In this document: positions 1 to 64,000 of the stretch, piece by piece
Position numbering within the stretch: position 1 is the first letter of the stretch
How the letters are laid out: the number at the start of each line of letters is the position of its first letter
Source of the DNA: Escherichia phage vB_EcoM_E9
Sequence record: PP886229
Length of the DNA: 64,000 bases
Strand: one strand, 5' to 3'
The notes under the pieces: generated by a model
What the model was told of the DNA's origin: nothing
Databases searched by the model: none
What the model saw: only the letters and a program-made list of their open reading frames with translations
Position numbers and translations under genes: made by a program

Positions 1-1050
1 GCCCCCTTAACATTCTCTTAACAATTTCTTAACAATCCCTACATAGTTATGCTTGTTAGAGACTTGTTAGCCCCTTGTTAAATCTCTGTTAAGACCACGT
101 AAAAGCCTTGTAAGAGTCTTTAGCATAGCCTTTAAAGCCTCTGTAAAGCCCTATAAAGAGGTGTCTACATAGTTGGGGTGTAATTACTAGGAAGAGACTT
201 AAAAGAGCTTACAAAGAGCTATAGAGAACTTTTAAGAGGTATGTTTAGAGAATCACTAAGAAAGAGAGGGAACTATAGACCAAGAGATAGTGACCATGTT
301 AATAGCTTGTTAAAAAGATTAAACACTTGTTAGGAATTTGTTAATTATCTTAACAAAATAACTCTTAAAAATTAACTTGTTAGCTCTTATTAGTCATCTG
401 TTAAGACTCTGTAAAACCTATGTATCAACTGTTAAGAAACTGTTACACCCTTGTTAGCTCTGTTAAGAATCTGTTAAGACCTCTGAAGAGATGTTAAGAG
501 GTTGTAAGAACTGTTAAGAGATTGTTAAGGATATTTTAAAATTTTGCAAAGGGGATGTTACAGGGATGTTAAGGGCTACCAAGCAGATATACATCTTCTA
601 CAGATATTTTTGAGTTCCTTCAAAGACCCTAAAAAATGACTTGATAACCCTATTTTATAAAAATTTTAAAATTCTGAATAATTACCTAGACAGTCTTTTA
701 AAAATACAGGCATAAACAGGCTTATAAGATACCTTGTTAGTACCGTGTTAGACCTTGTGAGATAAGGTCTGAAAAGATATTCCTGTTAAGTTTGTTAAAA
801 CAGTCTATATAGAGGCTTAGTAATACCTAGTGAACACCTATAGAGGGTAACATAGCTAACCTAGAGATTAAGAGGTGTATAGGGGCTTCTAAGAGGGTGT
901 AGAGGTGTGGTTAAGGTGATTGTATAGGTTGCTAAGAAGGCTTGTTAGAGGGCTATTTAGAAGGTTTATACAGAGGGCTATTAAGACCACTAGATAGTTA
1001 CTAAGATACTATATAGTACTATATAACTATATATAGAGAGTAAGCTTAAG
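1..1050. repeat. Non-coding region saturated with short direct repeats, core TGTTA(A/G) (CTTGTTAG, CTGTTAAG, ATGTTAAG variants), more than 30 copies
   Basis: No ORF in the track before 1055; motif recurs at e.g. 60-100, 300-350, 400-530, 730-800, 1050-1065. Confidence 0.7.
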
Positions 1051-1074
1051 AAGGATGTTAAGAAGGGTAGATAT

Positions 1075-1083
1075 TTATCCACA
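1075..1083 (+). promoter_or_regulatory. Single DnaA-box-like 9-mer TTATCCACA next to an AT-rich stretch (1110-1160)
   Basis: Exact consensus string; a single 9-mer could occur by chance. Confidence 0.2.
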
Positions 1084-1193
1084 TATGATGGTGACCCAGA
1101 GGTTGGGACAACCGATGAAATTTTATAAAAATTATAAATTTCGTAAAATTTACTCAATAAAAAGCCCCCAATTAAGGAGGCTCTTAAGATATT

Positions 1194-1787
1194 TTAAATC
1201 AGTGTTTCCAGAACTGTCTTCAGTGATGACTTGGTTGTCTGATAAAAATGAGTAAATCCATTGTTGTTATCGAATACCTGCATCATGATATCATCTCCCT
1301 TGATTGGGTACACTCGAATATCATAGTGAAACCCATTAAAGACAGCAGAACCATTACAGAATGAACTAAAGTCATCCACTGAGATATACTCTTCATGTCC
1401 TGTGATTTTTATACAGATACCTTTACTCGGTCTCTTAGGATTGATATCTTCCATCACAGACATACTCTGTCCACCAAGAGATACCATAGTGACCACTTTA
1501 CGGTTCTTCTGTCTAAAGTACATCTTAACTTTCTGTAAAGTGTCTTCATAGAACGGATAAGACTTCTCTACAAAGATTCCTTCAAGTGGCTCTTTACCAT
1601 TTTGAACCTCTCTGTAACCCCGTACTGCAAAGATAATTTGTTCTAACCTATTAAGGCTTTCTTCGTAGAGTGCTCCACGAATATCACTCCAATCAAGGAC
1701 TAGGTAGTTACCTTCAACATCTTTTAAGTTATCTTTTTCCATAGCTATCACACCATTATCGTAAAACTTGGTAAGCTGGAACTGCAA
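1194..1787 (-). CDS. hypothetical protein (ORFan block)
   Basis: 197 aa ORF, part of a co-oriented tightly packed minus-strand block. Confidence 0.5.
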   Translation of the reverse strand: MQFQLTKFYDNGVIAMEKDNLKDVEGNYLVLDWSDIRGALYEESLNRLEQIIFAVRGYREVQNGKEPLEGIFVEKSYPFYEDTLQKVKMYFRQKNRKVVTMVSLGGQSMSVMEDINPKRPSKGICIKITGHEEYISVDDFSSFCNGSAVFNGFHYDIRVYPIKGDDIMMQVFDNNNGFTHFYQTTKSSLKTVLETLI

Positions 1788-2220
1788 ACTTGTTGCCGTT
1801 GTTCTTAATGAGGTCTTCTTCTGTTACTAAGAATGTAATCCCACATAAGTGTGTGTAGTGGCTATCATACTCAAATATTTTAAGTAAGTATTTACCATCA
1901 TGGTAAACAGATTCTACTACACCTTTTGCAACAATCTTTCCAGTCTTGAAGTCTTTAAGGTGGTATACGTTACCAACTTTAGGAACTGTTTTCATCTCAG
2001 GTTCTTTTAGTTTCTCACCAACTTCTACATCACCTAGTAAGTGAGAACTTTCAAAAGCTACATGTTGCATATAAGCCTCTGAGCATTCCCAGATAAAACA
2101 ATGCACAAGAACCTTAGCTGCATGTCTTGAACAATTCAACTTATCACAAATCTCTTTGTACATTTCATCTTTAGTTGAATTGGTAAGCATTGCTTTTCGA
2201 ACGACTTCTTTAATTTTCAT
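1756..2220 (-). CDS. hypothetical protein
   Basis: 154 aa ORF in the packed minus-strand block. Confidence 0.5.
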   Translation of the reverse strand: MKIKEVVRKAMLTNSTKDEMYKEICDKLNCSRHAAKVLVHCFIWECSEAYMQHVAFESSHLLGDVEVGEKLKEPEMKTVPKVGNVYHLKDFKTGKIVAKGVVESVYHDGKYLLKIFEYDSHYTHLCGITFLVTEEDLIKNNGNKFAVPAYQVLR

Positions 2221-2638
2221 AAGCTCTCCGAATAACCTTATTAAGCATCTCTAAAGTCAGCTTTCCAGATTCTAAATGTGGCACAATAAGTTTTAAAGCT
2301 TTTTCAACATCATGCACAACATCTATTATACCTTCTGCATAGGCTTCTACAAGGATATCTTTTACATTTTGTGATTTACCTTTTTGTGGTATCACTAGAC
2401 GCATATCAAACTCATTTGCTTGAGGATGGTTCTTACCTTGCCAATAACCGTCTTTGTTAAAGCTGATGTAGTCACCGTGGTAAAAGTGTACACCATGAGC
2501 TTTAAACTTCTCCAGCACAAGGCATTGAATTGGGTATTCAGTATTCCACTCCCTGACTCCTATAACCTTCACTGTTGCGATGTACTCCTGTGTTTTTGTA
2601 TCTATGATGTCAAGTTCTTGACCAGCTATGATTTGCAT
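2210..2638 (-). CDS. hypothetical protein
   Basis: 142 aa ORF, overlaps the downstream gene start. Confidence 0.5.
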   Translation of the reverse strand: MQIIAGQELDIIDTKTQEYIATVKVIGVREWNTEYPIQCLVLEKFKAHGVHFYHGDYISFNKDGYWQGKNHPQANEFDMRLVIPQKGKSQNVKDILVEAYAEGIIDVVHDVEKALKLIVPHLESGKLTLEMLNKVIRRAYEN

Positions 2639-2692
2639 ATTCGCTACCTTATAAGTTCCTACAAAGGGGCTATCAAGTAACCCCTCAAGTTA

Positions 2693-2917
2693 TTACTCAG
2701 ACTTTTCAGTCTTCTTATCGGATTTCTTACTAGTCTTCTTCTCAGCTTTCTGCTCAGGTTCCTTCTCAGAAGTTGCCTTGATAACCATATCAAGAAGCTC
2801 TGATAAGTCACTCTTCAGCAGAGTAACAGGCTGCTCATTGTAGAAGTTTTTGTCAAGATAAACTTTGAACTCTTCAATAGAAGGAAATCCAAAAATTGGT
2901 ACAGGTGTCTTAATCAT
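2693..2917 (-). CDS. hypothetical small protein with Lys/Glu-rich C-terminus
   Basis: 74 aa ORF. Confidence 0.4.
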   Translation of the reverse strand: MIKTPVPIFGFPSIEEFKVYLDKNFYNEQPVTLLKSDLSELLDMVIKATSEKEPEQKAEKKTSKKSDKKTEKSE

Positions 2918-2993
2918 TACTTAGTTTCTCCATAGGCATCTTTTAAGATTGCCTTGTTAATCATTTCAGCGATTGCAAAACGAACACATACAG

Positions 2994-3497
2994 CTATAAT
3001 TGTAGGTTGCATTCTTTACTTACCTCTTCAAGTTTAACCTCAGAGTCCTTAAGTCGTTTCTTATGAACTCTGAATCTCATTAGTGCGATGATGATACCAA
3101 CTAAAGGAACAGCATACAAGTACCAAACATCATACCCCTTTGCAGTAATCTGTGTAATGGTCAAGTCTTGAGCTATGGAACTGATTGCTGATACTGCCAG
3201 TAATGTTGCTAAGAAAAATGCCAGTACCATTACCGTACTTAAACAACCTCTGGCATGGTGTTCATGCTTAATGCACTTATTCTTTTCGTCAACAACCCTG
3301 TTATAGTCGTTTGTAAAGTCTCTGTAGAAAGCTTTCAAGTATTCTTTATTGTAGCCTTCAAAGCAACCTGTACCGTACCAATAATCACCACCAAAATGTG
3401 CTATGATACCAGTGTCACCATTCGGTTTAGTTACTCTCAAAGAGGTGTGATGACGAGTGTCTTGATAATCTATTTTGTATCTTTCTTCGTAAATCAT
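2994..3497 (-). CDS. putative membrane protein
   Basis: 167 aa; two hydrophobic helices near the C-terminus (LSTVMVLAFFLATLLAV, YAVPLVGIIIALM). Confidence 0.5.
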   Translation of the reverse strand: MIYEERYKIDYQDTRHHTSLRVTKPNGDTGIIAHFGGDYWYGTGCFEGYNKEYLKAFYRDFTNDYNRVVDEKNKCIKHEHHARGCLSTVMVLAFFLATLLAVSAISSIAQDLTITQITAKGYDVWYLYAVPLVGIIIALMRFRVHKKRLKDSEVKLEEVSKECNLQL

Positions 3498-3712
3498 TTT
3501 CTAATCCCTCTCAATCGTTTGTTCCACTCAAGGTCAACAAGTCTTTGTAGTACTTTACCTCTAGGTGTTACACCTTTTAAATCTGCATCATAGCAATGGT
3601 AAAAGTCACCTTCAGCGTGTTTACCATAGCATTTTCTGATGTTCTGACTCCTACGATACTGCTCTAATAGGGACAGTTTGTAGTAATCTTCAACTGTAGT
3701 TAGTTTTTTCAT
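3494..3712 (-). CDS. hypothetical protein
   Basis: 72 aa ORF, stop/start overlap with neighbour. Confidence 0.4.
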   Translation of the reverse strand: MKKLTTVEDYYKLSLLEQYRRSQNIRKCYGKHAEGDFYHCYDADLKGVTPRGKVLQRLVDLEWNKRLRGIRK

Positions 3713-3795
3713 TCTTTCACCACGTATCTTCTCAAGAAACTAAAAAGGGAACTACCTCTCGATAGCTCCCATCATAGTTAATGTTGTATATTCGG

Positions 3796-4377
3796 TCAAG
3801 AGTATTTTTTAGGCAGTAATGCACTGCGCTTGTTGCTCTCTTCACTCAATAGTGCGATAAACTCATCACCTTTCCCTTTCCACGGGCTGAATGTAGGTAT
3901 GTGTTCTCTGATAGCCTCAATCACTGTCTTTAGTGCGTTATTCTTTAACCACCAATCAGACACTGCCGAAGCTACAATGTAATAAGCACCATCATCTGTG
4001 AAGATTGGCTCAGAGATACATGGTGAAATCATAGTTGTAATGATAGAGCCATTATTCATGTAGTATGTTCTTTTTTCAACCTTGTCAAGAAGCTTGTGAA
4101 GGTCTGCAAAGAGACTTACCACCTCTTTATGGTCAATATCTTTTTCAAGATTTGCTCTGTACTTTAATAGTGCAGCATCAACCTCTTTATCATTGAATTT
4201 GAAGTACTGGACTTCTTCATTCACACATACACTGATATTGTTAGTGTTTATCGTCAATTTGCACAGTTTGACTGGAGAGTTGATGTTGGTCTGAAAAAGT
4301 GCTACACAGCCTTCTACATTTCCGAAATGTTTTACTAATGTAACTTCTGGTTGGATGTGTTCATGCTCTTCTGACAT
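3796..4377 (-). CDS. hypothetical protein
   Basis: 193 aa ORF. Confidence 0.5.
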   Translation of the reverse strand: MSEEHEHIQPEVTLVKHFGNVEGCVALFQTNINSPVKLCKLTINTNNISVCVNEEVQYFKFNDKEVDAALLKYRANLEKDIDHKEVVSLFADLHKLLDKVEKRTYYMNNGSIITTMISPCISEPIFTDDGAYYIVASAVSDWWLKNNALKTVIEAIREHIPTFSPWKGKGDEFIALLSEESNKRSALLPKKYS

Positions 4378-4721
4378 TATAGTTTCCTCATTAAATACTT
4401 TTTAAGTTGTGTGTTAGGTTTCTCAAAAACTTCTATAGAAGATATCTTGACAGACTCACCACGCATACCTGTATGTTTAAATATATAATACTCTAACATC
4501 CCTATGTACTTTGCTGGTAAGTCATACTTAACGTACACCGTTACAGAATCCTCAAATTCAACAACCTTTGTACCATCTTTGTAGTTAAACTCTTTAGGGT
4601 GGTTGTAATTGTCGATGTCGTACATTAAAAAGAGTCTTTTCCGTTGCATGTCGAGCTTGTTGGTTAAAGACTCTTTGATATCTGAGAAGTTTTTGTACAC
4701 TGTGACATGGAGATTACTCAT
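4377..4721 (-). CDS. hypothetical protein
   Basis: 114 aa ORF. Confidence 0.5.
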   Translation of the reverse strand: MSNLHVTVYKNFSDIKESLTNKLDMQRKRLFLMYDIDNYNHPKEFNYKDGTKVVEFEDSVTVYVKYDLPAKYIGMLEYYIFKHTGMRGESVKISSIEVFEKPNTQLKKYLMRKL

Positions 4722-5007
4722 CGTTAAACTCTCTGACGAAGAAATAGTTGACTTTATTATTACCTACCATAAGGTCAAAGCAGGTATTCTCAAAAGGTTT
4801 GTTGTAGGCATCGTATGAAGTGTACGTATCAGCTACTTGTTTAGTATTGAGCTTTTTACTTGATGGATTTAAGAGGCCACCATACAGTTTCTTGATAGCC
4901 TCTTCTACAACAGACCAGATGATTTCGTCAGTAATTTCTTCGTACAGGTCAAGTTCACGCTCTAGTGAGAAGTCACAAATAGGGAAAATAACCTGTACTT
5001 TACTCAT
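4714..5007 (-). CDS. hypothetical protein
   Basis: 97 aa ORF. Confidence 0.45.
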   Translation of the reverse strand: MSKVQVIFPICDFSLERELDLYEEITDEIIWSVVEEAIKKLYGGLLNPSSKKLNTKQVADTYTSYDAYNKPFENTCFDLMVGNNKVNYFFVREFNDE

Positions 5008-5408
5008 TAACGAATAACCTGTGTGACTTGAATTGCTTCAGTTACGGACAAATCACCTACTTTCTCTTCTTTGATAAAAGTGAAGGTGAGTTCAACAGGT
5101 TCTTCCTCTTCTTCTTCTTGCTCAACTGGAATACCGTTAAGCTCATCAAAGATTGATTGGGTAGTCCAGTCTTCTCCACCATCTGGATAGTGGATGGCAT
5201 AAAGAGGAAACTCTAAATTATACCAAGCAAAAACAGGACAACCGTCTGCATCATCTCGGCATCTGTGGAGGTACGTATTTGTACCTTCAAAATGCAAATG
5301 AAGATTGCCATTCTTCTCAAATAGAAGAGCATCTCGCAGGTCTAGTTCCTTATTTTCGCTGTAACGACTGACATCAACTTTAACGTGGATATGACTGTTA
5401 TTATTCAT
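5007..5408 (-). CDS. hypothetical protein with poly-Glu stretch
   Basis: 133 aa ORF, EQEEEEEEP run. Confidence 0.5.
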   Translation of the reverse strand: MNNNSHIHVKVDVSRYSENKELDLRDALLFEKNGNLHLHFEGTNTYLHRCRDDADGCPVFAWYNLEFPLYAIHYPDGGEDWTTQSIFDELNGIPVEQEEEEEEPVELTFTFIKEEKVGDLSVTEAIQVTQVIR

Positions 5409-5799
5409 AAAAACCTCTCTCTGCTTGTTCGATTTTTGCTCTTAAAGTTTCGCAATGCTGTAAATGGTAGTTAGCTTCTTGTTCATGTGTTGCTAACTGC
5501 CTTTCAAGAACAGTTTTATAGTAACCTGCAAGTTGCTCTTTTGTCAATGGGTGCTCTGAAATAATATCAAGTCCACTTTCACCAAGAGGATTGAATTGTC
5601 CATGCTCATTGACATTGTAAGTCTCAAACTTGAACATACCATTGTTCACAGACTCAATAGGTGACAGTTCAACAAGCTCTACAGTAAACCGTGTATACAC
5701 CTTGTCGCCTCTTGAAACTACATTGTTTCCAATGATGCGTACAAGTGAACCGTTACGAGTGTACTTAAAAGTCCCAAAGTCACTAGCCCAAAGTTTCAT
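5401..5799 (-). CDS. hypothetical protein
   Basis: 132 aa ORF. Confidence 0.5.
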   Translation of the reverse strand: MKLWASDFGTFKYTRNGSLVRIIGNNVVSRGDKVYTRFTVELVELSPIESVNNGMFKFETYNVNEHGQFNPLGESGLDIISEHPLTKEQLAGYYKTVLERQLATHEQEANYHLQHCETLRAKIEQAERGFYE

Positions 5800-5824
5800 A
5801 GTTTTCTCCTTAGAAAATAAAAAA

Positions 5825-5840
5825 GGCTCCCGAAGGAGCC
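5825..5840 (-). terminator. Rho-independent terminator hairpin (GGCTCC-CGAA-GGAGCC) with U-run on the minus strand
   Basis: Perfect 6-bp GC-rich stem; A-run 5813-5824 on plus strand. Confidence 0.6.
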
Positions 5841-5850
5841 TATGAAGATA

Positions 5851-6315
5851 TTACTTTGGATATACACTGTCAAGATAAATGTCAGCTTCCATTCTACGTC
5901 TGTTTTTCAAGCCGTTTGAAGTGACCTTCTCACCTTTGACTGTAATCTTGTTCCACCACTGCATAGCTTCTGCACAACCTACCTTATTACCAGCATTGTG
6001 GCGCTTGATAAATGTAGAATCCTGCATAGCTGTGATACCGATGTTGTATGTTTCACTTACAAGTGCATCGAACTCATTCTGAGAAGTAGGAACCTTGATA
6101 GCTTTGTTCACTGCTGCAACAAACTTTTCAACATCTGCGAGAAGATACTGTTCAGCTTGTTCAGCAGTAATTTTCATACCCATCTTAACAGGTTTTCCGT
6201 CAATACGGATTGTGCCATACCCAATTGTTGGGATTCCGGCAGAGTCTTTGTAAGCCTCTAACTTCAGACCTTCAAAGAACTTAATAGCTTCTAAACCTTT
6301 TCTTGAGAGTTGCAT
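5851..6315 (-). CDS. phage lysozyme (GH24, T4-lysozyme-like endolysin)
   Basis: 154 aa; N-terminal E-x8-D-x5-T catalytic-triad spacing in FEGLKLEAYKDSAGIPTIGYGT. Confidence 0.8.
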   Translation of the reverse strand: MQLSRKGLEAIKFFEGLKLEAYKDSAGIPTIGYGTIRIDGKPVKMGMKITAEQAEQYLLADVEKFVAAVNKAIKVPTSQNEFDALVSETYNIGITAMQDSTFIKRHNAGNKVGCAEAMQWWNKITVKGEKVTSNGLKNRRRMEADIYLDSVYPK

Positions 6316-7448
6316 TATGCCTCCCCTGTTGGGTTAACTGTAACTGTTGCCGCATTAGATGTTACAGAGCCACCTGCACCAGTTACTACACAAGTGTAAG
6401 AACCTGCATCAGCAGCAGTTGCACCTTCTTTGGTGTAAGTTGCAGCAGTTGCGTCTGGGATGACTTCCTCACCTTTCTTCCACTGGTAACCTGTTGCACC
6501 AGTTGCCACAACATTCAGCGTTAAGGTCTCACCTTCAGTGATTTCTTGATTTGCTGGCTGTTGAGTGATTACAGGAAGAGCATTCACAGTAACTGTCGCT
6601 GCATTAGATGTGACTGAACCACCTGCACCAGTTACAACACAAGTGTAAGAACCTGCATCTGCTGGAAGCGCACCAGTCTTGCTATAGGTAGCATTTGTAG
6701 CTGAAGGGATGTTAGAGCCATCTTTCTTCCACTGGTAACCTGTTGCACCTATTGCAGTCACTTCCAAGTTGATGTTTCCACCCTCATTAATGGTCTGACT
6801 AGAAGGTTGCTTGGTAATCACTGGTAGTGCATTAACAGTAACTGTTGCCGCATCTGAAGTAACACTTGTTCCAGCCTCTCCAGACACAACACAAGTGTAT
6901 GAACCAGCATCAGAAGGTGCTACGGATTGTTTTGTGTAAGTTGCAGAGGTAGCACTGGAGATGTCCTCACCACCCTTCTTCCACTGATATCCAGTGGCGT
7001 TAGTTGCAATAACACTTAGGGTAAGTGTTCCACCCTCATTGACCGTTTGGTTTGTTGGTTGTTGAGTAATTGCTGGTGGCTTAATAGCATCCTTCAGCTT
7101 AGCATTCAACATTGAGAAAGGTTTAACTCTTGCCAGCCATTCACAGTAAATTGTGTCAACATCTTTACCGTTGATGATTGCATACTGTAAATCCATGAAG
7201 AAATCAGCAGTCCTCATCTGTGCACCAACACTGTAAAGGAGTTCATCACTAAAAGGGACTTTGTAGTCTGGTTTGTAGTCAAACTTCTCAACCTCTGCGA
7301 TATCAGCTTCAGGCCAATATGAACTATAGGTAAGTGGTAAAATAGCCTCTTGATATGTTCTAAAATCATATCTCTTACCAGCCTTTACATTTGCAATGAA
7401 GCCCTTTACAAATTCTTTGAAGTCTGGATAAGTCTTTGCTTTAATCAT
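6315..7448 (-). CDS. Ig-like domain protein (three tandem Ig-like repeats) with N-terminal domain paralogous to the next gene
   Basis: 377 aa; three ~80 aa repeats each ending ATGYQWKKG...DAGSYTCVV...ATVTV; DNA shows three ~250 bp tandem repeats. Confidence 0.7.
   Translation of the reverse strand: MIKAKTYPDFKEFVKGFIANVKAGKRYDFRTYQEAILPLTYSSYWPEADIAEVEKFDYKPDYKVPFSDELLYSVGAQMRTADFFMDLQYAIINGKDVDTIYCEWLARVKPFSMLNAKLKDAIKPPAITQQPTNQTVNEGGTLTLSVIATNATGYQWKKGGEDISSATSATYTKQSVAPSDAGSYTCVVSGEAGTSVTSDAATVTVNALPVITKQPSSQTINEGGNINLEVTAIGATGYQWKKDGSNIPSATNATYSKTGALPADAGSYTCVVTGAGGSVTSNAATVTVNALPVITQQPANQEITEGETLTLNVVATGATGYQWKKGEEVIPDATAATYTKEGATAADAGSYTCVVTGAGGSVTSNAATVTVNPTGEA
6330..7060. repeat. 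Three tandem ~250 bp coding repeats encoding the Ig-like domains
   Basis: Near-identical stretches such as CCACTGGTAACCTGTTGCACC recur at ~6480, ~6725 and ~6975. Confidence 0.7.
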
Positions 7449-7816
7449 TTCTTTTTAGCCTCTAAACGTGCGTTTAATCTGAAATAGCCTTTATGTTGTG
7501 GAGACACATCACCAACAACAATACCTTCAACTTTATAACCCTTACCGATTACATACTGGATATCCATAAGAAACGTACCAAGCCCAACAATGTGGAACAT
7601 TGGGTATAGTAACTTATCTGAATCTGGAAGTTTGATGTCTGGGTTATAGGTAGGTTGCTCGGCAGTTGGTGTAATATCCTCTTCAGGCCATCTACTCATT
7701 CTCCATGTTAAAGGTGATGAAATAACATCGTTAAGATTGTATTTTTCACCATTCTCCACGGAGCGGATATAGGATTGTAGGAAGCAATAAAAGTCTTTTG
7801 CACTCTTAGCCTTCAT
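7445..7816 (-). CDS. hypothetical protein, paralog of the N-terminal domain of the Ig-like protein
   Basis: 123 aa; shares the WPE(A/E)DI...FMD(L/I)QY(A/V)I motif pattern with the 6315-7448 product. Confidence 0.55.
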   Translation of the reverse strand: MKAKSAKDFYCFLQSYIRSVENGEKYNLNDVISSPLTWRMSRWPEEDITPTAEQPTYNPDIKLPDSDKLLYPMFHIVGLGTFLMDIQYVIGKGYKVEGIVVGDVSPQHKGYFRLNARLEAKKK

Positions 7817-7838
7817 TAAATATCCTTATAAATAGATA

Positions 7839-7854
7839 AAGGGGCGTTAGCCCC
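7839..7854 (-). terminator. Hairpin AGGGGC-GTTA-GCCCCT downstream of the 7864-8454 gene
   Basis: Perfect 6-bp stem; T-rich tract on minus strand. Confidence 0.4.
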
Positions 7855-7863
7855 TGTTTATAC

Positions 7864-8454
7864 TTAAGCTTTGGTCTTAAGTAGGTTCTTAAGCTTTTTG
7901 AGATTCATGCTCTCGTCAAACTTAAAACCAAATCCATTGACATAATCAATGAACTCGGATTTCTTACTAAGTGATAGTGCGTAACTCATATCAAAGTTAT
8001 TACTTGTTTCTGCGTCTGGACTAGAGTTCACATCAAATGAAATTTCTGTAGGTTCTTGTTTGCTGCTTCTCATATTATCAATCAATAGACAGGTATAGTT
8101 TGCTGGATAGAAGTTAACACTCCCGTCAACATACCCATACTTATTATTGTGAATGAGACTGGAAAATACCTTAAGAAATGTTTCTGAGTCGTGGCATACA
8201 AGTTTGAATTGACTACATTCACCAAGAGCCACTAAAGAGTAAGGGCTTTCACTATCAATGTCATAATTCGGATTTGATGTTGTAACCGTCACACGCATCA
8301 GGTTATTGGCAATAGTCTTCTGCTTAAAAGAATTTGGAACATAGTGAAGACCTCTGTCACACTGGTTAACCAACTCTTTCAATAGGTCGTTTGCATATGG
8401 TGAGTTAATTGATACAGAGCCATCACTATTGTAATTAAAACTTACTGTTAACAT
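7864..8454 (-). CDS. hypothetical protein
   Basis: 196 aa ORF. Confidence 0.5.
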   Translation of the reverse strand: MLTVSFNYNSDGSVSINSPYANDLLKELVNQCDRGLHYVPNSFKQKTIANNLMRVTVTTSNPNYDIDSESPYSLVALGECSQFKLVCHDSETFLKVFSSLIHNNKYGYVDGSVNFYPANYTCLLIDNMRSSKQEPTEISFDVNSSPDAETSNNFDMSYALSLSKKSEFIDYVNGFGFKFDESMNLKKLKNLLKTKA

Positions 8455-8681
8455 TTTTCAGTTCTCCTGCGATTTATAATTTTGCTGCAATAGAGAAACG
8501 AAGTAAACTCACTGGAAGAAACCATTAAGTGTTGTTCACTAGATTGAGCCATTGCCCTGAAATACATTCCAGTCAAAGCATCATAGTGACTATTCTTTCC
8601 AATTGAGGTTATATAGCCATGACTCTTTGCAGTTTGATATAAATCTATAATATCTGCGATTTCTAATTGGGAACTACACAT
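8448..8681 (-). CDS. hypothetical protein
   Basis: 77 aa ORF. Confidence 0.4.
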   Translation of the reverse strand: MCSSQLEIADIIDLYQTAKSHGYITSIGKNSHYDALTGMYFRAMAQSSEQHLMVSSSEFTSFLYCSKIINRRRTEKC

Positions 8682-8845
8682 AGATAATCCTCTTGTCTTC
8701 TGTAATTTTGAAAGAACAGGTACAGACCAATTTCAGAGGATGAATAGTAGAGTAACTCTACCCTTTTTGATTCCTTACAGTGATTGGTATTTTTACCTTT
8801 CTTCGGGTTATTTGATTTTCTCATTAAGTCTCCTTTGTAGAACAA
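8663..8845 (-). CDS. hypothetical small basic protein
   Basis: 60 aa ORF, first gene of the minus-strand block. Confidence 0.3.
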   Translation of the reverse strand: MFYKGDLMRKSNNPKKGKNTNHCKESKRVELLYYSSSEIGLYLFFQNYRRQEDYLCVVPN

Positions 8846-8923
8846 GGCAGACCTACAGCTTTAAGTAAGATGGTACAGTAATCCATACAACAAGTCAAGA
8901 ACTATTGCAAGTTAAAAAAGTTG

Positions 8924-8946
8924 TTGACAAAGTACTTGACAAGGTG
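8924..8946 (+). promoter_or_regulatory. Conserved double-TTGACA element TTGACAAAGTACTTGACAAGGTG in a divergent promoter region
   Basis: Near-identical 23-mer recurs at 51031-51053; both sit where gene orientation switches from minus to plus. Confidence 0.5.
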
Positions 8947-9073
8947 TAGGCTTATAAATACTTAGAAGATAACTTAAAAGGTTCCTCTAAAAAGGCTATT
9001 TAAACAGATATCTTTCTGGATATCTATCTTTTATCTTAAAAGCCTTTTAAGAGGTCTTATAAGAGGCATACCA

Positions 9074-9445
9074 ATGAAAAACAGAACAAACAAAGGCCAG
9101 TTTAAAAAAGGCCAGTCTGGAAACCCATCTGGAAGACCAAAAGGCTCTCGTAACAAAAGCTCACTTGTAAAAGCTCAACTGACCATTGATAATTCTGCTG
9201 AGTTTGCTGCAAAGTTGTTTGAAGCAATTGTTACAAGGGACGCTGCTAAGCTTGCAGAGTTCGGTTTAACGACTGACGATGTAAACCTGAAGTCGATGAT
9301 GGAAGCTGGTAAAACTATCATGACTCACTCAGCAGGTGAGATGAAAGCCATTGCAGCAGACACTAAGAAGACTCCTGATAACGGTGGTCAGTCTCAGACA
9401 GATAACAAACCAACGTTCTCTGCTGTAGCGACTCTCAAAAAATAA
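9074..9445 (+). CDS. hypothetical protein with N-terminal Gly/Lys-rich motif (GQFKKGQSGNPSGRPKG)
   Basis: 123 aa ORF. Confidence 0.5.
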   Translation: MKNRTNKGQFKKGQSGNPSGRPKGSRNKSSLVKAQLTIDNSAEFAAKLFEAIVTRDAAKLAEFGLTTDDVNLKSMMEAGKTIMTHSAGEMKAIAADTKKTPDNGGQSQTDNKPTFSAVATLKK

Positions 9446-9458
9446 TTTTAAAAGGTGT

Positions 9459-9493
9459 TGACAGACTCTACAAAGTTGCTCTAAAGTCTGTCA
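9459..9493 (+). promoter_or_regulatory. Putative promoter: TTGACA -35 hexamer embedded in an 8-bp palindrome (GACAGACT ... AGTCTGTC)
   Basis: TTGACA at 9459-9464; inverted repeat arms at 9461-9468 and 9486-9493. Confidence 0.35.
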
Positions 9494-9526
9494 CATCAAA
9501 CAACAAATGAGAGAAGAGAGTAAAAT

Positions 9527-10942
9527 ATGAGCGAATTATTTAAACATGCGCACCTTCATGTAGGTCGAACTGAAAATGGTGCTGTAAACCATACTTCATC
9601 AATGTCTGCTCTTGTGGACTTTTACAAAGCTGCTGGTTCCAGCCGTAGTAATGTAGAAATCTTACCAGACTTGTTCTACAAAGCTTTGCGTGAGGATGTT
9701 GATGTTGCAGTTCGTATTTTACTGCATATGCGAGATGTACGAGAAGGTATGGGTGAGCGTAAAGCTTTCCGAACTGTTTTACTTCAAGCGATTGAAGATA
9801 AAGTTTTAGAGCCTACACAGGTTCTTCGCATTATGGATAAGATTGCAGAACTTGGTCGTTTTGATGACTTCAAAATCTTCGTAGGTACTCGTTTTGAGAC
9901 AGATGCCTTCAAACATTTAGAAGCAGCATTACTAGACCCTGCAACATCAGGTTTAGCGGCTAAGTGGTTACCACGAGTAAAACCACGCCACAAACAGTTT
10001 GTAAAACGTTTCTGTAAGTTTGCAAACTTAAGTGAGAAGGAGTATCGCACACTGTTATCTGCACTGTCTGATACGGTTGAGCAAAAAATCTCTGCTAATG
10101 AGTTTGGTAAGATTGACTACAGCAAGATTCCTTCACTCGCTGCTGCACGTTACCAAAAGCTCTTTAACCGTAAAGATGGGGAACGTTACAAAGCTTACAT
10201 TGAGTCCTTATCAAAAGGTGAGGCTAAGATTAACGCTGGTGCTGTTTACCCATACGATGTGATTAAATCTATCAAGTATGGTAATGCAGATGTTGCTAAT
10301 GAGCAGTGGAAAGCACTACCAAACTGGATGGCAGAAGGTGAGAACATCTTGTGTATGACTGATGTTTCAAGCTCAATGTCTTGGGTGAATATTGGTTCAA
10401 TCACTGCCCTTGATATTGGTGTATCACTTGCTTTGTATGTAGCAGAACGCAACACTGGTTGCTTTAAGAATGAGTTAATGGTTTACTCAACAAACCCTCA
10501 CTTCATCGAACTGAGTGGTGATTTACGAAACCGTCATCGTCAGGTAATGCGTCATGTTGAATATGGTTCAACTAACTTACAAGCAGCTTTTGACCGTATT
10601 CTTGAGGTAGGTAAGCGAAACAACTTGACTCAGAAAGATATGCCAAGTAAGCTTATTATCTTCTCCGATATGGAGTTCAATCAGGTTGATGGAGCTAACG
10701 GTCGTACAAACTTTGAAGCAATTCAGAGTAAGTACAAAAAAGCTGGATACGAAATGCCACAACTAGTATTCTGGTACTTAGCAAACCGTAATGGTACTTG
10801 CGAAGTATCTGTTAAGGATAATGGTGTAGCGATGGTATCAGGGTTCTCTCCAGCCACTTTAAAAGCTCTGCTTGGTGGTGAGAAGTTTGACCCAATCAGC
10901 GTAATGCTCAAAGCAGTAATGATTGACCGTTACATCTGGTAA
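9527..10942 (+). CDS. von Willebrand factor A (vWA) domain protein with large N-terminal domain (TROVE/DUF2828-like suspected)
   Basis: 471 aa; MIDAS-like DxSxS motif (CMTDVSSSMSW) in the C-terminal half. Confidence 0.55.
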   Translation: MSELFKHAHLHVGRTENGAVNHTSSMSALVDFYKAAGSSRSNVEILPDLFYKALREDVDVAVRILLHMRDVREGMGERKAFRTVLLQAIEDKVLEPTQVLRIMDKIAELGRFDDFKIFVGTRFETDAFKHLEAALLDPATSGLAAKWLPRVKPRHKQFVKRFCKFANLSEKEYRTLLSALSDTVEQKISANEFGKIDYSKIPSLAAARYQKLFNRKDGERYKAYIESLSKGEAKINAGAVYPYDVIKSIKYGNADVANEQWKALPNWMAEGENILCMTDVSSSMSWVNIGSITALDIGVSLALYVAERNTGCFKNELMVYSTNPHFIELSGDLRNRHRQVMRHVEYGSTNLQAAFDRILEVGKRNNLTQKDMPSKLIIFSDMEFNQVDGANGRTNFEAIQSKYKKAGYEMPQLVFWYLANRNGTCEVSVKDNGVAMVSGFSPATLKALLGGEKFDPISVMLKAVMIDRYIW

Positions 10943-10961
10943 AAAAGTTTTAAAAAGGGTA

Positions 10962-10990
10962 TTGACAATGTGTTTGATACCCTTTAATAT
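10962..10990 (+). promoter_or_regulatory. Sigma70-like promoter TTGACA-N17-TAATAT upstream of the tRNA array
   Basis: Exact -35 hexamer, 17-nt spacer, -10 TAATAT; -35 sits inside inverted repeat GGGTAT/ATACCC. Confidence 0.5.
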
Positions 10991-11108
10991 GTTCTACATA
11001 GAAACGAAATGAGAGCTTTTCTAAGATACTGAAAAATATTTTAAAAAAGTTCTTGACAACCACTAAAAAATAATGTTAAAGTGGTTACATAGAGTTTGAA
11101 AAGTTTAT

Positions 11109-11185
11109 CTCTGTTTAGCTCAGCTTGGTAGAGCGTTCCGTTTGGGGCGGTAAGGCCGGAGGTTCAAGTCCTCCAACAGAGACCA
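11109..11185 (+). tRNA. tRNA-Pro (anticodon TGG)
   Basis: 7-bp acceptor CTCTGTT/AACAGAG, D-arm GCTC..GAGC, T-arm GGAGG-TTCAAGT-CCTCC, 3' CCA. Confidence 0.7.
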
Positions 11186-11192
11186 AATTAAT

Positions 11193-11270
11193 GTTCCAGT
11201 AGACAAAATGGTAAAGTCACCACTCTTTCAAAGTGGATATTTGAGGGTTCAAATCCCTTCTGGAACGCCA
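11193..11270 (+). tRNA. tRNA-Glu (anticodon TTC)
   Basis: Acceptor GTTCCAG/CTGGAAC, anticodon stem CCACT/AGTGG, T-loop TTCAAAT, CCA. Confidence 0.7.
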
Positions 11271-11277
11271 GTTTTGA

Positions 11278-11350
11278 CAGAAGACCAATTGCAGCAAACT
11301 TAATCTTATTCATCTGACACGAAATCGGACAAAGAAGAGATTTGGTCTGG
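11278..11350 (+). ncRNA. Stem-bounded tRNA-sized element, copy a (CAGAAG-AGACCAA ... TTGGTCT-GG)
   Basis: 7-bp terminal stem 11282-11288/11342-11348; conserved CAGAAG leader and CAGCAA box; no T-loop consensus. Confidence 0.4.
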
Positions 11351-11361
11351 TCATTAAGAAT

Positions 11362-11438
11362 TGCGGGTATAGAGAAAGGGCGTCTCACATGTCTCATTAG
11401 CATGGTATCGGCAGGTTCGACTCCTGCACCCGCCTCCA
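11362..11438 (+). tRNA. tRNA-Met-like (anticodon CAT), mismatched 1:72 pair
   Basis: Anticodon stem CATGT/GCATG, T-arm GCAGG-TTCGACT-CCTGC, CCA. Confidence 0.55.
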
Positions 11439-11444
11439 AATTTA

Positions 11445-11508
11445 CAGAAGACCGTTTACAGCAATATTTATTAAATTTTTAGCGGAAAAATTGAAAGATA
11501 CGGTCTGG
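11445..11508 (+). ncRNA. Stem-bounded element, copy b (CAGAAG-AGACCGT ... ACGGTCT-GG)
   Basis: 7-bp terminal stem with compensatory changes relative to copies a and c. Confidence 0.4.
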
Positions 11509-11521
11509 TAATACTAAACAT

Positions 11522-11598
11522 GGTTAGGAAGCACATAAGGTATGTGCGGTCGCCTGTTAAGCGAATGGCACAGGGTTCGAATCCCTGACTAACCGCCA
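11522..11598 (+). tRNA. tRNA-Asn (anticodon GTT)
   Basis: D-arm GCAC..GTGC, T-arm CAGGG-TTCGAAT-CCCTG, CCA. Confidence 0.65.
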
Positions 11599-11607
11599 AA
11601 TTTAAAT

Positions 11608-11695
11608 GTGTCGTTATCCCGTAGATGGTAGCGGTGGGGACTGTAAATCCCTTGTCATTGAGACTCGGTAGGTTCGACTCCTACACGGCACACCA
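11608..11695 (+). tRNA. tRNA-Tyr (anticodon GTA), long variable arm
   Basis: Acceptor GTGTCGT/ACGGCAC, anticodon stem GGGGA/TCCCT, T-arm GTAGG-TTCGACT-CCTAC, 88 nt. Confidence 0.7.
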
Positions 11696-11701
11696 AATAA
11701 A

Positions 11702-11779
11702 GGTTATGTAGTTTAATCTGGTTAAAATACTCCCCTGTCACGGGAGATGATGTGAGTTCAAGTCTCATCGTAACCGCCA
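11702..11779 (+). tRNA. tRNA-Asp (anticodon GTC)
   Basis: Acceptor GGTTATG/CGTAACC, anticodon stem CTCCC/GGGAG, CCA. Confidence 0.7.
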
Positions 11780-11866
11780 AATTATAATAAGTATTTCAAG
11801 ATGATGTTTTGAGAGGGCTATTTAGCCCCTCCCTTAAAGAGTTCTTACGAGTATTCTTTAAAGGAG

Positions 11867-11940
11867 CAGAAGACCAAATTCAGCAAGTTACTTAAAATTT
11901 CAAGCCAATTTAATTTTGAAAAATTTAAAACTTGGTCTGG
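11867..11940 (+). ncRNA. Stem-bounded element, copy c (CAGAAG-AGACCAA ... TTGGTCT-GG)
   Basis: 7-bp terminal stem 11871-11877/11932-11938. Confidence 0.4.
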
Positions 11941-11953
11941 CTCAAAAATTTTA

Positions 11954-12085
11954 CAGAAGACCGTTTACAGCAAAACTTAAACAATCTATTTCTCCGGTAA
12001 AGAAAAGGCGAAGGTTCGATTCCTTCACTCGGCAGATGTCGAGTTGGTGTAATGGTAGCACTTAAGATGATAAACAACGGTCTGG
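11954..12085 (+). ncRNA. Stem-bounded element, copy d, enclosing tRNA halves in permuted order
   Basis: 8-bp terminal stem AGACCGTT/AACGGTCT (11958-11965/12076-12083); contains a T-arm and a D-arm in reversed order. Confidence 0.4.
11989..12061 (+). tRNA. Candidate circularly permuted tRNA (anticodon GGT, Thr-like): 3' half 11989-12034 precedes 5' half 12038-12061
   Basis: 3' half has anticodon arm TTTCT-CCGGTAA-AGAAA, T-arm GAAGG-TTCGATT-CCTTC, acceptor ACTCGGC; 5' half has acceptor GTCGAGT (7 bp with one G-U) and D-arm GTGT-AATGGTA-GCAC. Confidence 0.35.
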
Positions 12086-12086
12086 T

Positions 12087-12230
12087 AATTATCTTTGTAG
12101 ATAAGTTATTAAGCTTACCTGTGAGTATGCGACCACAAAGGGTGAAAGGGCAAATTCTAGATTTAAACCCAACAAGGCACATCGCTACAGACCTTAAGCA
12201 AGTCTGGGTAGCTTATCTACAAAGATAATT
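12087..12230. repeat. 19-bp perfect inverted repeat AATTATCTTTGTAGATAAG (12087-12105 / 12212-12230) flanking ~106 bp
   Basis: Arms are exact reverse complements. Confidence 0.6.
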
Positions 12231-12234
12231 TAAT

Positions 12235-12310
12235 GGAAGTGTAGCAGAATGGTGATGCGGCAGACTTTTAATCTGACAGGCGATGGGTTCGAATCCCTCC
12301 ACTTCTACCA
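12235..12310 (+). tRNA. tRNA-Lys (anticodon TTT)
   Basis: Acceptor GGAAGTG/CACTTCT, loop CTTTTAA, T-loop TTCGAAT, CCA. Confidence 0.6.
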
Positions 12311-12314
12311 ATAT

Positions 12315-12391
12315 GGTTCAGTCGCAGATAAGGTAATGCAGGGGTCTCATAAGCCCTATGAATGTGGGTTCGATTCCCATCTGAACCTCCA
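12315..12391 (+). tRNA. tRNA-Met or tRNA-Ile2 (anticodon CAT)
   Basis: Perfect acceptor GGTTCAG/CTGAACC, loop CTCATAA, CCA. Confidence 0.7.
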
Positions 12392-12392
12392 A

Positions 12393-12468
12393 GCTGGTAT
12401 AGTTAAGAAGGTTATAACACTCCCCTGATAAGGGAACATCGGTGGTTCGATTCCACCTACCAGTACCA
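12393..12468 (+). tRNA. tRNA-Ile (anticodon GAT)
   Basis: T-arm GGTGG-TTCGATT-CCACC, loop CTGATAA, CCA. Confidence 0.65.
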
Positions 12469-12483
12469 ATTTCAATAAAGTTG

Positions 12484-12512
12484 TTGACATTGAGATGTGA
12501 CTACTTTATAGT
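12484..12512 (+). promoter_or_regulatory. Sigma70-like promoter TTGACA-N17-TATAGT inside the tRNA array
   Basis: Exact -35 at 12484-12489 and -10 TATAGT at 12507-12512 with 17-nt spacer. Confidence 0.55.
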
Positions 12513-12805
12513 AACTGAAAATAATTCAGCATATGTATAATTCAAACACCAATACATGAGCGTTAGACGTAACACAATGTGGGGAAATTTGTTGTACATA
12601 TTCTGAATAGTTTTCGTTGCGTAGCGTCTATTTTGCAAATTTAAAATAAATGCAAACGACAATGTTTTTCTGGCAGTAGCTTGATAGGCTAAACACCAGT
12701 GAGGTCTTCCAATCCCTCATCAAAGAATTTGGCGTACTAGCCCACGGTATGATTAATAAGGTGGGCATCTTTAAGGGCTTTCTAAGAGAGTCTTTAAAGA
12801 TTAAT

Positions 12806-12882
12806 GCACCCTTAGTTCAATTGGATAGAGCAACGGTCTTCTAAATCGTTAGTTACAGGTTCGAATCCTGTAGGGTGTGCCA
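12806..12882 (+). tRNA. tRNA-Arg (anticodon TCT)
   Basis: D-arm AGTTCAATTGGATAGAGC, loop CTTCTAA, T-loop TTCGAAT, CCA. Confidence 0.7.
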
Positions 12883-13024
12883 AATAGTTAGCAGATTGCT
12901 TAGACGACCTTATCGGGTCTCCGTGTAAGGAGGTGGTCTGTATCTCATGTTTTCCAGAACATGTAAATAATCTGAGAAGGGGCTTTACAGTGTTGCGAAA
13001 ATACGGTAAGCTTCGAATTACAGT

Positions 13025-13107
13025 ATGGGACGATGTTAAGACTCTAAGGCATGAGCAACGGCCTCCAAAACCGTTTCAAAGGGGTTCAACTCCTCCGTCC
13101 CATGCCA
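13025..13107 (+). tRNA. Atypical tRNA-like sequence, anticodon unassigned
   Basis: Acceptor ATGGGAC/GTCCCAT plus T-loop-like GGGGTTCAACTCC and CCA, but no clean D-arm or 7-nt anticodon loop. Confidence 0.3.
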
Positions 13108-13120
13108 AAGTCTTATTAGG

Positions 13121-13208
13121 GGTAGGTAGCGGCTAATGGCAGCCAAACAGTCTTGAAAACTGTTGCCACTGTAGAGATACGGTGAGGGTTCGACTCCTTT
13201 ACTTACCG
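13121..13208 (+). tRNA. tRNA-Ser (anticodon TGA), long variable arm
   Basis: Anticodon stem ACAGT/ACTGT, loop CTTGAAA, long variable arm, T-loop TTCGACT; no encoded CCA. Confidence 0.6.
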
Positions 13209-13364
13209 CCTAATAAGATTTACACCGTCCATGCTTGCTCGCATTTTCGGTTTATCCCTCGTGTATTGTCGTACACTGATAAAGCACCTAGCAGGTGTCA
13301 CGGAGAAGAGATAATATCAAGCTCTCCAAAGGTTCTAGTCACCGGATTAAACAAGACTATGCAA

Positions 13365-13384
13365 AGACCTATTTAGGTCTTTTT
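13365..13384 (+). terminator. Rho-independent terminator AAGACCT-ATTT-AGGTCTT followed by TTTTT
   Basis: 7-bp stem plus T-run, inside the tRNA array. Confidence 0.6.
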
Positions 13385-13463
13385 AGAGGGCTTCTAAGGT
13401 TATTACAGCTTGTTGTGGAACCTTGTTGCTTAGGTTCTTAGAAGTTCTCTAAAAAGATTTAAT

Positions 13464-13541
13464 GGGAGATTGACGGTAATTGGTAAACCTACCATCCTTA
13501 GAAGTTGGTGTTTGAGGGTTCGAATCCCTTGTCTCCTACCA
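13464..13541 (+). tRNA. tRNA with apparent anticodon TAG (Leu-type) but short variable arm; identity uncertain
   Basis: Acceptor GGGAGAT/GTCTCCT, T-arm GAGGG-TTCGAAT-CCCTT, CCA; 78 nt. Confidence 0.5.
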
Positions 13542-13548
13542 AATTAAT

Positions 13549-13624
13549 GCAGGTGTAGCAAAATGGTTATGCGGCTGACTCTTAATCAGTAAGACGATGG
13601 GTTCAATTCCCTCCACCTGTACCA
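13549..13624 (+). tRNA. tRNA-Lys (anticodon CTT)
   Basis: Anticodon stem GCTGA/TCAGT, loop CTCTTAA, CCA. Confidence 0.65.
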
Positions 13625-13630
13625 AACAAT

Positions 13631-13706
13631 GGGGTCATAGTTTATATGGTTAAAATTCTAGTTTTGCAAACTTGGGAACTGAGTTCAATTCTCAGTGACT
13701 CCACCA
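13631..13706 (+). tRNA. tRNA-Ala (anticodon TGC)
   Basis: Acceptor GGGGTCA/TGACTCC with the G3:U70 wobble typical of tRNA-Ala; CCA. Confidence 0.75.
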
Positions 13707-13712
13707 ATTAGT

Positions 13713-13787
13713 GCATCCATAGTTTAAACGGGAAAATTACAGTCTTCCAAACTGAGGTTGAGGGTTCGATTCCCTCTGGATGCTCCA
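13713..13787 (+). tRNA. tRNA-Gly (anticodon TCC)
   Basis: Perfect acceptor GCATCCA/TGGATGC, loop CTTCCAA, CCA. Confidence 0.7.
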
Positions 13788-13794
13788 AATTAAT

Positions 13795-13870
13795 GCTCCT
13801 ATCGTATAATTGGCTATTACGGTTGCCTTGTAAGCAACTTATCAGGGTTCGAATCCTTGTGGGAGCACCA
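13795..13870 (+). tRNA. tRNA-Thr (anticodon TGT)
   Basis: Anticodon stem GTTGC/GCAAC, loop CTTGTAA, T-loop TTCGAAT, CCA. Confidence 0.7.
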
Positions 13871-13874
13871 ATTT

Positions 13875-13961
13875 AGAGGTCAAGTGAAAGACCGCTTTGA
13901 GTCAACTGAAGACCGTAACAAATTCCACGGAGTTGAGTTAGCGGCACAACTTCAGACCTCT
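13875..13961 (+). ncRNA. Stem-bounded ~87 nt non-tRNA element (AGAGGTC ... GACCTCT) containing GAAGACC motifs
   Basis: 7-bp terminal inverted repeat 13875-13881/13955-13961; no T-loop consensus. Confidence 0.3.
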
Positions 13962-13966
13962 TTAAT

Positions 13967-14041
13967 ACTCGCTTAGTTTATATGGTAAAACACCACCCTT
14001 ACAAGATGAAGAAAAAGGTTCAAGTCCTTTAGTGAGTACCA
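13967..14041 (+). tRNA. tRNA-Val (anticodon TAC), weak anticodon stem
   Basis: Acceptor ACTCGCT/AGTGAGT, D-arm GTTT..AAAC, T-arm AAAGG-TTCAAGT-CCTTT, CCA. Confidence 0.5.
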
Positions 14042-14042
14042 T

Positions 14043-14120
14043 GTTCCAGTATCCCAATTGGTAGAGGATGCAAGCTCAAACCTTGCACTAGTGACGGTTC
14101 GAATCCGTCTTGGAACACCA
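14043..14120 (+). tRNA. tRNA with anticodon CAA (Leu-type) but class I architecture; identity uncertain
   Basis: Perfect anticodon stem GCAAG/CTTGC, loop CTCAAAC, T-arm GACGG-TTCGAAT-CCGTC, CCA. Confidence 0.55.
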
Positions 14121-14125
14121 ATTTT

Positions 14126-14201
14126 GCAGGATTAGTTCAAATGGATAGAGCAACAGTCTACGAAGCTGTTAATAGGGGTTCGAATCCCTTATCCTGCACC
14201 A
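14126..14201 (+). tRNA. tRNA-Arg (anticodon ACG)
   Basis: Perfect acceptor GCAGGAT/ATCCTGC, loop CTACGAA, CCA. Confidence 0.7.
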
Positions 14202-14219
14202 ATTAAGTAAGAGGGATTT

Positions 14220-14462
14220 ATGCAAACATTAATAGTCGTTGAACATGAAAATTCCAATAGCATTGAGTTTGTAAGGGTTCCCACTATAGATACCCACATT
14301 TTCTTGAAAGTCGGCTGGGGATGCGACCCAATAAGAGTAGAAAAATTTATTGGTCATTGCTTTGGTGGAAGACAACTTAAAAGTGTCAATTTTGAGACAA
14401 TGCTACCAGAAAACTCAGAAACAAATAATAATGCTTACCTCCTTACGAGGATTAGACAATGA
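14220..14462 (+). CDS. hypothetical protein embedded in the tRNA array
   Basis: 80 aa ORF in a tRNA-free gap, stop overlaps the next ORF start. Confidence 0.4.
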   Translation: MQTLIVVEHENSNSIEFVRVPTIDTHIFLKVGWGCDPIRVEKFIGHCFGGRQLKSVNFETMLPENSETNNNAYLLTRIRQ

Positions 14463-15016
14463 GATACTTAAAATATGTTTCATGGATTTTCTTAGCTTTG
14501 TTAGAGCCATTTGCAGCAATCTTAGCAGTTATCTTAGCACCTTTTGTAGTTCCATTTTACAGTGAGAAGAAAGGACACTTACCTTTCGGATTTAGATGGA
14601 TGGAAACTTATGACAACCCGATTGATGGTGATGAAGGTCATGTCAAACGATGGGCTAAGATTAGAAAGATTGGTAAGCTTGGTGTCTATTTACAGAGAGT
14701 TGGATGGCTCTGGAGAAACAAAGCTTATAACTTCTCTTACCATGTGTTAGGAAGAGATGTAAAAGATGTTACTAAGTGGAAAGGTAATATCAACGTAAGC
14801 TCTGACCCTGAAGATAATCAGACAGGTTATCTCCTAATGTGGAACAGTAATGCTTGGGGATTATTCGCTTTTATCCCATCAATTAAAGTCTTTGGTAAAC
14901 AATTCTACTGGAGAATTTATGTTGGATGGAAACTTAAAAGTGTTGTCCCAGAAGAAAGAGCATTCTCAAGGGAAAGAGTTATGTTGGCATTCTTTATTCA
15001 TCCACTAAGAAAGTAA
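14459..15016 (+). CDS. putative membrane protein embedded in the tRNA array
   Basis: 185 aa; N-terminal hydrophobic helix (WIFLALLEPFAAILAVILAPFVVPF). Confidence 0.5.
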   Translation: MRYLKYVSWIFLALLEPFAAILAVILAPFVVPFYSEKKGHLPFGFRWMETYDNPIDGDEGHVKRWAKIRKIGKLGVYLQRVGWLWRNKAYNFSYHVLGRDVKDVTKWKGNINVSSDPEDNQTGYLLMWNSNAWGLFAFIPSIKVFGKQFYWRIYVGWKLKSVVPEERAFSRERVMLAFFIHPLRK

Positions 15017-15024
15017 AGATTTAA

Positions 15025-15100
15025 AGGGGATTAGTTTACAAGGTTAAAACCTCGGTCTTTGAAATCGAAGAAGTTGGTTCAATTCCAACATCCCCCGCCA
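15025..15100 (+). tRNA. tRNA-Gln (anticodon TTG)
   Basis: Anticodon stem TCGGT/ATCGA, loop CTTTGAA, T-arm GTTGG-TTCAATT-CCAAC, mismatched 1:72 pair. Confidence 0.6.
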
Positions 15101-15102
15101 AT

Positions 15103-15181
15103 GCTCCATTACTCCAATTGGCAGAGAGGCCAGACTTAAAATCTGTGTTATGTATCGGTTCGAATCCGATATGGAGTACCA
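15103..15181 (+). tRNA. tRNA with anticodon TAA (Leu-type) but no long variable arm; identity uncertain
   Basis: Acceptor GCTCCAT/ATGGAGT, loop CTTAAAA, T-arm ATCGG-TTCGAAT-CCGAT, CCA. Confidence 0.5.
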
Positions 15182-15186
15182 AATTT

Positions 15187-15262
15187 AGCGGTATAGCATA
15201 ACTGGCAATGCAGCAGTCTCTGAAGCTGTCTTATTAAGGTTCAAATCCTTATGCCGCTGCCA
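15187..15262 (+). tRNA. tRNA-Gln (anticodon CTG)
   Basis: Anticodon stem GCAGT/GCTGT, loop CTCTGAA, T-arm TAAGG-TTCAAAT-CCTTA, CCA. Confidence 0.6.
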
Positions 15263-15293
15263 CTTCTAAGGGTTCTTACGAGAGTCCTTAAAT

Positions 15294-15369
15294 GTGGCCT
15301 TATCATAAATGGTAATGACCCATGCTGTGAACATGGTCTATACGGGTTCAAATCCCGTAGGTCACCCCA
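15294..15369 (+). tRNA. tRNA-His (anticodon GTG)
   Basis: Perfect anticodon stem CCATG/CATGG, loop CTGTGAA, CCA. Confidence 0.65.
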
Positions 15370-15375
15370 ATTTAT

Positions 15376-15451
15376 AGTCCAAGTAGCTTATATGGTTAAA
15401 GCGCGTGTCTGAAAAACATGAGAAGAGGGTTCAAATCCCACTGGACTACCA
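15376..15451 (+). tRNA. tRNA-Phe (anticodon GAA)
   Basis: Loop CTGAAAA, T-loop TTCAAAT, acceptor 3' strand CTGGACT, CCA; overlaps the GTG start proposed by the ORF track. Confidence 0.55.
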
Positions 15452-15467
15452 ATTTCAAAGGTGCTTA

Positions 15468-16202
15468 ATGAAAGAGATGACAGAACAAGGTAAGGAGATT
15501 TTTAATCTCTTAAAAACCGGTAGAGGGTTTTCTAACCCCCTTATTACTGGTGCAGCAGTTCTCGGTGGAACCGTAGCTGCCTCTACATCACTTGTAAGCT
15601 CTATTAGCTCTGTAACAGACCCTACAATAAAGGATAAGCTTGTTGCTGCTGGGCTTACAACAGTTCTGCTTAATAGCTTTACAACGAGTCTGACAAGCAC
15701 TACATCAACTACTAAGACACTGACAGATTACGGTCAAAAGTCCATTGATGAGTTTTCATCACGTATGCAGGTAGCAAAAGGATATTCCAATGTTATGGGT
15801 GCAGCAGGAGAGCAAGTCGGTTGTACGCCATTTAGTGGTATTATGGGTGTTGCTACAGAATATGGTCAAAAAGCTATTGACACGATTAACAACACGTTAG
15901 ACAGTGTTAATGATGTATTAAGTGACTTACAAGATGCTATTGATAAAGGTCTTGATACTGTTTCTGATTTAGCTAACCAAGCTGTTAGCAAGATTAATGA
16001 AGGTATCTCGAAGATTACAGCTTATGCAGATGAAGTTGTGCAGATGATTGAAGAAGAAGCTGCCCTTATTGCAGAGTACCTTAAAACGAATATCAATGGG
16101 TTCTTAGCAGGTATCTTACCAGACTGGTTTGACGATGCTTGTAAAACTGGTGTGATTGACACTATTGCAACACAAGAAATGAAGAACGCATTACAGAAAT
16201 AA
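15468..16202 (+). CDS. hypothetical Ser/Thr-rich protein with N-terminal hydrophobic segment
   Basis: ORF track 15405..16202 starts at a GTG inside tRNA-Phe; in-frame ATG at 15468 (MKEMTEQ) clears the tRNA. Confidence 0.5.
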   Translation: MKEMTEQGKEIFNLLKTGRGFSNPLITGAAVLGGTVAASTSLVSSISSVTDPTIKDKLVAAGLTTVLLNSFTTSLTSTTSTTKTLTDYGQKSIDEFSSRMQVAKGYSNVMGAAGEQVGCTPFSGIMGVATEYGQKAIDTINNTLDSVNDVLSDLQDAIDKGLDTVSDLANQAVSKINEGISKITAYADEVVQMIEEEAALIAEYLKTNINGFLAGILPDWFDDACKTGVIDTIATQEMKNALQK

Positions 16203-16203
16203 T

Positions 16204-16296
16204 GGAAGATTAACCCTAAAAGGTAAGGGAGCAGTTTGCTAAACTGCCAGTAGCTGAGAAATCGGTGTACCAGTTCAAGTCTGGTATCTTCCTCCA
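16204..16296 (+). tRNA. tRNA-Ser (anticodon GCT), long variable arm
   Basis: Perfect anticodon stem GCAGT/ACTGC, loop TTGCTAA, T-arm ACCAG-TTCAAGT-CTGGT, CCA; 93 nt. Confidence 0.65.
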
Positions 16297-16300
16297 ATTT

Positions 16301-16376
16301 GAATCCGTGACAGAAATGGCTATGTGCCTGTCTGCAAAACAGGTTTATAAGGGTTCGAGTCCCTTCGGATTCTCCA
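16301..16376 (+). tRNA. tRNA-Cys (anticodon GCA)
   Basis: Perfect acceptor GAATCCG/CGGATTC, anticodon stem CCTGT/ACAGG, loop CTGCAAA, CCA. Confidence 0.7.
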
Positions 16377-16413
16377 AGTTATTTTACTCTCTCTCAATTA
16401 AAATAATAATAAT

Positions 16414-16473
16414 GCCCTGCTATAAGTATTCTTCCTTTCGCTACCGAAGAGTATTTTTAGACAGGGCTTTTTT
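16414..16473 (+). terminator. Rho-independent terminator closing the tRNA array (GCCCTG ... CAGGGC + TTTTTT)
   Basis: Stem arms 16414-16419 and 16462-16467 followed by T6. Confidence 0.5.
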
Positions 16474-16538
16474 ACAGAGTTATACTTTATAAGAAGCCTT
16501 ATACAGTATGTCTCTGACGTACATTGTGGTTTCTCCTT

Positions 16539-16562
16539 GACGGTCTCTGTACCGTCTTTTTT
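16539..16562 (+). terminator. Rho-independent terminator GACGGT-CTCTGT-ACCGTC + TTTTTT
   Basis: Perfect 6-bp stem plus T-run. Confidence 0.6.
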
Positions 16563-16598
16563 AAGGGGAAACATGATTAATTATTTGGAGAAAACATA

Positions 16599-16799
16599 AT
16601 GAGCGAGACCGTTTATAAAGAACTTTATGAAGCTAACAAAAAGCTAGAATTTATGCAGAACACTATCATGGCGATTGCAGACAGATTGTCTGTAGCAACA
16701 GGTATTGATATCAAAGAAGCCTCTATGGATGCACTTCTTGATGCTGTTGATGCAAAGTTCGAAGTTAAGAAAGAAGAGACTGCTACAGACTCTGAATAA
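16599..16799 (+). CDS. hypothetical small protein immediately upstream of terminase
   Basis: 66 aa ORF preceded by GGAG. Confidence 0.45.
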   Translation: MSETVYKELYEANKKLEFMQNTIMAIADRLSVATGIDIKEASMDALLDAVDAKFEVKKEETATDSE

Positions 16800-16820
16800 T
16801 TCTATTTGCGGAGGTGCTTA

Positions 16821-18422
16821 ATGGACTTAAATGCTGTTAAGCAGAAGCGAGTGGAAGATGTTAGGAAAGTCCTAGCTGGAGAGTTGGGGCTTTCTGATGA
16901 AGTAAAAGAAATTATCAAATCATTCGGTAAAGACCCCTCTAAATTCCTTCCAACTCAAATTCTGACTTTATTAAGATATACACCAGACCAAGTTAGACTT
17001 ATCTTCAAATTGATGACTGATAAGAACTATGTAGCCCCTCAGCCGGGTTCTCAAGAGGTCTTTTTAAATACTAATGCTGACTTGGTTTTATATGGTGGTG
17101 CTGCTGGTGCTGGTAAAACTGCTGCATTGTTAATGGACTCTTTAAGGTTTATTGAAGACCCTAACTATAATGCTGTATATTTCCGTCGAAATACAACACA
17201 GTTACAAGGTGGTTTATGGCCTGCTGCAAAGAAACTATTTGGTAAGTTTGGTGGGGTTCCTCACGAGCAGAAGATGACTATCACGTTCCCTTCTGGGGCA
17301 ACTATTAAGTTCACCTACCTAGAACTTGAAAAGCACGCTGAAGGTCATCAGGGTATTGAATACTCAGCTATCTACTTTGACGAAGGTACACACTTCTCTG
17401 CTTCACAGATTTCATACCTACAGACCCGTCTACGTTCTGGCGCTGAAGGTGACTCATACATGAAGATTTCTATGAACCCAGATAGAGACCACTTCATTTA
17501 TGATTGGGTAGAACCCTTCTTAGATGAAGAAGGTTACCCAGACCCTGAGAAGTGCGGTCGTATTCGTTGGTATGTTATGAATGATGGTGTGATGGTTTCT
17601 GATTGGGAGAGAGACAAGATTCTTGAAATGTTCCCTCTTGAGATTCCTCAGACATACACCTTCATCTCTGGTACGATTGATGATAACCCAATTCTTGACT
17701 TCTTAGAACCTAAATATCGTGGTAAGTTGGAAAACAACACACCTGTAAACGTTGCAAGACTTCGTTTCGGTAACTGGAAGGCTCGTGCAGAAGGTTCAAA
17801 CTATTGGCAAAGACAGTGGTGTGAGATTGTTGATTCACTCCCAGAAGATGTGTTTGATGTCAGAGCATGGGACTTAGCAGCGACTTTACCATCTGAAATT
17901 AACCCTAACCCAGACTGGACAGCGGGTGTTAAGATGGGTAAATCTAAAAAAGACGGTTGCTATTATATCATTGATGTAGTAAGATTTAGAGATAGACCCT
18001 CTGGAGTCGAAACACAAATTAATTTGACTGCTGAAAGTGACGGTAAGCGAACTGGTATTTTTATCCCTCAAGACCCAGGCGCTGCTGGTAAATCCTATGC
18101 AACATCCCTCATCAGGAAACTTGCCGAGAAAGGTTATCGCGCAAGAGCTAAACCAACAAATAAAGATAAAGTTACCCGCTTTGCGGGATTTTCTGCTGCT
18201 TCTGAAGCTGGACTTGTAAAAGTCTTGAGAGGTAGTTGGAACGAAGCTTACTTTCAAGAACTTGAAGGTTTTTGTGGTGATGGCAAAACTAAAGATGACC
18301 AAGTGGATGCTACCAGTGATGCTTTCAACAGTCTTAATGAAGTTAAATTATTCAAGCCACCATCAATGGGTGCTCACACAGACTTAGTGAGAGGAAACCC
18401 ATATGAGGGGCTTAGACGTTGA
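16821..18422 (+). CDS. terminase large subunit
   Basis: Walker A-like LYGGAAGAGKTAALL; ~530 aa; ORF track starts at TTG 16806, ATG 16821 follows a GGAGG RBS. Confidence 0.85.
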   Translation: MDLNAVKQKRVEDVRKVLAGELGLSDEVKEIIKSFGKDPSKFLPTQILTLLRYTPDQVRLIFKLMTDKNYVAPQPGSQEVFLNTNADLVLYGGAAGAGKTAALLMDSLRFIEDPNYNAVYFRRNTTQLQGGLWPAAKKLFGKFGGVPHEQKMTITFPSGATIKFTYLELEKHAEGHQGIEYSAIYFDEGTHFSASQISYLQTRLRSGAEGDSYMKISMNPDRDHFIYDWVEPFLDEEGYPDPEKCGRIRWYVMNDGVMVSDWERDKILEMFPLEIPQTYTFISGTIDDNPILDFLEPKYRGKLENNTPVNVARLRFGNWKARAEGSNYWQRQWCEIVDSLPEDVFDVRAWDLAATLPSEINPNPDWTAGVKMGKSKKDGCYYIIDVVRFRDRPSGVETQINLTAESDGKRTGIFIPQDPGAAGKSYATSLIRKLAEKGYRARAKPTNKDKVTRFAGFSAASEAGLVKVLRGSWNEAYFQELEGFCGDGKTKDDQVDATSDAFNSLNEVKLFKPPSMGAHTDLVRGNPYEGLRR

Positions 18423-18438
18423 TAGCTAGGTGAGAAGA

Positions 18439-19905
18439 ATGGCAGATATTACAGAAACACAAGAAAGCTTACCACCATTTAGAATGGGTGAAGTAGGTTC
18501 TTTGGGTCTGAAGGTTAAGAATGGAAGAATCTATGAAGAACCTCGTCAGGCACTAAGGTTCCCTGAAAGTATTAAAACTTTCCAATTAATGATGCGTGAC
18601 CCTGCTGTAGCAGCATCTGTAAATATTATTAAGATGTTTGTCAGAAAAGTCAACTGGAGATTCGTACCTCCAAAGGGAAAAGAGCAAGACCCTAAAATGC
18701 TTGAAAGAGCAGACTTCTTTAATTCTTTAATGGATGACATGGAGCATGATTGGGCAGATTTTATTAACTCTGTAATGTCATTCTGCACTTATGGGTTCTG
18801 TGTTAACGAAAAGGTTTATAAGAAACGTCAGGGTAAAAAAGGAAAGTACCAGTCAAAATTTGATGATGGTCTAATTGGGTGGGCTAAATTACCAATCAGA
18901 AACCAGTCAACACTTGATAAGTGGTATTTTGACGAAGACTTTAGAAAAGTTACTGGTGTTAGACAAAATCTAAGAAATGTTTCACATATTGCTGGAGCAA
19001 TTAATCTTGGAGAAAGACCACTAACAAGAAAACTTCCACGAGCTAAATTCATGCTGTTTAAGTATGATGATGAGTATGGTAACCCAGAAGGTCGTTCACC
19101 ATTACTTAATGCTTATGTACCGTGGAAGTATAAAGTACAGATTGAAGAGTATGAAGCTGTTGGTGTTTCAAGAGACTTAGTAGGTATGCCAAAGATTGGT
19201 TTACCACCAGATTATCTTGATGAAAATGCAGAACCTGAAAAGAAAGCTTTCGTACAATACTGCAAAACTGTTGTTAATGATATGATTGCTAACGACAGAG
19301 CAGGTTTAATCTGGCCTAGATATATCGACCCAGATACTAAAGAGGATATTTTTGAGTTCTCATTAGTTTCTAGACAGGGTGCTAAAGCATACGATACAGG
19401 TTCTATTATTGACAGATATTCCAAGCAAATCATGATGGCATTTATGTCAGATGTTCTTGCTATGGGTCAGTCAAAATACGGTTCATTCTCTCTTGCAGAT
19501 TCTAAGACAAGCTTATTAGCAATGTCAGTAGATATTCTGCTGAAGCAAATTAAGAACGTAATTAACCGTGACTTAGTTGCACAGACTTATGCTCTTAATA
19601 TGTGGGATGATGAAGAACATGTGCAAATCACATATGATGATATCGAAACTCCAGACCTTGAGGCAATTGGTTCTTATATTCAGAAGACTGTTGCAGTAGG
19701 TGCTTTGGAAGTTGACAAAGAGCTATCTAACAAACTTAGAGAGCATATTGGTCTTCCTCCTGCTGATGAGTCTCAGCCAGTATCTGAAAAGCTTTCTCCG
19801 AATAGTCAAAGCCGTTCAGGAGACGGTTATAAGACCGCTGGAGAAGGTACTGCAAAGACACCTTCAGCGAAAGACCCAAGCACAGCAAATAAGGCAAATA
19901 AATAA
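18439..19905 (+). CDS. portal protein (putative)
   Basis: ~490 aa ORF directly after terminase; ORF track starts at GTG 18430, ATG at 18439. Confidence 0.6.
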   Translation: MADITETQESLPPFRMGEVGSLGLKVKNGRIYEEPRQALRFPESIKTFQLMMRDPAVAASVNIIKMFVRKVNWRFVPPKGKEQDPKMLERADFFNSLMDDMEHDWADFINSVMSFCTYGFCVNEKVYKKRQGKKGKYQSKFDDGLIGWAKLPIRNQSTLDKWYFDEDFRKVTGVRQNLRNVSHIAGAINLGERPLTRKLPRAKFMLFKYDDEYGNPEGRSPLLNAYVPWKYKVQIEEYEAVGVSRDLVGMPKIGLPPDYLDENAEPEKKAFVQYCKTVVNDMIANDRAGLIWPRYIDPDTKEDIFEFSLVSRQGAKAYDTGSIIDRYSKQIMMAFMSDVLAMGQSKYGSFSLADSKTSLLAMSVDILLKQIKNVINRDLVAQTYALNMWDDEEHVQITYDDIETPDLEAIGSYIQKTVAVGALEVDKELSNKLREHIGLPPADESQPVSEKLSPNSQSRSGDGYKTAGEGTAKTPSAKDPSTANKANK

Positions 19906-20405
19906 TGGCTGAAGTTATCTCTATTTCAAATGCTACACGAGTGCATTCGTATAGAGGTGTCCTTATCATTACTGATAAGTTATCTGTAGAGGCTGGCTCA
20001 AGGGTCAGCCTTTCAGGTTATGTTAGTGATGGTGGAATCTCTGACGTTTTCACTATTTGTAGGTTACTTGATGCACCAATGAGTGGAAAACCGTTTATTT
20101 CAGGAAATTGTAGTGAAATTGTTAAAATTCCATTTGACAGTTCATGCCTTTTGGGTGTAAAGTTATATAACTGCGAGAATAAACGTATCAATGTTAATAG
20201 CATTGAAGCCGCTTTCATTACCCTCGACACTGCATTTCAATCTCCAATGACAGTTAATAAAGAAACAAACAGACTTGAATACATTTTTTCACAAAATGAT
20301 TACAAAGTACTTGTCAAAGGTAAAGTATATGATATGATTGTAAATGTGGTAGATGAATCTGGTAACCATTCAACAGTCCTTAAACAAAAAGTAAGGTTTA
20401 ATTAA
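19905..20405 (+). CDS. hypothetical head-module protein
   Basis: 166 aa ORF between portal and protease. Confidence 0.5.
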   Translation: MAEVISISNATRVHSYRGVLIITDKLSVEAGSRVSLSGYVSDGGISDVFTICRLLDAPMSGKPFISGNCSEIVKIPFDSSCLLGVKLYNCENKRINVNSIEAAFITLDTAFQSPMTVNKETNRLEYIFSQNDYKVLVKGKVYDMIVNVVDESGNHSTVLKQKVRFN

Positions 20406-20737
20406 TGGGAACATTAACTATTGATGGTAAGAATAAAATCCTCGCCACGCTAACCCCAACGACTATTATTTTACACAATGTAGACCCAACGGCAGACCCT
20501 ACAGCAAATAAGGTTACTCAGCCAGTGGCTATTTATTTTTCTGAACCGGATAATGGCTTAATTGCCTCAGAAGACACAGTTAATATTACTGTCCCAGCTT
20601 CTGCAACGGTCTCACACTATAGCTTGTGGGATGCTAACGATAAATGCGTGGCAACTGGTGCTCTTAGCAAACCTCAATTCTTTGCTGAAGAAGGTATCTA
20701 TGTTATCTCTTCAGTCTCTGTAGATTTAAACAAATAG
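20405..20737 (+). CDS. hypothetical head-module protein
   Basis: 110 aa ORF, stop/start overlap. Confidence 0.5.
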   Translation: MGTLTIDGKNKILATLTPTTIILHNVDPTADPTANKVTQPVAIYFSEPDNGLIASEDTVNITVPASATVSHYSLWDANDKCVATGALSKPQFFAEEGIYVISSVSVDLNK

Positions 20738-20748
20738 GGTGAGTAAAA

Positions 20749-22095
20749 ATGAGTTCGAATATCTTCAGACTTGCTGATAGATTATTCAACCAACCTTTAC
20801 TAGCCACTGAATCATTAGCTCACTCAGCAGCAACTTATGTGAATAACAGATTGCTGGGTGATGTCCAAGCAGCAGTAAACTTTGATAAACCCAAAGGTGA
20901 AGCAAGAAGTCTTTTAAAAGTAAGAGATGACATTGCTATTATCCCTATTATGGGTGGTTTAACTCATCGTATGACATTCATTGATGCAATGTGTACAGGT
21001 GGTTTAAGCTCTTATGAAGGTTTACGTAGAGGCTTTGACGAAGCTCTAGCAGATGAGTCAATCAAGACTATTGTTCTGCACATTGATTCTGGTGGCGGTG
21101 AAGCTTCAGGTTGCTTTGAATTAGCACGTCACATCATGGCTTCAAGAGGCCAAAAGAAAATTATTGCTTATGTAGATGAGTTCGCTTGTTCCGCTGCATA
21201 TGCTCTTGCATCTTCTGCTGAAGAAATTATTGCATCACCAGATGCAGATGTTGGTTCTATTGGTGTAATCATGGTTCATCAGGAATTAACTAAGGCATTT
21301 GAAAAGAATGGCGTAACAATTAACGTCATCAAAGCTGGTGAGTTTAAAGGTATGGGTTCACCATTCCAAGCACTTTCAGAAGAAAGCAAAGAAAGACTTC
21401 AAAAGAGAATTAATGATACCTACGCAACCTTTACAGGTTTTGTAGCTGAATCTCGTAATCTCTCTGAAGAAGCTGTAAAGAATACTGAGGCAAATGTTTA
21501 TTCTGCTCAGGAAGCTCTTGAACTTGGTTTAATTAACTCAATCATGTCTCAAGATGATTTCTTAAATTACTTACAAGGTTCTGAAGAGGCTCCTGTAAGT
21601 TTAAACGTTAACAATTCAGGTGAAGAAATGACTGAACAAGAAAAGCAAGAACTAGAAGCTTTGCGTCTTCAGGTTGCTCAAATGAAAGCTAAAGAACAGG
21701 AAGCTGCTTTGTCAGATTTGACTAATAAGATTTCTGCTTCTGCTGAAGCTTTTGGATTTGATGCAAAAGAAGCTGCAACGACTATTTTAGGTGCTGGTCT
21801 TGATAACCCTCTGAGCGTTCTGTTTATGAATGCTATGGAAGGTGCTAACCAGAAACTTAATGAAACTATCGCGTCCCATGCTTCTGCAATGGAAGAAAAA
21901 GAATCAGAAATTACCAAGCTGAAAGAAACTGCTGGTGCTGTTCTTGAACATTCCAACGCTATGGAAGAAGTGGGTAATGACGGCGAAGCTGATTTGGTTG
22001 AAGAAGAAAAAGAACCAGCTAAGAATGCTTCCGAAGACACCGCTGAACAACGCAAACTGGCTCTCCAGAATGCTCTAAAATCTCTTATCAAATAA
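20749..22095 (+). CDS. prohead protease (S49/ClpP-like) fused to a scaffold-like acidic coiled-coil C-terminus
   Basis: 448 aa; VLHIDSGGGEASG motif; C-terminal Ala/Glu-rich region. Confidence 0.65.
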   Translation: MSSNIFRLADRLFNQPLLATESLAHSAATYVNNRLLGDVQAAVNFDKPKGEARSLLKVRDDIAIIPIMGGLTHRMTFIDAMCTGGLSSYEGLRRGFDEALADESIKTIVLHIDSGGGEASGCFELARHIMASRGQKKIIAYVDEFACSAAYALASSAEEIIASPDADVGSIGVIMVHQELTKAFEKNGVTINVIKAGEFKGMGSPFQALSEESKERLQKRINDTYATFTGFVAESRNLSEEAVKNTEANVYSAQEALELGLINSIMSQDDFLNYLQGSEEAPVSLNVNNSGEEMTEQEKQELEALRLQVAQMKAKEQEAALSDLTNKISASAEAFGFDAKEAATTILGAGLDNPLSVLFMNAMEGANQKLNETIASHASAMEEKESEITKLKETAGAVLEHSNAMEEVGNDGEADLVEEEKEPAKNASEDTAEQRKLALQNALKSLIK

Positions 22096-22106
22096 GGAAC
22101 ACAACA

Positions 22107-22484
22107 ATGGCATATCAAGGTTTTACTAAGTTAGGTAAAAGAGAACCTCTGAATGATATCATTCTTTGGGAACAGGTTACCCCAACAGGCCACTCTCGTA
22201 AAGAGTACACTCCACAGGCATCTACAGAATACCGTGTAGGTGAAGTTCTGAAAGCAGATGGTACTAAGGTACAAGCTGGAGAAGAAGCCCAAGCAGACTC
22301 TGTATGTATCGTTAATTTCTACGCAGACCTGCAACTGTCTTATCATGGTCAGTTGAAAGTTGTTGGTATTTACCGTGACGCAGAACTGAAAGACATGTTG
22401 ACTCTTGAATCAAGCGTTGACGCTACTGAAGTCAAGAAAGCTCTGGCTGCTAAAGGTATTGATTTCGTACCAACTGGCCTGTAA
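22107..22484 (+). CDS. hypothetical head protein (possible decoration protein)
   Basis: 125 aa ORF between protease and capsid gene. Confidence 0.45.
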   Translation: MAYQGFTKLGKREPLNDIILWEQVTPTGHSRKEYTPQASTEYRVGEVLKADGTKVQAGEEAQADSVCIVNFYADLQLSYHGQLKVVGIYRDAELKDMLTLESSVDATEVKKALAAKGIDFVPTGL

Positions 22485-22517
22485 TAACAATAATAAGACA
22501 TTCTGGAGAATTTTACA

Positions 22518-23627
22518 ATGTTGACTAATTCTGAAAAAAGCAGATTTTTCCTTGCTGACCTGACTGGTGAAGTCCAGTCTATCCCAAATACTTATGGGTA
22601 TATTTCCAACTTAGGTCTGTTCCGTTCAGCACCAATCACCCAAACTACTTTCCTTATGGACTTGACTGATTGGGATGTTAGCTTGCTTGATGCGGTAGAC
22701 CGCGATAGCCGTAAAGCAGAGACTAGCGCACCTGAGCGTGTTCGTCAAATCAGCTTCCCAATGATGTACTTCAAAGAAGTTGAAAGCATCACTCCTGATG
22801 AAATTCAGGGTGTACGTCAGCCAGGCACTGCAAACGAGCTTACTACTGAAGCTGTAGTACGTGCTAAGAAGCTGATGAAGATTCGTACCAAGTTTGATAT
22901 TACTCGTGAGTTCCTGTTTATGCAAGCTCTGAAGGGTAAAGTTGTCGATGCTCGTGGTACTCTGTACGCTGACCTGTACAAGCAGTTCGACGTTGAGAAG
23001 AAGACTATCCACTTCGACCTTGACAATCCTAATGCTGACATCGACGCTGCTATTGAAGAACTGCGTATGCACATGGAAGACGAAGCTAAGACTGGCACTG
23101 TAATCAACGGTGAAGAAATTCACGTAGTTGTTGACCGTGTATTCTTCAGCAAACTGGTTAAGCATCCTAAGATTCGTGACGCTTATCTTGCACAGCAGAC
23201 TCCACTGGCTTGGCAACAGATTACTGGTTCTCTGAGAACTGGTGGTACTGACGGCGTTCAGGCTCACATGAACACCTTCTACTACGGTGGTGTTAAGTTT
23301 GTCCAGTACAACGGTAAGTTCAAAGACAAGCGTGGTAAGGTTCATACTCTGGTGAGCATTGATGGTGTTACTCAGGATGGAACTGTAGGTGTAGGTCATG
23401 CTTTCCCTAACGTTTCTATGCTTGGTGAAGCAAACAACATCTTCGAAGTGGCATATGGTCCATGTCCTAAGATGGGTTATGCAAATACACTTGGTCAGGA
23501 ACTGTATGTATTCGAATACGAAAAAGACCGTGACGAAGGTATCGACTTTGAAGCTCACTCTTACATGCTGCCATACTGTACTCGTCCTCAGTTGCTGGTA
23601 GACGTTCGTTCTGACGCTAAAGGCTAA
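22518..23627 (+). CDS. major capsid protein (putative)
   Basis: 369 aa ORF after protease/scaffold; codon usage consistent with high expression; position-based. Confidence 0.65.
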   Translation: MLTNSEKSRFFLADLTGEVQSIPNTYGYISNLGLFRSAPITQTTFLMDLTDWDVSLLDAVDRDSRKAETSAPERVRQISFPMMYFKEVESITPDEIQGVRQPGTANELTTEAVVRAKKLMKIRTKFDITREFLFMQALKGKVVDARGTLYADLYKQFDVEKKTIHFDLDNPNADIDAAIEELRMHMEDEAKTGTVINGEEIHVVVDRVFFSKLVKHPKIRDAYLAQQTPLAWQQITGSLRTGGTDGVQAHMNTFYYGGVKFVQYNGKFKDKRGKVHTLVSIDGVTQDGTVGVGHAFPNVSMLGEANNIFEVAYGPCPKMGYANTLGQELYVFEYEKDRDEGIDFEAHSYMLPYCTRPQLLVDVRSDAKG

Positions 23628-23648
23628 TATTCTTAAGGAGGGTTATTA

Positions 23649-24098
23649 ATGTGTTATACAGGCGACCCAGCCAATAACCCTCTTGATAGAGTAAGAATCC
23701 TCTGCACAGACACCAATAATGATGAAATTCTTATTGAGCAGTCTGTGCTAGAGTGGTTCTATCTAGAATCTGGAAAGGATGAAAAGAAAGCAGCCATCAA
23801 AGCTCTTAAATATTTACTCTTTCAAGTAGCCAAGATGGGAGATGAGAAGGTTGGTGGTGTTTATTTACGTAACTCTTCCAGATTCAAATCTCTGAAAGCT
23901 GTTTATGACGACCTTGTTAAAAGCTCTGTTTCAGGACTACCCTATGCAGGTGGTATTAATCAGTGCGACATTGACATGCGTCGTCAAAATCCTTGCTCTG
24001 TCAAGAAATACACAGAATATGGTGATGCTGCCAGATACGAAGGCAGAGATTACTGCAACCGTGTTAATGGCGTATTTATTATCGAGCGAGATGAATAA
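23649..24098 (+). CDS. hypothetical head-tail joining protein
   Basis: 149 aa ORF after capsid gene. Confidence 0.45.
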   Translation: MCYTGDPANNPLDRVRILCTDTNNDEILIEQSVLEWFYLESGKDEKKAAIKALKYLLFQVAKMGDEKVGGVYLRNSSRFKSLKAVYDDLVKSSVSGLPYAGGINQCDIDMRRQNPCSVKKYTEYGDAARYEGRDYCNRVNGVFIIERDE

Positions 24099-24580
24099 TG
24101 GTTAAAAGGGTTATTCACCCCGCTAGAGCAAAATTAGTCGGGGCTATGAAGAACTTGCAAACGGCTAATGCTCAAGTTGGGTATTTTCAAGAACAAGGTC
24201 AACATAGCTCTGGTTTTTCTTATCCTGCTTTAATGTATTTACAAGAAGTTATTGGGGTTCCTTCAGCTTCTGGTAAAGTATATCGTAGGTTGTTTGAAAT
24301 CACTATGATGCTAAACAGACAGACCTTGTTAGAGCAGACTAAGAAGAATCTATATAAGCAACTTAGCAGTCTCAACACAGACCCTTCAAATACCTTAGAA
24401 GCATTTGCAAAGAATGCTCAGAAGGCAATTAAAAGAGGTTTTGGTAATTCTGCTATCCTCCCCCCTAACGCACCTTCCACAGTCAAGAAAAAAGGCTTTA
24501 ATGCACCTCTTGTTGAGACAGGTGACTTAAGGGAGAACCTTGCTTATAAAATTTCTACTAAGAAGGGTATTAAAAAATGA
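24098..24580 (+). CDS. hypothetical head-tail joining protein
   Basis: 160 aa ORF, stop/start overlap. Confidence 0.45.
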   Translation: MVKRVIHPARAKLVGAMKNLQTANAQVGYFQEQGQHSSGFSYPALMYLQEVIGVPSASGKVYRRLFEITMMLNRQTLLEQTKKNLYKQLSSLNTDPSNTLEAFAKNAQKAIKRGFGNSAILPPNAPSTVKKKGFNAPLVETGDLRENLAYKISTKKGIKK

Positions 24581-24978
24581 GACTCTTAAACAGACACAGC
24601 TTTGTAGTAAAGCGTAAAGTCTCTGAAGACGGTTATTATAATGATGATGGTGATTGGGTAGCTTCACAAGATATTGTAGAGGTTAACTGTAAAGGTAATA
24701 TCCAGCCATACATCAAAGGTTCTGTAAAGAACGGTACACAGATTGCTTTACCAGAAGGTATTAGACTCACTGATACGAGAATCTTGTATACCACATATAA
24801 ACTTAGAACTTCAGATGATGTAGAGTGGAATGAGTCTGACATTGTTATGATTGATGGTCATGAGTATGAAGTATTTATGACTATGGATTGGTCACAACAA
24901 TTAGCCCATACGTCCCATTATGAATATATCATTATTAGAAGGGATAAAATGAATGCAGTTAGAAACAGCAGAACTTGA
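24577..24978 (+). CDS. hypothetical head-tail joining protein
   Basis: 133 aa ORF. Confidence 0.45.
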   Translation: MRLLNRHSFVVKRKVSEDGYYNDDGDWVASQDIVEVNCKGNIQPYIKGSVKNGTQIALPEGIRLTDTRILYTTYKLRTSDDVEWNESDIVMIDGHEYEVFMTMDWSQQLAHTSHYEYIIIRRDKMNAVRNSRT

Positions 24979-25552
24979 AAAAGGTCTAGTTAGAACCTTA
25001 GTGGATGTTATTGGTCACAGACTAGCTCGTGATAAAAATAATAGACCAAATGTAATTAGAGCTTACCCTTCTGATAACTCAAATGACAAAGGTTTAAAAC
25101 CTGACCAACCATTTATTACCGTATATTGTCAAGATGCTGCAACACCTTATGGTTGGGTTCTTGATAAGTTTGTTGAGGATGATGTAGTTTGCTACAGAAT
25201 TGCTTTTCAGATTCCTGTACTGATTACGGTAAATGGTAAAGGTGCTCACAGTATTATGCTGGAGCTTAAACAACGATTAGAGATGAGTTCAGTCAGAGAT
25301 TTAATTCTTGAAGAGACAGGAGCTACAGTTTTAGACACTGGAGCTATCCCAAATGACTATACTTATCTTAATACAGATTTCGAAAATTCTGCACCTCTTG
25401 TTGTAACTCTTGTAAAAAATTCAGTCCTGAAAGATGAACGTGGAGGTATTATTGAACGTGTCATCATTGATGGTGGATTAGTTTACGAAGAAGGACAAGA
25501 GCCACCAGAATATACTATCCATCTAGATGTAGACTCCAAAGGGGTAAAATAA
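24953..25552 (+). CDS. hypothetical tail-completion protein
   Basis: 199 aa ORF. Confidence 0.45.
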   Translation: MQLETAELEKGLVRTLVDVIGHRLARDKNNRPNVIRAYPSDNSNDKGLKPDQPFITVYCQDAATPYGWVLDKFVEDDVVCYRIAFQIPVLITVNGKGAHSIMLELKQRLEMSSVRDLILEETGATVLDTGAIPNDYTYLNTDFENSAPLVVTLVKNSVLKDERGGIIERVIIDGGLVYEEGQEPPEYTIHLDVDSKGVK

Positions 25553-26905
25553 ATGTGGAATCCAATTGTTAATGTAGATATTACATTGAACACCGCAGGA
25601 ACTACAAGAGAAGGTTTTGGGCTACCACTATTTTTAGCTTCAACAGATAACTTTGAAGAAAGAGTCCGTGGTTACACTTCCTTAACTGAAGTTGCTGAAG
25701 ATTTCGATGAAAATTCTGCTGCATATAAGGCTGCTAAACAACTTTGGAGTCAGACTCCTAAAGTAACCCAGCTTTATATTGGTAGACGTGCTATGCAGTA
25801 CACTGTATCAATTCCTGACTCTGTTACTGAAAGTACAGATTACTCTTTAACTGTAGCTGTGAGCGGTGGAATCTCTCAGCCATTCCAGTACACTTCACAG
25901 GCATCAGATACCGCTGAGAAGGTGCTACAGCAGCTTAAAACACAGATTGAAGCAGAACCTTCTGTAAAAGACCTTGTTACTGTCAATGTAACTGGTGCTG
26001 GCGGTTCAGCAACAATGGTAATCACCAAAGCTGGCGACAATGACTTCGTGAAGGTTACTACTACAGCACAAACAGTGTCAATTGCAAGCACAACTGCTGA
26101 CACAGCATCGACTGCTCTGGCAGCTATTGAAGCTTATTCAACTGACTGGTATTTCATTGCAGCAGAAGACAGAACTCAACAGTTTGTCTTAGCAATGGCT
26201 TCTGAGATTCAAGCTCGTAAGAAGATTTTCTTTACAGCTAACTCTGATGTAGCAGCACTGCAAGGTACAGAATTAGCCAGTGCAAATGACGTTCCAGCAC
26301 AACTTGCTAAGAATAAGTACACTCGTACAGTTTGCTTGTGGCATCACACAGCAGCAGAAGATTATCCAGAAATGGCATACATCGCTTATGGTGCTCCATA
26401 TGATGCAGGTTCAATTGCTTGGGGTAACGCACAGTTAACTGGTGTAGCTGCTTCTCTACAGCCATCTAATCAGAGACCTCTGACAAGTATTCAGAAGTCA
26501 GCTTTAGATGCACGTCACTGTAACTTTATTGACCTTGATGGTGGTGTTCCAGTGGTTCGTAGAGGGATTACTTCTGGTGGGGAATGGATTGATATCATCC
26601 GTGGTGTTGACTGGTTAGAATCAGACCTGAAAACTTCTCTGAGAGACTTGCTAATTAACCAGAAGGGTGGTAAGATTACTTATGATGATACTGGTATTAC
26701 CCGTATTCGTCAAGTCATTGAAACCTCTCTGCAAAGAGCAGTCAACAGAAACTTCCTGTCATCTTACACAGTTAATGTTCCTAAAGCCTCTCAAGTTGCT
26801 TTGGCAGACAAGAAAGCTCGCATCCTGAAAGATGTTACCTTCGCAGGTATCTTAGCAGGGGCTATCTTGGATGTTGACTTGAAAGGTACAGTGGCTTACG
26901 AATAA
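25553..26905 (+). CDS. tail sheath protein (putative)
   Basis: 450 aa ORF directly upstream of a ~150 aa tube-sized ORF, chaperones and tape measure. Confidence 0.5.
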   Translation: MWNPIVNVDITLNTAGTTREGFGLPLFLASTDNFEERVRGYTSLTEVAEDFDENSAAYKAAKQLWSQTPKVTQLYIGRRAMQYTVSIPDSVTESTDYSLTVAVSGGISQPFQYTSQASDTAEKVLQQLKTQIEAEPSVKDLVTVNVTGAGGSATMVITKAGDNDFVKVTTTAQTVSIASTTADTASTALAAIEAYSTDWYFIAAEDRTQQFVLAMASEIQARKKIFFTANSDVAALQGTELASANDVPAQLAKNKYTRTVCLWHHTAAEDYPEMAYIAYGAPYDAGSIAWGNAQLTGVAASLQPSNQRPLTSIQKSALDARHCNFIDLDGGVPVVRRGITSGGEWIDIIRGVDWLESDLKTSLRDLLINQKGGKITYDDTGITRIRQVIETSLQRAVNRNFLSSYTVNVPKASQVALADKKARILKDVTFAGILAGAILDVDLKGTVAYE

Positions 26906-26920
26906 TAGAGGTAAATTGGA

Positions 26921-27367
26921 ATGGCTATGTATCAGCAATATTCCCCTAAAGACGTTGTGTGTAGCTGGAATGGTATTGCCATTGAAGGCTTTGCCCCAGA
27001 CTCATTCTTACGTCTACAGAGAACATCACCACTTGTGACACCAGTTGTAGGTGCAGGTGGTCAAGTTGCTCTGACAAGAAATGCAGACAAGACAGGTACT
27101 ATTGAGATTGAGTTAATGCAGACTTCTCTCTCTAATCAGATGCTTTCTGCAATTCAAGCTAAACAAGACAATATGGAACTTGAAGAAGATATCTCTTCTA
27201 ACTTCGTAATCTACGACCCATCAGGCTCTGTTCTGGCAACCGGTATTAATGCTTGGTTGCAGGAATTACCACAGATTGAACTTGGTCGTGACCAGAACTC
27301 TAAAACTTGGATTTTTGGTTGTGAGAAGCTAGACTACACTTCTACAATTCCAGCGTCAAGTGTTTAA
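26921..27367 (+). CDS. tail tube protein (putative)
   Basis: 148 aa ORF between sheath candidate and chaperones. Confidence 0.45.
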   Translation: MAMYQQYSPKDVVCSWNGIAIEGFAPDSFLRLQRTSPLVTPVVGAGGQVALTRNADKTGTIEIELMQTSLSNQMLSAIQAKQDNMELEEDISSNFVIYDPSGSVLATGINAWLQELPQIELGRDQNSKTWIFGCEKLDYTSTIPASSV

Positions 27368-27378
27368 TAAATCCTATA

Positions 27379-27411
27379 AGGGGGAGACTTTAAAAGGTCT
27401 TCCCCTTTTTT
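27379..27411 (+). terminator. Hairpin GGGGGAGAC...GTCTTCCCC followed by T-run
   Basis: Imperfect GC-rich stem followed by TTTTTTGTTTCTTTT. Confidence 0.5.
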
Positions 27412-27440
27412 GTTTCTTTTAAAAGTATTAAGGAATCACA

Positions 27441-27839
27441 ATGAAAACAGAATCTAGAGTAATTAATGGTAAGAAAGTAAATATCGTTCTGCTTGGGGCA
27501 AGAGATGGTATTAAGATGTCTATGAAGTTGGGTAAAATTGTTGTTCCAACATTTGCACAGATGCTGTCAAGCCTGACTGATAAAGATAAGAAAGAAGCTC
27601 CGATGGTTCCGTTTAAAGAACTTGTTGAAGCTTGTTTTGACAGAATTGAAGAAATTAACCTTGAAGAAATGGCTACCCTGTTATTTCAAGGGGCAACTGT
27701 TGATGACTTCCCACTTAATATTGATACATACTTCCAAGCAAACTATGGTGAATTTATTGATTACTTAGCATTTGCGCTGGAGGCAAACTTCGGAAGTTTT
27801 TTCGAAGCAAGCATTTTCAAAAGCCTAACTTCTCAGTAA
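27441..27839 (+). CDS. tail assembly chaperone (putative)
   Basis: 132 aa acidic ORF immediately upstream of tape measure. Confidence 0.45.
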   Translation: MKTESRVINGKKVNIVLLGARDGIKMSMKLGKIVVPTFAQMLSSLTDKDKKEAPMVPFKELVEACFDRIEEINLEEMATLLFQGATVDDFPLNIDTYFQANYGEFIDYLAFALEANFGSFFEASIFKSLTSQ

Positions 27840-27841
27840 AC

Positions 27842-28080
27842 ATGGGTAATACTCTACAGACACCACTGACTGATGCTGCTGTAGAGGCAACCTATGAAGA
27901 AGCAGACGAGATGAAATTTGTGCTTGCTATTTATGGTATGGAAGGGTGTAAAGAAACACTTGACCAACTCTTTGCTATGACATTCTCTGATTTATTATCA
28001 TTGAGACAATTTCTTGAAATTCAGAGGTCGTATAAAGAGGAAATTGCTTACAACGAACTTAGAAGAGCAGGAAAAATGTA

Positions 28081-28081
<1 letters not shown>
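27842..28081 (+). CDS. tail assembly chaperone, second small ORF (putative)
   Basis: 79 aa ORF between chaperone and tape measure. Confidence 0.4.
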
Positions 28082-33465
<5,384 letters not shown>

Positions 33466-33466
<1 letters not shown>

Positions 33467-34935
33467 TGGCAGGACTAACTACAACAGGATTACAAACTCT
33501 AAGATATCAGGAGATTTTTGATAATATCAAATCAAGACTTCTTAGAGATATTTCACCAAACCTTGACGTTTCTGAAGATAGTCAATTAGGACTCTTCCTA
33601 GCTTCAATTGCAAGGTCTTTAGCAGATACTCATGAGATTCTATCAGAAGTCTACGATGGGGGTACAATTGATAAGGCTGAAGGCTTTAACCTTGATGATA
33701 TTACAGCTTTAAATGCGGTATACAGATATGTTGCTCAGGCAACAAGAGGTCAAGTTGAGTTTACTGGAACGACTGGTGCTACCATTCCTTCAACAACAAG
33801 ATTAAGAAGTACTGCCGGAAACATCTTTTATCCAGTTAATAATATTACCCTTACTCCATCATATTGTGTTGAAGCTGTCCTTGAAGTTAACTCTTTACGA
33901 ACTGATGCAGATTATGTTATTATTATTGATAACGTCATTTTCTCATATAAACCAACCTCATCAGACACAATCACCACACTTCTAACAAAATTAGCAGAAG
34001 CTATTAATGGTGGTATTGTAGCAAAAGCAGAAGTTATTAATGATGGAGCCGCACTAAGAGTCTATAAAGACGAGGGTGATATCATTGCAAGAACAAACCC
34101 TATGGTTGTCACTGCAACAACATTTCTGACCTTTACAAAAATTACAACTATTTCAGATGTAGTAGCTGAAGAGGTTGGTGCTACCCCTGCTTTGGCTGGT
34201 ACGCTTATTGAGATTGAGACAACTGTTGATGGTCTTGACAGTATTTATAACAGGTATGACTTAACAACTGGTAGAAACGAAGAAACTGACACAGAACTTA
34301 GACAGAGATATTTAGAGTCTTTAGCAGTTACTGGTGTAGGGACTTTGGATGCAATTGTAGCTGCTGTTAAAAGAGTTCAAGGTGTCTCAGATGCTTCAGG
34401 TGTTGAGAATGATACTGAAGAGACAAGCTCAGAAGGTCTTCCACCAAAATCTTTTAAGATTGTTGTAGTTGGTGGTCAAAATGATAATGTTGCTCAAGCA
34501 ATCTGGGATACAAAACCTGCTGGTATTAGGGCTTATGGCTCAATTTTTGGTACAGCCCATGATTTAGGTGGTTTGGCACATAATATTTATTTTAGCAGAC
34601 CAACACCAAAATACGCATTTGTTAAAGTCTCTTACTCTTTATATGATGAAGAAAGCTTGACAATCCCTGAAGAGGATATCAGAGACAGCATTGTACAAGG
34701 TATTAATGCCTACGGAAGAACTCTTAAGGTTGGTAATGATGTTATCCCTAACAGAATCTATGGACATATCTATGACGTAATTAAAGGTATTGAGATTAAT
34801 GAAGTTAAAGTAGCATTATCAAATAGCCAATCAGTTCCACCTAGTGACGGGCAGTATACTACAGCAAGAATTACTGTTGACGGTGACCAATATACTGTTT
34901 GGGAAAGCAGTCAGTATACCATCACTAAGGAGTAA
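33466..34935 (+). CDS. baseplate J-like protein (putative)
   Basis: 489 aa ORF in baseplate position. Confidence 0.5.
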
Positions 34936-34937
34936 TA

Positions 34938-35792
34938 ATGTTTGAAAAGATTGATAGTGTTTATTACAAAACACTTGATGAAAGGACTGTAACACAGTTT
35001 AAAGATAAATTTATCTATACAAGTATCTTGAAAGCAATCACTGATGAGTTACAAACTCTAGAGGATGTTTGCTGGCAGATGCACACAGAGAGAAATATCA
35101 GGACGTCAGTAGGCCAACAACTGGATAATATTGGCTCACTGATTAAAGTTCCTAGACCTTTAGGTGCAGATGATGAAACATATAGAGCTATGCTTTATAT
35201 CCAAATCTTCCTAAGACGCTCTGACACCACCCCAACATTCTTGCAAAAAGCAATTATGACACTATATGGTGCAACTTTCTCTCAGATTTTTGAGCATATT
35301 ACTCCTAAGACTGGTGGTATCGTTATCCGTATCAACACTAGGAAAAGCGTTCTAGATGCTGCATATACACTGTCAAAGATTTCTGCAACAACTACTGGCT
35401 CCGCTGTTATCTTAAGAGATGTTACTTTAAAAGGAACTGCTTGGACTCCTGTAGAGGTTGCTGATTCATCACTTGCTATTGTTGATGATAAAGAGAACTG
35501 GTTTGTAACTGACGCTAACAGAGGTCTTGTCACAAATAACACTGGTGGCTCTCTGGAGTCCAACCTAGTAGGGAGCCTTGCAGATGCTGGTGTTATTGAT
35601 GGTTACTTTAAGGTTGACAGAACAGCAAACTCACAGAGTGATGATTATATGACTGTAGATAGGTCTAATAACAGTGGATATTTCATCGTTGGTAAAGAAG
35701 CTATCGCAGGTGGTGCATACGGAATCATGGCTGAGGTTGCACAAATTGTCAAAGGCAGAAAAGATAAATCACAACAAGAAGGAAATTCTTAA
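34938..35792 (+). CDS. baseplate/tail-fibre attachment protein (putative)
   Basis: 284 aa ORF. Confidence 0.4.
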
Positions 35793-36094
35793 TGGCAGTT
35801 TTAAATTGGTCTACAAATGAAGTAGATACTGATGGTAACCAGTTAAAAGTTTTACCACCACCGGAAGTTCAAGAGACAGGTCTTTTAAAGGGTGAGCCTA
35901 TGGGTAGACAGTGGTTCAACTATATTATCAACTACCTGCTTAATAAAGTAAACGGCACTGTTGGTGAAGTTCGCTCATATGCAACTGAGCAACCAGATTT
36001 AGTGGCTAATGGCTGGAATCTGATTAAGTCTGAGACAGGGACTGCATCAACAAGTACAAGAAACCTTTACACATATGAATATGTAGGAGCTTAA
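35792..36094 (+). CDS. hypothetical tail protein
   Basis: 100 aa ORF. Confidence 0.4.
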
Positions 36095-36096
36095 TA

Positions 36097-37272
36097 ATGG
36101 CAGTAGGTGAAATTCAAATCAGTGCCTTGCCACAAGCGGCCTTACCAGTTGATTTAAGTGATATCTTCCATCTTAAGCAAGGTGTTGAGGATAAAAGATG
36201 TACGCTTGAACAGTTGTTAGCACCTCACGCATCTCTGAGGAATAACCCTCATGGTGTAACCAAATCACAAGTGGGTCTTGATAATGTTATTAACTCTCTT
36301 CAATTAGTTGCAGCTAATAACTTATCAGATATTGTGAATGTTGCTGAGGCAAGAGCAAATCTACAAATTATGTCGTCAGAGGAAGTGAATAACTTAATTC
36401 AGCAACATATTGACGATAAAAGTAACCCACACAATACAACGAAAGCACAAGTTGGATTAAGTAATGTTCAGAACTGGACAACATCTAATCTGTACAATGA
36501 AGATGCTGATAAGTATGCTACCGCGAAAGCAGTTAATAATTTATACAAAGCTATCCAAGCGTCATATCCAGTAGGGACTATTCATCTATCTGTTAACTCT
36601 GCTAACCCATCCACTTACTTGCTTTGTGGAGGTACTTGGGAGTTAGTTTCTAAAGGTAGAGCACTAGTTGGTTATGATACAGATTCTAGACCTGTTGGTT
36701 CAACGTTTGGTTCTCAGACTGTAGCATTAACAAATAATAATTTACCAGCACATACCCACTCTATCTATCTAACAGGTGGTGGTCATACACACTCTGCAAG
36801 TGTATCTATCTCTAGTTTTGATTATGGTTCAAAAAGTACATCAACTTTTGATTACGGTACAAAAACGACTAATAGTGCTGGTGCTCACACTCACACGTTT
36901 AGTGGCACAACAAGTAATGCTGGTAACCACAACCATAGAGTCCCTATGAGGGGTAATGATAGGGGTGGCACAAACGCTATTACTGCATCTGCTGATGCTG
37001 GTGTTGGTAATGCTATGTATACTGATTTAGCTGGTGCTCACACCCATAGCTTCTCAGGTACAACTGCATCATCTGGTGCTCATAGCCATACTGTCGCAAT
37101 TGGTGCTCACAGCCACACTGTTAATATTGGTTCGCACAGTCATACAGGAACTGTTACTGTTTCTAGCTCTGAGCATACACACTCAGGGACATCTGGTTCT
37201 GTTGGTGGTGGTCAAGCTTTCAGTGTTGAGCAGCCATCTTTTGTAGTGTATGTGTGGCAGAGAACAGCTTAA
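36097..37272 (+). CDS. tail fibre protein with C-terminal His-x-His repeat region
   Basis: 391 aa; C-terminal HTHSIYLTGGGHTHSAS ... GAHSHTVAIGAHSHTVNIGSHSHTG. Confidence 0.65.
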   Translation: MAVGEIQISALPQAALPVDLSDIFHLKQGVEDKRCTLEQLLAPHASLRNNPHGVTKSQVGLDNVINSLQLVAANNLSDIVNVAEARANLQIMSSEEVNNLIQQHIDDKSNPHNTTKAQVGLSNVQNWTTSNLYNEDADKYATAKAVNNLYKAIQASYPVGTIHLSVNSANPSTYLLCGGTWELVSKGRALVGYDTDSRPVGSTFGSQTVALTNNNLPAHTHSIYLTGGGHTHSASVSISSFDYGSKSTSTFDYGTKTTNSAGAHTHTFSGTTSNAGNHNHRVPMRGNDRGGTNAITASADAGVGNAMYTDLAGAHTHSFSGTTASSGAHSHTVAIGAHSHTVNIGSHSHTGTVTVSSSEHTHSGTSGSVGGGQAFSVEQPSFVVYVWQRTA

Positions 37273-37318
37273 TTTCTTTACAGGGGCTATAAAGCCCCTT
37301 TTAAGAGGAAAATTTATA

Positions 37319-39868
37319 ATGGCAGATTACAAATTGAGTCAATTAAACTCAATCGACACAATTCGTTCAGAAGACCTATTGCACATCAGAGTTAAGAAAA
37401 GACCTGAAATGTTGGGTGACGAAGACCGTAGAATGACCTATCAAGACTTCTTAGCTTCTTTCAAACTTGAAAGATTTGTTCAGATTGCTGGTAGTACTAT
37501 GACAGGTGACTTAGGTATTGTTAAGTTACTTTATGGTGGTAAGGCAGTATTTGACCCAACAGGCTCTTCTGAGGTTACTATTGGGGATGTTTTAAAGACT
37601 TTTAAAATTAACGCAAATGGTCTTAAACTAGCTATTGCAGATGCTTCAAGGTCAGCAACTGTTTATCATACTCTGAATAAACCAAGTCCTAATGAGCTTG
37701 GGATGAGAACTAATGAAGAGAATGATGAAAGATATGCAAGGCTTGCTATCACAAATAACTTCAGCATTAGGCAAGCAATCGTAACTGATGGTGAGCAGTT
37801 AACTCTTAAGAAGGCAACCAATGCAGGTGCTTCATATATTCAAGGTAGAGATGCTAATAACCAGCAAACTTGGTATGTTGGACAGGGAAATGCAAACAGC
37901 AATAATGTTTATTTGTACAATCATACTACTGGTGCAATGTTAACCCTTGATGCAACAGCAGCATTTAATAAGTCACTTAGAATTGCTGGTCAAGTTCAAC
38001 CTTCGGATTTCTCTAACTTAGATGCCAGATACTTTACTCAGACAGTTGCTAATCAGAGATTTGCACAGTTAGCTGGTAATAACACTTTTACAGGTGCTAA
38101 TACATTTAGGACTATGAGTATTATCTCAAATGCTGCTGCTATCACACTACAATGTGCATCAGCAAACGAATCCCTGTATCTACTTGCAAAAGATTATCAA
38201 GGTGGTAACTTATGGTATGTTGGTAAAGGTAGCTCAGGTGATGGTGTAACTATCTACAACTATACCACTAACACCTCTTTGGTCTTAGATGCTGCTGGAG
38301 TATCAGCAAATAAAAATGTCAGAATCACTGGACAAGTTCAACCTTCAGATTGGGCTAACATTGACTCTAGATATATTCCGGCAGCAACATTAAGTACAAT
38401 TGCAAGAACTAATGCAAGGAATACTTTTAATGGTGTACAGACAGTTGTTACGGATAATGAAGGTCTGATTGTTAAAAACTCTACTCAGAATAGACCATTA
38501 TATATTCGTGGTGTGGACACTACTAATGTATCAAGATGGTGGATTGGTGTTGGTGGTGCTGATACGAATGATGTTACCCTAAATAACAGTTATTCTGGAA
38601 CCCAATTGGTTCTCGGGAATACAACATCATACATTAACAAAACATTGACTATTGCTGGACAAGTTCAACCTTCAGATTTCTCTAACTTAGATGCTAGATA
38701 CTTTACGCAAAGTGCTAGTGATAGCAGATACCTAAGAATCAGAAGCACTAGCTTCAATGTGGGAAACACTGATAAGTGGGCTAAAATTGCCACTGTTGTT
38801 ATGCCACAATCAGCATCCACTGCTGTTATTGAGGTATTTGGTGGGTCAGGTTTTAATATTAATACACCAAACCAAGCAGGTAAATGTGAAATTGTTCTGC
38901 GAACTTCAAATAACAACCCAAAGGGCTTAAATGTTGTTGCTTGGAGAACATCAGATAACACCATTGTCAGGGATATTGGTTATGTGAATACTTCTGGAGA
39001 CACCTATGATATTTACTATCTTGCTGGTACGTATCAAAACGGCACAACGACAAGGGTTCAGTCTTCTAGTAATGCAAGTGTACAGTTGTTTGAAGTCCCA
39101 CAGACATTTGATGATGCTCCACAAGGTATTGTGAAGGGTACAATTGCAAAATACTACACAAGTTTGCAAAAACCAACCCCTTCAGATATTGGTGCATACA
39201 CTAAAGCAGAGACTGACCAGAAAATTGCAGATGCAATTAGTGACTCTACAGACCTGAATAAAATCTACCCAGTAGGTATTGTAACGTGGTTTAACAGCAA
39301 TGTTAACCCTAATACAGCACTTCCTGGGTTAACTTGGACGTACCTGAACAATGGTGTGGGTAGAACTATTAGAATTGCAGCAGCAAATGGTTCAGATGTT
39401 GCTACAACTGGTGGTTCAGACTCTGTAACGTTATCTGTTGGTAACTTACCTTCACACACGCATAGCTTCTCTGCTACCACTTCATCATTTGATTATGGTA
39501 CTAAGACTTCTAGCACAACTGGTAACCATAACCACAACAGGGGGACTATGGAGATTACTGGTACAGTAGGTTACTTCAGAAGTGATTCTAGCAGCTTCTA
39601 CACAGCAAGTGGTGCATTCACACTTGGTAGTTCAACTGCTTCTAAAGGTTTTACTGGTTCTAACTTCACTTATGGTATCCCTGCTAACTTCAATGCGTCA
39701 AGAACTTGGTCTGGTGTAACGAATACAACAGGTAACCACAGCCACACTGTTGGTATTGGTGCTCACAGCCACACAGTTAGCGGTAACACAGGTGGTACTG
39801 GTTCTGGTTCAGCATTTAGTGTTACTAACCAGTTCTACAAGTTAATGGCTTGGGTAAGAACTGCTTAA
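37319..39868 (+). CDS. long tail fibre protein with three internal repeats and C-terminal His-x-His repeat region
   Basis: ~850 aa; repeat (R/T)I(A/T)GQVQPSD(F/W)(S/A)N(L/I)D(A/S)RY at three positions; C-terminal GNHSHTVGIGAHSHTV; ATG 37319 after AAGAGG RBS. Confidence 0.7.
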   Translation: MADYKLSQLNSIDTIRSEDLLHIRVKKRPEMLGDEDRRMTYQDFLASFKLERFVQIAGSTMTGDLGIVKLLYGGKAVFDPTGSSEVTIGDVLKTFKINANGLKLAIADASRSATVYHTLNKPSPNELGMRTNEENDERYARLAITNNFSIRQAIVTDGEQLTLKKATNAGASYIQGRDANNQQTWYVGQGNANSNNVYLYNHTTGAMLTLDATAAFNKSLRIAGQVQPSDFSNLDARYFTQTVANQRFAQLAGNNTFTGANTFRTMSIISNAAAITLQCASANESLYLLAKDYQGGNLWYVGKGSSGDGVTIYNYTTNTSLVLDAAGVSANKNVRITGQVQPSDWANIDSRYIPAATLSTIARTNARNTFNGVQTVVTDNEGLIVKNSTQNRPLYIRGVDTTNVSRWWIGVGGADTNDVTLNNSYSGTQLVLGNTTSYINKTLTIAGQVQPSDFSNLDARYFTQSASDSRYLRIRSTSFNVGNTDKWAKIATVVMPQSASTAVIEVFGGSGFNINTPNQAGKCEIVLRTSNNNPKGLNVVAWRTSDNTIVRDIGYVNTSGDTYDIYYLAGTYQNGTTTRVQSSSNASVQLFEVPQTFDDAPQGIVKGTIAKYYTSLQKPTPSDIGAYTKAETDQKIADAISDSTDLNKIYPVGIVTWFNSNVNPNTALPGLTWTYLNNGVGRTIRIAAANGSDVATTGGSDSVTLSVGNLPSHTHSFSATTSSFDYGTKTSSTTGNHNHNRGTMEITGTVGYFRSDSSSFYTASGAFTLGSSTASKGFTGSNFTYGIPANFNASRTWSGVTNTTGNHSHTVGIGAHSHTVSGNTGGTGSGSAFSVTNQFYKLMAWVRTA

Positions 39869-39947
39869 TCACTTGTTGACTGATTGTTAAGATGGTGTTA
39901 ATATTCTTTATGGGTATTCTCACCATCTTGGCTGATGAGGTGATTAA

Positions 39948-40145
39948 ATGCCTACAATCCTAGCAATTCTTCTAAAAAATCTAGGTAGCTTCTTCTGGAA
40001 ACTCATTTTATCCCTTCTAAGTGAATACATGATTGAGAAAGTGTTCTTTAGGCTTGCAAGATACCTTGCGAGTAAAACAGACACACCTATTGATGATGAG
40101 TTCGTAGATAACTTAGAAAAAGCTTTTAAGGGGGAAAATAAATGA
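39948..40145 (+). CDS. small hydrophobic protein (holin-like candidate)
   Basis: 65 aa with N-terminal hydrophobic helix. Confidence 0.35.
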   Translation: MPTILAILLKNLGSFFWKLILSLLSEYMIEKVFFRLARYLASKTDTPIDDEFVDNLEKAFKGENK

Positions 40146-40513
40146 AGTGGCTAGAGGAAGCTTTTAAAAATAATATTGGTGCAATTGTAGTTGGTATTTT
40201 TAGTGTTATTGGGATGTATACCACCATGCAAGTTTCAAGTGGTAAACAAGAAGTGTCTGTCACAACAAAGTTACAGCAGCTAGATAACTATTCCAAAAGT
40301 AATTATTCAGCTATTCGTGATTTACAGTCTGACATGAGATTGATTCAGCTAGGGATGGAGAACCAGAAAGTTCAGTTAGAGAATGTTAAGGGTGAGAATG
40401 CAAAACTTACCAAAACTCTTGATAAGTTCTCTGATAGTGTGAACAATCTGGCTCAGTCAGTATCAGCCTTGCAAGCTATTACTGAAAAGAACACAAAGAA
40501 TACTGAAAAATAA
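40142..40513 (+). CDS. membrane-anchored coiled-coil protein (spanin-like candidate)
   Basis: 123 aa; N-terminal TM helix IGAIVVGIFSVIGMY then coiled-coil-like region. Confidence 0.4.
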   Translation: MKWLEEAFKNNIGAIVVGIFSVIGMYTTMQVSSGKQEVSVTTKLQQLDNYSKSNYSAIRDLQSDMRLIQLGMENQKVQLENVKGENAKLTKTLDKFSDSVNNLAQSVSALQAITEKNTKNTEK

Positions 40514-40520
40514 AATTTTA

Positions 40521-40547
40521 AGGCTCCTTTTTACGGGAGCCTTTTTT
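40521..40547. terminator. Bidirectional Rho-independent terminator between convergent gene blocks
   Basis: GGCTCCTTTTTACGGGAGCC hairpin flanked by A-run and T-run. Confidence 0.65.
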
Positions 40548-40550
40548 GTT

Positions 40551-41450
40551 TTATTTACCTACTGACAGAGGTGCTTCAATCTTTCCTGCATGTTGGTAGT
40601 TGTTAATGCCACCAACAAAGTCACTTGCAGTGAGATGTTTTAAGTCACTTAAAGTGTTAAGTGGGATACCAATCTCAAAAGTAGGTGCATGGAACTCTTC
40701 ATTGTTCAGTAGTTCATAAACCTGTTTCATGTGGTTCTGATAAATCTGGGTATCTCCAAAGACACCTATCAAGTACCGTGGAGTGTATCCAGTCATCTTA
40801 CAAAGAACTTCCAGAATAAAGCCATAAGATGCAATATTAAACGGAAGTCCTAAAAAGGTGTCTACAGAACGCTGATACCATTGTAAGTCAACTTCACCCT
40901 CGTTAGTGATATAAATCTGAAACAGAACATGACAAGGTGCTAAAGCCATTGAGTTTGCTGCAATATCTGCTGCATTCCAAGCATTAACAAGCATGTAACG
41001 GTCTGTGATATCACCCTTCATCTTTGTTACTAAGGTCTCTAACTGGTCTACAACACAACCATTATGACCTTCAAAGTTTCTCCACTGAACCCCGTAGATT
41101 CTTCCACCTGCATCTTCTAACCAATCTTGTTCAGAAGAGTAATTAGAGCTTAACCAGCGTTTAAAATCATCTGACCAGATTGTCCAACGTTCTCCATCAT
41201 TTTCACCCCAAGTGCGGTAACGGAGTTCACCCAGCTTATTCTCACCATTCAGGAACCATAAAGCTTCCCCAATAACTTGCCGTGTAAACACCTGTTTAGA
41301 TGTTAAGAGTGGGAAACCAGTTCGCATATCAAAACGAAACTTAGGTGGAGCAAATGCAGAGATAACATCTCCAGTTCGTGTAGTACGCAGTTCACCAACG
41401 GATAAAACATGGTTCAGGATATTTTTGTAACTTGAGTCTGCTTGTGACAT
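40551..41450 (-). CDS. thyA: thymidylate synthase (ThyA family; dUMP hydroxymethylase not excluded)
   Basis: ALAPCH active-site Cys and YQRSVDTFLGLPFNIASY motifs. Confidence 0.75.
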   Translation of the reverse strand: MSQADSSYKNILNHVLSVGELRTTRTGDVISAFAPPKFRFDMRTGFPLLTSKQVFTRQVIGEALWFLNGENKLGELRYRTWGENDGERWTIWSDDFKRWLSSNYSSEQDWLEDAGGRIYGVQWRNFEGHNGCVVDQLETLVTKMKGDITDRYMLVNAWNAADIAANSMALAPCHVLFQIYITNEGEVDLQWYQRSVDTFLGLPFNIASYGFILEVLCKMTGYTPRYLIGVFGDTQIYQNHMKQVYELLNNEEFHAPTFEIGIPLNTLSDLKHLTASDFVGGINNYQHAGKIEAPLSVGK

Positions 41451-41451
41451 A

Positions 41452-41997
41452 TCAAAAGTGTCCTTTTACTTGTGGTGTATAGATATCAAAAGTTGCTTTT
41501 CCATCTGCTGATGGTCTTGACTGAATCTTAGCAAAAATTTTACGGTCATGCAACTTGTCAAAGAAGTTCTCAAAAGGTAGATACACAGTTGCCTCTTCAG
41601 TCACTTCATGGAAAACTGTATGAAACACTACATCAGCATACGGTAAAGCACTGACAAGAATACCTGCACCACCAATTACGAAAACATCTTCTTCAATATT
41701 ACTGTCAAGATACTTTAAAAATGCTCCAAAAGAGTCTTGATGAGCTTTAGCAAACATAACATCATCTTTACTAAAATCTATACCATAATAAGGCACAGAG
41801 TTTGTTAAGATAAGGTTTTCACGTTCAGGTAAAGGATTACTTCCCAGAGTCTTGAAAGTCTCGTTACCCATTACTACTAAGTTATCTTTAGTGAGTCTCT
41901 TAAACTCTTGCATGTCCTCTTTATGTCGAGGCCACGGCATACCAGTTGGAGTACCAAACTCCCCATTTTCACCACTTGCAAAGATTAACTTAATCAT
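41452..41997 (-). CDS. dihydrofolate reductase
   Basis: GMPW, VVMGNETFKTL and VIGGAGI motifs; adjacent to thyA. Confidence 0.7.
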   Translation of the reverse strand: MIKLIFASGENGEFGTPTGMPWPRHKEDMQEFKRLTKDNLVVMGNETFKTLGSNPLPERENLILTNSVPYYGIDFSKDDVMFAKAHQDSFGAFLKYLDSNIEEDVFVIGGAGILVSALPYADVVFHTVFHEVTEEATVYLPFENFFDKLHDRKIFAKIQSRPSADGKATFDIYTPQVKGHF

Positions 41998-42254
41998 TTT
42001 GTAAATCCTCTCTTAATGAACCAGTTGATAACATTCTTCACAGCTTTATTGCTATGGTAGATTAAGTGTGGGGTAGGTTGGTATGAACCATAAGCCCAGA
42101 AAGCAATAATTTCACTACACCCTGTACACCTTGTACTCTCTTCGGCAATATGACCGTTGACTATTTCACTCACCTCACCTTGTAAGTCTGTACACCCACA
42201 ATGTGGACAACGGATAGGTGTTCCATCAGACTCATAGCAGTGTTCAATTTTCAT
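41994..42254 (-). CDS. zinc-ribbon protein
   Basis: 86 aa with CPHCGC ... CTGCSE cysteine pairs. Confidence 0.45.
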   Translation of the reverse strand: MKIEHCYESDGTPIRCPHCGCTDLQGEVSEIVNGHIAEESTRCTGCSEIIAFWAYGSYQPTPHLIYHSNKAVKNVINWFIKRGFTK

Positions 42255-42770
42255 TTATTTAACCTCAAAAACTGGCTCAAGAACCAATATAAAGTCTACA
42301 CAGTCATCTTCTTCATCCAGAATACCATCAAAGTTCTTAGGAACGAAGTCGAAGAGGCTCATAACAAAACAGTCAGAAGTAACCCTAATAGTGCCTCCCA
42401 TATTCTCTACAGTCAACACTGTACGACTTTCTTTTACCTCTCGCAGAAGATTGTTCACAAAGTCATCTAAGAAGTGCTTCATCAGTGACTTAAAGCCTTT
42501 AGGGTAATCTGTACCAGAGTATGTTTCAATCTGGGGCACAAGCTTAACATTTATACTAGTCTTTGTTAAGAACGTGCTAGAGAACATACTATCAGGTAAC
42601 TTACAAACAATCTTTCCAGTACCTTCATGTTCAATCTCAACAAAACCAGCTTCATCGCCACATGTAACTATTTTAAAAGATGCTTCATTCTCATACTGTG
42701 AAGCCATAAACTTTTTAAGCATTTCTTTAAGGAAATCTGCATGAGCATCTTGTAAGTAGATATCAATCAT
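42255..42770 (-). CDS. hypothetical protein
   Basis: 171 aa ORF. Confidence 0.5.
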   Translation of the reverse strand: MIDIYLQDAHADFLKEMLKKFMASQYENEASFKIVTCGDEAGFVEIEHEGTGKIVCKLPDSMFSSTFLTKTSINVKLVPQIETYSGTDYPKGFKSLMKHFLDDFVNNLLREVKESRTVLTVENMGGTIRVTSDCFVMSLFDFVPKNFDGILDEEDDCVDFILVLEPVFEVK

Positions 42771-42783
42771 AATTCATCACCTA

Positions 42784-43143
42784 TTATGGGAACAGACACT
42801 TAATGTCATCGTTTTTGAAAACGAAGCTTGTGTAGTTGTGACCGTCAACATCCAGCCAAACAGCCTGAACATCTACACCATCAAGATTGTGGTAAAGCTC
42901 TTTGATGAAGTGGTCTTTCACAATCTGGCTGCTAGTTGTTTCCAGCTTAATGTTTGAGATTGCTGAACCTACAGCCATATAACCCATTACACGTTTCTTC
43001 TCAGTATGCTTAATCTTACCATCTTTGTAAGCCATAATGAGATTGGAAAGAATCTTCACACCATAATACTTTTCAAGGTGAGTAGGTACACCATAAAAGC
43101 CTAATGCGAAGTTTTCAGAGTGGATAATGTTTTCACGTTTCAT
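42784..43143 (-). CDS. hypothetical protein
   Basis: 119 aa ORF. Confidence 0.5.
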   Translation of the reverse strand: MKRENIIHSENFALGFYGVPTHLEKYYGVKILSNLIMAYKDGKIKHTEKKRVMGYMAVGSAISNIKLETTSSQIVKDHFIKELYHNLDGVDVQAVWLDVDGHNYTSFVFKNDDIKCLFP

Positions 43144-43144
43144 A

Positions 43145-43474
43145 TTAATCTGCCAGCCTTAAATTAAAGTTAACACCAAATTTTTCACATACTTCCAACA
43201 TAAACTCAAGGGAGACATTACCAGTGAGATTGATTATGTTGGATACACGAGCCTGAGAGATACCACAAATTTTAGCAACTTGCTCTTGAGAAAGACCTCT
43301 GGATTTAATCTCTCTCTTAAAACGATGTGCAACGAAGTCTCTCATTTCGTCTACATCCATTGGACAAATATAACTCTCCATTTCAGCTTCTCTGTCAGCC
43401 TCCCAATCATCTTGTGGAGCATAAGGGTCAAAAACCTCATTCATCTTTCTTCTTCCGTTTGCGTGAAGTGTCAA
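43145..43474 (-). CDS. helix-turn-helix (XRE/Cro-type) DNA-binding protein
   Basis: C-terminal LSQEQVAKICGISQARVSNI HTH signature; acidic N-terminus. Confidence 0.6.
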   Translation of the reverse strand: MTLHANGRRKMNEVFDPYAPQDDWEADREAEMESYICPMDVDEMRDFVAHRFKREIKSRGLSQEQVAKICGISQARVSNIINLTGNVSLEFMLEVCEKFGVNFNLRLAD

Positions 43475-43649
43475 TCAATGAATCTATGTTTGTAGCCCTA
43501 ACCTTTTCACGTTCATCGTTAAGATAATCATCGAGAATCTTTTCAATCTGTGAATCATCTTGACAGATGACTGTAAAGACTGTAAAGCCGTCTGTATCAT
43601 CAATTATCTTACCATAACCGCTTCTGGGATGTAACTTTTTAAGAGCCAT
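43437..43649 (-). CDS. hypothetical protein with basic C-terminus
   Basis: 70 aa ORF. Confidence 0.4.
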   Translation of the reverse strand: MALKKLHPRSGYGKIIDDTDGFTVFTVICQDDSQIEKILDDYLNDEREKVRATNIDSLIDTSRKRKKKDE

Positions 43650-43650
43650 A

Positions 43651-44034
43651 TCAAATACCTGTGCAGCTTCTGTTTTCTAAGAAATACTCAACACCATACA
43701 TAGCTTTTTGCATCAAATCTTCTTTAAACTGAATACGATGATTAAGCATAACCTGTACATCAATATCATCATGGTGCTTCTCTTTAATATTTGCAGATTG
43801 CAGGAAATACTCTGCAAGAACACGATACTGATAGTCAGTTACCTTATCCGTCATCTCTGTCAAAGACTCTTCAGAGATTGGTTTAAGCAACTCACCATTA
43901 GATAGAGCAACACCTTTAACAATCTGACAAGTGTCTTCTGGAACACCTGATAAGTCCACATTTGGAAGTTCTGTTGCATTGACTGGTAAATTTATTGCCA
44001 TAACCATTGCAGCAGCTAATAAAATCTTTTTCAT
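43651..44034 (-). CDS. secreted/periplasmic protein (signal peptide)
   Basis: 127 aa; N-terminal MKKILLAAAMVMAINLPVNA. Confidence 0.5.
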   Translation of the reverse strand: MKKILLAAAMVMAINLPVNATELPNVDLSGVPEDTCQIVKGVALSNGELLKPISEESLTEMTDKVTDYQYRVLAEYFLQSANIKEKHHDDIDVQVMLNHRIQFKEDLMQKAMYGVEYFLENRSCTGI

Positions 44035-44139
44035 AATGACCTCAAAGTTATATTAAATTTTGTATTACGTTGAGTATAAAAATAAGCTATAACACCTGAC
44101 TTGTCAACAGATTTTATAGCTTATTTGGCAGATTTTTTA

Positions 44140-44372
44140 TAAGGCTACTGCCATCCTTCCATACATTACCTCACCTGACCTGACCTGACCCTACCTAACA
44201 TTACCGTGCCACACCTCACTTAAAAACCCTCTTAAAAGACTCTTAAGTGATGTAATCGAATTTTTATGTAGCTCCGATTAACTACCCATACCTCACCTCA
44301 TCCAACCATACCATGCCTTACCAGACCGCACCTTACCTTACTAAAAGACCCTGTTTAAAGACCTTTTAAAAA
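44140..44372. repeat. Composite C-rich, G-poor repeat block 1: two sub-units of head motif, (Y)ACC-rich core and conserved tails
   Basis: Tails CACTTAAAAACCCTCTTAAAAGACTCTTAAGTGATG (44217-44251) and AAAAGACCCTGTTTAAAGACCTTTTAAAAAG (44342-44372) recur in block 2. Confidence 0.7.
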
Positions 44373-44373
44373 G

Positions 44374-44390
44374 GAGCCTCCGAAGAGGCT
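44374..44390 (-). terminator. Hairpin GAGCCTC-CGAA-GAGGCT directly downstream of the 44402-44842 gene
   Basis: GC-rich stem with T-run on minus strand. Confidence 0.5.
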
Positions 44391-44401
44391 ACCTAGTCAA
44401 C

Positions 44402-44842
44402 TTAGAAAGGTTTTCTACGTTGCTTGTTAATGTTAGCTTTCATAGCAGCTAAATGGTTTTGCTGTTCAATCAGTCGTGAACGTTCTTGATGACTAAGTGC
44501 CATAGTGTTCACATTCTCAATCGCTTGAGTGGCTTGCTTTAAAGCTCGACCAATCTTGCCAGACATTTTACGTTTTGCAATAGTTGCTTGATGCTTAGGT
44601 TCAACCACACGATAACCAACACCCATTGAAGCAACCAGATAAATCTTCTCTTCTTTAAGAAGCTTCTCAATAAACTTCTCAAGTCGGTTTAGACGTGTAA
44701 GCGCATAAGCCTTCATTTCATCTTCGTACTTAACAATGTCACCTTGATAAGTTGGCTTCACAATACCTAAGAAGGTATCCATCTCAGAATGTGATACAGT
44801 GTCACCGTAACTAAACTTTGCTGCTAATGCTTTTGTATTCAT
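44402..44842 (-). CDS. hypothetical protein (cassette gene 2)
   Basis: 146 aa ORF, basic C-terminus. Confidence 0.5.
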   Translation of the reverse strand: MNTKALAAKFSYGDTVSHSEMDTFLGIVKPTYQGDIVKYEDEMKAYALTRLNRLEKFIEKLLKEEKIYLVASMGVGYRVVEPKHQATIAKRKMSGKIGRALKQATQAIENVNTMALSHQERSRLIEQQNHLAAMKANINKQRRKPF

Positions 44843-44844
44843 AA

Positions 44845-45450
<606 letters not shown>

Positions 45451-45519
45451 TTAGTTGATTGTTAAGTTGTTTGTAAAGAACCCTCAACAGAAGACTCTTT
45501 AGAAACTTGGTAGATTTTT

Positions 45520-45792
45520 AATGTGGCTACTACCATCCACCCATACCTCACAACACCATGCCATACCCGACCGGACAAGACCAGACCCTACCGCGCCAGA
45601 CCTCATTAAAAGACCCTCTTTAAAGACCTTTTAAAAAGGTAAGTCTCATTTTAATGTAGCTGAGACTAACTACCCATACCCTACTTTACCTTACCGTACC
45701 GTACTTTACCCGACCGTACCGGACAATACTTAACCCTACCTCACCCGACCGGACATCACTTAAAAACCCTCTTAAAAGACTCTTAAGTGATG
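45520..45792. repeat. Composite C-rich repeat block 2, paralogous to block 1 with sub-units in swapped order
   Basis: Shares GGCTACT(G/A)CCATCC, TGTAGCT...TAACTACCCATACC and both tail motifs with block 1. Confidence 0.7.
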
Positions 45793-45856
45793 CTGGTGAG
45801 TACCCGTTGGTTTATGCTGCTCAGTATACTCACCAAATTTTCTATGTCAACAACTT

Positions 45857-46996
45857 TTATTCATAATCTCGTATAACCAGCCCAACAGGGAACTGTAAAG
45901 ACCCCTTACGAGTCATCTTCTGGAACTGAACCGTTAAAGGCTTCCCGATAAACTCTTCAGGATGCTCAGCAAGATACTGTTTCTTCTCATGAGTAGTCTT
46001 CCATGAGACATCTACAAAGACGTTAGGAAGAGTCTCTACAACGAACTTGCCATGACCACGTTTATCGGTCTTTACACCAGTCACTTTAAACTCTTCAGTG
46101 TGCATCTTCTTGTGTTTAATCAAGAAGTATGAACGGTGACAACACTCGTAGAAGGAGTCTTCAGAGATTGAACGGTACATTGCACCTTCAAACTTAGCTT
46201 CAACCCACTTATCATGAGCTTCATCGAACTCTTCCCAAGAATTTACACGACGAGACTTAACAGGGACAACTTTACAGCCATCTCTAAAGTCATTCAATGG
46301 TGAAGTCTCAATAATATCTCTACGCTCAGGCCACGTCTTAGTACTGTCACAGATATCGTACCAGTAAAACTTGAGCAAGTGTCTGTCAGGATTGTCTTCA
46401 TTTTTAATCATAGAGACAATATCTTCTAAGTCCCACCCATGAGCATAAATCTCTCCATCAAATTCATCAACATCTTTGTGGAGCCTTAACATTGCCATAA
46501 TGTCAGGTATTAGTTCAGTAGGGATTTTGTAAACAGTATTTTCACGAGAATATGCTGTGAATACACTGCCAATACTTAAGTGCCTTGAAATCCTACAACG
46601 GACACCATCAAGTTTCGGTTGAGCATCAGCAGGGAACTTCAGATACTTCGCATGACTAACCTTTGCAGCATCATGAGCAAGCTGTACACCTACCTTCTCA
46701 GTATTCTGTGCAGACTCTTTTGTGTAAGCATAACCTTTGCGGTCAACTTGTTTTTTATACTTAGCAGCAACTTCAAAGAGAGCTTGCTGTTCAGCGTTAC
46801 GCTCGTTCTTTTTACCGATGTTTTTAGGTTCTGCTGTATACTCTTCAAACATCATCTTGCCATTTTCTTTACCGTAGGTTGTAATAACTTTGTCACCTAC
46901 AGCGACACATGACCAGACGTTAAAAGAGCCATCTTTATTTTGTTTGTATAGAGTTGTCATTTTATTCCTCTGAGTGATACCAAGTGTTGCAAGCAT
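45857..46996 (-). CDS. ATP-dependent DNA ligase
   Basis: KxDG adenylation motif (PKLDGVR), EGAMYR and FLIKHKK motifs. Confidence 0.7.
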   Translation of the reverse strand: MLATLGITQRNKMTTLYKQNKDGSFNVWSCVAVGDKVITTYGKENGKMMFEEYTAEPKNIGKKNERNAEQQALFEVAAKYKKQVDRKGYAYTKESAQNTEKVGVQLAHDAAKVSHAKYLKFPADAQPKLDGVRCRISRHLSIGSVFTAYSRENTVYKIPTELIPDIMAMLRLHKDVDEFDGEIYAHGWDLEDIVSMIKNEDNPDRHLLKFYWYDICDSTKTWPERRDIIETSPLNDFRDGCKVVPVKSRRVNSWEEFDEAHDKWVEAKFEGAMYRSISEDSFYECCHRSYFLIKHKKMHTEEFKVTGVKTDKRGHGKFVVETLPNVFVDVSWKTTHEKKQYLAEHPEEFIGKPLTVQFQKMTRKGSLQFPVGLVIRDYE

Positions 46997-47153
46997 TACA
47001 TGCGTAAAGCTCTAAGTCATTTTTATCTGGTTTATGAAAACAGTTTGCTCCGCAGTGGCAACGAAACGGCTTTCCACCAACTGTCAGGATGAAAGATTGA
47101 ACCTTTCCATCAGGAGTTCGTACAGCATTTTTATGCTTATCTTCTTTGTTCAT
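46962..47153 (-). CDS. small zinc-finger protein
   Basis: 63 aa with CHC ... C ... CNAC cysteines. Confidence 0.45.
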   Translation of the reverse strand: MNKEDKHKNAVRTPDGKVQSFILTVGGKPFRCHCGANCFHKPDKNDLELYACNACNTWYHSEE

Positions 47154-47356
47154 TTTCTCTTACCACCAATCTCTACGTCAATAACCTGAACATCACCAGC
47201 AACATCAAACTTGTGAATGATGCTTTCCACAGTGTAAGTCCAACCATCGATGCGAACCAATTCACCTTCTCGTGGGACTATTGGGTTACGTTGAGCTACG
47301 GTTGTAGTGGAGTGAACAACATCATAACAATAGGTATAGTTTACTAGGACTTCCAT
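47150..47356 (-). CDS. hypothetical protein
   Basis: ORF track 47150..47455 overlaps the lipoprotein gene; internal ATG at 47356 (MEVLVNY) follows a GAGG RBS and removes the overlap. Confidence 0.4.
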   Translation of the reverse strand: MEVLVNYTYCYDVVHSTTTVAQRNPIVPREGELVRIDGWTYTVESIIHKFDVAGDVQVIDVEIGGKRK

Positions 47357-47366
47357 CGTGAAAACC

Positions 47367-47603
47367 TCACTCAATAACCGTAGTATGTGATTGACCATTT
47401 TTGCCATAGCTATAAGATGTTGTTGTTTGAGAGTTTGGACATCTGACAACAACAATATCTCTGCTTATGGCATCGCCATGTAACTTGTAGACTTTGCAAT
47501 CTTGCATCTCTGGTGGGAGGCTATAAGAAGCATTTTTATCCTCGTAAGAGGGATTGCAGCCAGCTAGAAAAATAACACCAAGCACAATTACTGCTTTCCA
47601 CAT
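47367..47603 (-). CDS. small lipoprotein (superinfection-exclusion candidate)
   Basis: 78 aa; signal peptide with lipobox LAGC (MWKAVIVLGVIFLAGCNPSY). Confidence 0.6.
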   Translation of the reverse strand: MWKAVIVLGVIFLAGCNPSYEDKNASYSLPPEMQDCKVYKLHGDAISRDIVVVRCPNSQTTTSYSYGKNGQSHTTVIE

Positions 47604-47617
47604 AGCACTTCTCCTAT

Positions 47618-47773
47618 TTACTGTTCACGATGTTCTACTTCTCTATATGTACGCCGGTAGTATATGATGAGCTGTGCTAATTCGCTACTTTTAACATCTG
47701 AGCGTAACAGTTGCCAATCAAAACCTTTACCGACCCTTCCATATAAACTAAAGAATTTTACTTTGCGTTTCAT
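47618..47773 (-). CDS. possible small ORF (~51 aa)
   Basis: ATG on minus strand at 47773; below the ORF-track size cut-off, coordinates approximate. Confidence 0.2.
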   Translation of the reverse strand: MKRKVKFFSLYGRVGKGFDWQLLRSDVKSSELAQLIIYYRRTYREVEHREQ

Positions 47774-47790
47774 TTTGGTGTTCCCAATAC

Positions 47791-48018
47791 TCAGAGGTCA
47801 ATGCTAATACGTTCACCCTTAAGGACTCCTGTACGGTCTCTTGCAATCTTACCGTCAACAATAAGGATATGCGCAGACTTTAAAGATTCACTATTAAAAC
47901 CTTTTACGAACTTACTAGGCATCACCACAATAAGCATCTCTTGAATCAACTCTGGAGTGTAGCAATTATCGTGAAGTTGCTGAATAACGTCTGAAAGTGT
48001 CATTTTTGATGTCTCCAA
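47791..48018 (-). CDS. hypothetical protein
   Basis: 75 aa ORF. Confidence 0.45.
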   Translation of the reverse strand: METSKMTLSDVIQQLHDNCYTPELIQEMLIVVMPSKFVKGFNSESLKSAHILIVDGKIARDRTGVLKGERISIDL

Positions 48019-48209
48019 TACTCAATATCAATAAGTTCTTGTGCAATACTTTTCATATTACCTTTCAAGAAAACCTTCTCAGAACCTGAAAGAGATGAAT
48101 TGTCAATCAACCTGTTTATTCTCTCAAACAACTTCTGCTTACGATTCTTGATAGTTTCCTTTGAAGCACCTTTCATCATTGCTGCATGGGTTCTTCCACG
48201 GTGGCTCAT
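48000..48209 (-). CDS. hypothetical basic protein
   Basis: 69 aa ORF. Confidence 0.45.
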   Translation of the reverse strand: MSHRGRTHAAMMKGASKETIKNRKQKLFERINRLIDNSSLSGSEKVFLKGNMKSIAQELIDIEYWRHQK

Positions 48210-48270
48210 AATCGCTCCTATATAAGATATTGTATAAGGTACTCTTCCATGAGCACCTTGTCAATACTAA

Positions 48271-50970
48271 TTAGTGAACCTCAAGCCAGCTTTTACCAAC
48301 CTTACCAGTACCTGTAACAAGTGTTTCTTTCTTAAGACCTAAGTTCTTAGAAGCTTGTCCATAATACCAGTCAGTAACTGCTTTCACTTCTGCCGTCATA
48401 CTTTCTGGACATTCCCAGCTTGTTTCATCGTGATATGCGCAGAGCAAACGAGCACCAATAGCTGGTTGACGACCATTCAACTTCATCAAACCTTCGTCAA
48501 TCATACGACGACAAGCAAGGTTAATTGCCTCGTTTTGAATCTGAGCCTCCGAACCCATAAGCAAATAATTCAATAGCTTATGTGGAGATTTACACCATAA
48601 CCAAGCTCCAGCAACCTTTACAAAACCCCCTTTAGAGATTGCAGCAGTCTTACCAAAAACCTCTTCAAGTGCCTTTTTAGTCGCTTTGTAGTCAGCTTCT
48701 AAGTCATCCAGCAGCTTCTTAATTTTAGGCAAACGAATAAAGTAAGTCTGTTTGGTCAGTGCACCTTCCTGAGTAGTTGCAGCTTTAATCGTCTTAGCAA
48801 ACTTCTCATCACCTGCACCGAACAGCAGTGCATAGATACCATTCTTAGCTTTCTTACGACCCTTACTAATCTCATGAAGAAGATTCTCATCCTGAGTAGC
48901 TCGGCAAGTCAAGATATCCTGCTCATCATTCAAGCTAAAGTAAATACTGTTCAGTGTGTGTGCATCAGTCCCTGAATAGACAACGTAAAGGTCATTCTCA
49001 GAGTCATAGCGTAGGTACTTATCAATCTCTGGATTGAGGTACTCATCAAAGTGTTTGCAGTAATAGCATCCATCTTCTTGACGAATAAACTCAATCTCTT
49101 CTTTACCTTGCGTTACCGCTTTGGTGAAGTCTTTGTCACCCATAAAGTTACAAAGAAGAACTAGCTGGGCTGAGTTCATGTCTACAGAGACAACGTTAGT
49201 ACCTTCTTCACAAATCCACACTGCCCTCATTGGTTCCCCATAGACAGCAGCACCAGACGGTACGTTTACAATACCATACTGTGTCATACGTCCAGTTGAA
49301 GTACCAAATACCATTGCACCAGCACTAAGGCGACCATCAGGACGAATCTGGTTCAGCCAACCTTTTTCATCATCCTTTGAGTTCTCAATAGTTCTGCGTC
49401 GGTGCATCAAAGTATAGTACTTAGCAATCTTCTGTCCAAGCTCACCTTCAATCGTATCATAAGATGATTCAGTAAGTTTTGGTGAAGTACGGATTAAGCA
49501 AGGCTCAAGCAAATCTGTGTACTTCTTCACAGACCAGTTATGTTCAATGTACTGGACACCTTCATGTTCAACATAACTCAAACCACACCGTTCCACCATC
49601 TCATCCCACTTAGGATGTTTTGTAATCATCTTTTTGTTGTCTTTGAAGCGACAAACCTTAACAGGACGACCATCAGAGTCTTTCTTATAGTTCCAGTCAT
49701 CTGGAATCCAACCAACTGATTTCAAGTAGTCTTTAACAACTGCTACCTGAGTCATACGAGAAACTTCGAACTCAATTGGTGTATATGGTGCATCAATCAA
49801 ACCTGTGTAGCGACTTGACTCAAGCTTAAAGTGGTTAACAACATGACTGTTATAGTACTTCACAGTTTTAACTGTTTTTACTGGCTTCCAGTCTTTGCAC
49901 TTCTTACCAATCTTTGCATTCAACTCATTGCAAATTGCACGAGCATCCTTCATTGCTACAAAGCCTTCCTTGTGCTCTTCGCCAGTTACAGAGTTGGTTG
50001 GTGTATAGCAATTCCGCTTTTCAATGTTAAAAATCTTTGTAGTTGGCTTACCAAATGGCTTGATTTCATATGTCTGCATCTCACCGTTACGTACCTGCTG
50101 ACGATACTTTGTCTTAGGGTACTTGGTAATTCTCTTCAGTCCATCTGCATGACCTAATGCTTCAACATACTCATTCCAAGCTTTTGCAAATTCTTCTCCA
50201 GTGACTTTACCTTTGGTCTTAATAGTTGGAGGAAGATGTGGTTCAACTTCTGAAGCAAGCTCATTAGTCAACTTGTCAAGTTCCTTTACATGGAACTCCA
50301 TAAGTTCTTTATCAGCTTTCCAACCATTGATAGCTTGTTGACTCATCCAGAAAGATGTTTCTTTAGCTCGCATGTAGGTTTCATAAGTATCTACGCCACA
50401 CTTCTTCAGCTTGAGATATTCATTATCCAGTGCGCGTTTAGTTTTGGCGTTAATACGGATATCTTCCACAACACGAGTGAAGATTTCTGCATTCCACACA
50501 CCCCAATGTTCAATCTCTGGTTTACGTACACCAACACGAGCACCCCATGCAGCCAAGCCATGAGCACCTTTATAACCTTTTGGAGTTGGTCTATCCATCC
50601 ACTGAACACGGGACTGGATAAGAGAATCCTGAAAGAAATTACTCCACGGCTTACACTTTGGATTATCAAAGTTCCACAAATCAGGTGCAATGTGATTGAA
50701 AACCCACCAGTCATACCCTAGACCATTATGGATGCAAAGCCGTTTTGCCTTTAACGCAAACTCAACACCTTCACGCAAACCACCCTTAATGTACTTGGTA
50801 TACTTGTGACCGAGGATAGGCTCATCTGTAAAGACCCATACAGGTGGCTCTTCATCGTCAGATTTATAGTCTGCGAAAGCCATTACGTGTACTTTAGTGA
50901 ACTCAAGGAGTAAACCATCAGTTTCTGTATCACCAACTAAATGTAAGTTTTTAAAATCTACGTTTTCCAT
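48271..50970 (-). CDS. DNA polymerase, family A, with 3'-5' exonuclease domain
   Basis: Exo motif VGDTETDG near the N-terminus; YHDE motif C near the C-terminus; ATG at 50970 follows a GAGGGAG RBS. Confidence 0.8.
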   Translation of the reverse strand: MENVDFKNLHLVGDTETDGLLLEFTKVHVMAFADYKSDDEEPPVWVFTDEPILGHKYTKYIKGGLREGVEFALKAKRLCIHNGLGYDWWVFNHIAPDLWNFDNPKCKPWSNFFQDSLIQSRVQWMDRPTPKGYKGAHGLAAWGARVGVRKPEIEHWGVWNAEIFTRVVEDIRINAKTKRALDNEYLKLKKCGVDTYETYMRAKETSFWMSQQAINGWKADKELMEFHVKELDKLTNELASEVEPHLPPTIKTKGKVTGEEFAKAWNEYVEALGHADGLKRITKYPKTKYRQQVRNGEMQTYEIKPFGKPTTKIFNIEKRNCYTPTNSVTGEEHKEGFVAMKDARAICNELNAKIGKKCKDWKPVKTVKTVKYYNSHVVNHFKLESSRYTGLIDAPYTPIEFEVSRMTQVAVVKDYLKSVGWIPDDWNYKKDSDGRPVKVCRFKDNKKMITKHPKWDEMVERCGLSYVEHEGVQYIEHNWSVKKYTDLLEPCLIRTSPKLTESSYDTIEGELGQKIAKYYTLMHRRRTIENSKDDEKGWLNQIRPDGRLSAGAMVFGTSTGRMTQYGIVNVPSGAAVYGEPMRAVWICEEGTNVVSVDMNSAQLVLLCNFMGDKDFTKAVTQGKEEIEFIRQEDGCYYCKHFDEYLNPEIDKYLRYDSENDLYVVYSGTDAHTLNSIYFSLNDEQDILTCRATQDENLLHEISKGRKKAKNGIYALLFGAGDEKFAKTIKAATTQEGALTKQTYFIRLPKIKKLLDDLEADYKATKKALEEVFGKTAAISKGGFVKVAGAWLWCKSPHKLLNYLLMGSEAQIQNEAINLACRRMIDEGLMKLNGRQPAIGARLLCAYHDETSWECPESMTAEVKAVTDWYYGQASKNLGLKKETLVTGTGKVGKSWLEVH

Positions 50971-51030
50971 TTTTACTCCCTCTAAAATCATTAACCTCAT
51001 ACATTACTGCAAAAAATTATAAAAAGCAAG

Positions 51031-51053
51031 TTGACAATGTACTTGACAAGGTG
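51031..51053 (+). promoter_or_regulatory. Second copy of conserved double-TTGACA element TTGACAATGTACTTGACAAGGTG
   Basis: 22 of 23 nt identical to 8924-8946; in the divergent region between polymerase and the plus-strand block. Confidence 0.5.
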
Positions 51054-51227
51054 TTAATCTTTGCGAAGTGGGTTTTTACTTAAAAGGTTACTTAACAGTT
51101 TAACTATACAGATACTTTAAAACTCTTAAAAGATTATTTAATAGCTTTTAAAAAGCTTTAAAGTATAACGTATAGAATACGTTAAGATAAAAGATTAAAA
51201 CTTAATAGTTACTTAAAAGAGGCTTAC

Positions 51228-51650
51228 ATGCAGAAAATGTTTGTTCACCCAGACATAGCTGACTTTGTTAGGGCTTTGCAGAAGTTGGAAGAACTTGACA
51301 TTGCTGCTCAACGGGAATATGCTCACCATCACAGGAGAATGGTTGATATACAACATGAAATAGAGTTGTCTGAAAACTATGAAGATGACTTAAAATGCTC
51401 TGTATTTGAGCATATGAAAGATGTTGCTACAGCGAGACGTAAAGCTAAAGATACAGTTGCTTTACTAGATTCTCTTAAAAAGAGGTTGCAAAGTGGTACA
51501 GACCTGTGTAATCTAGCGTCACTGATTAACGATGTTGAAACTTCTTGGGATAGACATTACTATCCACGTTCTGAAAAGACACTTGACTTTTCTTCATCAG
51601 AAAACTTAAAATATTCTAGAAAGAAACTTAACCAACTGAGAGAGAAATAA
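51228..51650 (+). CDS. hypothetical protein
   Basis: 140 aa ORF. Confidence 0.5.
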   Translation: MQKMFVHPDIADFVRALQKLEELDIAAQREYAHHHRRMVDIQHEIELSENYEDDLKCSVFEHMKDVATARRKAKDTVALLDSLKKRLQSGTDLCNLASLINDVETSWDRHYYPRSEKTLDFSSSENLKYSRKKLNQLREK

Positions 51651-51651
51651 T

Positions 51652-52464
51652 ATGAATACTACTGTAGACCAGATGCTTGAAGAAAAAGGTATTGACGAAG
51701 CATTCTTAATCAATGCCGTAGAAAGCATGGCTATGATTCTTCGTGGAAACAACTACACAGAACAGTTTATGCCTGCAAGCTATAACTTGCCTAAAGACAA
51801 GTCTGATAACGGTGCTTTTGCAGAACAGGTTAATATGATGCTGTGTGACAAAACGCTTGCTTTAGCATCTATCGTTGTAGGTGTTGATGCTCTTGCAGAG
51901 TTAATTTTTTATGAGATGCAGAAAAATGACTATATTGCCATGACCTCTGAAGAAAAAGACTCGCTACTGCTCTTAGATAATAATGAGCTAGTTGACCTGT
52001 TAATTTCGTCAACGAGTGCTGTTATGGCTGCTCTTGAGAAGCGCATGGAAGAGAAGCTGTCACGATATGAAAAACTTGATTGGGGTGTAGAAGAGTTAAA
52101 CCCACGAATCAAAGAGATTATCCAGCAAACTAAAGACTCTTTAGCAGAAGCTGTGAAAGATGATTCTGTAGCTGATGTAGAACCACTACAGGTGAAGGTC
52201 GCTCTGATGATTCCAGCTATTTCTACAATGATGAATATCGTTGCACTAATCCAACTTTCTCAGATGTTGGGTGTCACCATTGAGTTCGTTGAGGAGATGA
52301 CTGGTGGTGTAAGTATGCAAGCAATCAATGATGTTTTGGTAAACATTGGTGCTTCAATCATTGAAGAGAAGCTGCGTATTAACTTCGGTGATGATTTTGT
52401 GAAGCAAATCTCAGCTATGGCTGAAAAAGAACACTCACAGATTAATACTGACCGACTGCACTAA
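51652..52464 (+). CDS. hypothetical protein
   Basis: 270 aa ORF. Confidence 0.5.
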   Translation: MNTTVDQMLEEKGIDEAFLINAVESMAMILRGNNYTEQFMPASYNLPKDKSDNGAFAEQVNMMLCDKTLALASIVVGVDALAELIFYEMQKNDYIAMTSEEKDSLLLLDNNELVDLLISSTSAVMAALEKRMEEKLSRYEKLDWGVEELNPRIKEIIQQTKDSLAEAVKDDSVADVEPLQVKVALMIPAISTMMNIVALIQLSQMLGVTIEFVEEMTGGVSMQAINDVLVNIGASIIEEKLRINFGDDFVKQISAMAEKEHSQINTDRLH

Positions 52465-52482
52465 GTCTTTATAAACCTTACA

Positions 52483-52506
52483 AGCCTCCTTAGTTGGGGG
52501 CTTTTT
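52483..52506 (+). terminator. Hairpin AGCCTCC...GGGGGCT + TTTTT
   Basis: GC-rich imperfect stem followed by T-run. Confidence 0.4.
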
Positions 52507-52525
52507 AGTAATTAAGGGAGACAAA

Positions 52526-53269
52526 ATGAGTAATATTATTGCATTTACTGGAAAGGCACGTTCTGGAAAAGACACCTCATGTTCTATTGTTAAGAATATC
52601 TTAGAAGATGAGTATGGCTACAATGTTGCAGTAATGGCATATGCAGACAACCTTAAGCTATCTGCATCAAAGATATTTGACCTGACTTGGAATGACCTAT
52701 ACGGTGAAACTAAAGAGACTCCACAGGTTTTTGATTTATCATACTCTGAACTAATGTTCAAAGTTACAGAAGCTATGGAGTTCACCTTCAGAGATGAACG
52801 TTACCATATGGACTTTAAGCTTATGTCGGAGTTAACCGGACGATTAATCATGGAACTTAAGAAGGTCGCTAAACCGACTCTATTGACACGTCTGGGGTTT
52901 AGTAAAAAGTATAAATTCTCATCAAGGCAAATTCAACAGATTTGGGGCACTGAAGTTATCCGTAAAGTTATGGGTGACAAATTCTGGGCTAAAGACCTCG
53001 AAACACGGATGGTTCGCTTCTTTGAATCTTGTTCACTAAGGAATCAAGAGGGTGTTGTTTTAATCAGTGACTTAAGGTTTGACTCTGAAGCTGAGTGGCT
53101 GAGTAGATTTGCACACCAAACTATTGAAGTAAAAAGAGACAATGTGGATAAGGTTTCATCACATGTTTCAGAAAATGGGATTTCTACCAAATATGCGCGT
53201 GACATTATCCATAATAATGGTACTCTTGAAGACCTTGAAAGCAAGCTAAGAGCTATCCTGAAAATTTAA
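52526..53269 (+). CDS. deoxynucleoside monophosphate kinase (T4 gp1-like)
   Basis: N-terminus MSNIIAFTGKARSGKDT resembles T4 dNMP kinase MKLIFLSGVKRSGKDT. Confidence 0.65.
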   Translation: MSNIIAFTGKARSGKDTSCSIVKNILEDEYGYNVAVMAYADNLKLSASKIFDLTWNDLYGETKETPQVFDLSYSELMFKVTEAMEFTFRDERYHMDFKLMSELTGRLIMELKKVAKPTLLTRLGFSKKYKFSSRQIQQIWGTEVIRKVMGDKFWAKDLETRMVRFFESCSLRNQEGVVLISDLRFDSEAEWLSRFAHQTIEVKRDNVDKVSSHVSENGISTKYARDIIHNNGTLEDLESKLRAILKI

Positions 53270-53277
53270 AATGGAGA

Positions 53278-53478
53278 ATGAAGATGAGAGTAAAAGATAA
53301 TTTTAAGGTTATTGACCATCGTTTAGTGGAACTCTCATCTCTTTCCAATGAGGTAATGATTGAACGTCTTAAGAGAGTTGAATCACGAAGGAAAGAGATT
53401 GCAGATGAGATTCATGAACTGGACAAGATTGAAAATGGATTGAAGGCAGAACTACAACGAAGAGGTGCTAATGTCTAA
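53278..53478 (+). CDS. hypothetical small coiled-coil protein
   Basis: 66 aa ORF. Confidence 0.4.
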   Translation: MKMRVKDNFKVIDHRLVELSSLSNEVMIERLKRVESRRKEIADEIHELDKIENGLKAELQRRGANV

Positions 53479-55456
53479 AGGTCGTAAATTGAAAGAGGCT
53501 GGTCAGTTTATTGGTCATTGTGCATGTCCACGTTGTGGTTCATCAGATGCTGGTTCAATCTACCATCATGACGATGATTCTTATTCGATGACTTGCTTTA
53601 GTTGTAACAAAGGTTTCCCAGAGTGGGATTTTGATAAAGGACAAATCGTGAGCACTTATTCTACCGGTTCAGATAATAAAAACCGTACTTTCCGTGGAAT
53701 GGATTTAGATGACGTAAAAGAAAACCTAGAAGCAATGGACTTGAAAGACAGGAAGATTCCTGCAAAAGTCCTTGAACGTTTGGGTATCAAGGTTGACATT
53801 GACAGTGATGGTGAAATTGACGCACATTTCTACCCAACTTACAAACGTAATGAAGATGGCAAGCTAGAACATGTTGGCTACCGTGTTCGTCACCGTTACC
53901 CAGAAGACCACCCAAAAGAACACCTACGTGGTAAGCTAAAAGACTTTTCAGGTGGTGTTGGAGATATTAAAGGCGAACTGGCAATGTTCGGTTCATGGAT
54001 TGCTCCAGAAGGTGGGAACAGACTGTTCATCTGGGAAGGTGAGATGGAATGTGCGACAGCTATCTACATGACTTCTTTGGCGATTAAAGATAAGTCTCGT
54101 CGTAAGAATTACTGTCACGTATCTGTTCCATCAGGTGCAAACATTAAGTCTATTAAGGACAACTATCAGTACATCACATCATTTGATGAGATTTACTTGT
54201 GCTTTGATAACGATGAAGCAGGTGCTAAAGCTACCAAAGAGGCTGCTGGTATCCTACCTATTGAGAAGGTTCGTTTGTTCCAGTATCCAGAAGGTGTAAA
54301 AGACCTTAACGAATGGTGGACAAAGTTCTATAAAGAGAAAGACACAGTTCTGGAAGGATTTAAACAGCGTATCTACAACGCACCTCGTTACTGCCCTGCT
54401 GGTATCAAGAACTTCGCAGATGGTTTTGAGGCAATGAAGAATCGTGGTCAGATTCCATTGATTCCTTTCCCAGAATCTTTCGGGGATTTGAATAGGTTGA
54501 CTTATGGTGGTTACGGTTTAGGTGAGATTACAACTCTGGCAGCACCATCTTCAGTAGGTAAATCAGCATACACCCGTGAAATGATTTACACTGCTTGGAA
54601 GGAAACCGATTACAATATTGGTGTAATTCCAGTTGAAGATACCTATGAAGAGTTGATGGAGATGCTATGTGCAATCCACCTGAGCAAGCAGATTTCTGAG
54701 ATTCCTTATGACGAACGTGATTGGGATGAATTAAAGGAAGCACACGCAGAACTATCTAAAGGTCGTCGTATCCACATCGTAGACCATCAAGGGGCAATTG
54801 ACCAAGATAACCTGCTGGAATTTGTTGACTATCTTGTTAACAGTTTAGACTGTAAGATTATTATTCTTGACCCTATTACGTTGGCTCTGTCACGTTCAGA
54901 TACGGATGAAGAGGAAGTTTTGTCTGAACTATTGCGTCGTTGCAAACGCTATCAGTATGCACAGGTTAACGTCTGTCACGTTCGTAAGAGTGCAGGTGGT
55001 CAGAAAGCCAACTCTGAAGGTGGAGATATCTCTGAAGAGGATATTAAGGGTTCTGGTGCATACTTCCAGATTTCCATGAACAACATTCTGTTAATGCGTA
55101 ACAAGGTTGACCCAGACCCTGTTAAGAAAAACTTGACAAAAATCAAGTTAACTAAGTGTCGTCGTCATGGTAAGTCAACAGGTATTGCTGGTCATACTTG
55201 GTACAATCCAGACACAGGACGTCTTATCAAAGCTTCTGGGTGTGGTGTTGACATTGATGGTGCAGCAGAAAATATTCGTCAACAGTTTGGTATTGGTGAA
55301 GCTGAAGACCATTATGATGACTCTTTACCTCATTATGAGGATGAAGTGTTTGACCGTGAGGCTGGTGAAGTTTATACTGAAGAACAGCGTCAAAGCTCAA
55401 CGATTCCACCTGTATTAAGTGAGGATGCAGATGACTGCCCGTTTGAAACTGAGTGA
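53465..55456 (+). CDS. bifunctional DNA primase-helicase (T7 gp4-like)
   Basis: N-terminal zinc ribbon CACPRCGS...CFSCNKG, TOPRIM-like region, Walker A LAAPSSVGKS, helicase motifs. Confidence 0.8.
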   Translation: MLMSKGRKLKEAGQFIGHCACPRCGSSDAGSIYHHDDDSYSMTCFSCNKGFPEWDFDKGQIVSTYSTGSDNKNRTFRGMDLDDVKENLEAMDLKDRKIPAKVLERLGIKVDIDSDGEIDAHFYPTYKRNEDGKLEHVGYRVRHRYPEDHPKEHLRGKLKDFSGGVGDIKGELAMFGSWIAPEGGNRLFIWEGEMECATAIYMTSLAIKDKSRRKNYCHVSVPSGANIKSIKDNYQYITSFDEIYLCFDNDEAGAKATKEAAGILPIEKVRLFQYPEGVKDLNEWWTKFYKEKDTVLEGFKQRIYNAPRYCPAGIKNFADGFEAMKNRGQIPLIPFPESFGDLNRLTYGGYGLGEITTLAAPSSVGKSAYTREMIYTAWKETDYNIGVIPVEDTYEELMEMLCAIHLSKQISEIPYDERDWDELKEAHAELSKGRRIHIVDHQGAIDQDNLLEFVDYLVNSLDCKIIILDPITLALSRSDTDEEEVLSELLRRCKRYQYAQVNVCHVRKSAGGQKANSEGGDISEEDIKGSGAYFQISMNNILLMRNKVDPDPVKKNLTKIKLTKCRRHGKSTGIAGHTWYNPDTGRLIKASGCGVDIDGAAENIRQQFGIGEAEDHYDDSLPHYEDEVFDREAGEVYTEEQRQSSTIPPVLSEDADDCPFETE

Positions 55457-55712
55457 TAGTTATAAAAGAGAGGGGTTCATACCCTTCTTTGAAGAAAAAA
55501 GTTTAAATAAATTTCAGGAAGAGTGTTTGACAAAGATTGATAGGTTCTATAGAATGCTCTACATGAAATGTGATGGAGGCGTTGAGGTAGAAGAAAAGTT
55601 CCATCACAGTATGATAACAGTCACTATTACTATACCTCGACATAATATTGGTTGGTTGTTTATAATTAAAGAAAATGTGTTTGAATATCAAGTATATCGG
55701 AGAATATCATGA
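55419..55712 (+). CDS. hypothetical protein
   Basis: 97 aa ORF overlapping the helicase 3' end; ATGA overlap with the next small ORF. Confidence 0.35.
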   Translation: MRMQMTARLKLSDSYKREGFIPFFEEKSLNKFQEECLTKIDRFYRMLYMKCDGGVEVEEKFHHSMITVTITIPRHNIGWLFIIKENVFEYQVYRRIS

Positions 55713-55858
55713 AACACTCTAAAGCATTTGAAAAAGTTTTTGGGGATTCCTTAAAAGCCACTGCTGGCAAACCAGCAAAATACTATGAAGAGAAGCGTGT
55801 AAGAACTGGAAAAACTGCACGTAAAGCAGCTTCTAAAGATAAGCACAACTTCCAGTAA
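55709..55858 (+). CDS. small basic protein (~49 aa)
   Basis: ATG at 55709 overlaps the upstream stop; below ORF-track cut-off. Confidence 0.3.
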   Translation: MKHSKAFEKVFGDSLKATAGKPAKYYEEKRVRTGKTARKAASKDKHNFQ

Positions 55859-55930
55859 TTAATGTTTGACAATAGAGTATCAACAAATTAGAATTGGTAC
55901 TCTTCATAAATTGAGATAGAGGTTTAAATA

Positions 55931-56788
55931 ATGTCTAAAGTTGTTAAAATGAAAGCTCCGGTAGAGAAGTACAATGGTACTGAACGTCAAACTCTGCGTT
56001 ACCTGCTGAAAGATGTCTGGTTTTATTACCTGAACACTTCACCACGTCCGGGAAAAGGTAAATCAATTGATAAGAAATTCCCAGGAAAAGACTGCAACTA
56101 CAGTGTTTCAATTCTGGCAGAAGATGGTAACAAGCTGTTTAAAGAGTTCACTAAGTCTAAGAAAAACCCAGAAGGTTGGGATAAAGTTACTACTGAAGCA
56201 GTTGATGCAGATGACTTCGAAGAGAAGTTTGGTTGCAAACCACCATTTGAAGCAGATACTTACTACATCTTGAAAGTAAGTCGCGCAGCAGCTTATAAGG
56301 ATGGTGCTGTGTGGACAGCTAAACAGTCATTCCCTGTAATGCTGATTGAAGAAGTAAATGGTAAACGTGTAGCTGTTAAACAGCCGATGAAGAAAATCAA
56401 AGCTCAAGCATCTGACAAACACGAAGATGACAAGAACTATGATGTAATCCATCCAGATATTGCAGTCGGTAACGGTTCTTTTGGTAGTGTGATTCTTTCT
56501 ACTCACTTCTACACTTTTGAAAACAATGTTCTGACAAAACCTATTCAGGAACAGTTTATCATTGATACTCTTGTACCTTACACTGGTGGTAACGGTGCTA
56601 ATGGCGAACCTGAACTGGATGAAGACGAACTGGCTATGCTTGGTCTTGACGGTGTCGAAGATAACGGTGAAATCACTGAAGAAGACGCAAAAGACCACAA
56701 ACCTTCGAATGATTCTGATGATGGTGACGATGAAGACTTGCCAGACCCAGATGACGAAGGAGATGAAGACTTCGATACAGAAGACTAA
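55931..56788 (+). CDS. single-stranded DNA-binding protein (T7 gp2.5-like) with acidic C-terminal tail
   Basis: 285 aa; C-terminus DDGDDEDLPDPDDEGDEDFDTED; located in the replisome cluster. Confidence 0.6.
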   Translation: MSKVVKMKAPVEKYNGTERQTLRYLLKDVWFYYLNTSPRPGKGKSIDKKFPGKDCNYSVSILAEDGNKLFKEFTKSKKNPEGWDKVTTEAVDADDFEEKFGCKPPFEADTYYILKVSRAAAYKDGAVWTAKQSFPVMLIEEVNGKRVAVKQPMKKIKAQASDKHEDDKNYDVIHPDIAVGNGSFGSVILSTHFYTFENNVLTKPIQEQFIIDTLVPYTGGNGANGEPELDEDELAMLGLDGVEDNGEITEEDAKDHKPSNDSDDGDDEDLPDPDDEGDEDFDTED

Positions 56789-56805
56789 TCTCTAAAAGTT
56801 ACTTT

Positions 56806-56835
56806 AAAGCCCTGTACTTAGTATGGGGCTTTTTC
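56806..56835 (+). terminator. Hairpin AAAGCCC...GGGGCTTT + TTTT after the SSB gene
   Basis: GC-rich stem followed by T-run. Confidence 0.5.
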
Positions 56836-56850
56836 ATATGGAGAGTCACA

Positions 56851-57891
56851 ATGGAGAAGTATACGCTAACAAAACTTCCCGATTCAGTTACACATGTCTT
56901 TATTGACTCTGATAGTATTGCCTATAAAGGTGCTTGTGTAGTTGAGAAAGCAAAATATAAATATGTCAATAAACTCACAGCAGAAGAATCTGAACCATTT
57001 GATAATGCAAAAGACGCTGCAAGATGGTTAGCAGACCAGAGAATCTTTGTGGAAGAACTTGGCCTGACATTTGATGAAGATGAATGGGAAAGACAGACTT
57101 GGAAAGAAGCTAAGAGTGAAAAAGAAGCTATCATGGCTACTCAGCAGGTTCTTCAGGAATGGCTTAAGGTTGTTGGTAAAGAAAGAACTTGGGTAGGTTA
57201 TCTAACAGAGAAGGGTGTACATAAACATAAAGACATTAAAGGTCTTGAGCACCAATATCAAGGTAACCGTAAAGAGGCTGTCACACCAACACACTTAGTC
57301 GCTTGTCGTGAATATCTTTTATCCAGACCAGAGTTCAAACTCTTAAAGGGTGGCTTCGAAGCAGACTCAATCGTAATTGCTAAAGCTGAAAAGATGGGTA
57401 AGAAGGCTGCTCTTATGAGTATTGACAAAGACCTTCGACAAGCTGAAGGGACTTATTGTATTGATATGACTTATGAAAAGTCACCACTAATTTTTATTGC
57501 TGACAATAATGTTGGTAATATCTGGGATTGTCCTATCAAATCAAAACCAAAAGCTGCAAAAACAGTTGGTGTAGGTTTTAAATTTTTGTGCTATCAGGCT
57601 GTTGCTGGAGACAATGCAGACAACTACTTCGGACTTAAAGGTGCTGGCAAAGTAGCTGTGATGAATGCTTTAGATGGTAAAGAGACATACAAAGAGTGTC
57701 TTGATGCTATCTATGAACTCTATGCTAAAAAAGACTCTTATACCTATGTGTCATGGGATGGACAGACCGTTACAAAGACACCGTTAGAGTTAATGGAACA
57801 GCATTTCTGGATAGCATATCAAGAGAGAAATCCAAAAGATAATTTCTCTTTTAAGAAATATAATTGGGAGCCGTGTATGAATGAAGATTAA
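56851..57891 (+). CDS. 5'-3' exonuclease / flap endonuclease (RNase H-like)
   Basis: 346 aa in the replisome cluster; N-terminal acidic VFIDSDSIAYKG. Confidence 0.55.
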   Translation: MEKYTLTKLPDSVTHVFIDSDSIAYKGACVVEKAKYKYVNKLTAEESEPFDNAKDAARWLADQRIFVEELGLTFDEDEWERQTWKEAKSEKEAIMATQQVLQEWLKVVGKERTWVGYLTEKGVHKHKDIKGLEHQYQGNRKEAVTPTHLVACREYLLSRPEFKLLKGGFEADSIVIAKAEKMGKKAALMSIDKDLRQAEGTYCIDMTYEKSPLIFIADNNVGNIWDCPIKSKPKAAKTVGVGFKFLCYQAVAGDNADNYFGLKGAGKVAVMNALDGKETYKECLDAIYELYAKKDSYTYVSWDGQTVTKTPLELMEQHFWIAYQERNPKDNFSFKKYNWEPCMNED

Positions 57892-58378
57892 AGGATTTGG
57901 CAATTGTCCTACCTATGGTCATTGGGTATCTTTATGTGGGGAAGTTGACCCCACTAAACATTTTGGTTTTGTCTATTTAGTACACTGTAAGAAAACCGGA
58001 CAATATTATATTGGAAAGAAACAGCTTAATAGCGTGACCAAAAGAAAAGTTGCTGGCAAGACTCGGAAGAAGGTAGTCACTAAGGAGAGTGATTGGATGA
58101 CTTATGAGACTTCTTCTGAGTATATTAAAAAAGATATTGAGAGCTTTGGAAAAGAATTTTTTGACTTTTACATTATCCAAACCTACTACACGAAAGGTGG
58201 TCTAGTTTATGGTGAAGCAAACCTCCAACATAAATTCGATGTAATGACAAAAAGGATTGACTCTAAGCTCAGACTCTTCTACAATGCCAATATTGCAGCA
58301 ATTAAGTTTATCACTAAAGAAACTTATGAAGATGCTGAAAAAAGAATCCATAAGGTAATGAAAGCAAATTGTGCTTGA
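57881..58378 (+). CDS. GIY-YIG domain nuclease (homing-endonuclease-like)
   Basis: N-terminal GFVYLVHCKKTGQYYIGKK matches the GIY-(x10)-YIG pattern. Confidence 0.6.
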   Translation: MKIKGFGNCPTYGHWVSLCGEVDPTKHFGFVYLVHCKKTGQYYIGKKQLNSVTKRKVAGKTRKKVVTKESDWMTYETSSEYIKKDIESFGKEFFDFYIIQTYYTKGGLVYGEANLQHKFDVMTKRIDSKLRLFYNANIAAIKFITKETYEDAEKRIHKVMKANCA

Positions 58379-58384
58379 TAACTA

Positions 58385-58630
58385 TTGAGAGAGAATAAAA
58401 TGTTTAACAAAAGTAAAGCTGTGAGTCATGTAGCAAAGGTTGACAGCAAGATTGAAGAACTTGAGCGCATTCTTGCAAATGCCAGAGAGTCAATAATTAA
58501 AGAAGTTGAAGCTGTTGAATCTCAAATGCAGCACCTAATGCTTAAACGTCAAGAGTTACGTGAGCATCTGGAATATATTGAAACACGAGAGCTAAAAGTT
58601 AACAGATTTTTAAGGAGTCCGAATGTTTAA
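58385..58630 (+). CDS. hypothetical coiled-coil protein
   Basis: 81 aa ORF. Confidence 0.45.
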   Translation: MRENKMFNKSKAVSHVAKVDSKIEELERILANARESIIKEVEAVESQMQHLMLKRQELREHLEYIETRELKVNRFLRSPNV

Positions 58631-59378
58631 CTCAAGAGAATCAGTAAAAAACTGGAATCTTCGTTGCGGAAACACCCAAAAGCAACCTTACAGTGATGAG
58701 TATTGGGAATCTTTGAAATCCCAGTCTCTGTGTATGCTTGAAGAAGCAAAAGAGCTTGTAAAAGCAATTGAAGAGAAAGACCCCATTGAGACACTGGATG
58801 CTCAGGCAGATTTGCAATATGTTCTTGACGGTCTAATTTATCTGTCACAACATGACCACAATGGCGCTATGGAAGCTGTTTGCCATAATAATGACCTGAA
58901 GTATACAGACGACTATGAAGAAGCTTTAAAGCGTCTTGCAGATGTTGAGAAGCGTACTGGTCAAGAGTGTATTATCAGAATGTCAGTGGTTGATGGTAAA
59001 GAGTGGTATGCGATTGTCCGTGCAGCCGATGGGAAGATTATGAAGCAATCAAATCTCCCTAAAGTTCAACTTGGTGAATACATTGTAGAACTTGAAAGCC
59101 AAGAACTTTTTGTGGTAGTATCTGAGACATGCGTTATCTGCAAAGGTATTGTAGGTAGCTTAAAGGATTTGGGTGTAGATGGTTTTGTAGAAGTTAATCC
59201 AATTACCTCTAAAGCAGATAAAGATTTCTGTAAAGAGAATGGACTATGGATTGCAGATATTGTCTACTACGATGGTGAGCAGTTCCATGTAACCTCATAC
59301 CCGAAACTGAATTATGATGCTAATAACCTGAAGTGCTGGTTAAAAGGGGTTGGTTATAATGGATTCACAGAACATTAA
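58623..59378 (+). CDS. hypothetical protein, possible MazG-like NTP pyrophosphohydrolase N-terminal domain
   Basis: Spaced acidic residues in EEAKELVKAIEEKDPIETLDAQADLQYVLDGL. Confidence 0.35.
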   Translation: MFNSRESVKNWNLRCGNTQKQPYSDEYWESLKSQSLCMLEEAKELVKAIEEKDPIETLDAQADLQYVLDGLIYLSQHDHNGAMEAVCHNNDLKYTDDYEEALKRLADVEKRTGQECIIRMSVVDGKEWYAIVRAADGKIMKQSNLPKVQLGEYIVELESQELFVVVSETCVICKGIVGSLKDLGVDGFVEVNPITSKADKDFCKENGLWIADIVYYDGEQFHVTSYPKLNYDANNLKCWLKGVGYNGFTEH

Positions 59379-59682
59379 TAAAGAAGGTGTGGCTCAGAAG
59401 AGCCACTTCTCAAACTACAATATTTCTATGACGGTGTTTATGAATGACCCGTTACTTGAGAAGTATGGTGAGACTCCAGATACACTTCTGGATAATGAAC
59501 AAGTTTTAAAAGCAGTCCTGTACAAATATGGGATTGATATTGAGAAAGAGTATTCCTTTGAAATCTGCCAACACAGAAATACTTTTGGTAAAGTTGTGAT
59601 GGCTCCACTCTTCATGGGTGTAGAAAGAACCGACTATGGTTGGTTATATCTAAAAAGAAACTTGGAGAAATACCGTGTCTAA
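59350..59682 (+). CDS. hypothetical protein
   Basis: 110 aa ORF. Confidence 0.45.
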   Translation: MVIMDSQNINKEGVAQKSHFSNYNISMTVFMNDPLLEKYGETPDTLLDNEQVLKAVLYKYGIDIEKEYSFEICQHRNTFGKVVMAPLFMGVERTDYGWLYLKRNLEKYRV

Positions 59683-60010
59683 AGCAAAAAAGTTATCTTA
59701 TGATGACATTATCTCAGGTACTAAGTTAGGTGTTGACAGTATCGGACAAGACGTTAAGCACGGTGACACAGTTATGTACTGTGACGACCGAAGAGGCAGA
59801 AGTGCAATCTTGTTTGGAAGAATTGTTTGCAAAATGCGAGGCAATTACGTTGTTGCAGACATGGATGTGAACGTTACACAAAAACTTGAAACAATTATGG
59901 ATACTAGTACACCATCATGGTTCCTGAATTGTATGCACACTTCTTCAGTCACAAAAGTAAGTGATAAGTTTTACGATATGTGGCAGAATGAGCAAATTTT
60001 CAAGATTTAA
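59675..60010 (+). CDS. hypothetical protein
   Basis: 111 aa ORF. Confidence 0.45.
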   Translation: MSKAKKLSYDDIISGTKLGVDSIGQDVKHGDTVMYCDDRRGRSAILFGRIVCKMRGNYVVADMDVNVTQKLETIMDTSTPSWFLNCMHTSSVTKVSDKFYDMWQNEQIFKI

Positions 60011-60015
60011 ACTAG

Positions 60016-60038
60016 GGAGCCTCTTCGGAGGCTCTTTT
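60016..60038 (+). terminator. Rho-independent terminator GGAGCCTC-TTCG-GAGGCTC + TTTT
   Basis: Perfect 8-bp stem with tetraloop and T-run. Confidence 0.65.
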
Positions 60039-60056
60039 CATCTGTAGGATTTAAAA

Positions 60057-62291
60057 ATGATTAAGACAATTAAAAAATCAAACGGTACAGTAGTAAACTT
60101 TGACCCAGAAAGACTGAATAAGTGGGCATCATGGGCAGACAAGCGTGGAATTATCTGGTCAGAAGTCACTATGGAAGCCATGAAGCGTGTCTATGAGGGT
60201 TGCACTACAAAAGAGATGCACCAAGCCATGATTGATGTTTGTGTTGATAAACAAACTCAAGAGTACTCAGATATGGCTGGACGGCTACTTCTAGGAATTA
60301 TCTACAAAGAAGCCTTTGGAGGCTTTACTAAGGTTCCTACGCTGGTTACCTTCGTTAAAAATATGGAGAGAGCAGGACTTTGGGAGAAGATGGACTATTC
60401 TCAGGAAGAGCTTGAATACCTGCAAGGGTACATTGTGCACTCAAAAGATATCTCTTACGGTTATGCAGTCCTGAAACAGTTTAGAGACAAGTATGGTATC
60501 CGTGATATTAAAACGGGAAGACTTTTTGAGTCACCGCAGTTTATGTTTATGGGTATGGCTATGAAAGCCTTCGAGAAGCAACCAAAGCACCGTAGACTGC
60601 AAGATGTTATCAAGCTGTACACTTACCTATCTGACCTGAAGATTAATGCTCCTACGCCTTATCTGAATGGTTTAAGAGCTACTAAATCAGGTTATGCGTC
60701 ATGCTGTTTGATTAAGGCAAATGATACTGCTGAATCACTTGGTATTGCTGCAAAGGTTGCTTATGATATGACTACAAAGCAAGCTGGTATTGGGATGCTG
60801 ATGGAGACTCGTACTATTGGTGATGGTATCCGTCAAAATACTATTGAGCACATGGGTAAACTACCTTATTACAAGCTTGTACGTTCATCTGTAGAGGCAA
60901 ACAAACAGAAGAGTCGTGGTGGTTCAGCTAACAACTTCTACACCGCTCTAGACCCGCAGATTGAAGATTTACTGCGTTTGAAGCACCCTACAACGGTTCC
61001 TTCGAAACGTATTAACGAGATGGACTACTCATTTGGTACAAATGATTATTTCTGGCAGTGTGTTCAATATGATACAGACTGGTTGCTATTCTCTTACAAG
61101 GATGCGCCAAAACTCTATGACATGTTCTACACAGCATCTGCTGATGAGTTTGCTATGGCAGTTGGTCACGCAGTACATTCAGGTGTTAAGCACAGACGAG
61201 TAAAGGCTCGTGAAATTGCTAAACTGTTTATCCAGCAGCGTTATGCAACAGGTCGTGTGTATCCATTCTTCACAAATAATGCAAACACACATACACCATT
61301 TAAAGAGCCTTTGAAGATGTCAAATCTTTGTATGGAAATTGTGTTGCCAGTGTACGGCTTTGAGAAAGAGACAGACCTTTACAGAGATGATGCTGTGAAA
61401 GAGGATGGTGAGGTAGCTCTTTGCTTCCTAGCTAGTTTGGTTGCAGGGAGAATTTCAGAAGATGAATACGCTGACGTTGCTTATTATGCTCTTGCAATGG
61501 TTGACTCCGTTATTGACCTTATGGATTATCCGTATCCGTCGATGCGTAACCATGTTCAGAAGCGTCGTTCTGTTGGTATTGGCCTTACAAATGTGGCTCA
61601 TTACCTTGCAAAAAATTACGTGAACTACTCTTCAAGAGCAGGTAAGACGAAGCTTCATGAGCTTGCTGAAATGCACTCTTACTACTTACACGAAGCTTCT
61701 TTAAGACTTGCTAAAGAACGTGGTGTACCTGAGTATATGCAGTTCACTAAGTATCCTGAAGGTTGGGTTCCTCCGAAGACAGCTAACAGGAAGATTGATG
61801 AGAAGCATGATGCAAAACTTCGTTATGATTGGGATGACTTAGCACAACGTATTAAAGAAAATGGTGGAATCCGTAACTCTGTATTAGAAGCTTACATGCC
61901 TAATGAGAGTTCTTCACTGGCAACTAATACGACAAACGGCTTGTACCCAATTCGTGACTTTATTTTAACTAAAAAGTCTGCAACTGGTAACGTACTGTTT
62001 ATTGTTCCAGATTACGAAGAGTTGAAGTATGTCTATGAAATTGCTTGGGATATTGATACCTTTGACCTGATTGATTGTTATGCAATTGTTCAAAAGTTCA
62101 CTGGTCAAGCTATCTCTTCAGATTTCTATGTTGACTACGCAAAAGCTAAGAAGGTATCATTGTCTCAAGCTTTGAAGTACATGATTTATGCCAACTCAGT
62201 AGGTATGAAAACCATGTATTACCTTAACAGTCGCATTGGTGTAGGTAAATCTGCACTGCAAGATGCTTATTGCGAGGGTTGTGGTGTTTAG
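60057..62291 (+). CDS. nrdA: ribonucleoside-diphosphate reductase, large (alpha) subunit, class Ia
   Basis: 744 aa; N-terminal ATP-cone-like region; active-site SNLCMEIVLP motif. Confidence 0.85.
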   Translation: MIKTIKKSNGTVVNFDPERLNKWASWADKRGIIWSEVTMEAMKRVYEGCTTKEMHQAMIDVCVDKQTQEYSDMAGRLLLGIIYKEAFGGFTKVPTLVTFVKNMERAGLWEKMDYSQEELEYLQGYIVHSKDISYGYAVLKQFRDKYGIRDIKTGRLFESPQFMFMGMAMKAFEKQPKHRRLQDVIKLYTYLSDLKINAPTPYLNGLRATKSGYASCCLIKANDTAESLGIAAKVAYDMTTKQAGIGMLMETRTIGDGIRQNTIEHMGKLPYYKLVRSSVEANKQKSRGGSANNFYTALDPQIEDLLRLKHPTTVPSKRINEMDYSFGTNDYFWQCVQYDTDWLLFSYKDAPKLYDMFYTASADEFAMAVGHAVHSGVKHRRVKAREIAKLFIQQRYATGRVYPFFTNNANTHTPFKEPLKMSNLCMEIVLPVYGFEKETDLYRDDAVKEDGEVALCFLASLVAGRISEDEYADVAYYALAMVDSVIDLMDYPYPSMRNHVQKRRSVGIGLTNVAHYLAKNYVNYSSRAGKTKLHELAEMHSYYLHEASLRLAKERGVPEYMQFTKYPEGWVPPKTANRKIDEKHDAKLRYDWDDLAQRIKENGGIRNSVLEAYMPNESSSLATNTTNGLYPIRDFILTKKSATGNVLFIVPDYEELKYVYEIAWDIDTFDLIDCYAIVQKFTGQAISSDFYVDYAKAKKVSLSQALKYMIYANSVGMKTMYYLNSRIGVGKSALQDAYCEGCGV

Positions 62292-62346
62292 TTTTAATAA
62301 CTATGAGGGTCGTAAAAGACCCTCTAAAATTAACTTTGGAGGGTCT

Positions 62347-62616
62347 ATGAAAGATTTAATCAGAGAAGCAAGAAAGCAATTTGACAGCCCTTTGTACTTA
62401 CTATATAAACCACGCAACACCCTGTACTACATTAACAACTCACCAATAATGGTTAAACAGCCAGATGGTTCTTGGTCTGAAGGACTTCATTATATTGATG
62501 TGAGAGATGGTAAAAATTATGTAAGGCCATTTGACCTGTTTAAAAAAGAAAAATGGGAAGTGCTTGGTAAGCCACAAGCCTTAGAGATGATAAAGAAAGG
62601 AGAAATCACACTATGA
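62347..62616 (+). CDS. small protein encoded between nrdA and nrdB
   Basis: ORF track 62263..62616 overlaps the nrdA 3' end; ATG at 62347 follows a GGAGGG RBS and a perfect hairpin. Confidence 0.4.
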   Translation: MKDLIREARKQFDSPLYLLYKPRNTLYYINNSPIMVKQPDGSWSEGLHYIDVRDGKNYVRPFDLFKKEKWEVLGKPQALEMIKKGEITL

Positions 62617-63686
62617 TTAACCAACACCCAATCTTTTTAGGTGGTGAGAGAAAGACGTTTGACTCACTTAATAAACACTACCCAAAAATCTTTGAACTAT
62701 ATAAACAACAAAAAGCACAAGACTGGTCAGAAGATGAGTTCCCTTTTGAACAATCACGTCTTGATTTTGAGAGTGTACCAGCATCAATGTCAGGTGTAAT
62801 GCTTGAGATTCTTAAGTGGCAGTGGGAAGCAGATACCCAAGTTGCTAAGAGTTTAGCATTTTCCTTTGCACCATTCATCTCTGATGACATTTATGCAACT
62901 GCAATTGTGAAGCAGACTGAGATTGAAAACCTACACGCTCTCACTTACTCGGAGATTGTAAGGCAATGTATTAAAAATCCTGAAACAATCTTAGATGAGA
63001 TTAACCAGAACATTGCTGTACAAGACCGATTAAAAACTGTGAACCGTGTTCTTGAAGAATTGCTGGACGAAGGTATAAACTATCGGCTGAGTTATGTCCG
63101 TGACTCACTTCTGGATAAAGACCCTTTACACTTCCATAAAGTAATTCTAAAAGGTCTATTTGCAGTTACTGCACTTGAAGGTATTTCTTTTATGGCATCC
63201 TTTGCATGTACTTTTGCACTTGATGCTCAAGATAAATTTCAAGGTATTGCTCAAGCTGTCCAGAAAATTATGCTTGATGAAATCCTTCACACTAAAATTG
63301 ATATTGAAGTTTTAAAAGAAACTTTAAGAGATGATGGGTGGCAAAAAGCTTTCCAACAAATTCTTCCAGAGATTAAAGTAATCTTAGATGAAGTAGTTGA
63401 AAGTGAAGAGAAATGGTCGTATTATATCTTCTCCGAAGGACGTGCTGTAGTTGGGTTAAATACAAAGCTTCTTCATGAGTGGGTTTACTATAATGCTGCC
63501 CCACTGTATGATATGTTTGGCATTCCCAGAGATTTTGTAGCTCCTAAAGAACCACCTTTGAAGTATATGATTAAGAAGATGGAAATTGATAAAGAGCAGA
63601 ATGCTAATCAGGAGCAACAGAACGGTGCGTATTTATTGAATACTGTTGTAGATGATTTGAATAGTGGATTTTTAGAGGTTCATTAA
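62613..63686 (+). CDS. nrdB: ribonucleoside-diphosphate reductase, small (beta) subunit
   Basis: 357 aa directly downstream of nrdA; size and position typical of NrdB. Confidence 0.75.
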   Translation: MINQHPIFLGGERKTFDSLNKHYPKIFELYKQQKAQDWSEDEFPFEQSRLDFESVPASMSGVMLEILKWQWEADTQVAKSLAFSFAPFISDDIYATAIVKQTEIENLHALTYSEIVRQCIKNPETILDEINQNIAVQDRLKTVNRVLEELLDEGINYRLSYVRDSLLDKDPLHFHKVILKGLFAVTALEGISFMASFACTFALDAQDKFQGIAQAVQKIMLDEILHTKIDIEVLKETLRDDGWQKAFQQILPEIKVILDEVVESEEKWSYYIFSEGRAVVGLNTKLLHEWVYYNAAPLYDMFGIPRDFVAPKEPPLKYMIKKMEIDKEQNANQEQQNGAYLLNTVVDDLNSGFLEVH

Positions 63687-63928
63687 TGACTTATGTAATT
63701 TACTCCAAAACTGGATGCCCTCAGTGTGAGACTGCAAAGAATTTTGCGAAAGCTCGTGGTATTGACCATGTTGTGAGAATGTTAGGGCAGGATTATGAAC
63801 TGTCAGACCTGATGGATATTGCACAGATGCCAGTTCGTCAGATGCCATTCATCATGAAAACTGACGGTCAAAACCTAAAACCTGTTGGAACGCTACAGAA
63901 TTTTATGGCAGAGGTGAACAATGCTTAA
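63686..63928 (+). CDS. glutaredoxin / NrdH-like redoxin
   Basis: 80 aa; CPQC redox motif near the N-terminus; adjacent to nrdAB. Confidence 0.7.
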   Translation: MTYVIYSKTGCPQCETAKNFAKARGIDHVVRMLGQDYELSDLMDIAQMPVRQMPFIMKTDGQNLKPVGTLQNFMAEVNNA

Positions 63929-64000
63929 ACGCCTTTGGGAAGGTTTGGTTGTTGATGCACCAGCTATTGTGATTGGTATGCTTGTTGTTAACCTATTTAC
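63920..64000 (+). CDS. partial ORF running off the window end (hydrophobic N-terminus)
   Basis: ATG at 63920 overlapping the upstream stop; truncated by window. Confidence 0.3.

Follow-up and report, generated by a model that had tools for sequence, protein, structure and literature searches.

What is a kilobase of gene-free DNA, crowded with short copies of TGTTA(A/G), doing at the edge of the Escherichia phage vB_EcoM_E9 sequence? The stretch of DNA analysed here, which we call the window, comprises 64,000 nucleotides of record PP886229. A sequence-only reading had taken its first kilobase for a protein-binding array that might be a replication origin, a packaging or genome-end region, or a platform for a phage regulator.

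The position of the array in the genome is the firmest part of the answer. Positions 1-1200 match 254 Felixounavirus or Felix O1-type phage records, mostly at 80-95% identity, and the first base of the window is the first base of several of the matching Felixounavirus records. In phage D4 the first 580 bp recur as the final 580 bp of the record, the annotation of Pr103Blw places a short direct terminal repeat (DTR) at 1-581 and 87841-88421, and a 613-bp version of the DTR is present in SeKF_63. The start (/GCCCCCTTAACAT, the slash marking the cut) and the end (TGTTAAGGGCTACC/AAGCAG) of the repeat are identical in these three two-ended records. The DTR itself is already known for the genus: that of UAB_Phi87 is 608 bp by Bal31 digestion and run-off sequencing (PMC4837284), and PhageTerm has given lengths of 581 bp (PMC8303462) and 613 bp (PMC6454146). 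In the original description of the Felix O1 genome, short terminal repeats were inferred, the large subunit was the sole terminase subunit found, and the TGTTAR array is not mentioned (PMC3185647). The start of the window is almost certainly the physical left end of a Felixounavirus genome and 1-580 the DTR, an assignment that for vB_EcoM_E9 rests on homology, the right end of this genome lying beyond the window. Of the options in the sequence-only reading, it is the genome-end region that is borne out (PMC4837284, PMC8303462), although the DTR as such was not recognized there. A Felix O1-type terminal region, at 93.5% identity, also occurs at 135884-137085 of GU169904.1 (Staphylococcus phage SA1, 147 kb), which suggests that this record is a chimeric or contaminated assembly.

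Transcription at either end of the genome runs toward that end, and the concatemer junction, which consists of this DNA plus about 460 bp from the opposite genome end, is a gap of about 1.6 kb with convergent operons on its two sides. Such a gene-free gap is present in the four genera Felixounavirus, Suspvirus, Mooglevirus and Kolesnikvirus. As the sequence-only reading had said of roughly the first kilobase, there is no plausible gene in it (no ORF of at least 40 aa inside 1-989). The leftward operon does have its 3' end next to the region, with its terminator at 1165-1179 on the minus strand. Small ORFs at 993-1157 (minus strand) and 1055-1255 (plus strand), which some relatives have annotated as hypothetical proteins (D4 CDS 1033-1170 is an example), lie downstream of or across this terminator and are probably spurious. 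The features of the left end are listed below, a box being one TGTTA(A/G) hexamer and the scores being those of the ArcA matrix described later.

1..580, plus strand: left copy of the DTR, by homology to D4, Pr103Blw and SeKF_63, with left end /GCCCCCTTAACAT and right boundary ...TGTTAAGGGCTACC/AAGCAG.
7..34, minus strand: three TGTTAA boxes in exact 11-bp steps, the outermost reading TGTTAAGGGGGC/ on that strand; kept in both Felixounavirus and Mooglevirus; the two strongest ArcA-type scores (19.1 and 22.6 bits).
54..92, plus strand: four boxes in exact 11-bp steps, TGTTAG, TGTTAG, TGTTAA and TGTTAA (ArcA matrix 11.7, 10.5 and 17.9 bits).
129..260, plus strand: second, degenerate repeat family of period 11, with three copies of CTNTAAAG at 130-158 and AAGAGCTTA-type units at 192-260.
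297..404, plus strand: six forward boxes (297, 308, 328, 339, 378 and 399) and the inverted box 350-355 (ArcA matrix 17.7 and 17.8 bits).
430..528, plus strand: densest block, seven exact boxes (430, 452, 461, 472, 492, 512 and 523), all toward the right DTR boundary, with the variants TGTTAC at 441 and TGTAAG at 503.
541..593, plus strand: right-boundary module, consisting of ATTTTGCAAAGG (541-552), boxes at 556 and 567, the cut after C580 and AAGCAGATATACA (581-593).
581..1164, no strand: gene-free unique spacer up to the operon terminator (gene-free to about 1190), conservation 0.8-0.99, with CAGATAT twice (584 and 601), an AT-rich tract at about 640-720 and forward boxes at 735, 746, 784, 793, 943 and 1056.
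820..1050, within the spacer: TAAGA/TAGAGG repeats of 12-bp period.
1075..1083, plus strand: DnaA-box-like 9-mer TTATCCACA, probably not functional.
1165..1179, minus strand: intrinsic terminator of the leftward operon, closing the gene-free region.
1194..1787, minus strand: first gene of the leftward operon.

The hexamer TGTTA(A/G) occurs 24 times on the plus strand and 4 times on the minus strand of 1-1100, and 71 and 51 times, respectively, in the other 62.9 kb, where its density is about 1 per kb. Within 1-1060 the 23 forward boxes observed compare with 1.56 +/- 1.25 expected from 2000 dinucleotide-preserving shuffles, the maximum of which was 10. The enrichment over local composition and over the rest of the window that underlay the sequence-only reading is therefore real. 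Its count of more than 30 copies does not hold for the exact motif and is reached only when in-phase copies with one mismatch (such as TGTAAG, TGTAAA, TGTTAC, TGTGAG and TATTAG) are included; an iterated position matrix returned n(C/T)TGTTA(A/G)(G)(A) with 30 instances. The single orientation that it described applies to the 24 forward boxes and fails for the four inverted ones, of which three stand at the extreme left (7-12, 18-23 and 29-34) and one at 350-355. The boxes are also regularly placed. Seventeen of the 22 successive start-to-start distances are 11, 20-22, 31 or 44 bp, nine of them being exactly 11 bp and five 20-22 bp, and the phase coherence of the boxes is maximal at a period of 10-10.5 bp. 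The autocorrelation at lag 11 is 0.40 in the region against a window background of 0.264 +/- 0.017, and Tandem Repeats Finder reports seven separate period-11 arrays.

Purifying selection acts on the boxes and on little around them. In an alignment of 16 sequences from three genera, scored as identity to the window, box positions are 0.960 conserved against 0.854 elsewhere in the region, and none of 1059 shifted masks scored as high. Constraint by position is confined to T-G-T-T-A-R (0.93-0.98), with the positions on either side at background (0.81-0.86), the G and A of TGTTAAGA among them. Between genera, the non-coding region is conserved at least as well as the adjacent genes. The sequence-only reading had made its proposal depend on the presence of the array in relatives, and it is retained in all four Ounavirinae genera, including the Erwinia phages, whose spacer DNA is unalignable. 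In these phages the sole alignable stretch is 467-593, which overlaps the right half of the block at 430-528, and in the homologous gap of Kolesnikvirus nine TGTTAA boxes run rightward, with a leftward array of related boxes that is larger than the triple at 7-34. Because the boxes are helically phased, because selection is confined to the hexamer and because the array is kept in four genera, we predict that it is a selected protein-binding array, which we regard as very probable; the sequence-only reading, which had proposed such an array, is probably right on this indirect support. The Erwinia phage SunLIRen carries in addition another phased family, TTCTAA(A/G), with 11 copies, many of them 10-12 bp apart (L010 1755-2053), in the part of the gap that precedes the terminal repeat, on the unique side belonging to the right end.

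It is scarcely credible that the repeats are only a satellite made by slippage, or merely curved DNA, with no sequence-specific ligand. Exact 11-bp tandem repeats with TGTTAA are indeed found in many unrelated viral contigs, but the spacers of this array vary while the hexamers stay, and it persists in genera that can no longer be aligned. The contigs came from a scan for four phased TGTTAR boxes, which yielded 15 loci of Ounavirinae type together with about 100 unrelated contigs, the latter mostly exact 11-bp tandem repeats of 4-13 copies, with no proteins shared with the phage; a scan with CAAGCAGATATACA gave mostly chance matches and recovered six Felix-like loci. The phased scan does not discriminate between a ligand of host origin and one encoded by the phage. 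In unrelated viral contigs the exact tandem 11-mer TGTTAAGAACT occurs in 4 to 11 copies at L243 8614-8729 and also in L146, L156, L183, L186, L188, L204 and L252. Considered as an RNA element, the region offered nothing credible, the best and sole Rfam match (E = 0.25) falling on the terminator.

The replication origin listed in the sequence-only reading would combine iteron-like repeats with an AT-rich unwinding tract and a DnaA box. As in iteron origins, clustered direct repeats do adjoin an AT-rich tract, which is present at about 640-720 as described, and the 9-mer at 1075-1083 is a perfect DnaA box. That box, however, is at chance level, since 3.95 matches to TTATNCACA would be expected in the window and three are present, and it is not conserved, several relatives having TTGTTCACA or a deletion there. 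Nor do the repeats resemble iterons, having a 6-bp core on an 11-bp period against the 17-22 bp of iterons, and they differ from iteron arrays also in copy number and in their location in a terminal repeat, where they point at its boundaries. There is no adjacent initiator gene, the neighbouring genes being without known function or Rep-like domains, and GC skew merely tracks gene orientation. An origin at this site is very unlikely, and this part of the sequence-only reading is not upheld.

The outward-facing orientation of the boxes, which the sequence-only reading did not note, relates the array to the two ends of the DTR. The left triple (7-34) faces the left end, and nearly all of the remaining boxes (about 20) face the right cut site, so that boxes point outward at both. 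The DTR boundaries are themselves imperfect inverted repeats, TGCTA/GCCCCCTTAACAT on the left and, in reverse complement, TGCTT/GGTAGCCCTTAACAT on the right. A repeat finder paired 5-26 with 509-530 at 91% complementarity and 4-23 with 556-575 at 80%. The symmetry is imperfect, the box nearest to the cut lying 6 nt away on the left and 8 nt away on the right (last box 567-572). GGG directly follows only 2 of the 28 boxes, both of them boundary-proximal and both outward-pointing. The right-boundary module ATTTTGCAAAGG ... AAGCAGATATACA is conserved in Felixounavirus, Mooglevirus, Suspvirus and Kolesnikvirus (Erwinia phages), and the records of several Erwinia phages start and end at positions homologous to the Felixounavirus boundaries, none of the Kolesnikvirus records examined having both repeat copies. 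Two further repeats lie outside the cuts. The CAGATAT pair, 17 bp apart (584-607), stands just outside the right DTR boundary with its first copy within the AAGCAGATATACA block conserved across genera. In D4, two copies of AAAGTTACGTAAA, 22 bp apart (L002 4365-4420), abut the left cut site from outside, and this element is duplicated in Pr103Blw and Moogle too.

We propose a hypothetical model for how such an array might contribute to the formation of genome ends. Each box would be a half-site of a protein that recognizes direct repeats at a distance of one turn of the helix; this protein would bind head to tail, spread on one face of the DNA and coat most of the DTR. The two cut sites would be inverted copies of one composite signal, TGCTW/G ... 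GCCC ... TTAACAT, and the nucleoprotein coat would mark and shape the concatemer junction where terminase must cut. Since the inverted arrangement of boundaries and boxes fits the general T7-type scheme, we suggest that terminase, one enzyme acting at two inverted sites, would nick opposite strands at the two boundaries and that the DTR would then be duplicated by strand-displacement synthesis, as in T7-type packaging. That a nucleoprotein platform on the DTR organizes end formation, with the phosphorylated host regulator ArcA (ArcA-P) or a phage protein of the same specificity as its ligand, seems to us an even chance, and the same balance applies to a role of the boxes in the cutting.

The array belongs with the repeat arrays found at the junctions of DTR phages. 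The concatemer junction of T7 likewise has a short exact DTR, no genes, and 7-bp boxes of one orientation in and beside the repeat: the heptamer CCTAAAG is found inside and beside the 160-bp terminal repeat, with 11 copies in the first 340 bp and 5 at the right end. The two arrays differ in box sequence (CCTAAAG in T7, TGTTAR here) and in period (13 bp in T7, 11 bp here), and the T7 copies lie mostly outside the repeat, whereas those described here lie mostly inside it and flip orientation near the left end. The T7 array is an analogue and not a homologue. Packaging sites built from short repeats include the P1 pac hexamers, pacL and pacR of SPP1 and the R sites of lambda cosB, in which the boxes flank the terminase cut at helical-turn spacing, often with the help of a host DNA-bending protein. 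Those phages package by the headful or cohesive-end route with a known small terminase, whereas the DTR described here has a cut site at each of its ends, 580 bp from one another, and the phage lacks a known small subunit.

Which protein might read the boxes? A site for ArcA-P is composed of 10-bp direct-repeat elements (ATGTTAAAAA), the most conserved part of which is TGTTA. The centres of the elements are 11 bp apart, additional elements follow at 11 or 22 bp, and a chromosomal site has 2-5 elements in all (PMC3798270, PMC4173790). We built a matrix of the 18-bp ArcA box from the 115 published E. coli boxes readable in Table S3 (PMC3798270, PMC4173790); the real boxes rescored at 9.6-21.6 bits, the minimum for real sites is thus 9-10 bits, and the authors' own genome-scan cutoff was 15 bits. 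With this matrix, 17 boxes in 1-1100 reach 9 bits or more and 6 reach 15 bits or more, the maximum being 22.6, whereas the two strands of the other 62.9 kb have 3 boxes in all that reach 15 bits. In the DTR (1-580), 13 boxes score 10 bits or higher and 6 score 15 bits or higher, where local shuffles gave 0.62 +/- 0.80 and 0.04 +/- 0.21, respectively. At the D4 junction, 14 of the 17 matches of at least 10 bits are inside the DTR, and in each genus the gap has 6-10 boxes of at least 15 bits and the flanking genes have none. The variants in the leftward array of the Erwinia phages (TGTAAA, TGTTGC, CGTTAA and TGTTAT) are the same as those in real ArcA sites, and the footprint of selection on the hexamer alone is the high-information part of the ArcA element.

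In sequence, the region thus has what marks an ArcA site: two or more direct repeats with a TGTTA core, spacing of 11 or 22 bp, and the matrix score. The resemblance extends to E. coli ArcA-P operators such as icdA, where the core is usually followed by A and scores of 9.6-21.6 bits compare with 10-22.6 here; this match, too, was absent from the sequence-only reading. The operators have 2-5 repeats over promoters, whereas these candidate sites comprise about 28 repeats with no promoter or gene, and their spacers are richer in G+C than those of typical ArcA sites. The first T of TGTTA is also kept far more strictly here than in E. coli ArcA sites. Promoter prediction gave nine consensus-like sites against 4.6 +/- 2.1 expected; most of these sites arise because TTGTTA/TTAACA resemble the -35 hexamer, and no gene lies downstream of them. 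With neither a gene nor a convincing promoter in the region, there is no regulated promoter at the array, and the role of ArcA, if it binds, would be architectural rather than that of a repressor.

The phage family encodes the anaerobic ribonucleotide reductase NrdD/NrdG (D4 right arm, L144 2141-5544) in addition to the aerobic NrdAB and is therefore equipped for growth without oxygen. The family also encodes NAD salvage genes for nicotinamide phosphoribosyltransferase and ribose-phosphate pyrophosphokinase. ArcA is phosphorylated in the absence of oxygen and is mostly unphosphorylated in aerated culture. Felix O1-type phages grow well in aerated laboratory culture, which makes an essential packaging role for ArcA-P doubtful. 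On the matrix match, ArcA-P stands as the leading candidate for the ligand, at a probability that we would place somewhat short of even. We tentatively suggest that host ArcA-P may coat the terminal repeat of Felix O1-type phages, serving either as an architectural factor at the genome ends or as a titration target.

Binding of ArcA-P without any role in packaging is a further possibility. The array would then bind ArcA-P at low oxygen as a sensor or decoy, either titrating it (about 25 sites per junction, multiplied by the replicating genomes) or making replication or end processing conditional on redox state. The same matrix evidence, the NrdD/NrdG reductase and an array far larger than the 2-5 repeats of chromosomal sites would all accord with this, but the confinement of the boxes to the DTR and their aim at both cut sites would be needless in a pure decoy, and we consider it improbable.

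A phage protein of the same specificity is the alternative to ArcA-P as the ligand, and we regard it as a serious one, if itself short of probable. In its strictest form, in which the boxes are read only by a phage protein, such as an unrecognized small terminase subunit, and the resemblance to ArcA sites is a coincidence, this explanation is rather unlikely. It draws on the lack of a known small terminase in the Felix O1 family (PMC3185647, PMC4837284), and nothing recognizable as this subunit was found anywhere in the DNA scanned. Candidate small ORFs exist, among them an acidic one of 66 aa without assigned function (phrog_4397, 16599-16799), which immediately precedes the large terminase gene (16806-18422, with TTG as the listed start codon). 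A heptamer array of its own is present in T7, and short-repeat packaging sites are familiar from P1, SPP1 and lambda. The T7 ends contain one ArcA-type box of at least 10 bits and none of at least 15 bits, and because the CCTAAAG array is so unlike ArcA sites, the terminal arrays of DTR phages in general may, by analogy, be read by phage proteins. Against coincidence, a shared core, orientation and 11-bp spacing are unlikely to arise by chance (a few percent by a rough estimate), and the arrays of the Erwinia phages use exactly the variants that ArcA tolerates. No OmpR/PhoB-type winged-helix domain was among the Pfam matches listed for 98 ORFs (66 from the window outside the structural gene block at 16.8-40.5 kb and 32 from the D4 right arm), a weak negative, Pfam being blind to novel folds.

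The rightward late block begins with a 123-aa DUF5681 protein (9074-9442), without assigned function and considered in the small terminase search, and a 471-aa protein (9527-10942) that PHROGs classes as "RNA-binding protein" and Pfam as DUF2828/DUF7788. These two genes adjoin a cluster of 26 tRNA genes on the plus strand (11109-16376), which are interleaved with small ORFs without assigned function and lie just upstream of the large terminase gene. For Bas63, a Ro60-like protein encoded ahead of the tRNAs is described in the PhageMaP preprint (bioRxiv 10.1101/2024.10.10.617714).

In the literature that we searched, no paper was found on the TGTTAAG array or linking ArcA, including arcA mutants, to these phages. 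Against that literature, four things are new: the array of boxes, the way it faces outward at both ends, the inverted signals at the boundaries and the resemblance to ArcA sites. Felix O1-type phages are widely used for typing, biocontrol and therapy of Salmonella and E. coli, and the analysis supplies exact boundary signals and a concrete hypothesis for an end-recognition platform. Were a phage protein the ligand, it should be possible to use the array to isolate the DNA-recognition component that is missing from the known terminase. If the ligand is ArcA-P, this would represent a new kind of host-factor dependence in a virulent phage, would extend the known use of ArcA by mobile elements and would mean that these phages behave differently in the anaerobic gut and in aerated laboratory culture. 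Were ArcA-P indeed to coat the terminal repeat, a strictly lytic family would possess by far the largest known array of ArcA sites, kept across four genera, and the processing of its genome ends would be coupled to the anaerobic conditions of the gut.

Follow-up and report, generated by a model that had tools for sequence, protein, structure and literature searches.

What role do the small genes that separate the endolysin gene of Felix O1-like phages from the left end of the genome play during infection? We examined this question in a window of 64,000 nucleotides (one strand) from Escherichia phage vB_EcoM_E9 (PP886229), a Felixounavirus genome with 95% identity to Escherichia phage vB_EcoM_H12, the start of the window being the physical left genome end. 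A preliminary description had singled out eleven genes at positions 1194 to 5799 as ORFans with the typical look of a phage early region, and had proposed them as candidate host-takeover or anti-defence genes. These are functionally uncharacterised, well-conserved small non-structural genes, and the block that they form is a set of ordinary accessory genes, catalogued before as Felix O1 ORF24-34 (Felix01p050-p068), Bas63 gp112-gp122 and wV8 gp028-gp039. What our analysis adds is a Whirly-like fold predicted for the C-terminal domain of g1, and the recognition that the "D-Ala-D-Ala carboxypeptidase" label on g10 orthologues lacks support.

Gene content and conservation

All eleven open reading frames are present on the minus strand, and their sizes of 72-193 aa (up to 197 aa if g1 starts at TTG 1787) fall within the 60-200 aa first reported. 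A twelfth small gene, the 31-aa g4b (2917-3012), had been missed. The tight packing that had been described holds at six junctions among the eleven frames, which overlap by 1-11 nt, and with g4b included there are two more overlaps, one of 19 nt with g5 and one of 1 nt with g4; the packing does not hold between g7 and g6, g4 and g3, or g2 and g1, where gaps of 83, 54 and 13 nt intervene. Searches of Pfam, NCBIfam and PADLOC returned no match above threshold for any block protein, in agreement with the reported lack of recognisable domains, and none shows similarity in Pfam or PHROGs to families known for anti-defence or host shut-off. The genes are nevertheless not ORFans: each has its own PHROG family, of unknown function, and the block is present in about 250 phage records.

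Relative to seven related genomes, dN/dS is 0.0-0.3 in ten of the frames and 0.5-0.6 in g3; the block genes are real genes under purifying selection. The small sizes and the absence of recognisable domains might have suggested that these frames are open by chance, or are pseudogenes in decay, in AT-rich DNA. Such a reading is refuted by dN/dS values far below 1 at dS up to >2, and its probability is negligible given also the ribosome-binding sites and translational coupling seen in the block, the transcripts detected by RT-PCR in Felix O1, the confident AF2 fold of g1, and a gene order and gene lengths that are kept across two genera (Felixounavirus and Mooglevirus). In Felix O1, Bas63 and wV8 the orthologues (72-100% amino acid identity) have the same order, strand and terminators and likewise lie between the endolysin gene and the terminal non-coding region.

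Within this shared framework the block genes diverge faster than neighbouring genes, with amino acid identities to Mooglevirus of 48-69% as against 88% for the endolysin, while g8 and g9 are almost invariant within the genus. Genes have been gained or lost at two junctions: g3, found in 115 records versus 253 for g8, is present here, unlike in Felix O1 and Bas63, and Felix O1 ORF29 (181 aa, between g7 and g6) is missing from this phage. The alleles are also mosaic, in that g7, g10 and g11 belong to another allele group than in some relatives.

Two operons with candidate promoters

The block is neither continuous with the endolysin gene nor a single unit. An intrinsic terminator (Felix O1 t35; 5824..5841, minus strand; AGGCTCCTTCGGGAGCCT followed by a T-run) separates g11 from the endolysin, and an internal one (Felix O1 "t29"; 3747..3770, minus strand; GGGAGCTATCgagaGGTAGTTCCC and a T-run) divides the block into two operons, g11-g7 and g6-g1, each headed by a sigma-70-like promoter set against the preceding terminator hairpin. 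The putative operon 1 promoter (5845..5873, minus strand; TTGACA-17-TATCTT) overlaps the endolysin stop codon, has its -35 inside the endolysin coding sequence and ends 3 nt from the hairpin; it is kept in six Felixounavirus genomes and is weaker in Mooglevirus (TTGACG...TAGATT). In its operon 2 counterpart (3771..3799, minus strand; TTGACC-17-TATGAT), the -35 shares bases with the g7 stop codon and nothing separates the -10 from the hairpin; Mooglevirus has TTGACA-18-TATGAT, with the hexamers kept and the spacer divergent. Both sub-operons thus carry candidate promoters of the host sigma-70 type. These are the only two strong (10/12) promoter/terminator pairs among 60 terminator-like hairpins in the 64 kb, and both promoters belong to a group of about seven non-coding sigma-70-like sites with a score of at least 10/12. 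The late ORF37/Hex-Dec/endolysin segment showed no such promoter upstream of ORF37.

The position of the promoters affects the predicted stability of the hairpins. For RNA beginning 6-9 nt past the -10, the predicted start, the hairpin at 5824..5841 has a dG of -8.3 to -0.7, versus -12.9 in read-through RNA, and that at 3747..3770 a dG of about -4.3, its stem lost, versus -20.2. At the far end, the terminator that had been noted after the block is indeed found 3' of g1 (1162..1183, minus strand; hairpin and T-run, dG -15.2) and is conserved genus-wide. It closes the leftward transcription arm and faces the non-coding terminal region, positions 1-1190 being repeat-rich, as had also been reported.

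The genes of the two operons

All genes below are on the minus strand. Operon 1 begins with g11 (ORF34 in Felix O1, gp122 in Bas63; 5401..5799; 132 aa; PHROG 4266, unknown function), which has an AAGGAG ribosome-binding site, a dN/dS of 0.0-0.2 and no match in Pfam; judged from its sequence, the N-terminal part would be beta-rich and the C-terminal part helical. The next product, g10 (ORF33, gp121; 5007..5408; 133 aa), is very acidic (net charge -18, with a poly-Glu linker) and combines a variable N-terminal third with an invariant core and C-terminal beta-hairpin. Its AF2 model is all-beta (pLDDT 68) and a fold search with it gave no match; the carboxypeptidase annotation of its orthologues is not supported. 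Acidic as well is g9 (ORF32, gp120; 4714..5007; 97 aa; PHROG 4385; pI 4.5, net charge -7.5; dN/dS 0.0-0.3). The most constrained gene of the block is g8 (ORF31, gp119; 4377..4721; 114 aa), with a dN/dS of 0.02-0.05 within the genus and 95-99% identity in 194 of its 253 records. The last gene, g7 (ORF30, gp118; 3796..4377; 193 aa), falls into two divergent allele groups (82-85% versus 99-100% identity; dS up to 1.4), and its only Pfam matches, DUF5092 and SNAD1, are below threshold.

The pair g8-g7 has remote homologues in Erwinia phage phiEa21-4, gp10 (HMM E 8e-9) and gp11 (E 2e-5; WW...IE.I...F.PWK motif); these two are neighbours, keep the gene order and have a terminator behind them. Unlike g8-g7, they lie on the rIIA-side plus-strand arm, between polynucleotide kinase and the spanins; for the other ten block genes no homologue was detectable in phiEa21-4.

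Because Felix O1 ORF29 is absent, operon 2 starts in this phage with g6 (ORF28, gp117; 3494..3712; 72 aa; PHROG 4459), a basic protein (pI 9.7). It is followed by g5 (ORF27, gp116; 2994..3497; 167 aa), annotated with two TM segments and with hydrophobic windows at 82-144; we predict a protein of the inner membrane in which a conserved N-terminal soluble domain of 85 aa precedes the two TM segments and the C-terminus is charged. The micro-gene g4b (bas63_0115, Mijalis101) matches PHROG 6279 at E 3e-23, and its protein sequence is kept in Mooglevirus. The product of g4 (ORF26, gp114; 2693..2917; 74 aa) combines a conserved N-terminal part of 45 aa with a tail rich in Lys and Glu. The variable and more weakly constrained g3 (2210..2638; 142 aa) is also absent from Mijalis, and identity among its alleles goes as low as 55% and about 25%. 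In g2 (ORF25, gp113; 1756..2220; 154 aa), the N-terminal 65 aa, including C30, H33, H40 and C46, are invariant across genera and the C-terminal domain is different in Mooglevirus; domain searches gave only sub-threshold HTH matches (E ~0.2), and a PDB profile search found nothing.

The last gene, g1 (ORF24, gp112; 1194..1742; 182 aa from ATG 1742, with TTG 1787 as the alternative start), encodes an N-terminal domain of about 75 aa that is common to many small proteins, and a C-terminal domain predicted to have a Whirly-like fold. Compared with proteins of this fold (plant Whirly/PBF-2, StWhy2, trypanosome MRP1/MRP2, SsgB, Pur-alpha and PC4), identity is 7-13%, and the g1 domain differs in being acidic (pI 5.4, net -3) and fused to the unrelated N-terminal domain. 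In Mooglevirus, g1 has an additional N-terminal stretch of 45 aa that is very basic.

Published expression, virion and fitness data

The preliminary description had set its reading against one in which the products are virion components. Virion mass spectrometry of Felix O1 detected no product of ORF24-34 (PMC3185647, Table 4A), and for Bas63 the reported virion proteins include only one, Hex-Dec, whose gene lies outside the structural module (PMC12609058). Of ten block ORFs tested by end-point RT-PCR in Felix O1, eight were placed at 25 min ("middle"), one at 60 min and one, ORF31 (g8), at 5 min (PMC3185647); nine of them, all but ORF29, have a counterpart in the window. The same noisy data set classes the major capsid protein as "early" (PMC3185647), and it therefore neither confirms nor refutes early timing. 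It spreads genes of one operon over three time classes, a pattern with which upstream read-through into the block may be compatible.

In Bas63, gp114 (g4) and gp116 (g5) are named as non-essential genes that come closer to being essential on E. coli S17-1 than on the other three hosts, and the gp114 model is said to resemble XseB (PMC11482910). Across the 12 defence systems tested by PhageMaP, the validated Bas63 counters (g77, g79, g80, g84, g85 and g130) are all encoded outside the block.

Discussion

Could the block be a true early region, expressed in the first minutes, whose products shut off the host or inhibit restriction, CRISPR or other defence? The host-type promoters would suit this role, as would small, fast-evolving, non-structural genes that vary in presence, the g4 and g5 orthologues that matter on one host only, the 5-min peak of ORF31, and the charges of g10, with its variable N-terminal third, and g9, a profile expected of DNA-mimic anti-restriction proteins. 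On the other hand, nine of the ten tested Felix O1 ORFs peak at 25 or 60 min, the validated counters lie outside the block, no block protein has a match to a known anti-defence or shut-off family in Pfam or PHROGs, and the near-invariance of g8 and g9 is unusual for arms-race genes. The layout is operon-like, and the typical early-region look is a better match for the far side of the terminal repeat, where in Bas63 each small gene has its own promoter/stem-loop cassette. The preliminary interpretation is thus partly borne out: we regard a true early region as possible but doubtful; an early host-takeover or anti-defence role for block genes is plausible and unproven.

A late, lysis-associated cluster, co-expressed with the endolysin by read-through and with g5 (and g4b) as holin, antiholin or superinfection-exclusion protein, would agree with a block that immediately follows the endolysin and shares its strand, the shared 25-min class of most Felix O1 block ORFs, the two TM segments and charged C-terminus of g5, and the lack of an annotated holin in Bas63; moreover, phiEa21-4 has holin genes downstream of its endolysin, and its g8-g7 homologues adjoin spanins. 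It is improbable: a strong terminator (dG -12.9) stands between the endolysin and g11, another (-20.2) divides the block, and both of them, along with five genes, lie between the endolysin and two-TM g5. In contrast to holin-endolysin cassettes, this 167-aa protein has a large soluble domain and a non-essential Bas63 orthologue whose importance rises on S17-1 only; it is the only hydrophobic product, except possibly g4b, and ten of the twelve products are soluble and without a lysis link. At similarly long odds we place auxiliary nucleic-acid metabolism (replication, recombination, transcription or RNA handling), in which g1 would bind single strands in the manner of Whirly proteins and g2 and g6 would be nucleic-acid binders. 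The basic extension of Mooglevirus g1, the pI of g6, and the weak HTH-like matches and invariant Cys/His of g2 point that way, but the g1 Whirly-like domain is acidic, SsgB-type proteins of the same fold are described as cell-division proteins and not nucleic-acid binders, the g2 matches have E ~0.2 beside an empty PDB profile search, and the replication genes are elsewhere in the genome.

Small early-gene clusters of large virulent phages include the SPO1 host-takeover module, the T5 pre-early genes and the T4 hyperplastic regions with their promoter-early stem-loop (PeSL) cassettes. The block resembles these in being a dense set of small non-structural genes close to a genome end, fast-evolving and for the most part dispensable, with host-type promoters and with terminators as punctuation. 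It differs in that its early timing is only inferred, its genes are coupled in two operons instead of having one promoter each, and its position is outside the terminal repeat, with transcription running towards the latter; in Bas63 the PeSL-like layout belongs to the other side of the terminus and not to this block.

We therefore favour, with a probability of about 0.6, a conserved accessory module of Felix O1-like phages, in which two coupled operons with sigma-70 promoter/terminator pairs encode non-virion proteins that form an intracellular toolbox. Lying promoter-distally on the leftward arm, the module has the late Hex-Dec/endolysin segment on one side and the left terminal repeat on the other. 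Because each host-type promoter is flush with the 5' side of the preceding segment's terminator, transcripts arriving from upstream would stop at the hairpin, while RNA started at the promoter would begin within the hairpin 5' arm, form no hairpin and read on. Expression of the block would as a result be independent of the late genes upstream, most likely in the early to middle period and by the host RNA polymerase in its unmodified form. The products may be a heterogeneous set of tools acting inside the infected cell: the two-TM g5 with its neighbouring micro-peptide g4b, the acidic g9 and g10, the basic g6, g2 with its invariant N-terminal module and exchangeable C-terminal domain, the predicted Whirly-fold g1, and the ancient pair g8-g7. 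Most would be dispensable in laboratory hosts, a view that follows the general statements of the PhageMaP paper and its description of gp114 and gp116.

Gene content and position of the block

The block of eleven minus-strand open reading frames, numbered g1 to g11 from left to right, occupies positions 1194-5799 of the window, and an ORF listing of the window recovered all eleven exactly where the preliminary description had placed them. Transcription runs leftward from g11 (5401-5799) to g1, which extends either over 1194-1742, from the ATG used by related records, or to 1787, from an upstream TTG. The genes are indeed tightly packed, with overlaps of 1-11 nt interrupted by gaps of 83 nt (g7 to g6), 54 nt (g4 to g3) and 13 nt (g2 to g1), and the terminator said to follow them is present as a hairpin with a T-run at 1183-1162, 3' of g1. 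One gene had been overlooked: at 2917-3012, sharing 19 nt with g5 and 1 nt with g4, lies an ORF of 31 aa, here g4b. The annotations of Bas63 (bas63_0115), Mijalis and Sf17 include it, it has a PHROG of its own, and it encodes a protein whose sequence is conserved in Mooglevirus.

Window positions 1-8000 matched 255 phage records by megablast, nearly all of them Felixounavirus, the Felix O1-like myophages of E. coli, Salmonella, Shigella and Citrobacter, with Escherichia phage vB_EcoM_H12 as the top match (95.3% identity, 100% query coverage). Because position 1 is shared with several of the matching Felixounavirus records, and because positions 1-581 of vB_EcoM-Pr103Blw are annotated as a short direct terminal repeat, we infer that window position 1 is the left physical terminus of the genome, with the block lying just inside it. 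Window positions 1-1190 are non-coding; the first ~580 bp are the counterpart of the annotated Pr103Blw repeat, and the region is packed with short motifs, such as TGTTAAGA, CTTGTTAG and CTTAACA, with a loose periodicity of ~11 bp. A search of Rfam over window positions 1-9500 returned no match. Across the terminal non-coding region in Bas63 lie small plus-strand genes (MZ501086, 2459-8244; bas63_0098-0111), most of which are preceded by an intergenic cassette of ~85 bp. The cassettes fall into two related types, of which the commoner is CTTTACA-aGGGGCTTA...TAAGCCCC-agataaagag...ctaaactGGAGaatct, a -35/-10-like promoter with an embedded stem-loop, and the cassettes resemble the promoter-early stem-loop (PeSL) cassettes of T4-type phages; no PeSL-like promoter/stem-loop cassette occurs in the 64-kb window.

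In Felix O1, the genes g1, g2, g4, g5 and g6 correspond to ORF24, 25, 26, 27 and 28, respectively, and g7 to g11 correspond to ORF30, 31, 32, 33 and 34; ORF35 is the endolysin and ORF36 the Ig-repeat protein encoded at 6315-7448 in the window. The Bas63 equivalents are gp112-gp122 for the block, gp123 for the endolysin and gp124 for the Ig protein, which is Hex-Dec, a Hoc-like capsid decoration protein seen by cryo-EM (PMC12609058). With the endolysin and Hex-Dec as its upstream neighbours on the same strand, the block thus lies downstream of two late functions.

Conservation, divergence and distribution

To compare substitution rates, we set the window against AYO145A, Pr103Blw, HMD-P10, Bas63 and Felix O1, and against Mijalis and Sf17 as representatives of Mooglevirus. 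The dN/dS values of 0.0-0.3 in ten genes (with dS up to >2), and of 0.5-0.6 in g3, indicate that the ORFs of the block are genuine protein-coding genes. Their divergence outpaces that of the neighbouring genes: amino acid identities to Mooglevirus are 48-69%, whereas the endolysin stands at 86-88%, Hex-Dec at 74-77% and ORF39 at 92%. Three genes of the block (g7, g10 and g11) fall into sharply distinct allele groups within the genus, which points to recombination between alleles. No paralogy was found when the block proteins were compared with one another. The only paralogy that we found lies outside the block, where the counterpart of Felix O1 ORF37 (7445-7816, minus strand, 123 aa), just upstream of Hex-Dec (6315-7448, minus strand), is paralogous to the capsid-binding N-terminal domain of that protein (36% identity over 121 aa, E = 1e-17; PHROG 4463 and PHROG 3995 cross-match). 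ORF37 lacks the Ig repeats and could be a second, Ig-less decoration protein or a competitor.

The genes had been taken for ORFans, a label that does not survive comparison with other phages: every protein matches its own PHROG over the full length, all of these PHROGs being of 'unknown function', and 253 phage records carry the block at the DNA level. A tblastn search finds g8 in 253 records, with an identity of 95-99% in 194. In a collection of 5.8 billion proteins, g1, g7 and g10 each match 21 to 128 clusters defined at 90% identity, and those matches that bear a source name, a minority, all belong to an Ounavirinae phage or a bacterial-labelled record. The variable member is g3, which was found in only 115 records, its alleles ranging to as low as 55% and about 25% identity, and is missing from Felix O1, Bas63 and Mijalis. 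Two hotspots of gene insertion can be recognized. At 2638-2693, around the g4/g3/g2 junctions, g3 occurs in about 45% of related records as very divergent alleles, and Sf17 carries a different gene of 98 aa. At 3712-3796, the g7/g6 junction, Felix O1 ORF29 (181 aa) is either present or absent; in Felix O1, HMD-P10 and Mooglevirus it separates g7 from g6, and it is not in the window.

The Erwinia phage phiEa21-4 (Kolesnikvirus) differs in that its endolysin gene is followed by two genes for holins and two small hypothetical ones. Homologues in this phage are detectable for g8 and g7 only, namely gp10 (HMM E = 8e-9) and gp11 (E = 2e-5), the latter having a WW...IE.I...F.PWK motif in common with g7. 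The genes for gp10 and gp11 are adjacent, in the same order as g8-g7, and are followed by a terminator, but they are located in the plus-strand, rIIA-side arm of the genome, beside the spanins. Since this pair alone has detectable homologues in phiEa21-4, and these lie elsewhere, the block is a composite of an old mobile pair and of genes limited to Felixounavirus and Mooglevirus.

Predicted promoters within terminators

Two terminators divide the block from its surroundings and into two operons, g11-g7 (operon 1) and g6-g1 (operon 2). One, at 5841-5824 (minus strand), lies between the endolysin gene and g11 and is identical in sequence to Felix O1 t35; the other, at 3770-3747 (minus strand), lies between g7 and g6 and is identical to Felix O1 t29. 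Immediately 5' of each lies a sigma-70-like promoter on the same strand that agrees with the consensus at 10 of 12 positions: TTGACA-17-TATCTT at 5873-5845, ending 3 nt before the hairpin at 5841, and TTGACC-17-TATGAT at 3799-3771, abutting the hairpin at 3770. Both are among about seven non-coding sigma-70-like sites in the window that score at least 10/12. A promoter-like site abuts 5 of the 60 terminator-like hairpins of the 64-kb window, the expectation being 1.5% per random position, and only the junctions ahead of operons 1 and 2 combine a 10/12 score with a strong hairpin. In Mooglevirus, the internal site (3799-3771) retains TTGACA and TATGAT, together with the hairpin, but has a spacer that differs in both sequence and length; kept hexamers with a changed spacer are the pattern expected of a functional promoter.

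A start site 6-9 nt past the -10 element would sit within the 5' arm of the hairpin. The predicted energy of the hairpin at 5841-5824 is -12.9 kcal/mol in read-through RNA, compared with -8.3 to -0.7 in promoter-initiated RNA, and the corresponding values at 3770-3747 are -20.2 and about -4.3 kcal/mol. Going by the sequence and these predicted energies, transcripts arriving from upstream would halt at the terminator and those initiated at the promoter would pass, which would free the expression of both operons from the late Hex-Dec/endolysin segment. At 7816-7870 (minus strand), ahead of the first gene of that segment, ORF37, no sigma-70-like promoter was seen. This stretch reads TATAAAC, a hairpin GGGGCTAACGCCCC, and TTTATCTATTTATAAGGA, and its AT-rich TATAAA-type elements might be a candidate phage-specific, perhaps late, promoter.

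Properties of the individual proteins

The absence of recognizable domains, noted in the preliminary description, was borne out by Pfam, NCBIfam and PADLOC, none of which gave a match above threshold. Likewise, no likeness to characterized anti-defence families (Ocr/ArdA-type DNA mimics, anti-CRISPRs and others) was found by Pfam, NCBIfam or PHROGs. By fold, too, no characterized inhibitor was matched: the AF2 model of g10 (pLDDT 68) has no PDB match, Foldseek returning nothing at E<0.8, and the model of g1 matches Whirly-fold proteins, which are not inhibitors.

The g1 model, built from a 39-sequence alignment, has a pLDDT of 82 overall and >90 at residues 83-182, and in this model the C-terminal domain shows the beta4-alpha-beta4-alpha topology that defines the Whirly fold. 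The same fold is common to several uncharacterized proteins of 120-146 aa from Streptomyces and Bacillus phages. The domain has a pI of 5.4 and a net charge of -3, as does, similarly, its Mooglevirus orthologue, and hence no basic nucleic-acid-binding surface on the Whirly-like domain is indicated; the usual nucleic-acid-binding function of Whirly proteins is not supported for g1 by its sequence. A profile of the g1 alignment matched 295 proteins at E<=1e-3 in a library of 1.84 billion, and all but the first few matches cover only the N-terminal domain of ~75 aa. Proteins with this domain are 70-250 aa long, mostly carry it N-terminally, and have no Pfam family in common; full-length g1 was found only among Ounavirinae-type matches. 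Mooglevirus g1 (L006 3308-3973) has a very basic N-terminal extension of ~40 aa (pI 9.9), of which only a remnant is left in Felixounavirus, upstream of the ATG, where QLTKFYDNGVIAME aligns to ITKKCFKDLIEM. Because of this remnant, the start of g1 is uncertain between ATG 1742 and TTG 1787, the latter of which would overlap g2 by 32 nt.

In g2, an invariant N-terminal module of 65 aa precedes a C-terminal domain that differs in Mooglevirus. Residues C30, H33, H40 and C46 (C-x2-H-x6-H-x5-C) are invariant across Felixounavirus and Mooglevirus, and residues 30-46 may form a small zinc-binding motif within the module. As to a helix-turn-helix regulator, Pfam gave only matches at E~0.2 (Sigma70_r4_2 and HTH_23), and a PDB profile search with g2 found nothing.

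Holins are small proteins with two or three transmembrane segments and a charged C-terminus, are needed for timed lysis, and are usually encoded next to the endolysin gene. The product of g5 has two hydrophobic, transmembrane segments followed by a charged C-terminus, but it is 167 aa long and begins with a conserved soluble domain of 85 aa; its gene is five genes and two terminators away from that of the endolysin, and S17-1 is the one host on which its Bas63 orthologue is not described as non-essential. For g7, an AID/APOBEC-like deaminase was considered and rejected: the Pfam match to SNAD1 (E = 0.0028, 18 bits, cutoff 25) and one to DUF5092 are below threshold, neither an HxE nor a PCxxC motif is visible in the sequence, and homologues are confined to Ounavirinae and carry no Pfam domain.

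Two of the proteins are acidic, g10 with a net charge of -18 and g9 with -7.5, and g6 is basic. In an alignment of g10 orthologues, the N-terminal third is variable and the core nearly invariant. Several GenBank records (e.g. PV469800, MN850647 and NC_042097) name g10 orthologues 'D-alanyl-D-alanine carboxypeptidase'. Enzymes of the LAS/VanY type are recognized by the zinc ligands H-x(3-6)-D and H-x-H and by a match to the Peptidase_M15/VanY profile or fold. The His and Asp residues of g10 that could have served as such ligands are not conserved, orthologues having other residues in place of H6, H8, H37 and H39, and there is neither a Pfam match nor, for a model whose pLDDT is only 68, a structural one. 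The carboxypeptidase reading is rejected; the name appears to be a propagated annotation error, and g10 orthologues are hereby freed of a misleading label that spreads through annotations.

Timing, dispensability and function

The preliminary description took the block for candidate early genes of host takeover or anti-defence, and published work on Felix O1 and Bas63 bears on this reading. By end-point RT-PCR in Felix O1, ORF24, 25, 26, 28, 29, 32, 33, 34 and 35 reach their maximum at 25 min, ORF31 at 5 min, and ORF30, 36 and 37 at 60 min, with ORF27 not listed; the same table puts the major capsid protein gp58 at 5 min (PMC3185647). With the translationally coupled operon ORF30-34 spread over three time classes and a capsid protein at 5 min, the table is weak evidence either way. 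No transcriptome of Felixounavirus or any of the Ounavirinae was found in the literature searched. Mass spectrometry of Felix O1 virions detected gp36 and gp23 and none of gp24-34 (PMC3185647), and among at least 23 gene products in the Bas63 virion, Hex-Dec alone is reported as encoded outside the structural module (PMC12609058). On this published evidence the products of the block are non-structural.

In PhageMaP, a genome-wide knockout study that included Bas63, gp114 (g4) and gp116 (g5) were non-essential, and more essential on E. coli S17-1 (PMC11482910); the two block genes with accessible published data are therefore dispensable on most hosts. The validated counters to 12 defence systems in that study are g77, g79, g80, g84, g85 and g130, and the validated triggers are g40 and g123, the latter being the endolysin gene that adjoins the block; no block gene is among either (PMC11482910). 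Two other phage essentiality screens did not include the genus, and Silas et al. do not mention it in their screen of accessory genes.

Taken together, the non-structural products, their fast evolution, the predicted host-type promoters, and the dispensability of g4 and g5 orthologues on most hosts give the host-takeover or anti-defence reading partial support; homology suggests no such activity, and the Felix O1 timing, mostly 25 min, speaks only weakly for or against early expression. We consider it probable, at roughly 60%, that the block is a heterogeneous intracellular toolbox arranged in two terminator-insulated, sigma-70-driven operons with early-to-middle expression. That at least one of its products represents a novel type of factor, aimed at the host or its defences and without relatives in the literature, seems to us unlikely. 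Two candidates for such a role can be named: g10, with its strong negative charge, hypervariable N-terminal third and invariant core, could mimic nucleic acid or act as a decoy for defence systems, and g1, with its acidic Whirly fold, could mimic or sequester single-stranded nucleic acid or the proteins that bind it. The same reading would extend to the junctions that place a promoter inside a terminator, which may be a general means for these phages to free accessory operons from late transcription.

The block is an ordinary feature, the conserved accessory module of Felix O1-like phages, whose products hundreds of genomes list as 'hypothetical' and which a knockout screen has already included. 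To this the present work adds g4b, the promoter-in-terminator junctions, the recognition of g8-g7 as a mobile pair, the Whirly-like fold of g1, and the removal of the enzyme name from g10 orthologues. As it stands, its importance is small, the genes being catalogued conserved hypotheticals in a well-sequenced genus that serves in the biocontrol of Salmonella and E. coli. The block would matter if any of its twelve proteins turned out to inhibit host processes or defences in a new way, and the places to look are g4 and g5, which gain importance on one host, the strongly acidic g10 and g9, g1 with its Whirly-like fold, and the g8-g7 pair as the oldest and most constrained part of the block.

Follow-up and report, generated by a model that had tools for sequence, protein, structure and literature searches.

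The endolysin gene of Escherichia phage vB_EcoM_E9 lies in a conserved unit with a Hoc-like capsid decoration gene and an Ig-less paralogue

In Escherichia phage vB_EcoM_E9, the only recognizable endolysin gene is located far from the small membrane protein genes that look most like holins or spanins, and its neighbor encodes a protein with Ig-like repeats, a type of protein expected on the virion. This raises the question of why a lysis gene and a presumed decoration gene are found together, away from the modules to which each of them would belong. The DNA that we analyzed, referred to here as the window, is the left (first) 64 kb (64,000 nucleotides) of a Felixounavirus genome, the phage being a myophage of the Felix O1 type. 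Its coordinates match those of Escherichia phage vB_EcoM_H12, with which it shares 96.3% nucleotide identity, and 251 Ounavirinae records match it. An Rfam scan of the whole window gave 24 tRNA matches and nothing else. The explanation that we consider very probable is that the locus is a Felixounavirus unit consisting of a paralogue of a capsid-binding domain (CapBD), the decoration protein Hex-Dec, and the endolysin, in a genome with dispersed lysis genes.

The three-gene unit and its decoration protein

The features of the block are given below. An ORF check showed that the coordinates originally predicted for its genes, as well as those of the ORFs at 39948-40513, were all correct.

5824-5841, minus strand: intrinsic-terminator-like hairpin, AGGCTCCTTCGGGAGCCT plus TTTTTTATTTT, directly after the endolysin gene; equals Felix O1 t35
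5851-6315, minus strand: soluble GH24 (T4-lysozyme-type) endolysin, 154 aa, according to PF00959, phrog_7, and 7M5I
6315-7448, minus strand: Hex-Dec, Hoc-like capsid decoration protein, 377 aa, according to the matches with 9ncf_S and 9c2d_S and to Pfam
7083-7448, minus strand: CapBD of Hex-Dec, residues 1-122
6825-7082, 6576-6824, and 6327-6575, minus strand: I-set Ig domains of Hex-Dec
7445-7816, minus strand: stand-alone, Ig-less CapBD paralogue, 123 aa, according to its homology to the Hex-Dec N-terminus
7840-7855, minus strand: terminator-like GC hairpin, AGGGGCTAACGCCCCT plus a T-rich tail, between the upstream gene for a 196-aa protein and the paralogue gene; equals Felix O1 t38

The three genes form a compact unit in the order CapBD paralogue, Hex-Dec, endolysin. 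The stop codon of the paralogue gene overlaps the Hex-Dec start codon (ATGA), and the Hex-Dec stop codon overlaps the start codon of the endolysin gene (TAATG). The order is identical in Felix O1, Bas63, EF202P1, and Moogle, and Hex-Dec followed by the endolysin is also retained in Erwinia phage phiEa104/Ea21-4. The adjacency of these last two genes is kept in three Ounavirinae genera, with a swapped Ig module (one to four I-set domains versus one Big_2 domain). Both hairpins came from a hairpin scan. The one at 5824-5841 has the same sequence as t35, placed at complement(18652..18680) in Felix O1, and t38 is given in the same table (Table 2 of PMC3185647). The stem of the 7840-7855 hairpin is kept in Felix O1, Bas63, EF202P1, and Moogle, with a variable loop.

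No promoter was identified for the three-gene unit. A possible shared late-promoter motif by the upstream hairpin (CTATTTATAAGGA, TATTTATAAG) was rejected, as its counts in the window equal the chance expectation and therefore give no evidence of such a motif. In Felix O1, RT-PCR placed ORF36 and ORF37 in the late class (60 min), ORF35 at 25 min, and ORF79 at 5 min. This timing is a rough guide, because the major capsid gene 58 falls in the 5-min class, and it argues weakly for co-regulation.

The 377-aa protein matches the Bas63 Hex-Dec chain 9ncf_S (E=2.9e-287) and the Sf14 gp20 chain 9c2d_S (E=6.9e-172), and both alignments start from residue 1. The three tandem Ig-like repeats originally predicted for it are confirmed by the Pfam families Ig_3, Ig_2, and I-set, with three stretches each, and by a 249-bp DNA repeat inside 6315-7448, present in 2.3 to 3 copies that are 68 to 85% identical. 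Cryo-EM located Hex-Dec at the hexamer centers in Bas63 (PDB 9NCF) and Sf14 (9C2D), both of which have T=9 capsids (PMC12609058, PMC11821841). In Sf14, Arg79 and Arg107 form salt bridges to Asp221 of the capsid protein (PMC11821841). The vB_EcoM_E9 protein carries both arginines, and Asp221 is present in the major capsid protein encoded in the window (22518-23627). Virion mass spectrometry, which had been proposed as a check for the Ig protein, was previously performed with a positive result in two relatives: gp36, whose ORF numbering we checked, was detected in Felix O1 virions in 2010 with 44% coverage, and gp20 was detected in those of Sf14 (PMC11821841; data deposited as MassIVE MSV000096931). 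The cryo-EM and mass spectrometry results for these homologues support the claim that the Ig protein is a virion decoration encoded outside the structural module.

Cryo-EM thus shows capsid binding in two relatives, with identities of 95% and about 75%, and by analogy we transfer it to vB_EcoM_E9. In this phage, Hex-Dec would be a non-essential, Hoc-like decoration of the capsid. Its N-terminal 120-residue CapBD would plug, as a monomer, the centers of the 60 pentamer-proximal hexamers of a T=9 capsid and would hold the capsid through contacts of Arg79 and Arg107 with Asp221 in the major capsid protein. The three I-set domains, which together have a pI of 4.5, would point outward as an adhesion or sensing fiber, for which we infer an adhesive role. 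In Bas63, disruption of the Hex-Dec gene (gp124) is approximately neutral for fitness.

Many GenBank, PHROG, and UniRef annotations present the Ig protein as a tail protein or as the "major tail protein." It matches phrog_3995 ("tail protein") with E=4e-210 and, through its Ig region, phrog_158/853 ("major tail protein"); homologues carry tail labels in GenBank, and Felix O1 gp36 was named "major tail protein" in 2010. Such labels arise because Ig domains are common to tail-tube proteins. The solved structures refute a tail location, as the homologue sits at the capsid hexamer centers in both Bas63 and Sf14, and the modelled chain 9ncf_S has almost the same sequence as the vB_EcoM_E9 protein. 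We consider it extremely improbable that the protein belongs to the tail.

The location of the gene away from the structural module had been regarded as notable. As an oddity of vB_EcoM_E9 this does not hold, as the layout is conserved and has been published for Felix O1-like phages; in the Bas63 paper, the decoration gene is described as lying "more than 10 kb outside of the structural module" (PMC12609058). The block is the standard, previously published Felix O1-like arrangement, in which a Hoc-like decoration and the endolysin are encoded together, apart from the remaining genes for structure and lysis.

The stand-alone CapBD paralogue

The 377-aa protein was also predicted to share its N-terminal domain with the product of 7445-7816, as the result of a local duplication, and this is what we found. 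The paralogue is 36% identical to residues 2-119 of Hex-Dec (E=2e-18) and matches residues 3-119 of 9ncf_S and 9c2d_S with E=1e-12 and E=2e-11, respectively. Its equivalents are Felix O1 ORF37, Bas63 gp125, and phrog_4463; Bas63 gp125 has exactly its amino-acid sequence. Pfam gave no match to the paralogue and no Ig domain. When an AF2 model of it (pLDDT 61, moderate) was used in a Foldseek search, only 9c2d_S and 9ncf_S were returned, with TM values of 0.53 to 0.54; the model recovers the Hex-Dec chains and is insufficient for surface analysis. The alignment of paralogues with Hex-Dec contains 25 invariant columns. The position of Arg79 is occupied by Gly in all 17 paralogues, and that of Arg107 mostly by Gln, including in vB_EcoM_E9; the exceptions are three paralogues with His and one with Arg. 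Since it has neither Ig domains nor Arg79 and Arg107, the product of 7445-7816 is a relative of the CapBD and not a Hex-Dec. Judging from the sequences, the duplication is not recent and predates the split between Felixounavirus and Mooglevirus. The paralogue is an old CapBD duplicate from which the Ig part and Arg79 have disappeared, with Gln at the site equivalent to Arg107.

At least 80% of the paralogue gene is present in 232 of the 252 related phage records, and most of the sequence clusters recovered have a product of 122 to 124 aa, with a few that are shorter or truncated. It is missing from Kolesnikvirus and from approximately 8% of the Felixounavirus records. Phage Z31 is a case of natural loss, and phage SP3 has a chimera, an intact gene in which Hex-Dec starts with the first ~48 residues of the paralogue instead of its own. 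No locus was found in IMG/VR for a divergent stand-alone paralogue, P0055. A dN/dS of 0.10 to 0.29, at a synonymous divergence of up to about 1.7, points to purifying selection on the paralogue, and these values are 3 to 5 times those of the Hex-Dec CapBD. In PhageMaP, the fitness scores of Bas63 gp125 are near neutral and noisy.

Possibly, the gene is a decaying remnant that has no protein function and acts only as an upstream ORF for the translational coupling of Hex-Dec. Its apparent dispensability, its loss or fusion in some genomes, and its higher dN/dS compared with that of the Hex-Dec CapBD would all fit with this. The dN/dS values still indicate clear purifying selection, however, and neither the conserved length nor the retention of the gene in most genomes nor the invariant columns would be expected of a remnant, which makes decay quite unlikely. 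We see the paralogue as a real, selected, and dispensable gene.

One idea is that the encoded protein is a second, Ig-less capsid decoration, which fills the 20 facet-center (true three-fold) hexamers that Hex-Dec leaves unbound or competes with Hex-Dec. The paralogue has the same fold and family as the CapBD, is translationally coupled to Hex-Dec, and is under purifying selection; in Felix O1, ORF37 shares the late RT-PCR class of ORF36. The intact SP3 chimera suggests that the paralogue is structurally compatible with Hex-Dec, and icosahedral averaging would smear out the density of a monomer located on a three-fold axis. On the other hand, the residue corresponding to the capsid-contacting Arg79 of Sf14 is never Arg in the paralogues and only one of the 17 keeps Arg107, the other 16 having Gln or His there, the pI has shifted to 8.6 compared to 5.5 for the CapBD of Hex-Dec, and Kolesnikvirus and some Felixounavirus records lack the gene. 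Moreover, the Bas63 authors reported the other hexamers to be without density (PMC12609058), and the paralogue is absent from the Felix O1 virion mass spectrometry list. A second decoration of this kind is therefore unlikely in our view. Our best guess, made with low confidence, is that the paralogue is no longer stable at the hexamer centers and functions either away from the mature virion or in low copy number. Its absence from virions rests on negative evidence, namely, the Felix O1 mass spectrometry and the two cryo-EM papers (PMC12609058, PMC11821841), in which it is neither modelled nor mentioned. It is also conceivable, if doubtful, that the paralogue is an unrecognized capsid-associated factor, either plugging the 20 facet-center hexamers, at low copy or hidden by symmetry averaging, or binding transiently to the hexamer centers of the procapsid and so setting the place or time of Hex-Dec docking. 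If true, either role would help to explain why Hex-Dec is found on 60 of the 80 hexamers.

Hex-Dec, its site outside the structural module, its variable number of Ig domains (one to four, already described in PMC12609058), the structure of the endolysin, and the scattering of the lysis genes have all been published for close relatives. The sole unstudied piece is the selected, Ig-less CapBD paralogue of Felixounavirus and Mooglevirus; if it touches the capsid, it bears on the site-selective decoration of a T=9 shell.

The endolysin and the dispersed lysis genes

The endolysin matches PF00959 (Phage_lysozyme) with E=8.9e-41 and 139.6 bits, against a cut-off of 22.3, over positions 2-125 of the 125 of the profile, and phrog_7 (endolysin) with E=1.2e-58. 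The catalytic triad E15-x8-D24-x5-T30 is present, in EGLKLEAYKDSAGIPT. Related lysins have reportedly been characterized. The N-terminus is polar, and the highest hydropathy value (KD19 of 0.81) is internal, at residues 57-75. With regard to the question of whether this lysozyme has a signal anchor or depends on a holin, we found no signal or SAR segment. An endolysin lacking such a segment must await a holin, and from the sequence we infer that it depends on one for its release; the enzyme would be a soluble GH24 muramidase waiting in the cytoplasm. Disruption of the Bas63 endolysin gene (gp123) gave a fitness of -0.5 to -1.2 on S17-1 and MG1655, a cost that is not seen in every PhageMaP condition, the values being positive in some defense-strain screens.

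A single endolysin, far away from the holin-like genes, had been predicted, and the window indeed yielded no further muralytic enzyme; in Moogle, a relative with full annotation, only one endolysin is listed as well. The ORF at 30309-31106, located after the tape measure gene, was considered as a second endolysin and rejected, as it is Dit-like according to Pfam (PF21821). Its homologues carry the label "endolysin" (Bas63 gene 18, "endolysin*"; phrog_1517, "endolysin"). The annotation "D-Ala-D-Ala carboxypeptidase" for the homologue of 5007-5408 (Bas63 gene 121) is unsupported, with no Pfam match and a PHROG without assigned function; in phage ST11, the same label is also found on a neighboring gene. 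The database labels "tail protein" for Hex-Dec and its paralogue and "endolysin" for the Dit-like baseplate protein are wrong.

The holin-like genes lie 33.6 to 34.1 kb from the endolysin gene, in agreement with the 34 kb first proposed:

39948-40145, plus strand: 65-aa protein whose N-terminus has a single hydrophobic segment and whose C-terminus is acidic, from ORF and hydropathy analysis
40142-40513, plus strand: type II membrane protein, 123 aa, putative holin, from hydropathy and the annotation of relatives

The stop codon of the first gene overlaps the start codon of the second, and each protein has a single N-terminal hydrophobic segment with a KD19 of about 1.6. In the 123-aa protein, a short N-terminus is followed by a transmembrane segment (approximately residues 11-29; KD19 of 1.62) and a coiled-coil-like C-terminal domain of ~90 aa, which ends in the charged sequence EKNTKNTEK. 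Members of its family are Felix O1 gp79, Moogle gp54, and Bas63 gp29. It matches phrog_4038, which has no assigned function, and no Pfam family above the cut-off, nor any Pfam holin family. Its relatives are annotated as "putative holin" in Moogle and as "holin" in several other records, a name that reflects the inference of the annotators; the Felix O1 paper lists five holin candidates (PMC3185647). When Bas63 gene 29 was disrupted, fitness was about -1.5 on MG1655, and for gene 28 it was about -0.6 to -0.75. The 65-aa protein belongs to phrog_402, without assigned function, and is highly conserved in Moogle. We consider the product of 40142-40513 the most likely, putative, holin, and the 65-aa protein may be its partner.

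The two genes had been described as holin/spanin-like. That they encode small single-segment membrane proteins, one of them the putative holin of its family, stands, but they do not encode spanins. If they encoded two spanins, or one holin and one spanin, they would form a lysis cassette minus the endolysin after the tail fiber genes. The 123-aa protein is laid out like an i-spanin, with an N-terminal transmembrane segment before the coiled-coil-like domain, and a weak DivIC-like match, and its gene contains an embedded 30-aa ORF with an LLGC lipobox. As an o-spanin gene, this ORF (40191-40283, TTG start) was rejected, as it is interrupted by stop codons in Moogle even though the host gene is highly conserved there. 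The 65-aa protein lacks a lipobox, and the canonical overlapped i-/o-spanin pair of the family is found elsewhere, so that spanins at 39948-40513 are very unlikely. In H12, the canonical pair, with the lipobox MSGC, begins at 78101 and extends to about 78.6 kb, beyond the window, near rIIB/pnk; the genome has both rIIA and rIIB. The i-spanin of the family is 115 aa long, and the o-spanin, which carries that lipobox, 89 aa. A tblastn search of the window with the H12 and Moogle spanins gave only noise, with a best E value of 0.02 over 27 aa (26285-26365).

With the endolysin, the candidate holin, and the spanins at separate sites, the lysis genes would therefore be spread over three loci, the last of them outside the window. 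Such scattering is the norm in the subfamily and is also seen in T4; the lysis genes of Moogle were described as "scattered around the genome" (PMC4319497).

Comparison with known systems

In T4 (e, t, rI, and pseT.3/pseT.2), a soluble T4-lysozyme-type endolysin is also encoded apart from the holin and the spanins. The T4 holin T resembles the 123-aa candidate in topology, with one transmembrane segment followed by a large C-terminal domain. The candidate is approximately half the size of T, and no sequence relationship between the two is detectable, as judged from the lack of a family match. Scattering of lysis genes "as in T4" has been published for both Felix O1 and Moogle (PMC3185647, PMC4319497). 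The endolysin itself is nearly identical over all 154 residues to the Felix O1-type GH24 lysozyme in PDB 7M5I (E=1.8e-97), with only seven substitutions in the alignment and the E-x8-D-x5-T triad kept, and the P22 lysozyme 2ANV is a further counterpart.

The closest counterparts of Hex-Dec are the Bas63 protein and Sf14 gp20, which belong to the same family and have the same gene position, the same succession of a CapBD and I-set Ig domains, and the endolysin directly downstream. The CapBD of vB_EcoM_E9 is 97% identical to that of Bas63. The only difference is in the number of Ig domains: three in vB_EcoM_E9 and Sf14, four in Bas63, and two in Felix O1, EF202P1, and Moogle. More distant is the Kolesnikvirus protein, gp38 of Erwinia phage phiEa21-4 and its phiEa104 homologue, which has a homologous CapBD (profile E=2e-8) and is encoded after the homologue of the 196-aa protein gene and directly upstream of the endolysin gene. 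It differs in that one Big_2 domain takes the place of the I-set domains and that the upstream gene for a stand-alone paralogue is missing.

T4 Hoc resembles Hex-Dec in being a non-essential, acidic monomer at hexamer centers, with a string of Ig-like domains on a small capsid-binding domain. This domain is C-terminal in Hoc, whereas it is N-terminal in Hex-Dec, where it is also larger, with a distinct topology and pseudo-two-fold lobes (PMC12609058). Unlike Hoc, Hex-Dec occupies 60 of the 80 hexamers. The "Hoc-like" PHROG matches of Hex-Dec cover the Ig region only (residues 121-371). Hex-Dec thus acts like Hoc, yet it is not a member of the T4 Hoc family.

A minus-strand block in a Felixounavirus genome

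The region 5500-8500 is 96.3% identical to that of Escherichia phage vB_EcoM_H12 (H12), at nearly the same coordinates, and 251 records match it, almost all of them from Felix O1-like phages of E. coli, Salmonella, Shigella, and Citrobacter. This indicates that the window is the first 64 kb of a Felixounavirus genome of about 87.6 kb. The original prediction had given the coordinates of the ORFs exactly.

Features of the minus-strand block
7855-7840, minus strand: GC hairpin followed by a T-rich tail, 24 nt before the start codon of the paralogue; corresponds to t38 of Felix O1
7445-7816, minus strand: ORF for a 123-aa protein homologous to the N terminus of the 377-aa protein (the paralogue)
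6315-7448, minus strand: ORF for a 377-aa protein with three Ig stretches (Hex-Dec)
5851-6315, minus strand: ORF for a 154-aa Phage_lysozyme protein (the endolysin)
5841-5824, minus strand: strong terminator-like hairpin after the endolysin; corresponds to t35 of Felix O1

On the minus strand, the stop codon of the paralogue overlaps the start codon of Hex-Dec (ATGA), and the stop codon of Hex-Dec overlaps the start codon of the endolysin (TAATG). Both t38 and t35 are in the terminator table of Felix O1 (PMC3185647), and the stem of the upstream hairpin (7855-7840) is kept in five phages, with a variable loop. Because of the codon overlaps and the flanking hairpins, the three genes look like a single transcription unit, for which a search of the window sequence gave no promoter. 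In Felix O1, RT-PCR placed ORF36 (Hex-Dec) and ORF37 (the paralogue) in the late class and ORF35 (the lysin) in the 25-min class, but we give these classes little weight, as the major capsid gene falls in the 5-min class in the same table.

Elsewhere in the window, a DUF5681 protein (9074-9445, plus strand) and a DUF2828/DUF7788 protein (9527-10942, plus strand), the latter annotated as an RNA-binding protein in Felix O1, lie immediately before an array of 24 tRNA matches (Rfam RF00005; 11109-16373, plus strand) with small ORFs in between. In the PhageMaP screen of Bas63, the fitness of gp129, the DUF5681 homologue, was strongly negative (-0.9 to -3.5), and that of the DUF2828 homologue was neutral.

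The Ig decoration protein and its stand-alone copy

The three tandem Ig-like repeats predicted for the 377-aa protein were recovered: the Pfam families Ig_3, Ig_2, and I-set each match it in three stretches, and at the DNA level the Ig part consists of 249-bp repeats that are 68 to 85% identical to each other. A PDB sequence search with the protein matched 9NCF chain S (E=2.9e-287), which comes from the icosahedral capsid of Bas63 and is entered as 'Immunoglobulin-like domain protein', and 9C2D chain S of the Sf14 capsid (E=6.9e-172); both alignments begin at residue 1. Judged by its sequence, the protein is a known capsid decoration protein with solved relatives, named Hex-Dec in the Bas63 paper (PMC12609058). 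[quoted passage not shown] The structural module is more than 10 kb away from the gene (PMC12609058), so that the location considered notable in the original prediction is a published feature of the family.

In Sf14, the first 118 residues make up the CapBD, salt bridges link Arg79 and Arg107 to Asp221 on three capsid-protein subunits, and only the pentamer-proximal hexamers are occupied (PMC11821841). Both arginines are present in the window Hex-Dec, and Asp221 is present in the window major capsid protein (22518-23627). The decoration protein was detected by mass spectrometry in Sf14 virions (PMC11821841), and Felix O1 gp36, a two-Ig version in the same position adjoining the lysin gp35, was found in virions in 2010 with 44% coverage. 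The mass spectrometry proposed to establish the Ig protein as a virion component has therefore already been carried out in relatives, with a positive outcome. Disruption of Bas63 gp124 (Hex-Dec) was approximately neutral in PhageMaP (+0.3 to +0.4 on MG1655 and about -0.15 on S17-1).

The proposed duplication was likewise confirmed, as the paralogue aligns with Hex-Dec residues 2-119 (36% identity, E=2e-18). It also aligns with the CapBD of 9NCF chain S (E=1e-12) and 9C2D chain S (E=2e-11), and its AlphaFold2 model, which is moderate (pLDDT 61), has a fold that matches solely these two chains (TM 0.53 to 0.54). The protein belongs to phrog_4463, which has no assigned function. Neither cryo-EM paper (PMC12609058 for Bas63 and PMC11821841 for Sf14) mentions gp125/ORF37 or any paralogue, and a later search of the literature brought up nothing more. 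Of 252 phage records, 232 contain at least 80% of the gene, and the 51 sequence clusters, most of 122 to 124 aa, all come from Felix O1/Moogle-type phages. Pairwise dN/dS is 0.10 to 0.29, at synonymous divergence up to about 1.7, compared to 0.02 to 0.06 for the Hex-Dec CapBD and 0.02 to 0.09 for the endolysin. The paralogue is a genuine gene maintained by selection, less tightly constrained than the genes beside it.

At the position of Arg79, all 17 aligned paralogues have Gly; at that of Arg107, the window paralogue and most others have Gln, three have His, and one has Arg. The pI of the paralogue is 8.6, versus 5.5 for the Hex-Dec CapBD. Bas63 gp125 is identical to the window paralogue in amino acid sequence, and in PhageMaP it gave noisy scores close to neutral. 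Based on the lost arginines, the absence from published virion proteomes and maps, and the dispensability, we favor the reading that the paralogue kept the fold and lost stable docking at hexamer centres. It is unlikely that it decorates the 20 facet-centre hexamers, a reading kept alive by the fact that icosahedral averaging would blur a monomer on the three-fold axis. A protein that has given up stable docking, as we favor, may function in the course of assembly or in few copies.

Dispersed lysis genes

The endolysin matches Phage_lysozyme with 139.6 bits (cut-off, 22.3) and has the catalytic triad E15-x8-D24-x5-T30; the alignment displayed shows seven differences from the solved structure 7M5I. 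Its N terminus has no hydrophobic segment, which, between a signal-anchor and a holin-dependent enzyme, points to the soluble, holin-dependent type. No second muralytic gene was found in the window, in agreement with the prediction of a single recognisable endolysin. The 265-aa protein after the tape measure (30309-31106, plus strand), labelled 'endolysin' in phrog_1517 and the PhageMaP table (Bas63 gene 18), was rejected as one: its PF21821 match (E=2e-20) makes it a Dit-like tail protein, and the label is likely an annotation error that is propagating through databases. For 5007-5408 (minus strand), sequence profiles do not support a D-Ala-D-Ala carboxypeptidase label: there is no Pfam match, and phrog_4348, to which the protein belongs, has no assigned function. 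The homologous Bas63 gene 121 is labelled 'D-alanyl-D-alanine carboxypeptidase*', as is a neighbouring gene in phage ST11.

Genes described as holin/spanin-like
39948-40145, plus strand: ORF for a 65-aa protein
40142-40513, plus strand: ORF for a 123-aa protein, putative holin

The holin part of this description is kept, as putative, for the second gene. Its product carries a single transmembrane segment, after which comes a coiled-coil-like domain, and belongs to phrog_4038, with no assigned function; the homologue in the Moogle record is annotated 'putative holin', and Felix O1 gp79 is among the listed holin candidates (PMC3185647). Putative holin is a reasonable annotation, helped a little by the PhageMaP fitness of Bas63 gene 29 (about -1.5 on MG1655). 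The spanin part was rejected. Moogle has an overlapped spanin pair near pnk/rIIB, and the pair in H12, the closest relative (i-spanin, 115 aa; o-spanin, 89 aa, lipobox MSGC), is at 78101 to about 78.6 kb, beyond the window end; tblastn gave no spanin homologues within the window. An embedded o-spanin candidate (40191-40283, plus strand; 30 aa, TTG start, LLGC lipobox), lying where the putative holin gene encodes its transmembrane segment, is broken by stops in Moogle and is thus a chance ORF. Inside the tRNA array, a 185-aa protein with a hydrophobic N terminus (14459-15016) is probably the counterpart of Bas63 gene 153, which bears the label 'holin*' and has neutral fitness.

Family history and comparison with known phages

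When 1.84 billion representative proteins were searched with a profile, only 12 members of the CapBD family were found at E<=1e-3; in these, the domain either stands alone or is joined to I-set or Big_2 domains. Erwinia phage phiEa104/Ea21-4 has its CapBD, with one Big_2 domain, directly before the endolysin and has no upstream paralogue, so the Hex-Dec-then-endolysin adjacency predates the duplication. The duplication itself predates the Felixounavirus/Mooglevirus split. The 204-aa CapBD-Big_2 fusion of the Kolesnikvirus phiEa104 (locus L011:5380-7138), which has no I-set domains, shows that the Ig module was swapped and the gene order kept.

Several records depart from the usual pair. Salmonella phage SP3_SHan-2021 (MW296865.1, locus L008:2501-3379) has a single 292-aa gene in its place, which takes its first residues, up to about 48, from the paralogue and the remainder from Hex-Dec; the crossover is at the shared WPE(E/A)DI motif, and the gene is a natural recombinant of the two. 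Shigella phage Z31 (MN655999.1, locus L007:2300-3070) lacks the paralogue, and its Hex-Dec is cut to a 134-aa CapBD ORF and a remnant of 55 aa from the last Ig domain. The Hex-Dec region of Salmonella phage ST11 (locus L009:2869-3750) is broken into three small ORFs. Either deletions and frameshifts arise readily in this block, or the sequencing of these genomes was at fault. Two more records, GU169904.1, nominally 'Staphylococcus phage SA1' (147 kb), and MG969406.1, Salmonella phage GE_vB_B3 (109 kb), contain paralogue and Hex-Dec sequence of the Felix O1 type, the latter at four places rather than two; both are probably mixed or duplicated assemblies.

We are highly confident of the identity and mechanism proposed for Hex-Dec and the endolysin and of the dispersed lysis layout, all of which are well supported and already known. 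The small interest that remains is in the CapBD paralogue, so far undescribed. Holin-lysin cassettes are absent from Felix O1, where the holin is not adjacent to the lysin, 'as with coliphage T4' (PMC3185647), and the endolysin, holin, i-spanin, and o-spanin of Moogle are 'scattered around the genome' (PMC4319497). The gene arrangement is real but ordinary and restates the conserved, published organisation of Felix O1-like phages.

What the first reader, a model, noticed from the sequence alone, without database searches (positions are those of the whole stretch)
8924..8946. Conserved 23-bp double-TTGACA element at both minus-to-plus strand-switch regions
TTGACAAAGTACTTGACAAGGTG (8924-8946) and TTGACAATGTACTTGACAAGGTG (51031-51053) are 22/23 identical and 42 kb apart. 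Each sits in a divergent intergenic region where transcription switches from a minus-strand block to a plus-strand block. Two tandem -35-like hexamers 12 bp apart without a clean -10 suggest a regulator-binding or timing-control site rather than a simple promoter. Both regions are also rich in CTTAAAAG-type motifs reminiscent of the 1-1050 array.
Basis: seen in the sequence. Interest (0 to 1): 0.5.

Follow-up and report, generated by a model that had tools for sequence, protein, structure and literature searches.

The report
Twin-hexamer host-type phage promoter, two copies
The repeated 23-bp element is most likely the core of two sister host-RNA-polymerase promoters that start the two rightward gene blocks of a Felix O1-like phage; this is ordinary, except that a second TTGACA inside the promoter spacer is strictly conserved for a reason still unknown.

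Summary
The two 23-mers are 22/23 identical. They are the only copies in the window and in a relative's complete genome, and each lies in a divergent intergenic region of a Felixounavirus.

Comparison across genera best fits a sigma-70-type promoter:
- an A-tract resembling an UP element;
- the first TTGACA as the -35;
- a 17/18-bp spacer;
- a weak -10 that keeps only T-A-n-n-n-T (TAGGCT, TAATCT).

Predicted promoters were already placed on this element: P41 in the Felix O1 paper for copy 1, and promoter features at both copies in one GenBank record. Neither the paper nor the records mentions the second TTGACA. It lies in the spacer and is invariant in Felixouna-, Susp- and Mooglevirus at both sites, while the 6 bp between the hexamers vary freely. 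Erwinia/Hafnia relatives have only one TTGACA. The same twin-hexamer module also occurs next to gene 55 in many uncultured T4-like phages.

The CTTAAAAG-type motifs are real. In leader 1 they form the arms of a conserved long hairpin.

No transcription start map exists, so the promoter is inferred and the second hexamer's role is open. I consider a host polymerase contact more likely than a regulator site. Overall this is a mostly ordinary finding with one unexplained detail.

The parts
8912..8923 (+). A-tract TTAAAAAAGTTG just upstream of hexamer 1 (copy 1); resembles the proximal UP-element subsite
   Evidence: Sequence. The same AAAAGTTnTTGACA context recurs at other promoter-like sites in the window (11045, 12476, 45850 minus). 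It is conserved as an A-run in other genera. The UP-element consensus (AAAAAARNR at -46 to -38) is quoted from memory.
8924..8929 (+). Hexamer 1, TTGACA: inferred -35 of rightward promoter 1
   Evidence: Invariant in 10 haplotypes from 31 loci anchored downstream. It equals the -35 of P41 in the Felix O1 paper.
8930..8935 (+). Variable 6 bp between the hexamers (AAGTAC here)
   Evidence: Variants are aagtac, aaggac, aagcac, ttcctc, aatgac, agggga and agcctc.
8936..8941 (+). Hexamer 2, TTGACA, in the spacer at about -23 to -18; conserved, function unknown
   Evidence: Invariant in all Ounavirinae haplotypes sampled without selecting for it. An exact second hexamer at other offsets occurs in about 0.03-0.13% of TTGACA contexts.
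8945..8952 (+). TG followed by the inferred -10, TAGGCT, 17 bp after hexamer 1
   Evidence: Variants TAGGCT, TAGCCT, TAGTGT and TAAGTT keep T, A and the final T. TG is TA in Felix O1 itself. The consensus scan does not call this site.
8958..9073 (+). Leader 1, AT-rich (GC 0.29 over 8947-9073). A long imperfect hairpin at 8973-9063 has CTTAAAAG/CTTTTAAG motifs as its arms, an apical hairpin at 9006-9025, and a 3' arm that covers the AAGAGG ribosome-binding site of ORF 9074-9445
   Evidence: Minimum free energy -28.4 kcal/mol, z = -3.0. All 33 predicted pairs are kept in 6 lineages, with 1 compensatory pair. The leader is nearly invariant across three genera. Motif enrichment. The transcript start is inferred, not mapped.
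8870..8898 (-). Candidate leftward promoter 1: TTGACT (8898-8893), N17, TACCAT (8875-8870)
   Evidence: Reported by the scan tool. The block is invariant across genera. A weaker TTGCAA lies 12 bp upstream on the same strand and is not fully conserved.
51021..51030 (+). AAAAAGCAAG upstream of hexamer 1 (copy 2). It is A-tract-like, and its complement TTGCTT could serve as the -35 of the leftward promoter
   Evidence: Invariant in Felixouna-, Susp- and Mooglevirus while the sequence further upstream diverges.
51031..51036 (+). Hexamer 1, TTGACA: inferred -35 of rightward promoter 2
   Evidence: Invariant. It is the only TTGACA retained at this site in Kolesnikvirus, where TACATT follows at N18.
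51043..51048 (+). Hexamer 2, TTGACA, in the spacer at about -24 to -19
   Evidence: Invariant in 10 haplotypes, while the 6 bp before it vary: atgtac, atgcac, atgcgc, atacac, attcac, aagcac, aatcac, aactgc, aaccac. Absent from Kolesnikvirus.
51052..51060 (+). TGt followed by the inferred -10, TAATCT, 18 bp after hexamer 1 (extended -10 geometry)
   Evidence: Variants TGtTAATCT, TGtTAGTCT and TGgTAGTCT across genera. Listed by my own scan with TG flagged. The consensus tool does not call it.
51066..51227 (+). Leader 2, AT-rich (GC 0.24 over 51054-51227), with 5 CTTAAAAG-type motifs and a hairpin at 51167-51183 (ACGTAT-aga-ATACGT); it precedes ORF 51228-51650
   Evidence: Motif enrichment. The hairpin shows compensatory CG to UA changes in Mooglevirus. 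The whole-leader fold is only modestly better than shuffles, z = -2.1.
51001..51029 (-). Candidate leftward promoter 2 for the DNA polymerase block: TTGCTT (51029-51024), N17, TAATGT (51006-51001)
   Evidence: The -10 varies as TAATGT, TAGGGT and TAGTGT, keeping T-A-n-n-G-T across genera. Read by eye and not reported by the scan tool.

Best explanation
**What it is.** Each 23-mer is the upstream part of a promoter for the host sigma-70 RNA polymerase. Reading 5' to 3':
- an A-tract that can serve as an UP-like contact for the polymerase alpha subunits;
- the first TTGACA as the -35;
- a 17-bp (copy 1) or 18-bp (copy 2) spacer;
- a TG;
- a weak -10 of the form TAnnnT (TAGGCT at 8947-8952, TAATCT at 51055-51060).

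**What it drives.** Transcription would start near 8959 and near 51067. It would run through long, conserved, structured AT-rich leaders into the two rightward units. Unit 1 carries DUF5681, a Ro-like RNA-binding protein, the tRNA cluster and the virion genes. Unit 2 carries replication and nucleotide-metabolism genes. The two promoter-plus-leader modules are paralogues.

**The second TTGACA.** It is not a second promoter. It is an extra, selected element inside the spacer. I think it is most likely read by the polymerase itself, as an additional docking site for sigma region 4 that aids capture or holds the enzyme, rather than by a phage repressor.

**Shown versus inferred.** Shown: the sequence anatomy, the conservation pattern and the paralogy. 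Inferred: promoter activity, the start sites and any role of hexamer 2.
For: - **Identity and layout.** The window is a Felixounavirus and the elements sit at the two minus-to-plus switches.
- **Conservation footprint.** Samples anchored on downstream sequence did not select for the element. In them both hexamers are invariant, the 6 bp between them and the 2 bp after hexamer 2 are free, TG is kept, and the -10 keeps only T, A and the final T (alignment; Felix O1).
- **Kolesnikvirus.** At copy 2 it keeps only hexamer 1, then N18, TACATT and the shared cttttcg. That identifies hexamer 1 as the -35.
- **Upstream context.** AAAAGTTnTTGACA is shared with other promoter-like sites in this phage.
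- **Earlier annotation.** P41 in PMC3185647 is hexamer 1 of copy 1. Promoter features are annotated at both copies in MZ726792 and at copy 1 in KR014248.
- **Timing data.** Felix O1 RT-PCR puts genes 41, 42, 96 and 97 in the same class.
- **Uncultured T4-like phages.** They carry AAAAAGTTG-TTGACA-N6-TTGACA-N5-TAnAGT. Anchored only on the upstream part plus hexamer 1, hexamer 2 is TTGACA in 72 of 79 distinct sequences, while the next 5 nt carry little information.
- **No shared proteins.** No phage regulator or other protein near the element is shared with 1.1 Mb of those loci; the only hit was a weak dNMP-kinase match (29% identity, E 3e-6). This favours a universal reader such as the host polymerase.
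Against: - No transcription start site has been mapped for any Felixounavirus in the papers I could search.
- Both -10 hexamers match TATAAT at only 3 of 6 positions, and the consensus scan does not call either site.
- In copy 1 the TG sits one base closer to the -10 than in a canonical extended -10, and it is TA in Felix O1.
- I know of no described base-specific polymerase contact at -23 to -18 that would read TTGACA, so the proposed role of hexamer 2 is conjecture.
- The HTH_3 protein at 43145-43474 is found only in the genera that have the double hexamer. That fits a regulator model equally well.
- In the T4-like phages the element points antisense to every neighbouring gene. A plain gene promoter should not do that.
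Confidence: 0.6

Rival explanations
1. Operator model. The pair TTGACA-N6-TTGACA is a two-half-site binding site for a phage (or host) DNA-binding protein that overlaps the -35 and the spacer. The protein switches both rightward units off or on together during infection. The HTH_3 (Cro/CI-type) protein at 43145-43474 is the obvious candidate.
For: - The hexamer spacing is fixed at 12 bp at both loci and in every lineage, while the distance to the -10 differs by 1 bp between the copies. The pair therefore behaves as a unit.
- An HTH_3 protein is encoded in the window.
- By tblastn it occurs in 258 Felixouna-, Susp- and Mooglevirus records and in none of the Erwinia/Hafnia records, which have a single TTGACA.
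- The genes downstream of both copies fall in the same RT-PCR timing class in Felix O1.
Against: - Cro/CI-type proteins usually bind inverted repeats, and these are direct repeats.
- The co-occurrence reflects a single phylogenetic split, which many other genes must share.
- Uncultured T4-like phages conserve the same second hexamer, yet no regulator is shared with this phage across 1.1 Mb of their loci; the only protein hit was a weak dNMP-kinase match. Two unrelated regulators would then need the same site, identical to the -35 consensus.
Confidence: 0.2
2. Two overlapping promoters 12 bp apart. Each TTGACA is the -35 of its own promoter, giving two start sites that may be used at different times.
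For: - GenBank record MZ726792 annotates copy 1 as hexamer 2 + N15 + AATACT.
- A related promoter family in the early region of relatives (AAAGTACTTTACAAGGGG...TAAAGT) uses the position of hexamer 2 as its -35, with N17 to TAAAGT.
Against: - No -10-like hexamer lies 16-18 bp after hexamer 2 in copy 2 (AAGTGG) or in the T4-like group (TGTAGC).
- In copy 1 the candidates are TACTTA at N17, which lacks the final T, or AATACT at a short N15. Both change register or sequence in Moogle- and Suspvirus (ACACTT).
Confidence: 0.1
3. Promoter-primed replication origins. A strong promoter fires into an AT-rich, repeat-bearing region at a divergent junction, and the transcript opens or primes DNA, as at T4 oriF/oriG or the T7 primary origin (both recalled from memory).
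For: - Both leaders are very AT-rich (GC 0.29 and 0.24) and carry repeated motifs.
- Both lie at divergent junctions.
- In the T4-like phages the module points away from all genes, which suits a non-coding role.
Against: - No origin data exist for this phage group, and no initiator protein was identified here.
- The GC-skew turns coincide with changes in transcription direction, so they are uninformative.
- The repeats in leader 1 are explained by a conserved hairpin that ends on the ribosome-binding site of the next gene. That points to mRNA-level function.
Confidence: 0.05
4. No function. The second hexamer is a relic of a 12-bp tandem duplication, kept alike in the two copies by gene conversion.
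For: - The unit AAGTnnTTGACA occurs twice in a row in copy 1 (the hit at 8912 shifted by 12).
- In this genus the two copies resemble each other even in the variable 6 bp (AAGTAC versus ATGTAC).
Against: - Conversion tracts are continuous, so they could not preserve both hexamers while the 6 bp between them diverge freely.
- The T4-like phages conserve hexamer 2 at 72 of 79 distinct sequences, next to poorly conserved bases. Every locus fetched from them showed one copy.
Confidence: 0.03

Closest known systems
Strong sigma-70 promoters of virulent and temperate coliphages with an UP element and/or extended -10 (for example lambda PL, TTGACA-N17-GATACT, and T7 A1; sequences recalled from memory)
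   Same: Consensus -35 TTGACA, a 17-18 bp spacer, a -10 keeping TAnnnT, an A-rich tract just upstream, TG before the -10 (copy 2), and a position at the head of a transcription unit.
   Different: A second, strictly conserved TTGACA sits inside the spacer. The -10 is weaker than in the classic examples. No start site or activity has been measured.
Predicted promoter P41 of phage Felix O1 (PMC3185647) and 'promoter' features in GenBank records MZ726792 and KR014248
   Same: Same locus. P41 at 21515-21541 begins at hexamer 1 of copy 1. MZ726792 marks promoters at both copies.
   Different: All of these are pattern matches, and they pick different -10 hexamers: TATAGG at N15, AATACT at N15 from hexamer 2, and GTTAAT at N16. 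The Felix O1 paper states that nothing comparable was found in the 96-97 intergenic region. Neither the paper nor the GenBank features I read mention the paired hexamers or their conservation.
PeSL cassettes (promoter-early stem-loop) of T4-like phages (PMC2839356, PMC4122927)
   Same: Short, repeated, near-consensus sigma-70 promoter modules shared between places in a phage genome. Relatives of this phage carry a PeSL-like family (57-bp repeats with promoter plus GGGGCTTA...TAAGCCCC stem) whose promoter half resembles the 23-mer.
   Different: The two copies here sit at fixed, conserved junctions rather than in variable gene regions. They have no adjacent G+C-rich stem-loop, and there are only two of them.
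Lambda CII / P22 C1 activator sites (TTGC-N6-TTGC straddling the -35; motif as quoted in PMC4837284, mechanism from memory)
   Same: Direct repeats beginning TTG that overlap a -35 region.
   Different: The period is 10 bp there and 12 bp here. Those are tetramers flanking a poor -35, whereas here there are two full consensus hexamers, the first itself a perfect -35. No CII homologue was identified.
-35-like element used by sigma region 4 in the paused complex at lambda PR' (from memory)
   Same: A second TTGACT/TTGACA-like hexamer near the promoter that sigma region 4 binds at a non-standard distance from a -10-like element.
   Different: At PR' the element lies at the start of the transcribed region, 1 bp from a pause-inducing -10-like sequence, and it works with the Q protein. 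Here hexamer 2 lies upstream of the real -10 by 5-6 bp, and no Q-like protein is known.

Membership tests
Sigma-70 (housekeeping) promoter | -35 hexamer close to TTGACA | tested here: met
   Perfect TTGACA at 8924 and 51031, invariant in all lineages.
Sigma-70 (housekeeping) promoter | -10 hexamer 16-18 bp downstream with A at position 2 and T at position 6 | tested here: met
   TAGGCT at N17 and TAATCT at N18. T, A and the final T are kept while the inner bases vary across genera. Each matches TATAAT at only 3 of 6 positions, so the consensus scan misses them.
Sigma-70 (housekeeping) promoter | Correct orientation and position upstream of a transcription unit | tested here: met
   Each copy faces the first plus-strand gene of its block, 145 and 192 bp from the ATG.
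Sigma-70 (housekeeping) promoter | Transcription start 5-9 bp after the -10 and dependence on the sigma-70 holoenzyme | not testable with these tools
   No start-site data were found for this phage group.
Extended -10 promoter | TG at -15/-14, one base before the -10 hexamer | tested here: inconclusive
   Copy 2 has TGtTAATCT, which meets the feature. Copy 1 has TG directly abutting TAGGCT, and Felix O1 has TA there.
PeSL promoter/stem-loop cassette | Promoter joined to a G+C-rich stem-loop, in many copies, at borders of variable genes | tested here: not met
   No terminator-like stem adjoins either copy. There are only two copies, at junctions conserved across three genera.
CII/C1-type activator site | TTGC-N6-TTGC direct repeat (10-bp period) around a weak -35 | tested here: not met
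   The period is 12 bp in every lineague sampled, the repeat is TTGACA and the -35 is perfect.
Cro/CI-type (HTH_3) operator | Dyad-symmetric site bound by a phage HTH dimer | tested here: inconclusive
   A phage HTH_3 protein exists and co-occurs with the double hexamer. The hexamers are direct repeats, with only the partial symmetry of TTGnCAA. Binding cannot be tested here.
Known RNA family in the leaders | Match to an Rfam model | tested here: not met
   Nothing credible in either intergenic region at E up to 1; only tRNAs reach the gathering threshold in the window.

The most novel reading that the evidence does not exclude
The paired hexamers define an undescribed promoter architecture. 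The spacer carries a second sigma region 4 docking site, 12 bp from the -35, that is needed for promoter function or for its switching during infection. Felix O1-like phages would have gained it at both of their master rightward promoters. A large group of uncultured T4-like phages would have gained it independently, or by transfer, at a conserved promoter next to the late sigma gene 55 that points antisense to its neighbours.
Probability: 0.2. Interest if true: 0.6.

Novelty: new variant of a known kind. Interest (0 to 1): 0.35.

Why it matters
Felix O1-like phages are widely used for Salmonella and E. coli typing and biocontrol. Their temporal programme is nonetheless unknown: the genome paper found no phage RNA polymerase or sigma factor and left regulation open. 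Fixing the two likely start points of the rightward transcription units, and showing that they are sister modules with conserved structured leaders, gives concrete targets for start-site mapping and reporter work. The invariant second TTGACA is a small, cleanly testable puzzle about what can be read inside a promoter spacer. Its recurrence in unrelated uncultured T4-like phages suggests the answer may apply beyond one phage genus. If mutating hexamer 2 has no effect, the finding reduces to two ordinary predicted promoters.

Tried and rejected
1. **Second promoter from hexamer 2.** Rejected because no conserved -10 lies 16-18 bp downstream at copy 2 or in the T4-like group.
2. **Leftward use of the hexamers.** Their complements read TTGTCA, but the spacing to the only good minus-strand TATAAT (51021-51016) is 10 or 22 bp, and that TATAAT is not conserved in other genera.
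3. **T4-type late promoter.** TATAAATA occurs at 8953-8960 but is not conserved; Moogle- and Suspvirus have TAATAAAA.
4. **Other sigma factors and host-factor sites.** I compared the element by eye with remembered consensus sequences for sigma-32, -24, -28 and -54, and for Fis, IHF, PhoB, TyrR, FNR and MerR-type sites. Nothing fitted, and most would need the variable 6 bp.
5. **Known RNA families.** None in either intergenic region.
6. **First collection scan.** TTGACAN6TTGACAAGGTG also returned coding-sequence coincidences, for example L033, where it encodes VDKALDKV. I discarded these.
8. **Bacterial genome scan.** The 25-mer pattern gave 9 scattered Firmicutes hits, about what chance predicts. 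I did not pursue them.
9. **Proteins shared with the T4-like loci.** None except a weak dNMP-kinase match.
10. **Cultured T4-like phage carrying the module.** None in the phage collection.
11. **Literature on start sites or transcriptomes for this genus.** Nothing found. A CRISPRi-ART study of the relative SUSP1 has gene-fitness data only.

Full report
**1. Observation**

They are the only matches with up to three mismatches, and none appeared in 100 shuffles.

The window is a Felix O1-like myovirus of genus Felixounavirus. It is 97-99% identical to, and collinear with, Escherichia phage vB_EcoM_H12. That complete genome also holds only these two copies at up to 3 mismatches.

ORFs and the H12 annotation confirm that each copy lies in a divergent intergenic region:
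- Copy 1 lies between the minus-strand block ending at 8681 and the plus-strand block starting at 9074. That block carries DUF5681, a Ro-like RNA-binding protein, 26 tRNAs, terminase and virion genes.
- Copy 2 lies between the minus-strand block with thymidylate synthase, ligase and DNA polymerase, and the plus-strand block of replication and nucleotide metabolism starting at 51228.

These are the gene 40/41 and 96/97 junctions of Felix O1.

**2. What the comparison shows**

I collected both regions from other genera and from viral metagenome contigs. I anchored the searches on conserved sequence downstream of the element, so the element itself was not selected for.

Copy 1 (31 loci, 10 haplotypes) reads:
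- A-tract, then TTGACA;
- six free bases (aagtac, aaggac, ttcctc, aatgac, agggga, agcctc; aagcac in Felix O1);
- TTGACA, then A;
- two free bases, then TG;
- TA, three free bases, T (TAGGCT, TAGCCT, TAGTGT, TAAGTT).

Copy 2 (10 element-bearing haplotypes among the 33 anchored loci) reads:
- AAAAAGCAAG, then TTGACA;
- six free bases, then TTGACA;
- AGGTG, one base, then TAATCT or TAGTCT.

The Erwinia/Hafnia genus Kolesnikvirus keeps only one TTGACA at the copy 2 site, followed at 18 bp by TACATT and then the shared cttttcg. Its copy 1 region has a different arrangement.

A hexamer that keeps exactly T, A and the final T at 17-18 bp from a perfect TTGACA, itself preceded by an A-run, is the footprint expected of a sigma-70 promoter. 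Here the first hexamer is the -35. The consensus scan tool misses both sites because the -10 hexamers match TATAAT at only 3 of 6 positions.

**3. Prior knowledge**

The Felix O1 genome paper lists P41, TTGACA(N15)TATAGG at 21515-21541. I checked that this starts at hexamer 1 of copy 1. The same paper says nothing comparable was seen in the 96-97 region, although the twin element is there in the relatives I sampled. It also says that no phage polymerase or sigma factor was found and that temporal control is unknown.

GenBank record MZ726792 marks pattern-matched 'promoter' features at both copies, using different hexamers. KR014248 marks copy 1. Felix O1 RT-PCR places genes 41, 42, 96 and 97 in the same 25-min class.

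I found no start-site map or transcriptome for the group. The promoters are therefore predicted and already annotated. What appears nowhere in those papers or records is the pairing of the hexamers and its conservation.

**4. The second hexamer**

It occupies roughly -23 to -18 (copy 1) or -24 to -19 (copy 2). Spacer bases there are normally unconstrained, yet it is invariant while its neighbours vary.

Among about twenty perfect-TTGACA promoter-like sites in the window, only these two have a second perfect hexamer at +12. Across about 3,850 distinct TTGACA contexts in all fetched loci, an exact second hexamer at control offsets occurs in 0.03-0.13%.

It is not the -35 of a second promoter. 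The sequence 16-18 bp after it is AAGTGG in copy 2. In copy 1 the candidates are poor and not conserved.

Most hits are uncultured T4-like myoviruses, identified by gene 55, 47, 46 and uvsW neighbours. Their nearest isolates are cyanophages and Methylophilales phages.

I re-sampled that group with an anchor that does not include hexamer 2:
- hexamer 2 is TTGACA in 72 of 79 distinct sequences (the rest include TTGCCN and TTGACT);
- it carries 1.6-2.0 bits per position, against 0.4-1.0 for the next five bases;
- TAnAGT follows at N17 from hexamer 1, often with TGn before it.

In those phages the module abuts the gene 55 start codon but points the other way, antisense to all neighbouring genes. 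No protein near the element is shared with this phage across 1.1 Mb of those loci; the only hit was a weak dNMP-kinase match. No cultured phage outside Felixounavirus carries the module.

**5. Mechanism**

I commit to this reading: both elements are host sigma-70 promoters that start the two rightward units. Hexamer 2 is a selected extra element of the promoter.

I favour the polymerase itself as its reader, through sigma region 4, for three reasons:
- the sequence is exactly the -35 consensus;
- the few variants seen in the T4-like group keep TTG, as -35 elements do;
- two unrelated phage groups that share no regulator conserve it.

This step is inference. I know of no described contact that would read those positions.

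The main rival is an operator for a phage regulator that overlaps the promoter. In its favour:
- the 12-bp spacing is fixed at both loci, whereas the distance to the -10 differs by one base;
- the window encodes an HTH_3 protein (43145-43474);
- that protein is present in the three genera with the double hexamer and is not detected in Kolesnikvirus.

That co-occurrence rests on a single evolutionary split, and Cro-type proteins normally bind inverted repeats. Overlapping promoters, a promoter-primed origin and a functionless relic are less likely, for the reasons given under each rival.

**6. The surrounding module**

The similarity between the two regions extends beyond the 23-mer. Both leaders are nearly invariant across three genera, more so than the flanking genes.

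The CTTAAAAG-type motifs are strongly enriched: 5 per leader against about 0.07-0.08 expected.

In leader 1 these motifs form the two arms of a long imperfect hairpin at 8973-9063:
- minimum free energy z = -3.0;
- all 33 predicted pairs kept in six lineages, with one compensatory pair;
- the 3' arm covers the ribosome-binding site of ORF 9074.

Leader 2 has a short hairpin at 51167-51183 with compensatory CG to UA changes in Mooglevirus. Its overall fold is only modestly better than shuffles. No Rfam family matches either leader.

Candidate leftward promoters lie back-to-back with each element. One is TTGACT-N17-TACCAT at 8898-8870. The other is TTGCTT-N17-TAATGT at 51029-51001, whose -10 varies as TAnnGT across genera.

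**7. Verdict**

- **Observation:** confirmed.
- **Interpretation:** partly right. The element is a promoter core, not a non-promoter site, but it carries a conserved extra hexamer that a plain promoter does not need.
- **Novelty:** a new variant of a known kind.
- **Interest:** modest, because the promoters are already annotated and nothing here is measured. It is raised somewhat by the strict conservation of hexamer 2 and its recurrence in unrelated uncultured phages.

Noticed in passing
L402:4605-4665 (IMGVR_UViG_3300023174_000084); also L031:11966-12044 and about 130 other loci: Uncultured T4-like myoviruses carry a highly conserved module, ACCATAAAAAGTTG-TTGACA-aagggc-TTGACA-N5-TAnAGT-ccacGGTGTAGCCCC. 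It directly abuts the start codon of the late sigma gene 55 but points the other way, antisense to every neighbouring gene. It could drive an antisense or small RNA, prime an origin, or be a mobile promoter cassette.
   Followed up: partly
window 8973-9063 and 51167-51183: Both 5' leaders are conserved more strongly than the flanking genes across three genera. Leader 1 folds into a long hairpin that ends on the ribosome-binding site of ORF 9074. Leader 2 has a small hairpin with compensatory changes. Both may be translational or stability control elements.
   Followed up: partly
window about 44216-44252 and 45756-45792: A 37-nt repeat, TCACTTAAAAACCCTCTTAAAAGACTCTTAAGTGATG, which is itself an inverted repeat, occurs in two intergenic regions of the minus-strand block. 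Each copy is preceded by runs of CCTGACC/CCTCACC-like short repeats.
   Followed up: no
window 10954-10991 and 11059-11090: Two promoter-like sites ahead of the tRNA cluster lie inside inverted repeats: AAGGGTAT[TGACA...]ATACCCTT and AACCACT...AGTGGTT. The first corresponds to the bidirectional terminators t42/t43 of the Felix O1 paper, so promoter and terminator overlap.
   Followed up: no
window 1-1100: The non-coding array at the left end is built mainly of TGTTAAGA (17 on the + strand) and CTTGTTAG (8) words. CTTAAAAG-class words occur only 7 times, so the array is not the same repeat family as the leaders.
   Followed up: partly
window 8930-8935 and 51037-51042: Among Felixounaviruses that are more than 96% identical, the 6 bp between the hexamers are the main variable spot of the otherwise fixed intergenic regions. 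In copy 2, 3 of the 4 variable columns in 100 lie there, and most changes are transitions.
   Followed up: partly
window 43145-43474 (minus strand): A 109-aa HTH_3 (Cro/CI-type) protein is present in Felixouna-, Susp- and Mooglevirus. It is not detected by tblastn in any Erwinia or Hafnia Kolesnikvirus record. This phyletic pattern matches that of the double hexamer.
   Followed up: partly
window 50968-51000: The longest DNA polymerase ORF starts at 51000. A good ribosome-binding site (GAGGGAG) instead supports the ATG at 50970, as annotated in Mooglevirus. That leaves room for the leftward promoter.
   Followed up: partly
L002 (vB_EcoM_H12 81.5-84.5 kb; outside the window): The early-gene region of relatives carries repeated promoter-plus-stem cassettes (AAAGTACTTTACAAGGGGCTTA...TAAGCCCCAGATAAAGAGC, the 57-bp repeats of Felix O1). 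They resemble the PeSL cassettes of T4-like phages, and their promoter half resembles the 23-mer.
   Followed up: no
window 9527-10942: A Ro-like RNA-binding protein (DUF2828/DUF7788, phrog_850) is encoded next to a 26-tRNA cluster. Rfam found no Y-RNA-like partner in the window.
   Followed up: no
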